Below are positions 1 through 30,724 of a stretch of DNA of 30,724 nucleotides, piece after piece. The DNA is from a virus. Its lineage: Duplodnaviria > Caudoviricetes. Under the pieces are notes generated by a model that was not told the origin of the DNA, made no database searches, and saw only the letters and a program-made list of their open reading frames with translations. Position numbers and translations under genes: made by a program. The stretch covers positions 1-30,724 of IMG/VR virus record IMGVR_UViG_3300011339_000196; one strand, 5' to 3'. Position 1 is the stretch's first letter. Every line of letters starts with the position of its first letter.

Positions 1-2
1 TA

Positions 3-287
3 GCCAGAATCAAAAAGCGGGATGACTGCTCAGTTGAAAGTTTTACGCCAAGCATTAGGGACGCATCGGGCATGGTGCATGAGGCGACTACCACGGCAAG
101 TAAATTTAGCGGCCCCGCTGGGCCAACAATTGACACGTTTTCCTACCAGCTCACGATGGTGCAAAAAGAAAAGATTGCACCCGGCACAGCCACTCTGCTG
201 GCAACGATTAAATACAAATGCCCAGAGGGGGAACGAGTGGTGCAGTACCCTCGCCATGCAAATCTGAGTTTTAATTTAGGAGGTTAA
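3..287 (+). CDS. Hypothetical protein, 5'-truncated by the window edge, upstream of holin
   Basis: Frame of track ORF 72..287 is open back to base 3 (ARIKKRDDCSVESFTPSIRDASGMVHE...); its 3' end carries the holin SD (AGGAGG). Confidence 0.7.
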   Translation, partial: ARIKKRDDCSVESFTPSIRDASGMVHEATTTASKFSGPAGPTIDTFSYQLTMVQKEKIAPGTATLLATIKYKCPEGERVVQYPRHANLSFNLGG

Positions 288-289
288 CT

Positions 290-676
290 ATGTTGGGACT
301 AGACGCTATCCTTGGCATCGGCGGCAAGCTGATTGACAAACTAATCCCTGACCCTGCTGCCCAAGACGCCGCACGGTTAGAGTTGCTTAAACTGCAACAG
401 TCAGGCGAACTGGCAGCAATGACTGCCCAGACCGAGATCAACAAAGCCGAGGCCAGCAACCCGTCTGTGTTTGTCAGCGGCTGGCGTCCAGCAATCGGCT
501 GGGTCTGCGCCTTGGCAATGGGGTATCAGTATCTGGCTCGGCCCCTGCTGGTTGCCTTTATGCCTGCGCTGGCCTTCCCCGGCCTTGATGACAACCTGTG
601 GCAGTTGATGATGGGTATGCTTGGCTTGGGCGGTCTAAGGACGTTTGAGAAGACCCAAGGCGTAGCATCAAAATGA
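290..676 (+). CDS. Holin, 3TM (GTA_holin_3TM-like)
   Basis: FVSGWRPAIGWVC and MLGLGGLRTFEK motifs, hydrophobic segments, ATGA overlap with endolysin. Confidence 0.85.
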   Translation: MLGLDAILGIGGKLIDKLIPDPAAQDAARLELLKLQQSGELAAMTAQTEINKAEASNPSVFVSGWRPAIGWVCALAMGYQYLARPLLVAFMPALAFPGLDDNLWQLMMGMLGLGGLRTFEKTQGVASK

Positions 677-1077
677 CCCCGCATTTCACACTTAAGGAAC
701 TGACGCACACTGACCACCGGCTGCTGGACAACACGCCGAACGCGCAGGAGTTGGCAAACCTTAAGCGGCTGGCAGAATTTCTGGAGACTGTCAAAACTAC
801 GCTAGGCGGCAAGCCAATAATGATCAACTCAGCGTTTCGCTCCAAAGCAGTGAATGACGCTGTGGGCAGCAAAGATACCTCTCAGCATAGGCTAGGGTTA
901 GCTGCTGACTTCCGAGTGCCTGGGATGGTTCCTGATGCCGTTGTGAGGGCGTTGCTGCACTTGCCCTATGACCAGATCATCCGCGAGTATGACGCCTGGA
1001 CGCACATCAGCATCAGCGACAAGCCTCGGCGTCAGGCGCTAATCATTGACCGCAGCAGCACACGTTTGTTTGCGTAG
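673..1077 (+). CDS. Endolysin, peptidase M15A family
   Basis: HFTLKEL N-terminus, INSAFRS, SQHxxGLAAD and WTHIS zinc-binding motifs; follows holin. Confidence 0.9.
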   Translation: MTPHFTLKELTHTDHRLLDNTPNAQELANLKRLAEFLETVKTTLGGKPIMINSAFRSKAVNDAVGSKDTSQHRLGLAADFRVPGMVPDAVVRALLHLPYDQIIREYDAWTHISISDKPRRQALIIDRSSTRLFA

Positions 1078-1215
1078 CAGGCTCATAGCATCCCGCAAGT
1101 CTTGACGTAGCTGCTCAAGCGCCTCTTGTTGGGCTTGAAGTCTTAGGTAAGCGTCCAGGGCGAACCTGTCCAGCGTCGTTCGCTCCCAGGCTGCAAAGTT
1201 AGGCAGATCGCTCAT
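1039..1215 (-). CDS. Hypothetical coiled-coil protein (58 aa), last gene of leftward operon
   Basis: ATG at 1215 overlaps stop of upstream ORF (ATGA); converges on endolysin with 39-nt overlap. Confidence 0.7.
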   Translation of the reverse strand: MSDLPNFAAWERTTLDRFALDAYLRLQAQQEALEQLRQDLRDAMSLLRKQTCAAAVND

Positions 1216-1640
1216 TGTTTGCCTTGATGAACATTCCAATCTGTTTTTTGGTTTCGTTTGCTGTATTTGGTAATATGAAATTCATTTCTTTTTTTGTTAA
1301 CTTGTAACGCGTTATATTCTTTCTTAAGATCGCTATCTTGTAATTTATTTATTTCGGTATCGTAGTCTGACTTTTTTAATTTTTGCAAAAGCGGTACGTC
1401 TTTTTCTGGAGGTTGATCCCAAAGACGTTTGCTAATTTTGCTAAGGTGATTACTCACAAAAACCCGAATGCCAATTTTCCACGGATACCCAAGTTTGGGA
1501 ACACGTTTAAGGTGTGGAACTTCTTGTACAAAATCTTTCTTTGTTATGTCCTGAAACATTTGGATTGCGTCAATTACAGTCCCCGCTTGACGCCATGTGC
1601 GTATTAAACAAGCATCCCAGTATTCTTGATCTGTACTCAT
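1212..1640 (-). CDS. Hypothetical protein (AT-rich, Lys-rich)
   Basis: 142-aa ORF with ATGA overlaps at both ends. Confidence 0.75.
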   Translation of the reverse strand: MSTDQEYWDACLIRTWRQAGTVIDAIQMFQDITKKDFVQEVPHLKRVPKLGYPWKIGIRVFVSNHLSKISKRLWDQPPEKDVPLLQKLKKSDYDTEINKLQDSDLKKEYNALQVNKKRNEFHITKYSKRNQKTDWNVHQGKQ

Positions 1641-1819
1641 GTTTTTTCCTTATTAATCTGATTCCTTATCCACTGTGGGCCACCGAGTTGTAGCAGCTTA
1701 ACGCGCTGGCTCTTGGTCAGACGCAGTGAGTAGACCACCATCAGATCGGCGTCAGCTTTCTCTTTTCGCCACTTGATCTCGCGCTCAATGCGCTCAAACT
1801 CGTCGTCTTCAGTGATCAT
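1637..1819 (-). CDS. Small protein, possible ribbon-helix-helix DNA-binding
   Basis: VVYSLRLT beta-strand pattern followed by helices (KLLQLGGPQWIRNQI); coupled in operon. Confidence 0.6.
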   Translation of the reverse strand: MITEDDEFERIEREIKWRKEKADADLMVVYSLRLTKSQRVKLLQLGGPQWIRNQINKEKT

Positions 1820-2180
1820 TTTTAGCTTTCAGTTTGGCTTCTGCCCATAAAGCGCCAAGAGCAAAATAAACCCCGTGATCGTCCTTCTTAGCTTGATAGT
1901 CAATCTCCGTGTCCGTCAGCCCCTGCCACGGGCGCTGCGCTGCTGGCCGTGCCTTCGTACCCACGCAGTCTTTGTAATGACACGCATCTCCGTCTTGACA
2001 AGGGCATCGAGGGTCTTTTCCTACACATGACTCGGCTTGCTGCTCTGGCTGTGCTGCCTTCTTGCCGTCGGCAAACCCCCGCTGGTACACAATCAGCAGC
2101 GTGTCGGCATACACCTGCGTGTCGTTGTCATCGTCCATCTTGGCTTTTGCTGCATTGCGCTTTGAATAAAATCCTGTCAT
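1809..2180 (-). CDS. Hypothetical mosaic early protein with Cys-rich segment
   Basis: ATG at 2180 overlaps upstream stop; CVGKDPRCPCQDGDACHY motif; C-terminal RPWQGLTD..EAKLKAKN module. Confidence 0.7.
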   Translation of the reverse strand: MTGFYSKRNAAKAKMDDDNDTQVYADTLLIVYQRGFADGKKAAQPEQQAESCVGKDPRCPCQDGDACHYKDCVGTKARPAAQRPWQGLTDTEIDYQAKKDDHGVYFALGALWAEAKLKAKNDH

Positions 2181-2410
2181 GTGTTTCCCCTTGCTCTGAT
2201 AGCGTAAGCACAAGCATCTGCAACATTTTCTGCGCTTACTTCATGTGCTTGTTGGTACTTCCGCGCAATGTCTTCTACCGCCATCTCGCAAGCCTCACGC
2301 TCATGCTTGGCAACAAGGTTGGCAAAGCGGTATCGTGTAAAGTCCTCACCGTTTTTAACGGCTGTTTCTGTAGCTTGATGCCAAAGTTTGTCAATGTCAT
2401 CTTTAGTCAT
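2177..2410 (-). CDS. Hypothetical phage early protein (EREAC...AIRARG type)
   Basis: ATG at 2410 in ATGA overlap; FANLVAKHEREAC and AIRARG motifs typical of small phage ORFs. Confidence 0.75.
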   Translation of the reverse strand: MTKDDIDKLWHQATETAVKNGEDFTRYRFANLVAKHEREACEMAVEDIARKYQQAHEVSAENVADACAYAIRARGNT

Positions 2411-2526
2411 AGCAGATACCCAATAAAGAAGGCGAATGCCGCTGTTGAGATGGCGGTGATGAGTACCACAATGCCAGCCTCCAGCCACGGGTTCATGTAC
2501 AGGTCTTCTACTTCATCGTCTTTCAT
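2407..2526 (-). CDS. Small membrane protein (39 aa), not in ORF track
   Basis: MKDDEVEDLYMNPWLEAGIVVLITAISTAAFAFFIGYLL; ATGA overlaps on both sides; GGAG upstream. Confidence 0.75.
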   Translation of the reverse strand: MKDDEVEDLYMNPWLEAGIVVLITAISTAAFAFFIGYLL

Positions 2527-2735
2527 TTGGTTTCTCCTTTAGCTATTGCGGCACGGGCTTTTTGTCCCCATGTCATCTGTTCGTTTTCTTCCCACGACAT
2601 AATTTCCTTCATCACCGCCAGCAGTTCCTGATTCACCTCATGGAGTCGGCGTAGTTCGGCGGCGGCATCTGCGTGAGCCTGCAAAACACTACGGTCAAGT
2701 ATGTCAGCCAGCCTCAAGGCTTCTGGTTGTGTCAT
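2523..2735 (-). CDS. Hypothetical phage early protein
   Basis: QPEALRLAD / AAAELRRLH / ARAAIAK motifs; ATGA coupled. Confidence 0.8.
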   Translation of the reverse strand: MTQPEALRLADILDRSVLQAHADAAAELRRLHEVNQELLAVMKEIMSWEENEQMTWGQKARAAIAKGETK

Positions 2736-2956
2736 GCTTCCCTCGCTTTCAGCATGGCGTCGGCCAATTTGTACGAATTCGCCGCAACTGTCTTTTCCTC
2801 GTACTCAAGATACCCGTTTGAATCACCATTTGCCGCAAGCATTCCCTGCATAGCCTTCGCCGCAAAGTAATCGCGCAGGGTCATGCCTTGATTTGGGTCG
2901 CCCCAATGCTCCAAGGGCTTTGTTGTTGGAAACGCTGGGCCTCCTGTGTTGTTCAT
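2732..2956 (-). CDS. Conserved small phage protein (GGPAFP...GMTLRDYFAAKAMQ family)
   Basis: Family motif recognised; AAGGAG SD upstream of ATG at 2956. Confidence 0.8.
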   Translation of the reverse strand: MNNTGGPAFPTTKPLEHWGDPNQGMTLRDYFAAKAMQGMLAANGDSNGYLEYEEKTVAANSYKLADAMLKAREA

Positions 2957-2966
2957 GTCAACTCCT

Positions 2967-3206
2967 TCAAAATGGAATGTCGCTATCTTCATCTTTTGGC
3001 AAGCCCTGGTACTCTTTCGGCTTTGGGTCATTCAGATATGCCCAGCCATCCCAACCGCCTTCACGCAACGGAATAACGTCCAACTTAAGCATTTCCCCCC
3101 GTTGCGTCTGGATGATTGAGCCAATTCGCTGATAGCGGTTCTTTTGTTGGCCCTGGCCGTTGGTGTATGTGCCGACTACGCAGCTGATTTCTTTTGTGAT
3201 TGCCAT
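2967..3206 (-). CDS. Small single-stranded DNA-binding protein (putative)
   Basis: Acidic C-terminal tail DEDSDIPF like bacterial SSB-Ct; directly downstream of exonuclease and ERF. Confidence 0.7.
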   Translation of the reverse strand: MAITKEISCVVGTYTNGQGQQKNRYQRIGSIIQTQRGEMLKLDVIPLREGGWDGWAYLNDPKPKEYQGLPKDEDSDIPF

Positions 3207-3214
3207 GATTTCTT

Positions 3215-3850
3215 TCAATAAGAGTAAGTGTGTTGATTGCTGATTTCTTGAATAACCTGGTCGTAATAAACCCTGGCCGCTTCTACCTTCACTTTGATCT
3301 TGTCTTCCATCACCGTGTCTCTGACGTATGGAACAACGGTCACGCGCAACTCGCGGTTGATGTGATCAACCTGGTGCAGTGATTTGTTCTCCCAGCCAAT
3401 CAGATCCGCAGGAGTGCTGACCAGGCAGTAAGCAATGTCTGCCCGTGGCTTGTCCCACAACCACATATAAGCGCGTAGCTGCCATTCGTAGCCCTTGTCT
3501 TCACCTTGTTCACCCAGCACCGGGAAGGTGGTCAGACACCAGCTTGATTTAATGTCAATGATGCGGTCATCAGCAACAATGTCAGCCTCGCCAGTGATCC
3601 ATGCGTTATTACGGCGCTCGGTGTTCTTTGCATGGCTGGTCAGGTGGACAGCGTTGTACAGATCAATGGATTCGTCCTCAACCTGGATGCCCTTGTCCAT
3701 GTACTTGCTGGTGACCCGTTCGTCGTAGCCGTAAATAAACTCTTTGGCCAGCTTGGTCACGTAAGTCTTAGCGCCGACAGACAGTTCATCTTTGCCCTTG
3801 CCGTCGGTCATGATTGCGCTCAGTGCGCTGGCGCGAAATAGGATGCTCAT
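3215..3850 (-). CDS. YqaJ/lambda-exonuclease-like PD-(D/E)xK nuclease
   Basis: GEADIV..IIDIKS catalytic motifs and YEWQLRAYM; adjacent to ERF. Confidence 0.85.
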   Translation of the reverse strand: MSILFRASALSAIMTDGKGKDELSVGAKTYVTKLAKEFIYGYDERVTSKYMDKGIQVEDESIDLYNAVHLTSHAKNTERRNNAWITGEADIVADDRIIDIKSSWCLTTFPVLGEQGEDKGYEWQLRAYMWLWDKPRADIAYCLVSTPADLIGWENKSLHQVDHINRELRVTVVPYVRDTVMEDKIKVKVEAARVYYDQVIQEISNQHTYSY

Positions 3851-4392
3851 AGTGTTGCCTTTCTTGCGTCTTTGGCCTTGGTGATTCGATCACGGGCGTC
3901 GGCATCATCACCCACTGTTTTGATTCCCTTGAAAAAGGCTTCTTTGAGTTGTTCATGCGTAAAGCAATCAGCAATGTCTGCCAGTAGTGCTTTGATGGTG
4001 GCGTCTGTTGCTTTGGCTGGCTTTGATCCAGCGTTGCCATCGTCATCCTCGGGCGCTATGCCGCAAGCTGCCATTAAGCTGTATCGACGCGCATAAGTTA
4101 GAGCAGAGCCATACCCCTGCGGATCGTGTTTGGCAGCGGGTACGTGCAGTTTGCCGCACTCCAGCATTTCACCGCTTTCATGCACAAACACGGTTTCCAC
4201 GGTTACACCGTTATCGTCCAGGCTGTTGCGCTGGATGAGTGCTATGCCGTTGTCGTTTAAACCGCCTATGACAGCTTCAACGCAAGCGGCAAGGTCAGCG
4301 TACCGGCTTTTGAAATGCGGGTTCGTAGCGGTCTTTAGAGCAGGCCCAAAGGCCTTTTGTGCTTTCACCAAAGCAGAGGCTATCTGTTTCAT
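3847..4392 (-). CDS. erf: ERF-family single-strand annealing recombinase
   Basis: NPHFKSRYADL, HESGE, PQGYGSALTYARRYSL and EDDDG motifs. Confidence 0.93.
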   Translation of the reverse strand: MKQIASALVKAQKAFGPALKTATNPHFKSRYADLAACVEAVIGGLNDNGIALIQRNSLDDNGVTVETVFVHESGEMLECGKLHVPAAKHDPQGYGSALTYARRYSLMAACGIAPEDDDGNAGSKPAKATDATIKALLADIADCFTHEQLKEAFFKGIKTVGDDADARDRITKAKDARKATL

Positions 4393-4577
4393 GTTGTTGT
4401 TTCCTTGATTTCCAATGGTTCTTTGTTTTCAGAAAACAGGTTAATTTCTGTCCTGTTGCCTTTGTCATCAGTAATAGTCAGCTTACGCCGCCAGAAAATA
4501 CCGCCCGTGCTGGTGGTCAATGCATTTGTCTCGGTCAACTCCAAGGTCGTGATTCGGTGAAGCATGATGGTTGTCAT
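4389..4577 (-). CDS. Hypothetical protein (62 aa)
   Basis: ATG at 4577 just after upstream stop with AAGG SD; stop overlaps erf start. Confidence 0.65.
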   Translation of the reverse strand: MTTIMLHRITTLELTETNALTTSTGGIFWRRKLTITDDKGNRTEINLFSENKEPLEIKETTT

Positions 4578-4578
4578 T

Positions 4579-4773
4579 TCATTTCCTTTCGTATGCAAGT
4601 TCGATTTCCAACTCTTTGATATGCTCATTGGCGTTAGCCAGCAGGTACGACATTTCCCGCAGCTTGCTATGCAGCATCCCCACTTCAAACGCCAGCCGGT
4701 CTTCAGCGGCAGCGCCTTCGTAGGCACGATTCGCAATGTCCGTGATTCCGGACAAAATATCTTCGATTTTCAC
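4579..4773 (-). CDS. Hypothetical helical protein (64 aa)
   Basis: GTG at 4773 in GTGA overlap with upstream stop; DRLAFEVGML motif. Confidence 0.7.
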   Translation of the reverse strand: MKIEDILSGITDIANRAYEGAAAEDRLAFEVGMLHSKLREMSYLLANANEHIKELEIELAYERK

Positions 4774-5039
4774 AATTGCACTTTCTGGGTCTTGTGACCC
4801 CGTTTGGTAAAACATTGGACAGCTCCGTTCTCCAGCAACTTCCACCCCGAGTTCTCGCCACACATCTGTTGTGCAGCCTTCTCAAACCTCGCCAGAGCCG
4901 CCTGCTCACGCTGAGTAGCTTTGGCATCAGCCGCAGCATCAATTGCAGCCTGGTGATCGCTAGGGCCGTCCAGCAGGTATGCGGTGGACAGCACCAGTGC
5001 AGCCAAAGCAGCAAGACCCCAATTGATTGCGTGATTCAT
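4770..5039 (-). CDS. Membrane-anchored/exported small protein
   Basis: N-terminal hydrophobic helix, Ala-rich helix, Cys pair (MCGENSGW..VQCF). Confidence 0.75.
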   Translation of the reverse strand: MNHAINWGLAALAALVLSTAYLLDGPSDHQAAIDAAADAKATQREQAALARFEKAAQQMCGENSGWKLLENGAVQCFTKRGHKTQKVQL

Positions 5040-5368
5040 TCGGCATCCCTCCGGTTTTCGTAGCGTTCCTGCCCACGGTCATACTTATCGTCTTCCGCTT
5101 TGGTTTCCATATCCCCAAGCGCTTCTTCCTCAATGGTTGCAACCCAATCGCCTAACACCTCGCTGATATCAACGCCTTCAACCAAGGCCCAGATCAACTC
5201 AACGGCTGCTGCGCTGCCAGGATGATCGTAGGTGGCGCGCTCCTCTGCTTCAAAAGCCAAATAGCAATCCAGCACAAGACCGCCAGCTGTCTCGAAACGA
5301 TGGTTGTACAGACCATACAGGTCTGCTTTGGTTGGCTTGTAGCCAGTTGTCCAGACGGGAGTTTTCAT
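5036..5368 (-). CDS. Hypothetical acidic protein
   Basis: 110-aa ORF coupled to next gene by ATGA. Confidence 0.75.
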   Translation of the reverse strand: MKTPVWTTGYKPTKADLYGLYNHRFETAGGLVLDCYLAFEAEERATYDHPGSAAAVELIWALVEGVDISEVLGDWVATIEEEALGDMETKAEDDKYDRGQERYENRRDAE

Positions 5369-5380
5369 GATGTTCTTTCA

Positions 5381-5399
5381 GGGGCCGAAGCCCCGTTTT
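5381..5399. terminator. GC hairpin (GGGGC-CGAA-GCCCC + GTTTT on +; cUUCGg tetraloop on -)
   Basis: Perfect 5-bp GC stem in intergenic gap; T tail only on + strand, so it may be a stabilising/processing hairpin on the leftward mRNA. Confidence 0.5.
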
Positions 5400-5401
5400 G
5401 T

Positions 5402-5623
5402 TTAGCTGCGGTCTTGAACAAAGCGGATGGCAGATACGTTGTCTCGAATGGCAACTAACTTAAATCCAACAGGGATGAGGGTTCCATTTTGTGCGCCAAG
5501 CCCGCACCGCATAACAGGGTCTTGCACAATCAAATGACCATCGTTTTCATCGGTTGTGACTTCGTAGCCATTACGCTCAAGATATCCCTTAGCTTCTGTG
5601 ATTTCGCGTTTACTTGTTGTCAT
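5402..5623 (-). CDS. Hypothetical protein, first gene of leftward early operon
   Basis: 73-aa ORF with TAGGA SD, downstream of leftward promoter. Confidence 0.75.
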   Translation of the reverse strand: MTTSKREITEAKGYLERNGYEVTTDENDGHLIVQDPVMRCGLGAQNGTLIPVGFKLVAIRDNVSAIRFVQDRS

Positions 5624-5669
5624 GATGTTTTCCTAAAAAGACCTCTACGTTGTGTTGAGGATTGACGCT

Positions 5670-5697
5670 ATTGTATAGCTAGCTAAACCAGCGTCAA
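5670..5697 (-). promoter_or_regulatory. Leftward sigma70 promoter with operator O1
   Basis: Minus strand TTGACG-16-TACAAT; GTATAGC-TA-GCTAAAC palindrome at 5673-5688; flanking inverted repeat TTGACGCT (5662-5669)/AGCGTCAA (5690-5697). Confidence 0.8.
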
Positions 5698-5752
5698 GCC
5701 TTTTCTGGACTATTTTTATCTTTTTTTCTAGGTACTTTCCCTATGTTCATGT

Positions 5753-5771
5753 GTTAAGCCTGCTATACAAT
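5753..5771 (+). promoter_or_regulatory. Rightward promoter -10 with operator O2
   Basis: GTTAAGC-CT-GCTATAC (5753-5768) overlapping TACAAT (5766-5771); no good -35. Confidence 0.65.
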
Positions 5772-5777
5772 GCTGCG

Positions 5778-5939
5778 ATGCAACCTGATCTAGACACAAT
5801 CATTGCGAGAGCTGGCAGCAAGACCGCACTTGCCAAGCTGCTGGGAGTGACCAAGGCCGCGATCAGTCACTGGAAGGTCATCCCTGAGAAGCGCATTTGG
5901 CAGCTGAAAGTCTTGCGACCAGGGTGGTTTGCAGAGTAA
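5778..5939 (+). CDS. cro: Cro/YdaS-like HTH regulator (53 aa)
   Basis: AGSKTALAKLLGVTKAAISHW HTH followed by IP..R; first gene of rightward operon; ATG at 5778 preferred over track start. Confidence 0.85.
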   Translation: MQPDLDTIIARAGSKTALAKLLGVTKAAISHWKVIPEKRIWQLKVLRPGWFAE

Positions 5940-5942
5940 AAT
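5913..5942 (+). promoter_or_regulatory. Candidate sigma70 promoter inside the cro 3' end
   Basis: TTGCGA-18-TAAAAT, placing +1 at the start of the structured element. Confidence 0.5.
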
Positions 5943-5944
5943 TC

Positions 5945-6000
5945 GGGCATGGCTACCCTTAGCGGGGGAAAAGGCGATTCGTTACCGCCCTGCCAGACCC
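5945..6000 (+). ncRNA. C4-antisense-like structured RNA (three-way junction)
   Basis: Outer stem GGCA/TGCC; hairpins CCC-TTAGC-GGG and GGCG-ATTCGTTAC-CGCC; loops complementary to 6008-6013 and 6026-6032. Confidence 0.6.
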
Positions 6001-6038
6001 ACCTTCAGTAACGGCTGACCTAGAACGTAAGGTTGTCA

Positions 6039-6806
6039 ATGCACTACTACAGTTTCCACATCGGGGACTACAAGTCCCACACCCATCACTTGACGCTGAT
6101 GGAAGACCTGGCCTTCAGGCGACTTCTTGATCACTACTATCTGCACCAGGCGCCGATAAAGCAACGCGACATTGCCCGTCAGATTGGGATGCGCGATCAG
6201 GAGCAGGACGTTCTTACCGTTCTCAATGAGTTCTTTGTCAGCACGGAAGATGGGTTCATCAATCCGAGAGCAGACAAAGAAATAGCCGCCTATTGTTTGA
6301 TGGCAGAGGCTGGAAAACGAGGTGCTGACAAGCGATGGAAGAAGGGAGGGGATAGCCCCCCTATAGCCACCCCATTGCCACCCTTAACACCCCCTAATAG
6401 CAACCATGAACCAGTAACCATTAACCATGAACCATTATTAATACCAGTAGCTAAAGCTACTTTGTCCTCAGCGGGGCTGATGACTTGTCCACAAGATCAG
6501 ATTTTGAAACTTTGGGCAAAGCACTTGCCACACCTGGCGCAGCCGCGAAGCTGGGAGGGTACGCGCAGAGCAACCACCAAACAGCGATGGAACCAGGCCA
6601 GCAGGCCAAGCGCATACAGCCCCGAGGGTTATCAGACAGAGGCTGCAGGCATCAAGTGGTGGGATAGCTTTTTCAACTACATTGCCAGAAACACCAGCTT
6701 GGCAAACGGTTTTGAGTCTGAGGGCAGAACGTGGCGACCAGACTTGGAATGGGTTTTGAACGCCCGTAATTTTCAACGCATCATTGACGGAAAGTACACA
6801 AAATGA
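6039..6806 (+). CDS. Replication initiator, DUF1376/YdaU-type N-terminus (lambda O analogue)
   Basis: MHYYSFHIGDY..T.HL..ED.AFRRLLD.YY N-terminus; C-terminal W..DLEWVL..NF..IIDGKY; internal repeats. Confidence 0.85.
   Translation: MHYYSFHIGDYKSHTHHLTLMEDLAFRRLLDHYYLHQAPIKQRDIARQIGMRDQEQDVLTVLNEFFVSTEDGFINPRADKEIAAYCLMAEAGKRGADKRWKKGGDSPPIATPLPPLTPPNSNHEPVTINHEPLLIPVAKATLSSAGLMTCPQDQILKLWAKHLPHLAQPRSWEGTRRATTKQRWNQASRPSAYSPEGYQTEAAGIKWWDSFFNYIARNTSLANGFESEGRTWRPDLEWVLNARNFQRIIDGKYTK
6352..6461 (+). repeat. Putative replication origin (iterons within initiator gene)
   Basis: Four 11-mers (ATAGCCCCCCT, ATAGCCACCCC, ATTGCCACCCT, TAACACCCCCT), five 7-mers AACCA(TG/GT/TT) at 6402-6436, palindrome AGTAGCT-AA-AGCTACT at 6446-6461. 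Confidence 0.7.
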
Positions 6807-7057
6807 GTTTTGCACCACCAGAATCAAAAAGCAAAGACGATGGCCCTAGCCTGCTGTGCAGCGTCAACGGATGCGGCAACCTGTGGAGCGTTCGAATGGA
6901 CGGGCATATGCCTAAGTGCTCTTTCCACCAGTGGGGCGCAGCCAAGCCAAAGACGGAAAGCACATCGACTTACAAGCAATGGGCAGATCGCCAGCCGCTG
7001 ACGAAACCTGTTGCCGATTGGTATAAACAACCTGACCAGCAAAAGGAGGAATGGTGA
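6803..7057 (+). CDS. Small putative Zn-binding protein
   Basis: CxxxGC...CxxH pattern; ATGA overlap with initiator. Confidence 0.7.
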   Translation: MSFAPPESKSKDDGPSLLCSVNGCGNLWSVRMDGHMPKCSFHQWGAAKPKTESTSTYKQWADRQPLTKPVADWYKQPDQQKEEW

Positions 7058-7857
7058 ATGAGCTGGCTCTTTTCGCAGGCGCTGGTGGAGGAATACTCGG
7101 TGGACACCTCCTTGGATGGCGAACCGTCTGCGCCGTTGAGTGGGAACCCTACCCAGCAAGCGTACTGTGCGCCAGACAAAATGACGGCCTTCTCCCGCCT
7201 TTCCCGATTTGGGATGACGTACAAACCTTTGACGGCAAGCCGTGGCGAGGAATTGTTGACGTTGTATCTGGCGGGTTTCCATGTCAAGACATCTCAGCCG
7301 CAGGGGGGGGGGCTGGAATTGACGGAGAGCGCAGCGGGATGTGGCGAGAAATGGCGCGCATCATTCACGAAGTACGACCACGATACGTCTTTGTGGAAAA
7401 CTCACCAATGCTCACTTCTAGGGGACTTGGAACCGTTCTTGGAGACTTGGCCTCAATCGGGTTTGATGCGCGGTGGGGAGTGCTGGGAGCAGCAGACGTT
7501 GGCGCACCACACCAAAGGGACAGAATCTGGATTTTCGCAAATAACATTTCCAACACCGACTGCGAGTCATATGCCCAGCGAGGGGTCGATCATGCAGTAT
7601 CGGAAACTAGTGGACATGGGGATTTTGACAAAGACAGAAGCGGAGAAAATGTTGGAAGCATCATTGAATCCACCGAGAATGAAACCTTGGAAACCGAAAT
7701 TAGAGCAACCATTGGAAACAAAGACTGGTGGATATATGAATCCGGCTTTCCAAGAGTGGTTGATGGGGTGGCCGCTAGGGTGGACAGACTTAAAGCCATT
7801 GGAAACGGACAAGTGCCACTCTGTGCCGCAACAGCCTGGCAGCTTCTCAGTAAATAA
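7054..7857 (+). CDS. C5-cytosine DNA methyltransferase, alpha chain (motifs I-VIII and X)
   Basis: LFAGAGG (I), GGFPCQ (IV), VENS (VI), HQRDRIW (VIII), RLKAIGNG (X); start ATG 7051 or GTG 7054. Confidence 0.92.
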   Translation: MNELALFAGAGGGILGGHLLGWRTVCAVEWEPYPASVLCARQNDGLLPPFPIWDDVQTFDGKPWRGIVDVVSGGFPCQDISAAGGGAGIDGERSGMWREMARIIHEVRPRYVFVENSPMLTSRGLGTVLGDLASIGFDARWGVLGAADVGAPHQRDRIWIFANNISNTDCESYAQRGVDHAVSETSGHGDFDKDRSGENVGSIIESTENETLETEIRATIGNKDWWIYESGFPRVVDGVAARVDRLKAIGNGQVPLCAATAWQLLSK

Positions 7858-7876
7858 TGGTGAAATATGCCTCTAG
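7058..7876 (+). CDS. Overlapping +1-frame methyltransferase beta chain (motif IX, probable TRD)
   Basis: 272-aa ORF overlapping almost all of the alpha gene; FPTPTAS and MNPAFQEWLMGWPLGWT; GGAGG 8 nt upstream. Confidence 0.75.
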   Translation: MSWLFSQALVEEYSVDTSLDGEPSAPLSGNPTQQAYCAPDKMTAFSRLSRFGMTYKPLTASRGEELLTLYLAGFHVKTSQPQGGGLELTESAAGCGEKWRASFTKYDHDTSLWKTHQCSLLGDLEPFLETWPQSGLMRGGECWEQQTLAHHTKGTESGFSQITFPTPTASHMPSEGSIMQYRKLVDMGILTKTEAEKMLEASLNPPRMKPWKPKLEQPLETKTGGYMNPAFQEWLMGWPLGWTDLKPLETDKCHSVPQQPGSFSVNNGEICL

Positions 7877-7921
7877 CCCTTATAAACATTGACGTTATAG
7901 CTACAAAATTAGGAGTATAAA

Positions 7922-8164
7922 ATTAACTACTTTGACGCCCACAAGCTGCTAGACGAAACCCGCAATGGCTACAACCACACCGAAGCCGACATTACCGCCG
8001 CCTTGGAACTCACTGGAGACATTGATATCGACATACTCGGAAATGGCGTTAGCTGGTGGAGATCAAGCCCTGAAAGACGGACGCCGCGAGTATCTACTTC
8101 AACGCTTTCGGAAATTGGAACAAGATTTTCCGGGATTGCGATCAATGATCATCGAACGAATTAG
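7922..8164 (+). CDS. Hypothetical protein with ATT start, or start-lost pseudogene
   Basis: AGGAG-6nt-ATT AAC TAC TTT...; reads NYFDAHKLLDETRNG..ITAALELTGDID; in-frame TAG at 7910 precludes an upstream start. Confidence 0.45.
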   Translation: MNYFDAHKLLDETRNGYNHTEADITAALELTGDIDIDILGNGVSWWRSSPERRTPRVSTSTLSEIGTRFSGIAINDHRTN

Positions 8165-8177
8165 GTCAATGAAATGA
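7965..8177 (+). CDS. Hypothetical helical protein (true start uncertain)
   Basis: Stop coupled to rusA start; C-terminal half looks amphipathic-helical. Confidence 0.45.
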   Translation: MATTTPKPTLPPPWNSLETLISTYSEMALAGGDQALKDGRREYLLQRFRKLEQDFPGLRSMIIERIRSMK

Positions 8178-8593
8178 TGCAAATCATGTTCACAGTGCCT
8201 GGTCAGCCGCACGGCAAAGGACGACCGCGGTTTGCACGACGAGGAAACTTTGTCGCAACTTACACCGATGCCAAAACCAGCAGCTACGAAGACCAAGTAC
8301 GCTTTTACGCACTACAAGCAATGGGAAGCAGTGAACCGCTTAAAACGGCGCTGGAGGCTTTTATTTACGTCAGGCTACCAGTGCCACAGTCTTACTCCAA
8401 AAAGCGCACTGAGGCTTGTTTAAGTGGCTTGGAGAGGCCATGCAAGAAACCAGACCTGGACAACATCATTAAAAGCATGATGGATGGCATGAACGGCATT
8501 GTTTACGAAGATGATGACCAAGTGGTGGATTTGCACTCAACAAAACGGTATGCAATAAATGCTGGCGTGGATATTTTGATTAAGGAAAAATAA
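8174..8593 (+). CDS. rusA: RusA-family Holliday junction resolvase
   Basis: VPGQPHGKGRPR, KPDLDNIIK..DGMNG..YEDDDQV catalytic Asp motifs. Confidence 0.93.
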   Translation: MMQIMFTVPGQPHGKGRPRFARRGNFVATYTDAKTSSYEDQVRFYALQAMGSSEPLKTALEAFIYVRLPVPQSYSKKRTEACLSGLERPCKKPDLDNIIKSMMDGMNGIVYEDDDQVVDLHSTKRYAINAGVDILIKEK

Positions 8594-8859
8594 TGGACAA
8601 ATCAATTGAAATCCGTGCATTAAAAGCACTTGTCAGTGAATTGGATAAAACAATTGCTCGACTTGATAAAGAAATTTTAGAGAAACTGGAAGACGCATCT
8701 CTTGAACGAACTCGAACAAGCACGTTAATTGAAGTATTCCAAAAAGTATTTCCAAAAGATGCAAGAAATATTATTATTAGTGCAGCTATGCAATTGAAAA
8801 AAAATGGTGATATTAATTGCGATCTGTTGTCATATTACGATGCGAGTTACGAGGAATAA
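8593..8859 (+). CDS. Hypothetical coiled-coil protein (AT-rich)
   Basis: TAATG coupling to rusA, AAGGA SD. Confidence 0.7.
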   Translation: MDKSIEIRALKALVSELDKTIARLDKEILEKLEDASLERTRTSTLIEVFQKVFPKDARNIIISAAMQLKKNGDINCDLLSYYDASYEE

Positions 8860-8860
8860 T

Positions 8861-9016
8861 ATGTTAAAACAAGTAAAGCCAGAATCAGAGCCGCCATATT
8901 ACGTTTGTACAAGCTGCAACTGGGCGTGGAAATCATTGCGAGAAGCCTATAAGCATTCTTGTGGACTAAATCTACCGCCTGTGCCTGCTTTCCAGAGTTA
9001 CAGTAAAAAGCCATGA
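8861..9016 (+). CDS. Small zinc-finger-like protein (51 aa)
   Basis: GAGGA SD before ATG 8861; YVCTSC..W......HSC pattern. Confidence 0.6.
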   Translation: MLKQVKPESEPPYYVCTSCNWAWKSLREAYKHSCGLNLPPVPAFQSYSKKP

Positions 9017-9468
9017 AACTTGTTGCAATACCTATGAAATTAACTGAGGCAATTGATTTTGTCAGGAATTTTCATAGGCACAACAAACCACCAATTGGAG
9101 GACTTTTTGCCGTTGGCGTCTCTGATGGTGAGCAATGCAAAGGTGTTGCAATTGTTTCAAGGCCAGTGTCTAGGTCGTTAGATGATGGGCAAACTGTTGA
9201 AGTAATACGTTGTTGCGTGGTTGACGATGCGCCAAAAGGCTGTTGTTCTTTTTTGTATGCAAGGTGTTGGAATGCAGCTAAAGAGTTGGGCTGGCAAAAA
9301 ATGGTTACCTACACTTTGCAATCAGAATCAGGATCGTCATTAAAAGGTGCTGGGTGGAAAGTTTTTGCAGAACTAAAAGGGAGAACTGATCAAGGATGGC
9401 AGAACCGCCCCGGCAGAGAGTGGCAAGAAGTTACAGGCCAATCAAAATTTAGATGGGAAAAACAATGA
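9013..9468 (+). CDS. XF1762-family protein (Mom-like/GNAT-fold candidate)
   Basis: FVRNFHRHNKP, GVAIVSRPVSR.LDDG.TVEV.R, TYTLQSESGSSLKGAGW motifs. Confidence 0.75.
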   Translation: MKLVAIPMKLTEAIDFVRNFHRHNKPPIGGLFAVGVSDGEQCKGVAIVSRPVSRSLDDGQTVEVIRCCVVDDAPKGCCSFLYARCWNAAKELGWQKMVTYTLQSESGSSLKGAGWKVFAELKGRTDQGWQNRPGREWQEVTGQSKFRWEKQ

Positions 9469-9872
9469 AAGTCACAGTATGGGAACCTGTTCAGGCTCAC
9501 AAAGAAATGATGAACGTGATCTGGCCGATGCTGAAATCAATGCTGATTGCCGGCCACCGGATGACCATCGAGATCAAGCAGAGCAAGCGAAGCGTGGAAC
9601 AGAACGCGATGTTTCACAGCATGATCGACAAAATAGCCAAGCAAATGGCCACGGCAGGCAGCACCTGGACAGCAGATGATTGGAAAAGATTGCTGATTGA
9701 CCAGTGGGCGCACGACACAAACCGCAAGATCGGCAAGGTCTGTCCGAGTTTGGACGGGGAGCGAATTGTCCAGCTTGGCCTGCAAAGCCACAAGTTCACC
9801 ACCAGCGAGAGCAGCGAGTTCATCGAATTCTTGCTTGCCTGGTCAGCAGACAAGGGCATTGATGTTTCCTAA
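9465..9872 (+). CDS. ninB: NinB/Orf-family recombination protein
   Basis: KRSVEQNAMFHSM..I..Q, WTADDWK, SEFIEFLLAW motifs. Confidence 0.85.
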   Translation: MKVTVWEPVQAHKEMMNVIWPMLKSMLIAGHRMTIEIKQSKRSVEQNAMFHSMIDKIAKQMATAGSTWTADDWKRLLIDQWAHDTNRKIGKVCPSLDGERIVQLGLQSHKFTTSESSEFIEFLLAWSADKGIDVS

Positions 9873-10137
9873 ACACGCCTATGTGCGCGACAAAGCCCTG
9901 CTGAAACGGGTGGCGCAACTGGATTGCCAGCACTGCGGCAGCGGGGAAATGGTGCAGGCAGCGCATAGCAATTGGGGCGGCGGAAAGGGACGGGGCATCA
10001 AAGCAGATGACAACCTGGTAGCCGCGCTATGCCAAACGTGTCATTGGGAAGTTGACCAGGGCCACACATTGACCAAAGAGGAGCGACAAGCAATGTGGCA
10101 AACGGCATATGAAAAGACAAAAGAAGTGTTATATTGA
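9862..10137 (+). CDS. HNH-like Zn-binding protein (DUF968/DUF1364-like)
   Basis: CQHCG...QAAHSN..KGRGIKADD..AALCQTCH; ATG at 9862. Confidence 0.8.
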   Translation: MFPKHAYVRDKALLKRVAQLDCQHCGSGEMVQAAHSNWGGGKGRGIKADDNLVAALCQTCHWEVDQGHTLTKEERQAMWQTAYEKTKEVLY

Positions 10138-10173
10138 TGATATTCTTGGCTAGTCCCCGTTTTTTGGACACTT

Positions 10174-10536
10174 ATGAACATTGACGACATTGCAGAGTTC
10201 ATTGCCCAGCTGTTCCACAGCAGCACGGTGACGCATCTACTCCACTTGAGTACCGACAGCTACAGCAAGCACAAGGCGCTAGGCAAGTATTACCCGCAGA
10301 TCGTTGAACTGACCGACAAGTTTGCTGAAAACTTCCAGGGCAAGTACGAGAAGATTAAAAAATACCCGGAAGAATTCCACAGCGCGACTGACCCAATTGC
10401 TTATCTGCAAGGCATCCAGGCGTTTGTAACCGAGGCACGAGTGTCATTGCCAGAAGACACAGAATTGCAAAACATTGTTGATGAAATCGCAGAACTCATT
10501 AACAGTACCCTGTACCGCCTGCGCTTTTTGGAGTAA
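10174..10536 (+). CDS. Ferritin/Dps-like four-helix protein (DUF5856-like)
   Basis: HLLHLST.SYSKHKAL..YY..I.EL.D.FAE..QG and ELQNIVDEI..LI..TLY.L motifs. Confidence 0.75.
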   Translation: MNIDDIAEFIAQLFHSSTVTHLLHLSTDSYSKHKALGKYYPQIVELTDKFAENFQGKYEKIKKYPEEFHSATDPIAYLQGIQAFVTEARVSLPEDTELQNIVDEIAELINSTLYRLRFLE

Positions 10537-10538
10537 AC

Positions 10539-10703
10539 ATGGATAGCAAAATGGAAAAGATGGAGCCAAAAGCTGAAAAAGCACCAATGCAGCCAATGGC
10601 CCAGCCCATGATGAAGGCCAAAGCGCCTGCGCCAATGAACTACAGCGGCGGCAAATCCAACGGCGGCAGCTGCTACGACCACGGACGCAAGAGCAGCCAA
10701 TGA
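10539..10703 (+). CDS. Small Met/Pro/Lys-rich protein (54 aa), not in ORF track
   Basis: MDSKMEKMEPKAEKAPMQ...GSCYDHGRKSSQ; GGAG SD; stop overlaps next ATG. Confidence 0.7.
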   Translation: MDSKMEKMEPKAEKAPMQPMAQPMMKAKAPAPMNYSGGKSNGGSCYDHGRKSSQ

Positions 10704-10936
10704 ATTGTGGATCTTGCAGGATGTTCCAAGACCAGCCCATCATGGGCGTCTGCCGGTTATATCCACAAACGCAAAACAAACAAAGAACTGATTGGTGCGG
10801 TCAATTTGCTGCAATTGAAGACAGAAAAGTTGTAGAAGTGCCTGTTTACGACATAATGACCGACACCATCAAACCGCAAGTTGTTGCCCGAATCAAACGA
10901 AAGTACGAGCGTAAAAATGTTCAAACCTCTGCGTGA
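10700..10936 (+). CDS. Small Cys-rich protein, HiPIP-like pattern
   Basis: CGSCRMF...GVC...DWCGQF (CxxC..C..WC). Confidence 0.65.
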   Translation: MNCGSCRMFQDQPIMGVCRLYPQTQNKQRTDWCGQFAAIEDRKVVEVPVYDIMTDTIKPQVVARIKRKYERKNVQTSA

Positions 10937-11186
10937 CCGTGTTGTTGTCAAACCCCAGGTGAGGCTGTTGAGCGACCTGATTTATGTAGACAACAAGGAA
11001 CCCTTCAACGAAGGCACTATTGTGGCTGTAGGCCCACTGGTGACGGATGTGGCAGTTGGTGACTTCATTAAGTACGGCAACGGCGACTATCTCAACTGGC
11101 CCACCCAGACGGAAGATGGGCAGGATTACCAAATCATTCAAGAAGCTGACATTTGTGCAGTAGTGGAGTATGAAGATGGCGAATAA
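10917..11186 (+). CDS. groES: GroES-like co-chaperonin
   Basis: MFKPLRDRVVVKP, GTIVAVGP, VAVGD, YQIIQEADI.AVVE. Confidence 0.88.
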   Translation: MFKPLRDRVVVKPQVRLLSDLIYVDNKEPFNEGTIVAVGPLVTDVAVGDFIKYGNGDYLNWPTQTEDGQDYQIIQEADICAVVEYEDGE

Positions 11187-11340
11187 ACCAGGGCTATATG
11201 CCAACATTCACGCTAAGCAAGAGCGAATTGAGCGCCAAAAAGATGCTGGCAAGACACCAGAGCGCATGAGGTCACCAGGCGCCAAGGGCGCACCTACTGC
11301 CGCGGCGTTCAAGGCCAGTGCCAAAACCGCTAAGAAATAA
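11176..11340 (+). CDS. Small basic protein (54 aa), not in ORF track
   Basis: MANKPGLYANIHAKQERI...GAKGAPTAAAFKASAKTAKK; GGAG SD; TAATG coupling. Confidence 0.8.
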   Translation: MANKPGLYANIHAKQERIERQKDAGKTPERMRSPGAKGAPTAAAFKASAKTAKK

Positions 11341-11612
11341 TGGCAAAGCACGACAAACCTATTGCCCACACCACGACAGGTAAGGGTAAGAACTACAACC
11401 CCGTAGAAAAAGGGGCTGGTATGACTGCGGCTGGCCGTGCAGCTTACAACGCAGCAAACAACTCAAATCTAAAACCACCAGCCCCAAACCCCAAGACCAA
11501 AGCAGACGCAGGCCGTAAAGCCAGCTTTTGTGCGCGAATGGAAGGGGTGGTTCAAAACGCCAAAGGCCCAGCAGAACGGGCAAAGGCATCCCTCAAAAAC
11601 TGGAACTGTTAA
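11340..11612 (+). CDS. Small basic protein (DUF6321-like)
   Basis: GMTAAGRAAYN...NLKPP...RKASFCARM.G...SLKNWNC. Confidence 0.75.
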   Translation: MAKHDKPIAHTTTGKGKNYNPVEKGAGMTAAGRAAYNAANNSNLKPPAPNPKTKADAGRKASFCARMEGVVQNAKGPAERAKASLKNWNC

Positions 11613-11624
11613 AAAGGAAACATC

Positions 11625-12038
11625 ATGTCAAACTCAGTAGCTACCGGCGTTGCTTACTCCGACCCTGAATTTACAACCTGCTACGCAAGCCAAGAATTTG
11701 GCTATAGCGCAGCGGCTCAAACTGCCGTAACGCAAGCGACAAGCAAGTCTACCGGCGTGACTGCAAACACCAGTGCCGGTCAGATTACGATGAACAACGC
11801 AGCTTTGGCTGGAGCCACTGCCGTTTCGTTTGTTCTGACCAACAGCACGATTAGCGCCAAGGACACAATGATTGTGAACGTCGGAAGCAATACCACTGGT
11901 AGTGCCGCTGGTGCGTATGTTGTTTATGTGTCTTACATGGTTGCTGGTTCTGCTTTGATTACGCTGCGAAACCTGACTGCTGCTACTTCATACTCTGAGG
12001 CAGTAGTGCTCAACTTTTCAATCATTCACAACGTTTAA
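11625..12038 (+). CDS. Ser/Thr/Ala-rich beta protein, probable virion component
   Basis: AAGGA SD; similar to C-terminal domain of 25106..25705. Confidence 0.75.
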   Translation: MSNSVATGVAYSDPEFTTCYASQEFGYSAAAQTAVTQATSKSTGVTANTSAGQITMNNAALAGATAVSFVLTNSTISAKDTMIVNVGSNTTGSAAGAYVVYVSYMVAGSALITLRNLTAATSYSEAVVLNFSIIHNV

Positions 12039-12796
12039 TGTTCCCCGGCCAAAACCTAATCAGCCAGATGCTTCCTGCTAGCAGGGATATTCGCTTGTTT
12101 CAGCAACAGCAGCAGCAGATGGGTGGCGGCGGTTATCAGGGCGTCAGTTCAAATCCTGGTTGGGATGCGTTGTCCAATGAGGAAAAAGCCTCTTTTTACG
12201 AGCAAAACCCAACAATGGCAGGCATTACCCAATTAGGTCAAAAAGCCTTTGGGTTGAGCAGTTACGGGATGTTGCAAAACGCTTTACAACCTGCATTCGT
12301 AAGCGAACAGAAAGCAGTTGCTCAAGGCCCAATGGCGTACTCAGGGTTTAGGAACTTTGGCAAAGAAAGCAGTTTACCCAGCGGCGGCATAGTTAGTCCA
12401 GGTATGTCTGGCGTTTCAACGGATACGGGATTACAAAGCCAATTTAATACAGGTCAAACAGGCTTGTACGGCGATGCAGCTGCTGGCATGGGTACTTTTG
12501 GCGATTCTGCTGTTGGTTTTGGTGGCGGTTTTGGCGGTAACGTTGGCACTGGCGAGAGTGGCGGCAGCCCTGCTGATGCTGCTGATATGGGCTATTCCCA
12601 CGGTGGCAAGGTAAAGCTGAAAGATTTGATCCAACCAGGCCCAGGCAAGGACGATGGCTACGGTGGCCTGAAAGATGGCGAGTACGTCATTAATAAGGCC
12701 GCGGTTAAGCGTTACGGCATCAAGATGCTGGAAAACATCAACCAGCGCAAAGTATCAAAGAAACAAGTAAGCAATTTCTTCAAGAATCATGGCTGA
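12038..12796 (+). CDS. Gly-rich unknown protein with tape-measure-like C-terminal motif
   Basis: YSHGGKV...GPGKDDG...LKDGEYVINKAAVKRYG..LENIN. Confidence 0.7.
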   Translation: MFPGQNLISQMLPASRDIRLFQQQQQQMGGGGYQGVSSNPGWDALSNEEKASFYEQNPTMAGITQLGQKAFGLSSYGMLQNALQPAFVSEQKAVAQGPMAYSGFRNFGKESSLPSGGIVSPGMSGVSTDTGLQSQFNTGQTGLYGDAAAGMGTFGDSAVGFGGGFGGNVGTGESGGSPADAADMGYSHGGKVKLKDLIQPGPGKDDGYGGLKDGEYVINKAAVKRYGIKMLENINQRKVSKKQVSNFFKNHG

Positions 12797-14141
12797 CAAC
12801 CGCCTGAGTACGTTTTTGCCTAACCGCAGCGTTATGGGCGCAAAAATGTTGCAACGCCCAGCACAGCCATCCTTGCGCGAACACTTGCGCGAACAATACC
12901 CCGAGGTCTATGGTGGTCTGGGTGGGCTGATGGGCATGGCACCAGACGAGATGGGCGGCAGCGTGTTAGACCCAAACACCGCCCGAGTCAGGCAAGGCGC
13001 TCAGATTGGGTTTCCAGTGGGCACTGCGTTACAAATGTTGCCCTTCTTTGGCCCTGCCAAAACAGGCGCTATGGCTGTAGGACGAGCTGGTGAACGTTTT
13101 GCAGAACGTGCTGTACCTCAGATCATGGAGCGTGGCGGTATGGGCGCTGAGATGCTGCAAGGCATGAGCAGAGGTGCTGAAAGTTATGCGTTACCGCCTG
13201 CTGGCCGCAGCGGGTTTGGCGCTTTTGATCCAAGATACGATCCGCGGGTAAAAGAGCAGGCTAGGATGCAGGCCATGACTCGGGATGTTCAATTAAATCC
13301 TGGTGCAGCAAATGCGCCTACGGTTTCGTTAGCCGAATTTGAAGGCAGGCCATTTATTACAAGCATGGCTGATCGCACGGCAGCTGGTGGCAAATTGGTA
13401 GGAGTTGACAATGTACAGTTCAACAGGCCAGTAGAGTTGCTTGGTGGACAGGACTATATGTTTAACAATCCTGGTCAAGTTTGGGCATCTGGCAAGCAAC
13501 CAGCAAAAGCGTTGATGAAATACGCTGATGAAATTAAGGCTGCAACAGGGCAAGACCCGTTGTATTTGCCATATCGCATGGCTCCCACTGGTGGTGATTT
13601 TGCCCAAATGACAGGCGAAACCATGTTGGCTTATGCTGATGCGTCTATGGGCAAGATGCAAAAAAAGCAATTAGACAAAATGATAAAGCAATACATCCCT
13701 GATTGGGCGGGTGTATCTAATCCCGCAAGCGTTGATCAATTTAGGCAAATGCCAGATTTGACCCGTAAAGCCATCAAAGACAAGATGGACAAGAAATTTC
13801 GTGATGAAGGCGGTTTAAATATTGGAAGCGCACGGTTAGCAATATCAGACCCAGCACAGTTAGAAGCCCGTCAAGGTGGCATTATGAATGTCGGTGAGAT
13901 ATATGCTGGTAAGCCAATCATCACAGAATCTGGTCATCCTGCTTACCCAAGTGGCGTACCAGGCCGAGGCATTGGAACTGTAAGCAAAGACACCAGCATC
14001 TTTGAAATGCTGCCTGAGTACGCCAAAGCACGGAACATTGCTGACCCAAGGATGCCTAGTGACGCCGATATGAGATCAATCTCAATGAAGCCCTACGCTG
14101 GCGTGATTACCGAAAAAATGCTTAGACAGCTTGGCTACTGA
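12789..14141 (+). CDS. Unknown 450-aa protein (ejection-protein-like N-terminus plus globular C-terminal domain)
   Basis: Long ORF overlapping upstream gene; G/M/A-rich first ~150 aa, then complex sequence with HPAYPSG motif. Confidence 0.8.
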   Translation: MADNRLSTFLPNRSVMGAKMLQRPAQPSLREHLREQYPEVYGGLGGLMGMAPDEMGGSVLDPNTARVRQGAQIGFPVGTALQMLPFFGPAKTGAMAVGRAGERFAERAVPQIMERGGMGAEMLQGMSRGAESYALPPAGRSGFGAFDPRYDPRVKEQARMQAMTRDVQLNPGAANAPTVSLAEFEGRPFITSMADRTAAGGKLVGVDNVQFNRPVELLGGQDYMFNNPGQVWASGKQPAKALMKYADEIKAATGQDPLYLPYRMAPTGGDFAQMTGETMLAYADASMGKMQKKQLDKMIKQYIPDWAGVSNPASVDQFRQMPDLTRKAIKDKMDKKFRDEGGLNIGSARLAISDPAQLEARQGGIMNVGEIYAGKPIITESGHPAYPSGVPGRGIGTVSKDTSIFEMLPEYAKARNIADPRMPSDADMRSISMKPYAGVITEKMLRQLGY

Positions 14142-14328
14142 ACAAAAATTCAGGTTTAAAATTGTTTGCCAACTTTGCCCCATATCGCTCAAGCAGGAAT
14201 GCTTTAACCGACTCTTGCGTAACAGACTCAACGCCAGTGACAACGCACCGCATCTCATGCAAGGTAAGCGCCTCAAGCATCTTGGCTGGAATTTTTACGT
14301 CTGTGTTGACGATTGGCGATAGTGTCAT
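14122..14328 (-). CDS. Lone antisense small protein (68 aa)
   Basis: Own consensus promoter; ATG at 14328 lies 6 nt after the -10; fills the gap and overlaps the 3' end of 12789..14141 by 20 nt. Confidence 0.7.
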   Translation of the reverse strand: MTLSPIVNTDVKIPAKMLEALTLHEMRCVVTGVESVTQESVKAFLLERYGAKLANNFKPEFLFSSQAV

Positions 14329-14334
14329 TTCCAC

Positions 14335-14363
14335 ATTGTATAGTTTAGCCAGCTAAACGTCAA
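14335..14363 (-). promoter_or_regulatory. Sigma70 promoter with perfect operator O3
   Basis: Minus strand TTGACG-17-TACAAT; GTTTAGC-CA-GCTAAAC at 14343-14358 in the spacer. Confidence 0.85.
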
Positions 14364-14409
14364 CAACAATCAAAGAGCAGCAAGTGCAATCACATTTCCC
14401 CTATATAAA

Positions 14410-14745
14410 ATGATTGAGCATGAAGTCACCTCTGAAAAGCAACGCCTGGTTGAAAGCACCAGTGGGTTAGGCTTGCCCCATGAGCAGATAGCTATATTGG
14501 TTGGGATAGACGATAAGACGCTGAGAAAGTATTACCGCACTGAGTTAGACCTGGGCAAAGCCAAAGCAAATGGGCAGATAGCCCGGACACTGTTTGACAA
14601 GGCAACCAGCGGCGACACCACGGCACTGATCTGGTGGACAAAGACCCAGCTGCGGTGGGCCGAGACTGTCAAGCAAGAAATAACCGGAAAAGACGGTGAA
14701 GCGCTCCAGGGCATCCAGGTAACCTTTGTTAAGCCGAATGACTGA
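14410..14745 (+). CDS. terS: Terminase small subunit
   Basis: HTH (EQIAILVGIDDKTLRKYY), GDTTALIWWTK; directly upstream of TerL. Confidence 0.85.
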   Translation: MIEHEVTSEKQRLVESTSGLGLPHEQIAILVGIDDKTLRKYYRTELDLGKAKANGQIARTLFDKATSGDTTALIWWTKTQLRWAETVKQEITGKDGEALQGIQVTFVKPND

Positions 14746-15997
14746 CGTCAAAGCAGAGTTCCCTCTCAAGCTGCAAAGCCTGTTCCAGCGCAGCCGTTAC
14801 AAGGTTTGCTACGGCGGCAGGGGCGGTGCTAAGTCTTGGGGGATAGCTAGGGCATTGTTAATCAAAGGGGCCAAGGAGCCAATTCGCATACTGTGCGCCC
14901 GTGAGTACCAGACCAGCATCAAAGACAGCGTACACAAGCTTCTGTGCGACCAGATCGAGGCTTTGAACCTACATTCTTTCTACGAGATCACCCAGGCCAA
15001 CATCAAAGGCGCAAACGGCACTGAGTTCGCATTCGCTGGTCTGAAGAACAACATCAGCAACATAAAAAGTTTTGAAGGAGTTGATATTTGTTGGGTTGAG
15101 GAGGGAAGCACGGTCAGCCGCCTGTCTTGGAACGTGTTGATTCCAACCATCCGCAAAGAGAAAAGCGAGATATGGGTCAGCTTTAATCCTGAACTGGAAA
15201 CAGACGAGACTTACCAGCGTTTTGTGGTTAAGCCGCCTGATGACTGCATCCAGATTAAGGTGAACTGGTCAGACAACCCTTGGTTTCCCGAGACACTGCG
15301 GCTGGAAAAGGATTCGCTCAAGCAAAGGGATGAGGAATCGTATAACCAGGTTTGGGAAGGTTTATGCCGCCAAACAGTAGACGGGGCTATCTTTGCCAAG
15401 GAAATGCAGCAGGCCGAGAAAGATGGACGCATCTGCCGAGTGCCATTTGACGCCACAAAGCCTGTACACGCTGTTTTTGACTTGGGTTGGTCTGATAGCA
15501 CTGCCATCTGGTTCTTGCAGTTTGTAGGCATGGAAACAAGGCTTATCCGCTACATTGAGGACAGCCAAAAGACCATCAGCTATTATTTGGCAACCATGCA
15601 AACGTATGGTTACCACTACGACAAGGTATGGCTACCGCACGATGCCGAGAACAAGACACTAGCAGCATCTGGCCGCAGCATTGACGATATTGTCCGGGCG
15701 GCAGGGTACAAAACAGAGATATTGCCAAGGGTTCCCGTAGTGGACAGCATTAACGCAGCCAGAACAATATTCCCTAACTGCTACTTTGACCGAGAACACG
15801 CAGCTGATGGATTAGCCTGTTTACGGCACTACCGTTACGAAGTAGACCCAGACACCGGACAATTCAGCCGCAACCCCTTGCACGACCATTACAGCCACGG
15901 CGCTGATGCCTTTAGATACATTGGGCTTATGATTCGGGAACCGCACAAGCGCAAACCAAAAGCCATTGCCGAGGCCGCAGGCAGCTGGATGAATTGA
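14738..15997 (+). CDS. terL: Terminase large subunit (PBSX/SPP1-like)
   Basis: Walker A YGGRGGAKS, Walker B ICWVEE, coupling SFNP, nuclease DLG and HGADAFRY. Confidence 0.95.
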   Translation: MTDVKAEFPLKLQSLFQRSRYKVCYGGRGGAKSWGIARALLIKGAKEPIRILCAREYQTSIKDSVHKLLCDQIEALNLHSFYEITQANIKGANGTEFAFAGLKNNISNIKSFEGVDICWVEEGSTVSRLSWNVLIPTIRKEKSEIWVSFNPELETDETYQRFVVKPPDDCIQIKVNWSDNPWFPETLRLEKDSLKQRDEESYNQVWEGLCRQTVDGAIFAKEMQQAEKDGRICRVPFDATKPVHAVFDLGWSDSTAIWFLQFVGMETRLIRYIEDSQKTISYYLATMQTYGYHYDKVWLPHDAENKTLAASGRSIDDIVRAAGYKTEILPRVPVVDSINAARTIFPNCYFDREHAADGLACLRHYRYEVDPDTGQFSRNPLHDHYSHGADAFRYIGLMIREPHKRKPKAIAEAAGSWMN

Positions 15998-16006
15998 GGA
16001 TTGACC

Positions 16007-18109
16007 ATGAATGACCCACGCATTGACGAAGCCATTAAGTTTTGGCAGCTGGTGAACGACAGCGACAGCACCAACCGCAGCGAAGCCCTGCAAGACATAC
16101 GGTTTGCCGCGGGTGATCAATGGCCGGTAGAGATCCAAAACAGCAGAAATCTTGAAGCGAGGCCGTGCCTGACCATCAACAAAATTGATGCTTATGTGCG
16201 CCAGGTGACCAACCAGCAACGCCAGCAGCGTCCCCGCATCAAAGTGCATCCTGTAAACAACCTAGCAGACTACAAGATTGCCCAAGTGCTAGAAGGCATT
16301 ACCCGTCACATTGAGGTCAACAGCAACGCCGACACCGCCTATGACACCGCATTTGACTATGCAGTGCGTATGGGCTGGGGTTACTGGCGCATCAACACCA
16401 AGTACATCAGTGAGGATTCGTTTGACCAAGAAATCTACATTGATGCTATCGACAACCCGTTTACCGTTTATTTTGACCCTAATAGCGTCAGACCAGATGG
16501 GTCAGATGCCGAACGCTGCCTAGTGACCACGCTGCTGAGCAAGACCATTTTTAAGGAAATGTATCCCAATGCCGATGACGGGGCCAACTTCACGCACCGC
16601 AGCACGGGTGACAATTCCGCAAGCTGGGTGACCAAAGAGGATATTCGGATTGCTGAATTCTTCTACGTCACCAGGGAAAAGGCCAAGCTGTACTTGTTGA
16701 GTGATGGCAGCAGCGGGTTTGCAGACTCTGACCGATTCCTTGAGCGTGTAGCAGCTGCAGGATTGACGGTGGTGGACACCCGTGAAAGTTTCCGCAGGGC
16801 CGTAAAGTGGTGCAAGATGACTGCGCTCGAGATTCTTGAGGAAAAGACCTGGGATGGCAAATACATTCCCATCGTGCCCTGTTACGGTGCCCAGGTTATT
16901 GTGGACGACAAACGCAAGAAATATGGCCTGGTGCGGTTTGCCAAAGACCCCCAGCGGATGTACAACTTCTGGCGTACCAGCATGACCGAGAGCATTGCAC
17001 TGGCGCCCAAGGCCAAGTGGCTGCTTGCTGAAGGCCAGGACGAAGGCCATGAGAACGAATGGGCGCTGGCAAACATTAAGAGCAGCCCTGTGCTGCGTTA
17101 CAAGCAGAAAGACATAGAAGGCCAGCCTGCGCCCGTTCCAGTGCGCCTACAGCCCGAAGCGCCCCCTGCAGGCATCATGGACGCAGCCAGTGCCATCAAC
17201 ATGGATTTGCAGATGGTATTGGGTATTCTTGACCCCAACCAGCTGCCAAGCGGCAACATCAGCGGCAAAGCGCTTCAGGGCCAGCAGAGCCAGACTGATC
17301 TGAGCAACTTCCACTTTTACGACAACCTGACGCGCAGCATCAAGCATACGGGCAAGATTCTGCTGGATTTGATACCCAAGATTTACGATACCCAGCGGGT
17401 GATGCGGATTATTGGCAGCGATGGACAGCCAGATATGACCACCATCAATGAGCAAACCGCGGTGGGCGAAGTGCTGAACGATGTGACGGTTGGCGAGTAT
17501 GACGTTGTGATGGACACTGGGCCAGGGTTCCAAAGCAAGCGCCAGCAAGCTGTTGAGGCCATGATGCCACTGCTAACAGGCAACAAAGAACTGTTTGACC
17601 TAGCTGGTGACCTGGTGTTTAGGAATATGGACTTTCCAGGCGCAGATGTTATTGCTGACAGGCTGGCGGCTAAAAACCCGATGGCGCAGATTGACGAGAA
17701 ATCAGATATACCGCCCCAGGTGCAAATGCAATTGGCGCAGCAACAGCAACAACTCCAGCAAATGCAGCAGCAATTGCAAGCCGCCCAGCTGGAGATCAAT
17801 AACCGTATGCAAGTGGCGCAACTTAAAGACGAAGGCGAAACTAAGCGCAAGCTGATGGATGTGACTGCACGGGCGCATAACACCGAAACAATCGCAGAGG
17901 CTCGCGTTAACAATGAGAACATTCGTCGGGTTACCACGCAAAACCGCACTGAGATTGAGGCACTGGTCAAAATGTTAATTGCCAGAATGCCGCCTGACCA
18001 GCTGCTAATGGAGATTGAAAAGATGAACCAAGAGCAGGCCGCATACGCTCAATTTGGCATCCAGGACATAAGCGAAGGAGCAAATCCGCTAATCCAACCC
18101 ATGCAATAG
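16007..18109 (+). CDS. Portal protein, P22-like
   Basis: GDQWP, RPCLTINK, GLVRFAKDPQRMYN, SGKAL; C-terminal Q-rich coiled-coil barrel; follows terL. Confidence 0.93.
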   Translation: MNDPRIDEAIKFWQLVNDSDSTNRSEALQDIRFAAGDQWPVEIQNSRNLEARPCLTINKIDAYVRQVTNQQRQQRPRIKVHPVNNLADYKIAQVLEGITRHIEVNSNADTAYDTAFDYAVRMGWGYWRINTKYISEDSFDQEIYIDAIDNPFTVYFDPNSVRPDGSDAERCLVTTLLSKTIFKEMYPNADDGANFTHRSTGDNSASWVTKEDIRIAEFFYVTREKAKLYLLSDGSSGFADSDRFLERVAAAGLTVVDTRESFRRAVKWCKMTALEILEEKTWDGKYIPIVPCYGAQVIVDDKRKKYGLVRFAKDPQRMYNFWRTSMTESIALAPKAKWLLAEGQDEGHENEWALANIKSSPVLRYKQKDIEGQPAPVPVRLQPEAPPAGIMDAASAINMDLQMVLGILDPNQLPSGNISGKALQGQQSQTDLSNFHFYDNLTRSIKHTGKILLDLIPKIYDTQRVMRIIGSDGQPDMTTINEQTAVGEVLNDVTVGEYDVVMDTGPGFQSKRQQAVEAMMPLLTGNKELFDLAGDLVFRNMDFPGADVIADRLAAKNPMAQIDEKSDIPPQVQMQLAQQQQQLQQMQQQLQAAQLEINNRMQVAQLKDEGETKRKLMDVTARAHNTETIAEARVNNENIRRVTTQNRTEIEALVKMLIARMPPDQLLMEIEKMNQEQAAYAQFGIQDISEGANPLIQPMQ

Positions 18110-18139
18110 TTGCATAACCATTTGTTTTTGGGTAATAAT
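18110..18139 (+). promoter_or_regulatory. Candidate promoter for scaffold/coat genes
   Basis: TTGCAT-17-TAATAA(T) in intergenic gap, followed by GCCCC...GGGGC stem and GGAG SD. Confidence 0.5.
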
Positions 18140-18189
18140 GCCCCAACCCGACCCGTGGGTAGTAACGGGGCAAATCCTTGGAGTAATCC

Positions 18190-19077
18190 ATGTCTGAAGA
18201 AGTAAGTGCAGTACAGAAAAGACTAGAAGCCAGTACGGTGACTAGCGAAAATTTAGCTGAATTCCAAGCTGAAAAGCTAGGTTTAGCTGACAAACCGCCA
18301 CGCGAGGCTATTGAAACAATAGAGCCGCTGGACGATGATAGTCAGAGTGAACCAGCCAGTGACGAGCAGCAAACAACAGAGGAAAAAAGGCGACCTAAGA
18401 TTGAGCGACGGTTTGAGGCGGTAACCAAGGCGCGTGATGAAGCAAAGCAAGAAGCAATGCGGGAGCGCGAAGCCAGGGTAAGCCTTGAACAACGGTTAGC
18501 GGAAATGGAACGGAAACAAGCCCCCAAGGGCGAAGCCGAACCAGACCCAAGCCAGTTTACCGATATGTTTGAATATGCCAAGGCATTGACAGACTACAAG
18601 GTTGACCAGCGATTAGGGGAAGAACGACAGAAGGCAGTACAGGCCAAGGTGCAAGCCGAGAAAGAGCAGGTATTAAATACTTGGTCAGAACGGGTTAACC
18701 AGGCCAAAGCAGCAATGCCAGATTTTGAGCGAGTGGTGAAAAGCGCAGACATGACAGTAGTCAATGAAGTGCGTGATGCCATATTCGAGTCAGATGTTGG
18801 GCCGCAGCTGCTGTATCACCTTGCTGACAATCCCGAATTCGTTGAAAAGCTGCAAGGGATGACGCCAGCCGCACAGTTGCGACAAATTGGGAAGTTAGAG
18901 GCTATGTTTGAGAAACAAGACTCAAAGCCTGTTGTCCAGAGAAGTAGAGCAAGCGCACCGATTACCCCTATTCGGTCAGCCGCCAACGGGCGTGATGTTG
19001 CATTGACTGCTGATGGGCAGTTTCATGGCAGCTACCAAGCCTGGAAAGCAGGTAGACTTAATGGGCAAATTCGATAA
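18190..19077 (+). CDS. Capsid scaffolding protein
   Basis: Charged coiled-coil between portal and coat; SDVGPQLLYHLADNP motif. Confidence 0.85.
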   Translation: MSEEVSAVQKRLEASTVTSENLAEFQAEKLGLADKPPREAIETIEPLDDDSQSEPASDEQQTTEEKRRPKIERRFEAVTKARDEAKQEAMREREARVSLEQRLAEMERKQAPKGEAEPDPSQFTDMFEYAKALTDYKVDQRLGEERQKAVQAKVQAEKEQVLNTWSERVNQAKAAMPDFERVVKSADMTVVNEVRDAIFESDVGPQLLYHLADNPEFVEKLQGMTPAAQLRQIGKLEAMFEKQDSKPVVQRSRASAPITPIRSAANGRDVALTADGQFHGSYQAWKAGRLNGQIR

Positions 19078-19097
19078 CCATTTTTTTAGGATTTATC

Positions 19098-20345
19098 ATG
19101 GCAAATAATTTGCTTACCATCAGCATGATCACCAACGAAGCGTTGATGGTTTTAGAAAACGAGCTCACATTTACCTCGCAGGTGGAACGTAACTATGACG
19201 ATCAATTCGCTGTAACCGGCGCAAAGATTGGCGCAACATTAAACGTCCGTCGCCCTGGCCGTTTTGTTGGCACTTCTGGCCCAGCGTTGAACGTGGAAGA
19301 CTTCAACGAGACGTCTGTACCAGTAACTTTGTCAACGCAGTTCCACGTTGATACCCAGTTCACCACGCAGGATCTGGCGCTGTCTCTTGACCGCTTCAGT
19401 GATCGAGTGCTAAAACCCGCGGTTGCTGCTATTGCCAACAAGATTGACCGTGATGGTCTGGTGATGGCTAAAAACGCCACTGCCAACATTGTCGGTACTG
19501 CTGGCACTGTCCCCACCAGCTTGCTGACCTACCTCACGGCAGGCGCATACCTGGACTCCGAGGGCGCACCACGCGATGGCCGCAGGGCTTGCATTGTTGA
19601 ACCGTTTACCGGCGCAACGATTGTGGACTCGCTCAAAGGTCTGTTTGTGCCTTCCAACACCATTGCCAAGCAATACGAGCGCGGCATGATGGGCAAGGAC
19701 TCGGCAGGCATGATGTGGAAGATGGATCAGAACGTTGTTAGCCAAACTTTTGGCTCCTACGCTACTGCTACCCTGGCTTGCGCTACTACCACGGCAACCG
19801 GCTTTCTGACCAGCGGCTGGGCATCAACGTCCACCATTGCTCTGACTGCTACCACTGCTACGGCTGGCCTCAAGCAAGGCGACACCATTACCATTGCAAA
19901 CATCTTTGCAGCCAACCCACAAAATCGCGCAGCTTACGGCTCCAACCGTCTGCGTAGTTTTGTTGTCCAGGCTGATGTGACGGTTGCAACCTCTGGCACG
20001 ACTTCTGTGATCGTCAGCCCTGCTGTGATTACTGCTGGTCAATTCCAGAATGTGGTGGTCAACAGCACTAGCGCTACCGCAGTTGTGACCCCGTTCAACA
20101 ACACTGGCGTTGTTTCTCCGCAAAATATTGTGATGCACAAAAATGCCTTCACTATGGCCTGCGCTGATCTGGAACTGCCTGATGGCGTTCACTTTGCTGG
20201 CCGTGCAGCTGATAAGGAACTGGGCCTGTCCATGCGTGTTGTGCGTCAGTACACTATCAACAATGACTCTATCCCAACTCGCGTAGACGTTCTCTACGGT
20301 TGGGCGCCGCTGTACCCCGAGCTTGCTTGCCGGGTTGCCGCTTAA
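19098..20345 (+). CDS. Major capsid protein, P22 coat (gp5) family
   Basis: MANNLLT..ITNEAL..LEN, KIGATLNVRRP, RVDVLYGW. Confidence 0.93.
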   Translation: MANNLLTISMITNEALMVLENELTFTSQVERNYDDQFAVTGAKIGATLNVRRPGRFVGTSGPALNVEDFNETSVPVTLSTQFHVDTQFTTQDLALSLDRFSDRVLKPAVAAIANKIDRDGLVMAKNATANIVGTAGTVPTSLLTYLTAGAYLDSEGAPRDGRRACIVEPFTGATIVDSLKGLFVPSNTIAKQYERGMMGKDSAGMMWKMDQNVVSQTFGSYATATLACATTTATGFLTSGWASTSTIALTATTATAGLKQGDTITIANIFAANPQNRAAYGSNRLRSFVVQADVTVATSGTTSVIVSPAVITAGQFQNVVVNSTSATAVVTPFNNTGVVSPQNIVMHKNAFTMACADLELPDGVHFAGRAADKELGLSMRVVRQYTINNDSIPTRVDVLYGWAPLYPELACRVAA

Positions 20346-20370
20346 CACCTACCACTAAGGAGTAACTATC

Positions 20371-20802
20371 ATGGCAAATCCAGGCGCAGCAACAACCACT
20401 ACCGTCCATCCGCAAACTCTGTCGAGTAACCAGGCCATCCGCTTGATTGCTTACGCAACGGGCGTTTCTATCAATGCCACAGGCGATGCAGCAATTACTT
20501 TGCCGGTCATCAACACCACCAGCTACAACATCACCAATGTCATTATTACTAATGCCAACAAAGATGTGTCTGGTGGTGCTTTGGCAATCTGGACGCAACC
20601 AGCTGGTGCGGGTACTGAAATCGTGACTAACGCATCGTTGACGAGCAATACCAGTTCAGCTTACGTCACCAAATCCACGGTGGTAGCGGCTACTGGCACG
20701 GCTAACCTTTCAGCCCAGGTGTTCTACGTCCGGGTTGGAACTGCTGTTTCTGGCGGCACGATTGACGTTTTTGTCTACGGTACTGATTTCACAGCGTTCT
20801 AA
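20371..20802 (+). CDS. Probable capsid decoration/minor head protein
   Basis: T/A/V-rich beta protein right after coat, before terminator; AAGGAG SD. Confidence 0.65.
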   Translation: MANPGAATTTTVHPQTLSSNQAIRLIAYATGVSINATGDAAITLPVINTTSYNITNVIITNANKDVSGGALAIWTQPAGAGTEIVTNASLTSNTSSAYVTKSTVVAATGTANLSAQVFYVRVGTAVSGGTIDVFVYGTDFTAF

Positions 20803-20823
20803 ACTGTCGGTTTTCAGTAAAAT

Positions 20824-20858
20824 AAAAGGGGACTGTTCGCAAGGGCGGTTCCCTTTTT
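20824..20858 (+). terminator. Rho-independent terminator after head genes
   Basis: GGGACTGTTC-GCAA-GGGCGGTTCCC stem (with G-U pairs) followed by TTTTT. Confidence 0.85.
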
Positions 20859-20870
20859 CACTCAAAAATC

Positions 20871-21338
20871 ATGGCTACAACATCCCTATCCCCCACGCCC
20901 AAGCTGCAATTCTTTGATCTGAACGGCGCACCGTTGTCGGGTGGGTTGCTGTACACCTACGCTGCTGGCACAACCACTCCACTAGCCACCTACACCGACA
21001 GCACCGGCAACATTGCCAACACTAACCCCATCGTCCTGGACAGCCGTGGCGAGGCTAATGTGTGGCTTAGTGGGGCTATCTATAAGTTTGCTCTTTACAC
21101 CAGCGTTAGCGTGTTGATCTGGACAGTAGACAACATTTCAACCAATGGCAGCAATCTGTCGGTTACTGAACATACTGGTGACGGGGCAACGACTGCCTTT
21201 GCGGTTTCAGATGGGTTTACTGCTATCTACATCAACGGCGTGTACCAGAACCGCAACACCTACACCACAACCAGCGGCACGGTGACGTTTAGCCAAGCAC
21301 CGCCCTACACATCCATTATTGAAGTTGTTTACAACTAG
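20871..21338 (+). CDS. Tail attachment/adaptor protein (tailspike head-binding-like N-domain)
   Basis: QFFD.NG.PL.GG.LYTY.AGTTTP..TY..NTNPI.LD.RG; C-terminal GDG.TT.F..YINGVYQ..F..APP module. Confidence 0.7.
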   Translation: MATTSLSPTPKLQFFDLNGAPLSGGLLYTYAAGTTTPLATYTDSTGNIANTNPIVLDSRGEANVWLSGAIYKFALYTSVSVLIWTVDNISTNGSNLSVTEHTGDGATTAFAVSDGFTAIYINGVYQNRNTYTTTSGTVTFSQAPPYTSIIEVVYN

Positions 21339-21346
21339 GAATCGCC

Positions 21347-21922
21347 ATGTTAAAAGTAGCAAATTCAGTCATCAACGCCAGCCAAATTGCAACGCCAATC
21401 ACATTTGCTGGTGACGTTACCCTGTCCACAGGCAACCTAATCATCGGCACATCTGGCAAAGGCATCGACTTTTCTGCTACATCACATCCTGCTGGGATGA
21501 CCAGCGAGTTGTTGGCTGACTATGAAGAAGGCACTTGGACGCCAGTTGTTGCAGATGCTTCAAGCGGTGGAAATACCGGAACATTTTCCGGAAGTGGAAA
21601 TTATACAAAAGTTGGTAGGCAAGTTACAGTCAGAATGTATTTAAGCTACATAAACACAACTGGAATGACTGGTGCTAATACGCTGTTTATTCGTGGTTTG
21701 CCTTATGCCGCAGCTTCATCTGCACAGGGTAGTTTTTACACTTACCGAGTTGCACGAGATGCAGCAACAGTAAGTTCATGTGCCCATATTGGTGATCCTG
21801 CAAGTTTCTTCAATTTTGCTTTGTTTACAATTCTTAGCGCAACCGCAGACAAAAGAATTCTTGTTTCAGATATTGTTTCGGGTACTAGCGAAATTCAAAC
21901 GACCCTTACTTATTTTGCGTAA
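21347..21922 (+). CDS. Short tail fibre/receptor-binding protein
   Basis: GKGIDFSA, LADYEEGTWTP, G.YTKVGRQVTV, GLPY motifs. Confidence 0.75.
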   Translation: MLKVANSVINASQIATPITFAGDVTLSTGNLIIGTSGKGIDFSATSHPAGMTSELLADYEEGTWTPVVADASSGGNTGTFSGSGNYTKVGRQVTVRMYLSYINTTGMTGANTLFIRGLPYAAASSAQGSFYTYRVARDAATVSSCAHIGDPASFFNFALFTILSATADKRILVSDIVSGTSEIQTTLTYFA

Positions 21923-21931
21923 GGATTAAAT

Positions 21932-23221
21932 ATGTCGCTCACAAAAGTTTCCTATTCAATGATTGAAGGCGATGTAATCAATGCCTTTGATTACATGACA
22001 CCTGCTGAGATTGCTGATGTTACTAGCAACACTGCAAGTCTTAATGTTGCAACTGCTGTTCAAGCAGCCATTACTGATGCAACTGCCGCCAAAAAGATTT
22101 TGCGATTGCCAGCAGGTACTTATCGACTAGAAGCTACGTTGACCATTTCAGGCAACAACTGGTTAATTGGTGATGGCAAAGACGGTACAAAACTAGAATG
22201 CCAACATGGTGGCAGTTGTATTATTGCAAGCGCATGGGGTGGCCGAATTGCCGCACTTAGCATCTACACCTATGAGATAGGTTCTAACGCCATCCAAGCG
22301 GGTAACAATTCACGCAACTGCTGTATTGATGCGGTGTATCTTGATGCTACTGCTATTGGCGCAACAACCCTTGGCGCTGGCATTTACTTGTACGAACCTG
22401 ATGGTTTTTCTGGTGGCATCACAATTTCTAACAGCTACGCCATTCAGTTTAAGTATGGTATTTTAATGGATGGCGTAAACATCAACACCGCCACTTGGAC
22501 AACGGTTTCAATTTACAACTTTTGGGCTGTTGGCATTTTGTCAAGCGGAATCCCGCGTGTTGGTACTTATGGCATTTACATGAGTGCTCTTACCAACGGC
22601 ATCGGGACTTGTATGTATGGCGGTACGCTTGAGCAGTTTGAGTACGCTATCTATGTTGCCGATGGCTCATATGGCGGTGTGTTTGAAACCGACATGGAAG
22701 GCAACACCAATGAATACTACATTGGAAACAATTTTCAAGGTCACATCACTTCAGCATTTGGCGTCCCAAGCATTTCCCGCACCAGCAACACACCAACGCA
22801 AATTTGGGATTATTACGAGCTTATAGGTGGTTTTGGCCCCAAGCAAGAAAATTACTATGCACCTTCTTGGCTTGTTTCTACTGGAAGCGGTGAAGCTACA
22901 AAAATAAATTATTACCGCAATAGCGTAAGTGTAATTGACGGTGGCGCTCTTGACGCAAACGCAACCAAATTTGCATTCGGCATGGGGCAATCTGGAGTGT
23001 TTGGTTCAGCAGTTCATCCAAGTACCCACTATGTCCAAGTTAGCAATTCAAAATTGCATTGGGGCAACGATATACCTTCTGCCAGAACAGGAGCTCAACT
23101 TGTGGCTTGGATTCAAGGTGATATCTGCTACAACTTATCAGCAACAGTTGGTCAGCCTATTGGTTGGATGTGTACAGTGGCAGGGACACCCGGCACTTGG
23201 GTTGCAATGGCTAATCTCTAA
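21932..23221 (+). CDS. Tailspike with pectate-lyase-like beta-helix (putative depolymerase)
   Basis: AVQAAI....LRLPAGTY..L.GDG..T.L cap, beta-helix-like repeats, C-terminal GWMCTVAGTPGTW. Confidence 0.8.
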   Translation: MSLTKVSYSMIEGDVINAFDYMTPAEIADVTSNTASLNVATAVQAAITDATAAKKILRLPAGTYRLEATLTISGNNWLIGDGKDGTKLECQHGGSCIIASAWGGRIAALSIYTYEIGSNAIQAGNNSRNCCIDAVYLDATAIGATTLGAGIYLYEPDGFSGGITISNSYAIQFKYGILMDGVNINTATWTTVSIYNFWAVGILSSGIPRVGTYGIYMSALTNGIGTCMYGGTLEQFEYAIYVADGSYGGVFETDMEGNTNEYYIGNNFQGHITSAFGVPSISRTSNTPTQIWDYYELIGGFGPKQENYYAPSWLVSTGSGEATKINYYRNSVSVIDGGALDANATKFAFGMGQSGVFGSAVHPSTHYVQVSNSKLHWGNDIPSARTGAQLVAWIQGDICYNLSATVGQPIGWMCTVAGTPGTWVAMANL

Positions 23222-23232
23222 AGGAATCAATC

Positions 23233-23484
23233 ATGGCTTTGAAAAAAATCGAACCTACTCAATTTGGTTTTGATGTGCCGAACGCATATCAACGTGTTGA
23301 AAATATAAAACTCAGAAAAACCTCAATGCAATTTCAACTTTGCATTTACTCTGATGTAACCAAAACTGCGTTTAGTCATAAGAACTACGCTTGTGCTTAC
23401 AACATGGCTGGAGCAAACCCAATCGCCCAAGCCTACGCCCATTTGAAAACCCTGCCAGAATTTGCTGGCGCAACTGATTGTTAA
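23233..23484 (+). CDS. Tail fibre-associated small protein (chaperone-like)
   Basis: NAYQRVE and QAYAHLKTLPEFAGATDC; AAGGA SD. Confidence 0.7.
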   Translation: MALKKIEPTQFGFDVPNAYQRVENIKLRKTSMQFQLCIYSDVTKTAFSHKNYACAYNMAGANPIAQAYAHLKTLPEFAGATDC

Positions 23485-23527
23485 ACCAAAGCCCAAGTGG
23501 ATTCTTGGGTCATACTAGGAGAGCATC

Positions 23528-23773
23528 ATGCTTGAGAAAATTGAAATCGTTGACCGTATTGAAGTGATCGAAAACGGCTCGGTGCAAGTACGCACCAAAA
23601 CCGCCATCATGGAAGATGGCAAACAGATCAGCGGCTCATTCCACCGTCATGTTGTTGCCCCTGGCGATGACTACAGCGCCGAGGATGCCCGTGTGCAAGC
23701 CATTTGCAAAGCAACGCATACTGCGGCTGTGGTGGCGGCTTACAAGGCGGCACAAGCTGCTGCTACGCCATAA
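23528..23773 (+). CDS. Tail fibre-associated small protein
   Basis: VDRIEV.ENG.VQVR..FHRHVV.PG.D.S.ED..VQAIC; AGGAG SD. Confidence 0.75.
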   Translation: MLEKIEIVDRIEVIENGSVQVRTKTAIMEDGKQISGSFHRHVVAPGDDYSAEDARVQAICKATHTAAVVAAYKAAQAAATP

Positions 23774-23810
23774 TTAGGCACGAGCCGCTGAACAACCTTG
23801 AAAGACAAAA

Positions 23811-24128
23811 ATGACTCAAGAAGCCTTCCAACCACTTGGCCTGACAGTTAACTTTACGGGCGCAACCAGTGCCCCAACAGCTGTACAACCTGGCCCATCC
23901 AATGTGGTCAACACCAACTATCGGTTTGTCAATGTGGGTGCGGTGACTGTGTTTCTTGGAACGGGCACATCATCAGCGCTTGCTGTAACAGAAGCATCTG
24001 TGACCACGGGAATCCCACTGGTGGCTGGCGCTGTTGAAATAATGAGTTTTCCTGCGGGAACATTCTTCACAGGCATCACAGCATCCAGCACCGCGGTGGT
24101 CTACGTTACGCAGGGCCAAGGGCTGTGA
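23811..24128 (+). CDS. Small virion structural protein (putative)
   Basis: Beta-rich T/V/G composition; GTGA overlap with next gene. Confidence 0.7.
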
Positions 24129-25093
24129 CAACCCCCCAGGACATCATCAACCGGGCGCTAAAAGACGTTGGCGCTCTAGCTGCGGGAGAAACCCCAGCGG
24201 CAGCAGATTCGGCAGATGCGTTCGATATGCTGAACGATATGTGCGCCCAGTGGTCAAACGAAAACATGATGGTCTTCTATAAGACTGAAATCATTTTTCC
24301 AACGGTTCCCAACCAGGTGCAATACACCATAGGGCCAGGTGGTCAGGTAGGTGCATCGTTTACAGGCTCAATTGCTGCCACCACGTTGACGGTCACTGCC
24401 ATCACCTCGGGCGCAATTGCCATTGGGCAAACCTTGTCAGGCACTGGCATCACTGCTGGCACCACCATTGTGGGCTTTACAACGGGCGCAGGCGGCAATG
24501 TCAACGAGGCAGGCACCTACACCGTCAGCATCAACCAAACAGTGCCCAGCACCACGATTGCAGCCTACTACGAGCGTCCCCTAACGATTGAGAGTGCTTT
24601 TGTGCGGATTGCTACGATGCAGGGCGGCAGTCCAATTGCTGGCGGTTACCTGGACTATCCCGTTGCCATCTTGGGCGCAGAGGAATACCAGAGCATTGGC
24701 ATCAAGCAGCTGAGTGGGCCGTGGGCCAAGGCCATTTACTACCAACCAAGCGAAGTGCTGGGGACATTGTTTGTCTATCCCAACCCCAGCCAAGGCGAGT
24801 TGCATCTGTTTACTCAGACCATCTTTAGGCAGTTCAACGGGTACGCCGACTCTATCCAGCTGCCCCAGGGCTACAACAATGCGCTGCGGTGGTGCCTGGC
24901 AGAACGGTTGATGCCCATGTATGGCAAGACCAACCAGACAACCATTGCCATGATTAACGCATTTGCTGCCCAAGCCAAGGCCACAATCAAACGCACTAAT
25001 ATGCGTCCACCACAAGTTTCGCGTTATCCTGATGCCCTGATGGTTGGCAAAGCCAAAGACGCCGGGTTTATCATGGATGGCGGTTTCCGTTAA
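24125..25093 (+). CDS. Head-tail adaptor, P22 gp4-like, with inserted beta domain
   Basis: [19 protein letters not shown]....D..D.LN.M..W N-terminus; LPQGY..AL.W.LA.RL.P.YG C-terminus. Confidence 0.75.
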
Positions 25094-25105
25094 CAAGGAT
25101 TAAAC

Positions 25106-25705
25106 ATGACTACCGTTGCCATCTCCGGTCTGCCCGTTGCTACTGTCATCAACGCTGCCGACATTGTTCCGTTTGTCCAGGCTGGCACAACCAAAAGCAT
25201 CAGCAAGACCTTGCTGTTCACCAGCCCCACAATGGTGACGCCTGCGTTGGGGACGGTTGCCAGTGGCGTCATTTCGGCCTGCACATCGACCAGCATGGTT
25301 ATGGTGACGCCGGTACTTGGCGCAGCCACTGGCACTAGCTTGGCGGCAACTGGTGCAGTCACATCATCTGGCACGGCAGGCGTGGGCTACGCAACAGGCG
25401 CAGGCGGTACTGTTACCCAAGCAACAAGCCGCACCACAGGCGTGACGCTGAACAAAACCACAGGCGCAATCACCATGTTTAGCGCAGCAGGAACAACGAC
25501 TGCGGCAACTTTTACTGTGACCAACAGCACCGTGGCGGCAACCGATGTGATCATCCTCAATCAAAAGTCAGGAACAGATCTGTACGACCTGATGGTTACG
25601 GCAGTGGCGGCAGGAAGTTTTAACCTGACATTCCGCACAACTGGCGGCACTACCACTGAAACTCCGGTCTTCAACTTTGCAGTGATTAAAGCTGTAGCAG
25701 CTTGA
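25106..25705 (+). CDS. Thr-rich virion fibre/structural protein
   Basis: AISGLPVAT..VPFVQAG.TK N-terminus, TP.LG repeats, C-domain similar to 11625..12038. Confidence 0.7.
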   Translation: MTTVAISGLPVATVINAADIVPFVQAGTTKSISKTLLFTSPTMVTPALGTVASGVISACTSTSMVMVTPVLGAATGTSLAATGAVTSSGTAGVGYATGAGGTVTQATSRTTGVTLNKTTGAITMFSAAGTTTAATFTVTNSTVAATDVIILNQKSGTDLYDLMVTAVAAGSFNLTFRTTGGTTTETPVFNFAVIKAVAA

Positions 25706-25706
25706 T

Positions 25707-27395
25707 ATGCCAGATTTTGGTTTTGTTGGGACTTCATACGAAGCCCCTTCCATTTATCAAGATGCTCAAGAGTGCATCAATTTCTATGCGGAGATTGACC
25801 CTCAGAAACAGGCTGGTGAACGGGGCGTTGTAGCGCTGTACCCAACCCCTGGCCTAACTCTACAAACCCAGTTGGCCGTAGCAGAAGTTCGTGGGCTGCA
25901 TACCCTGTCAGGCGAGACAATCCTAATTGCAGTTTCAGGCGCAAGTGTTTACTCGGTCAATACCAGCATGGTGGCAACCTTGATTGGTACGCTGTCCAGC
26001 ACCACTGGCCCAGTGTCCATCAGCGACAACATCACAACCAACAACGGGCTGACAGCCTATATTGTTGATGGCGGTAACCGCTACACCTGGATTGCATCCA
26101 CAAACACTTTTGCAGTGTTGCCAAGCACTGATGGCCCGTGGCAAGGCGCAAACGTCACAGATCAGGTTGATAATTATTTCCTCTACAACGAGCCAGGAAC
26201 GCAAAACTTTGCTTGTAGTGACCTTGGCCTTGCTACGTCATCTTTGGCGCTGTACGGCACGGTTGATGGCTCCAGTGACCTGTTGGTTACCTTTATTGTT
26301 GACCGCAGGCAGGTTTACCTGCTGGGTGAACGCACCACAGAGGTTTGGACTGACATTGGCAACGTGATTGCTGGCATCACCACCTTCCCGTTTCAACGAA
26401 TTCAAGGCACGAGCAGCCAAAGCGGTATTGCTGCAAGGTTTTCGTTGGCGCGGTTTGGCAATAGCTTTGTTTGCGTAGCTAGGGATACGGTGGGCAATGG
26501 CACGATTGAGATGATGGAGGGCTACACCTGGATGCGGATATCTACCCATGCAGTTGAGCAGAGCCTGATCAACCAATACATTGGTGATGCAATTGCCTAT
26601 ACCTATCAGATTGAAGGCCACGAGATGTACGTTGTTACATTTCCGACTGTCAATTTGACATGGGTTTATGACCTGTCCACTAAAAGCTGGCACAAATGGC
26701 TAGCGTTTTCAAATGGCGTTTACAGTCGGCATCGGTCAAACTGCGGCGCGTTTTTTGCCAATCGGTATATTGTTGGTGACTATCAAAACGGCAAGCTGTA
26801 CAGCATTGAAAATGCTGTTTACACAGAAGATGGCGCAACAATTCGCAGGCTACGTCGAGCGCCTCACTTGGTGGCTGACTTCCAGCGTCAATACTTTGAT
26901 GAACTACAAATTCAATTCCAACCAGGTGTTGGGCTTGGCGTCACACCAGAGCAAACTGCTGATGGCATTGTCACCGAATTGGCAAACGTTCCACCAGCTG
27001 GCCCAAGCTACCAACTGATTGCAGAGTTTGATTGGCAGTACCTAGCAACAGAAAGCGGCGATGAAATCACCACTGAGGCTGGCGATGGTTTTGAATCGTT
27101 GGTGACGTTTGCCTACTCTGGGCCTGATACAGCTGGCGCCGAGATTGTCACTGAGCAATACCCAGCTACGCCTGGTTACGATCCACAAGCCATGCTGCGC
27201 TGGTCATCTGATGGTGGCAGCACCTGGTCAAGTGAGCATTGGACATCTATTGGCAAAATGGGGCAGTACAGCAACCGTGCTATCTGGCGGCGGCTAGGAT
27301 TTGGCCGTGATCGCGTGTTTGAGGTTAGCATTTCAGCGCCTGTAAAAGCCGTAATTATTTCAGCCAATTTGAAAGCTAGCGCAGGTGATAACTGA
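25707..27395 (+). CDS. Tail nozzle / DNA stabilisation protein, P22 gp10-like
   Basis: LYPTPG, LLGERTTEVW, ISTHAVE, TWVYD....WH, LRWSSDGG.TWS, WRRLG..RDRVFE. Confidence 0.9.
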   Translation: MPDFGFVGTSYEAPSIYQDAQECINFYAEIDPQKQAGERGVVALYPTPGLTLQTQLAVAEVRGLHTLSGETILIAVSGASVYSVNTSMVATLIGTLSSTTGPVSISDNITTNNGLTAYIVDGGNRYTWIASTNTFAVLPSTDGPWQGANVTDQVDNYFLYNEPGTQNFACSDLGLATSSLALYGTVDGSSDLLVTFIVDRRQVYLLGERTTEVWTDIGNVIAGITTFPFQRIQGTSSQSGIAARFSLARFGNSFVCVARDTVGNGTIEMMEGYTWMRISTHAVEQSLINQYIGDAIAYTYQIEGHEMYVVTFPTVNLTWVYDLSTKSWHKWLAFSNGVYSRHRSNCGAFFANRYIVGDYQNGKLYSIENAVYTEDGATIRRLRRAPHLVADFQRQYFDELQIQFQPGVGLGVTPEQTADGIVTELANVPPAGPSYQLIAEFDWQYLATESGDEITTEAGDGFESLVTFAYSGPDTAGAEIVTEQYPATPGYDPQAMLRWSSDGGSTWSSEHWTSIGKMGQYSNRAIWRRLGFGRDRVFEVSISAPVKAVIISANLKASAGDN

Positions 27396-28114
27396 TGGCA
27401 ACCTCTATCCCCAACGGCAACATAAACATTCCGTTTAGCAGTTTTTTAGATCCGATAACGGGCAGGCCCAGCCAAGAGTGGTTGATGTTTTTGATGAACC
27501 CAACCTTTATCAGCGCAAATTTAAGTAGTGCATTGCCAGTTACCAGCGGAGGCACGGGGTTGACCACAATCCCAACCAACGGCAAATTGTTGATTGGTAA
27601 TGGCACAGGCTATTCGCTAAACACCTTGACAGCTGGTACTGGCATCACAGTCACCAATGGTTTAGGCACAATAACCTTGGCATCCAGCGGTGTGACAAGT
27701 TTTAGCGCAGGCACAACGGGGTTTACGCCCAGCAGCCCCACAACTGGCGCGGTAGTGCTGGCAGGAACTTTAGTAATAGCCAACGGCGGCACAGGAGCCA
27801 CTACAGCCGCAGCAGCTAGGGCCAACTTGGGCGCTGGCACGGTTACATCAGTAGGCGGCACTGGCACGGTCAACGGCATCACACTGACAGGCACGGTTAC
27901 CACAGCAGGCAATCTGACGCTTGGCGGAACGCTGAGCGGGGTTAGCCTGACTACGCAAGTCAGTGGCATCCTGCCTATAGCCAACGGCGGGACAGGTACT
28001 TCCACTGCTGGGGTTAGCGCCACAATCGTGACTGCTAAACTGACCGCACTCGGCGCAGACGGTAGCATGACTTTTACCAATGGTTTGCTTACAGCGCAGA
28101 CTCCTGCGACTTAG
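27395..28114 (+). CDS. Tail needle/fibre-like protein with GGTG repeats
   Basis: Position after gp10; DPITGRPSQEW N-terminus; LPVTSGGTG, LVIANGGTG, LPIANGGTG repeats. Confidence 0.7.
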   Translation: MATSIPNGNINIPFSSFLDPITGRPSQEWLMFLMNPTFISANLSSALPVTSGGTGLTTIPTNGKLLIGNGTGYSLNTLTAGTGITVTNGLGTITLASSGVTSFSAGTTGFTPSSPTTGAVVLAGTLVIANGGTGATTAAAARANLGAGTVTSVGGTGTVNGITLTGTVTTAGNLTLGGTLSGVSLTTQVSGILPIANGGTGTSTAGVSATIVTAKLTALGADGSMTFTNGLLTAQTPAT

Positions 28115-28123
28115 GTTGGTTCA

Positions 28124-28552
28124 ATGAGCCTAGTCACACAAGTTAGCAAAGAGCAGATTGAGCGCCTGCAAAAAGAAATGGCTGTGTTGCCACAATTGGA
28201 GTTGGTGACTGAACATTCGTTTAGCCCAGGGATGTACTTGCGGAAAGTCTACCGCCCAGCTGGTACGCTGATTGTTGGCAAAGTGCATAAAGAGCCGCAC
28301 TTCTTTCTTTGCGTTAAAGGTGAAATAATTGCCTGGACAGAAGGCGGGATGCGACACTTGTATGCTGGCGATGTAATTGAAAGCAAACCAGGCACTAAGC
28401 GAGTAACACTAGCGGTAACTGATGCAATTGGGATTACGATCCACTGTACCGACAAAACAAATTTAGATGAAATTGAAACTGAATTGATTGAACCAGACAC
28501 GGCAGCATTGTTTGATTCATCAAATAAGTTAAAACTGAAGGAGTTAACATGA
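28124..28552 (+). CDS. Cupin-fold protein
   Basis: HSFSPGMYLR..PAGT..VGKVHK..H...KGEI, PGTKR motifs. Confidence 0.7.
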   Translation: MSLVTQVSKEQIERLQKEMAVLPQLELVTEHSFSPGMYLRKVYRPAGTLIVGKVHKEPHFFLCVKGEIIAWTEGGMRHLYAGDVIESKPGTKRVTLAVTDAIGITIHCTDKTNLDEIETELIEPDTAALFDSSNKLKLKELT

Positions 28553-29337
28553 CTTGGGTAGCAGCAGCAATTGGCGGTAGCGCATTATTGGGCTTTTTAG
28601 GTTCTCAAAAACAAGCCGAAGCCGCTACACAAGGTGGCCAACTTCAATATCAAGCTACGCAAGACGCAGCTAAACAGCAGCGAGAAATGTTTGACATTCT
28701 CAATGCTCAACAGCTGCCATACCGCACTGCTGGACAAGGAGCGTTGACCAGCCTGCAAGATATGCTGCCGTACTTTACTGAGAAACAAGCCCCGTACCGA
28801 CCGTTTACCGCAGAGGATTTGAAATCCAATCTAGCGCCTAACTACGAGTTTATGAAGCAGCAGGGGCTGGGGGCGACAGCGCAAGCCATGAATCCAGGCG
28901 GTGGCGGTAGCAACATTGATTTGGCACGAACAAAGTTTGCAGAAGATTACGCTGGCAGTGCATACCAAAATGCTTTGGCAAACTATATGTCTCAGCAACA
29001 AAACATATTCAACCAAGGCCAATCTGAACGCACCAACATTTACAACAAACTGTCTAACCTAGCAGGCATTGGTCAGACCGCTACCACCAACATTGGCAAT
29101 GTCGGCGTTGGTACTGCTGGCAACCTTGGTCAGCTTGCAATTGGCGGGGCAACAGCCCTGGGTGCTGGCAACATTGGTGCTGCAAACGTCATGGCTGGTG
29201 GTCTGCAAGGAATTGGCAATGCTGCAACCTTGGCATCGATGCTTAGACCCCAAGGGCAACCAACGCCAATAAACTATACAGGGCAAACGCCTGCACCAGA
29301 ACCTGGCTATTTTGGCTCTGCAATACGCTTAGGATAA
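28549..29337 (+). CDS. DNA ejection protein, P22 gp7-like
   Basis: Hydrophobic G/A N-terminus, Q/A helical core with PY..AG..AL, G/A-rich C-terminus; position. Confidence 0.75.
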   Translation: MTWVAAAIGGSALLGFLGSQKQAEAATQGGQLQYQATQDAAKQQREMFDILNAQQLPYRTAGQGALTSLQDMLPYFTEKQAPYRPFTAEDLKSNLAPNYEFMKQQGLGATAQAMNPGGGGSNIDLARTKFAEDYAGSAYQNALANYMSQQQNIFNQGQSERTNIYNKLSNLAGIGQTATTNIGNVGVGTAGNLGQLAIGGATALGAGNIGAANVMAGGLQGIGNAATLASMLRPQGQPTPINYTGQTPAPEPGYFGSAIRLG

Positions 29338-29340
29338 AAA

Positions 29341-30724
29341 ATGGCTGATTTCAATATATCCCCAATCGGCAACACGGTTAAGCCCGTGCCTGGAATGTCG
29401 TTGTCTGACATGATGAACATGGCAACCAGCGCCCAGGCGTACCAGCAGCAGCGCCAGCTTAACCCGTTACAGCTGCAAGCCGCTGAGCAAACTGTTGAAC
29501 AAGCACGGCGAATGAATCCATTGGCATTGCAAGCACAGCAACAAATTGTTGACCAAGCTGCCCGAGTAAATCCAGAATTGTTCCGTAGCGCTACCGCTGC
29601 CGCAGGCACTGCCGAAACTGGTGAATCATCTGCTAAGTTGGATTTTGCCAATAAAAAGGTAACTGCTATTGCTAACAGGCTGACAAGCACCATTAATGAC
29701 CCGTTGATTATTGCTGCCGAACAAAATCCAGATGCGGTTAACCCAGAAGCCTTATATGCCCGGATAAAAAACTATGGCATGACCCAAGCTAAAGAAATGG
29801 GCATACCAGAAGACCAAGCAATTGCTTTAATTCAACCTTATCTTCAAGTGCCTCCAGCTGGTATGCGTCAGTTTTTGAAAAATAAGCTATTAGCCACATT
29901 GGATGCTAGTAGCCGACTTTCTGCTATGCAACCTACTGGCGTACCTGTTAGCAGCGGTGCTGGTACAGCAGTTGTTGCCACTGGTGAGTTTGGCGCTCCA
30001 CGCCCTGGCACTGCACTTCCAGGCACTACGATTGACACTAAATTGCCACCAGGAACAGAGTTAACTGCTGTTGCAGGTGATGGAACTGGCTTGGCACCTG
30101 GAACAAAATACCTTAAAGGCCCAGAAAGTGGTACGGTGCCTGGTTCTACGCCAACGCTTACACCAACCCAAAGACCAACTGTTCCTAGTGCTGCGGCTCC
30201 TCCAGTTGGTAGGCCGTTTGTCTCAGCCCAAGCGCCAGGTGAGCCTGAGACACTTAAATCAAACGCAGCAACAGCAAGCGCAGATTGGGCAACTACATCT
30301 ACAGATGCAACTGTTGCCCAGCAAAGAATTGCAACACTACAGAAAATCAGGCAATTGGCACCTGACGCATTTACAGGGGTTGGTGGCGCACGAAAAGAAT
30401 TTATAGCAGGATTGGCAAATGCAATCGGCATATCTGCTTTTGAGGCAGAAAAAACAGCCACTGATGAATTAAGAAAAAATGCTAATTTATTGGCATTGGC
30501 AGGCGGCAACACTGATGCAGCACGGGCGTTGGCAGAAATGGCTAATCCCAACACAAAGATGAACGCTCAAGCCATCAAAGAAGTGGTTAACCAGTTGATT
30601 GGCATTGAAAGCATGAAAGCTGCAAAAGCCAAATACTTAGGCCAGTATCGAAACACGCCAGACAATTACATTCAACAACTTGCTCAATTTAATGACATAG
30701 CCGATAGCAGACTTTTCCAAGAAA
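29341..30724 (+). CDS. DNA ejection protein (gp20-like position), 3'-truncated; not in ORF track
   Basis: ATG 29341 with TAGGA SD; frame appears open to window end (MADFNISPIGNTVKPVPG...), A/Q/P-rich. Confidence 0.8.
   Translation, partial: MADFNISPIGNTVKPVPGMSLSDMMNMATSAQAYQQQRQLNPLQLQAAEQTVEQARRMNPLALQAQQQIVDQAARVNPELFRSATAAAGTAETGESSAKLDFANKKVTAIANRLTSTINDPLIIAAEQNPDAVNPEALYARIKNYGMTQAKEMGIPEDQAIALIQPYLQVPPAGMRQFLKNKLLATLDASSRLSAMQPTGVPVSSGAGTAVVATGEFGAPRPGTALPGTTIDTKLPPGTELTAVAGDGTGLAPGTKYLKGPESGTVPGSTPTLTPTQRPTVPSAAAPPVGRPFVSAQAPGEPETLKSNAATASADWATTSTDATVAQQRIATLQKIRQLAPDAFTGVGGARKEFIAGLANAIGISAFEAEKTATDELRKNANLLALAGGNTDAARALAEMANPNTKMNAQAIKEVVNQLIGIESMKAAKAKYLGQYRNTPDNYIQQLAQFNDIADSRLFQE

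Follow-up and report, generated by a model that had tools for sequence, protein, structure and literature searches.

How is the replication initiator controlled in a phage with no visible CI repressor? The question arises from a 30.7-kb phage record (IMGVR_UViG_3300011339_000196, 93% complete by CheckV), all 30,724 nucleotides of which were analysed as a single stretch, referred to here as the window. The portal, head and ejection genes of the phage are P22-like, and its early region has a lambdoid layout, with a leftward Erf/exonuclease operon, then a Cro-like gene, then a gene for a DUF1376 protein. A blastn search against annotated phages returned a single 35-nucleotide match and no characterised phage. 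The two genes that flank the locus are:

Positions 5778 to 5939, plus strand: Cro-like gene (Pfam P22_Cro, E=4e-12)
Positions 6039 to 6806, plus strand: DUF1376 protein gene, probable lambda-O-like replication initiator (Pfam DUF1376, E=2e-19)

Because the C-terminal part of the DUF1376 protein matched PHROG families of primosomal and replication-initiation (O-like) proteins (E=3e-11 and 2e-7), we treat its gene as that of a probable initiator, a label taken from the PHROG matches only; searches of the protein against NCBIfam and PDB gave no match. The record, which may be incomplete, contained no match to Peptidase_S24, integrase or HTH_3, and no CI was detectable in it. Nor did we find lysogeny genes in the record, and classical immunity is therefore without a setting here. 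Across 38 cro loci the first ORF divergent from cro encodes a small variable protein, and none of the 34 distinct ones carried a repressor domain (two are amidoligases), so that the absence of a visible CI, already remarked on in the initial annotation, is valid for the whole group. The region between cro and this hypervariable small ORF (5624–5777) is AT-rich and has the character of a divergent-promoter region, with the start of the first leftward ORF lying mostly 140–170 nucleotides from cro in the 38 related loci. Further along the window, two same-strand ORFs (7051–7857 and 7058–7876, plus strand) overlap almost fully in different frames, one of them encoding a C5 cytosine methylase (Pfam, E=6e-31), the other having 272 amino acids and matching PHROG 1008 (E=4e-22); the ORFs at 10174–10536 and 10881–11186 (plus strand) match a starvation-inducible regulator family and a GroES-like co-chaperonin.

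The leader between cro and the DUF1376 gene had initially been described as a C4-like cloverleaf RNA. Scanning the window with Rfam models instead identified 5946–6014 as an int-alpA RNA (RF02996), scoring 37.7 bits where the cut-off is 35.8 and matching model positions 1–71 of 71, which was the sole match above cut-off across the whole window. Between 5600 and 6200, nothing besides int-alpA appeared at E<=10, including C4, c4-2, c4-a1b1 and IsrK, whereas a control scan of phage P4 (7000–10500) matched C4 (74.9 bits), isrK (60.8 bits) and c4-a1b1 and gave no int-alpA match. When we extended the scan to 20 homologue loci picked for diversity, 19 matched int-alpA at E<=0.21, 9 of them exceeding the cut-off, and C4-clan models had no match in any of the 20. 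The cloverleaf is real, and it belongs to int-alpA (RF02996) and not to C4. The int-alpA motif, which we take to come from the Weinberg 2017 survey, is typed in Rfam as Gene; sRNA. Its name implies an int/alpA context; here cro lies upstream and DUF1376 downstream, and the record has no integrase. Gene context is not part of the RF02996 score, and the int/alpA expectation is our reading of the family name. The parts of the fold are:

Positions 5945 to 6000, plus strand: int-alpA cloverleaf (Rfam RF02996)
Positions 5951 to 5953 with 5992 to 5994, plus strand: P1 core, GGC with GCC (Rfam model register)
Positions 5945 to 5947 with 5998 to 6000, plus strand: lower P1 (variable), GGG with CCC
Between the helices, plus strand: junction strands UA, GAAAA and CU
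Positions 5956 to 5967, plus strand: P2 hairpin with loop UAGC at 5960 to 5963, the predicted kissing (dimerisation) loop (3 of 4 pairs doubly changed)
Positions 5973 to 5989, plus strand: P3 hairpin with loop 2, AUUCGUUAC, at 5977 to 5985, the variable address loop (covariation)

Among 17 near relatives, 3 of the 4 pairs of P2 and 2 of the 4 pairs of P3 showed compensatory double changes, giving the three-way junction with covarying P2 and P3 that is characteristic of int-alpA. The invariance of the junction letters is no evidence, because these letters served as the anchors in our search for homologues, and folding of single sequences gave z values of −0.3 to +1.5, no better than shuffles. 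All the letters quoted in the initial annotation are present where it had placed them, and the three-way junction that it drew stands in its P2 and P3 arms; its outer helix, GGCA with TGCC, gives way to the GGC/GCC core listed above.

Homologues were drawn from 58 loci with a DUF1376 protein, 80 with Cro, 120 viral-contig loci that matched the junction pattern and 120 bacterial-genome loci that matched a stricter version of it. Membership was decided from the junction letters and the pairing of the stems alone, blind to loop sequence and downstream DNA, which left 105 distinct viral and 65 genomic members; a few false members remain in these sets, and the signals are weakened accordingly. A second genome pattern returned mostly false matches in coding regions, and its 29 filtered hits stand outside the statistics, with 5 real-looking members used only in the promoter and downstream-ORF counts. 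The int-alpA members range from Planctomycetes and Acidobacteria to Proteobacteria and Firmicutes.

The loop of P3 is complementary to the message that follows it, at two sites:

Positions 6008 to 6014, plus strand: T1, the loop-2 target nearer to the cloverleaf, GUAACG and one further G-U pair; predicted to serve as decoy or as first binding site (covariation)
Positions 6024 to 6027, plus strand: T2, the loop-2 target farther from the cloverleaf, AACG, immediately upstream of the Shine-Dalgarno sequence (covariation)
Positions 6028 to 6033, plus strand: Shine-Dalgarno (SD) sequence UAAGGU (sequence)

Loop 2 (CGTTAC, 5980–5985) is the reverse complement of GTAACG (6008–6013), as had been noted before, and taken by itself this sequence would yield a loop-2 match of at least 6 nucleotides in shuffled downstream sequence with P=0.05. 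The complementarity was borne out by covariation, in the 17 near relatives as well as in both large sets. In the near relatives, pairing of loop 2 with T1 was kept in 95.8% of cells, and 4 of its 7 pairs had changed on both sides; pairing with T2 was kept in 81.8%, with double changes in 15 cells (0 of 500 shuffles). For 60 distinct phage loops, the longest Watson-Crick match between loop 2 and the region 0–55 nucleotides downstream was 5.75 nucleotides for cognate combinations versus 3.91, and the second-best site likewise favoured the cognate loop (4.50 nucleotides versus 3.23 for the loops of other members), so that the permutation sum was 10.25 versus 7.19±0.19. The same cognate signal was flat in coding and upstream controls, including the region 15–70 nucleotides upstream (3.93 versus 3.82, p=0.34), and it appeared again in an independent set of 55 distinct bacterial-genome loops (5.29 versus 3.91 and 4.51 versus 3.26; p=1e-4 for both sites). 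Covariation of loop 2 with two tandem downstream sites is therefore strongly supported, as exemplified by the loop/T1/T2 sets CGUUAC/GUAACG/AACG, CUUCAC/GUGAAG/GAAG and CAUCAC/GUGAUG/UGAUG. The hexamer GTAACG itself occurs 15 times on either strand of the window versus 8.2 expected, a count reached by 1 of 100 shuffles; 13 of these are further sites besides those described above.

The positions of the two sites were as regular as their pairing. Among 77 loops having both, T1 started 10–17 nucleotides after the CUGCC junction in 74, and the period from T1 to T2 was mostly 11–15 nucleotides (mode 12; 14 in this phage). Because T2 ended mostly 5–12 nucleotides upstream of the ATG in these loops, it overlaps or abuts the SD. 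The earlier claim that a cloverleaf loop base-pairs where translation of the probable initiator begins is thus supported for loop 2, through the T2 site beside the SD. The heptamer CGTAAGG (6026–6032), which had been proposed as a single target of the other loop, does contain the SD and lies 6 nucleotides before the ATG at 6039; its CG (6026–6027), however, belongs to T2, which had been overlooked. That the gene downstream is regulated by loop-2 pairing, by whatever route, is very probable and is common to all of the models considered here.

Part of this regular geometry would also be expected if loop 2 acted purely in cis, forming a pseudoknot with T1 (on) or with T2 (off), with folding kinetics, the ribosome or a protein setting the balance and loop 1 making some other contact. 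In addition to the conserved junction-to-T1 distance, the T1 pairing was flush with the 3′ end of loop 2 in 76 of 90 cases, as in an H-type pseudoknot, and there is a precedent in IncI1/IncB plasmids, for which PMC8053102 describes a pseudoknot required for repZ translation. Such a switch provides no reason for the frequent changes of address among close relatives, each needing three coordinated substitutions, and it leaves unexplained a palindromic loop 1 with 14 different cores (described below). A purely cis switch is the chief competitor of the reading that we favour, although we regard it as rather unlikely.

The relative strengths of the two sites bear on the default state of the leader. 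T1 was stronger than T2 in 47 of 90 cases and weaker in 36 (p=0.016), a small difference; in this phage T2 forms 4 base pairs (−2.7 kcal/mol, versus −6.8 for T1). T2 also sits in the loop of a weak hairpin (6017–6020 with 6031–6034), for which shuffling gave weak support as an SD-hiding structure at 6017–6034 (17–26 of 500 shuffles). With the lower P1 fully formed (median 9 base pairs), the linker to T1 had a median length of 6 nucleotides and was 0–3 nucleotides long in 15 of 91 members; for loop 2 to capture T1 in cis the helix may therefore have to fray, or else T1 may serve for pairing in trans. If P1 stays formed, T2 is reached more easily in cis than T1. This would favour a scheme in which loop 2 normally occludes T2 and the SD, and translation is turned on when a trans partner RNA, or dimer formation, diverts the loop to T1. 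An arrangement of this kind is known from IsrK of Gifsy-1, which silences its own mRNA in cis and activates in trans (PMC4825925), and it would suit the 36 of 90 cases with the stronger site at T2. Nevertheless, T2 is weak in this phage, no match to the IsrK model was found, and for the nucleases, integrases and initiators that lie downstream a brake would seem more economical, so we judge IsrK-like activation improbable.

Both loops of C4 RNA pair with targets, and the initial annotation had accordingly assigned a target to loop 1 as well, so that loop 2 would bind GTAACG while loop 1 opened and paired with CGTAAGG over the SD. In this sequence alone, a loop-1 match of at least 5 nucleotides arises in shuffled downstream sequence with P=0.15. 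Within the 17 near relatives the loop-1 pairing was kept in 78.8% of cells versus 73.8% when shuffled (2 of 500), with a covariation score equalled in 8 of 500 shuffles, and loops reading TTAGC were accompanied by TAAGR in 19 of 32 members versus 20 of 138 for other loops. However, pair-counting measures robust to relatedness were not significant (30 and 59 of 500), 13 TTAGC members lacked TAAGR and 20 TAAGR members lacked TTAGC, and the co-occurrence was largely that of one clade. The SD is retained also where loop 1 is not complementary to it. Furthermore, neither large set showed any enrichment for cognate downstream matches of loop 1 or of the whole P2 (p=0.87 for the phage set; p=0.34 and 0.61 for the genomic set), and the pairing would require P2 to melt, yet P2 covaries, with variants such as GGGUAGCUCCC occurring in relatives. 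Downstream covariation thus belongs to loop 2, at two sites, and not to loop 1, for which no family-wide signal of SD pairing exists. We consider the two-loop scheme highly improbable, although loop 1 may keep, as a weak residue visible in the alignments, a local auxiliary contact with the SD in the nearest clade.

What loop 1 does show is complementarity to itself. Among 54 distinct loop-1 sequences of at least 5 nucleotides, 43 held a Watson-Crick palindrome of 4–6 nucleotides, versus 20.3±3.2 after shuffling, and the enrichment held in the viral and genomic sets separately (25 of 30 and 20 of 27); loop 2 had none (10 of 108 versus 20.3). As many as 14 of the 16 possible 4-nucleotide palindromic cores occurred, including compensatory pairs such as UAGCUA/UAAUUA, so that at the level of the family a self-complementary loop is kept by compensatory change, as in a kissing loop. 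In 30 of 34 simple cases the palindrome was shifted 3′ of the loop centre, again as in kissing loops, and the tetraloops included GACG, UAGC, GGCC, AGCG and GGCA. Palindromic hexamers (HIV-1 DIS) and GACG tetraloops (MuLV) drive the dimerisation of retroviral RNAs (PMC5874298), and these loop types fill P2 across the int-alpA family; the retroviral elements are unrelated in sequence and purpose, and dimerisation here is predicted only. In this phage loop 1 (UAGC/UAGCG, a class with 32 of 170 members) has a palindromic core of 2 base pairs, the central GC, so that dimerisation is least secure in the very phage studied here. Two other readings of the palindrome were rejected: a 4-nucleotide palindrome cannot fold on itself to extend a stem within the molecule, and a DNA operator or methylation site does not fit an off-centre position in a hairpin and 14 different forms.

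The candidate promoter of the leader is the following:

Positions 5913 to 5918 and 5937 to 5942, plus strand: predicted sigma-70 promoter, −35 TTGCGA and −10 TAAAAT separated by 18 nucleotides (9 of 12 consensus matches)

This promoter, proposed from the outset, has a −10 box that overlaps the stop codon of the Cro-like gene and would start an RNA at about 5947–5950. Promoter-like sites were found at chance level by themselves (2 versus 2.3 expected in shuffles). The position of the −10 box, by contrast with that background, is conserved: of 95 distinct phage members, 74 had a TAnnnT ending 8–16 nucleotides ahead of the junction, versus 8 in a control window, and the same spacing was seen in 26 of 70 genomic members versus 10 in the control. 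The −35 element is weakly supported, with at least 4 of 6 matches in only 34 of the 95 phage members. A consensus scan predicted no minus-strand promoter reading into the leader. With the −10 box conserved in this way, a promoter belonging to the int-alpA cassette itself is likely, and the cassette probably travels as a unit, given that different genes lie upstream of it and different initiators downstream. Metatranscriptome data speak neither for nor against a short RNA: in metatranscriptome X1 the summed depth of contigs, which cannot show ends, was ~290–480 over 5940–6000 versus 10 beside it, and because 6 of the 11 contigs continued into unlike sequence this peak is explained by related phages that share the core. 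Metatranscriptomes X3, X4 and X5 had nothing on the narrow leader stretch.

The 3′ side of the cloverleaf raises the possibility of attenuation, in which loop–target pairing would set stopping at a pyrimidine or U tract, or exposure to Rho, with any effect on translation secondary. At least 5 U residues fell within 10 nucleotides after the junction in 53 of 88 phage members, giving a U-rich tract after P1, and the P4 CI RNA terminates transcription by pairing with seqA and seqC (PMC4825925). In this phage, the pyrimidine tract before T1 is C-rich and not U-rich, so intrinsic termination is doubtful, and the consensus scan found no terminator-like site on the plus strand. Moreover, the tract precedes T1 as well as T2, and T2 follows the position of the SD, observations that make attenuation, to our minds, quite improbable.

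The reading that we favour, with a rough probability of 45%, is that the int-alpA leader brakes translation in a concentration-dependent manner, a second copy of the RNA docking through loop 1 and covering T2. On a lone transcript, T1, being closer and slightly stronger, would occupy loop 2; T2 and the SD would then stay open, and the initiator would be made on entry into a naive cell; translation of the lone transcript would follow from T1 holding its own loop 2. Cloverleaf RNAs without targets, whose synthesis had ended at the pyrimidine tract ahead of T1 or which had been trimmed back to it, would then accumulate, kiss transcripts via loop 1 and bring their spare loop 2 onto T2, thereby blocking the ribosome. 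A second RNA would also explain the presence of two sites, because one loop cannot pair with both at once. Replication control or immunity, the roles first suggested for the cloverleaf RNA, may then take the form of copy-number, establishment or exclusion control, which would act between elements of the same address because both loops are sequence-specific. The parts of this scheme with direct support are the fold, family membership, the covariation of loop 2 with T1 and T2, the family-wide loop-1 palindrome and the −10 box. Against the brake stand the weak palindrome and weak T2 of this phage, together with the short linker to T1, and the fixed distance from junction to T1 fits a purely cis pseudoknot equally well. 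As a reading of sequence, the dimer mechanism is plausible.

A bolder generalisation, which we hold only tentatively, is that int-alpA RNAs do throughout the bacteria, and without protein, what a dimeric repressor does on a direct-repeat operator: a palindromic kissing dimer would clamp two tandem sites in the ribosome-binding region, and palindrome class plus address would form a two-part code by which CI-less phages and other mobile elements count copies and exclude elements of the same code, the controlled gene here being the replication initiator. If the dimer model were true, it would represent a translational repressor made of RNA only that counts its own copies, for which nature already supplies a library of orthogonal addresses and thus a ready-made regulator kit, and it would explain how CI-less phages of lambdoid layout limit or time replication and might exclude their kin. 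The two-site covariation defines experiments even under the cis model, and an orphan Rfam family gains a mechanism that can be tested.

Several features of the leader recall known RNAs. Like C4 and the P4 CI RNA, it is a cloverleaf from a phage with a variable loop that pairs with sites farther along the same operon, and the P4 CI RNA also holds down replication genes (PMC4825925). It differs in having a single address loop for its two tandem targets, whereas two loops are used by C4, in lacking an upstream target within 15–70 nucleotides, and in starting at its own predicted promoter and not being cut from a precursor. As with IsrK (RF01394), the leader is the 5′ part of an mRNA, and the short form of IsrK is also a trans regulator of that mRNA (PMC4825925); IsrK pairs over ~30 nucleotides and activates, whereas the contacts of this leader span 4–7 base pairs and are duplicated. 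Pairing of a leader loop with its own message is common to C4/CI, IsrK and the int-alpA leader (PMC4825925 and PMC8198154). The control of repZ in IncI1/IncB plasmids is likewise exerted on an initiator at the RNA level, via loop pairing near the ribosome-binding site (PMC8053102), with the difference that its Inc RNA has no parallel here in a predicted opposite-strand promoter over the leader; the regulator would be a same-strand copy. With int-alpA itself the leader shares the three-way junction and a full-length match above cut-off. The RF02996 model already reaches over T1, which is printed as unpaired, and its printed structure has neither the two-site pairing nor the palindromic loop. 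The family and its fold are thus already catalogued, and the two-site pairing and palindromic loop 1 were found in no paper, in a search that covered the main text of PMC5737381, the survey that probably described the motif first; an earlier mention of the pairing may exist. Within that same scope, the main text of PMC5737381 made no mention of the motif, no functional paper on int-alpA appeared (only a table listing or use as a gene name), and nothing in the literature was pertinent to the proposed pairing and dimer mechanism.

The neighbourhood of the cassette varies widely. Among viral members found by pattern alone, 25 of 59 preceded DUF1376-type starts (counted by eye). Other downstream ORFs numbered 114, many of them incomplete, and of the 74 that were scanned 23 had Pfam matches, including 8 to HNH/NUMOD, 4 to integrase, 2 to HTH_36 and 1 to an AntA antirepressor, so that the genes following int-alpA members comprise initiators, integrases, nucleases and an antirepressor. 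At one locus (L197) an int-alpA member (51.8 bits) lies directly upstream of an AntA/KilAC antirepressor, the gene class controlled by C4 and IsrK. Even among 15 phages with at least 86% identical Cro, the leaders carried four loop-2 addresses (4, 6, 1 and 2 loci) or were of a different kind (2), a turnover among close relatives that is as expected of a specificity determinant. A single Chloroflexota MAG contained two copies (L310 and L338) that differ in both the loop-1 palindrome and loop 2, and this difference, a single case, matches what orthogonal addresses would predict.

Nine loci with similar Cro (L066, L069, L086, L087, L101, L113, L130, L132 and L135) had a different structured leader in the slot between cro and the replication gene. 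In a scan of 20 loci this alternative leader had no Rfam match at cut-off, with L113 giving chance hits only. It lies ~10–170 nucleotides after the cro match and has a TTGGCGG...CCGCCAA stem, the long loop of which is complementary to a strand downstream, after which comes a run of 7–9 T. From its letters, it looks like an uncatalogued RNA of the attenuator or antisense type that is interchangeable with int-alpA.
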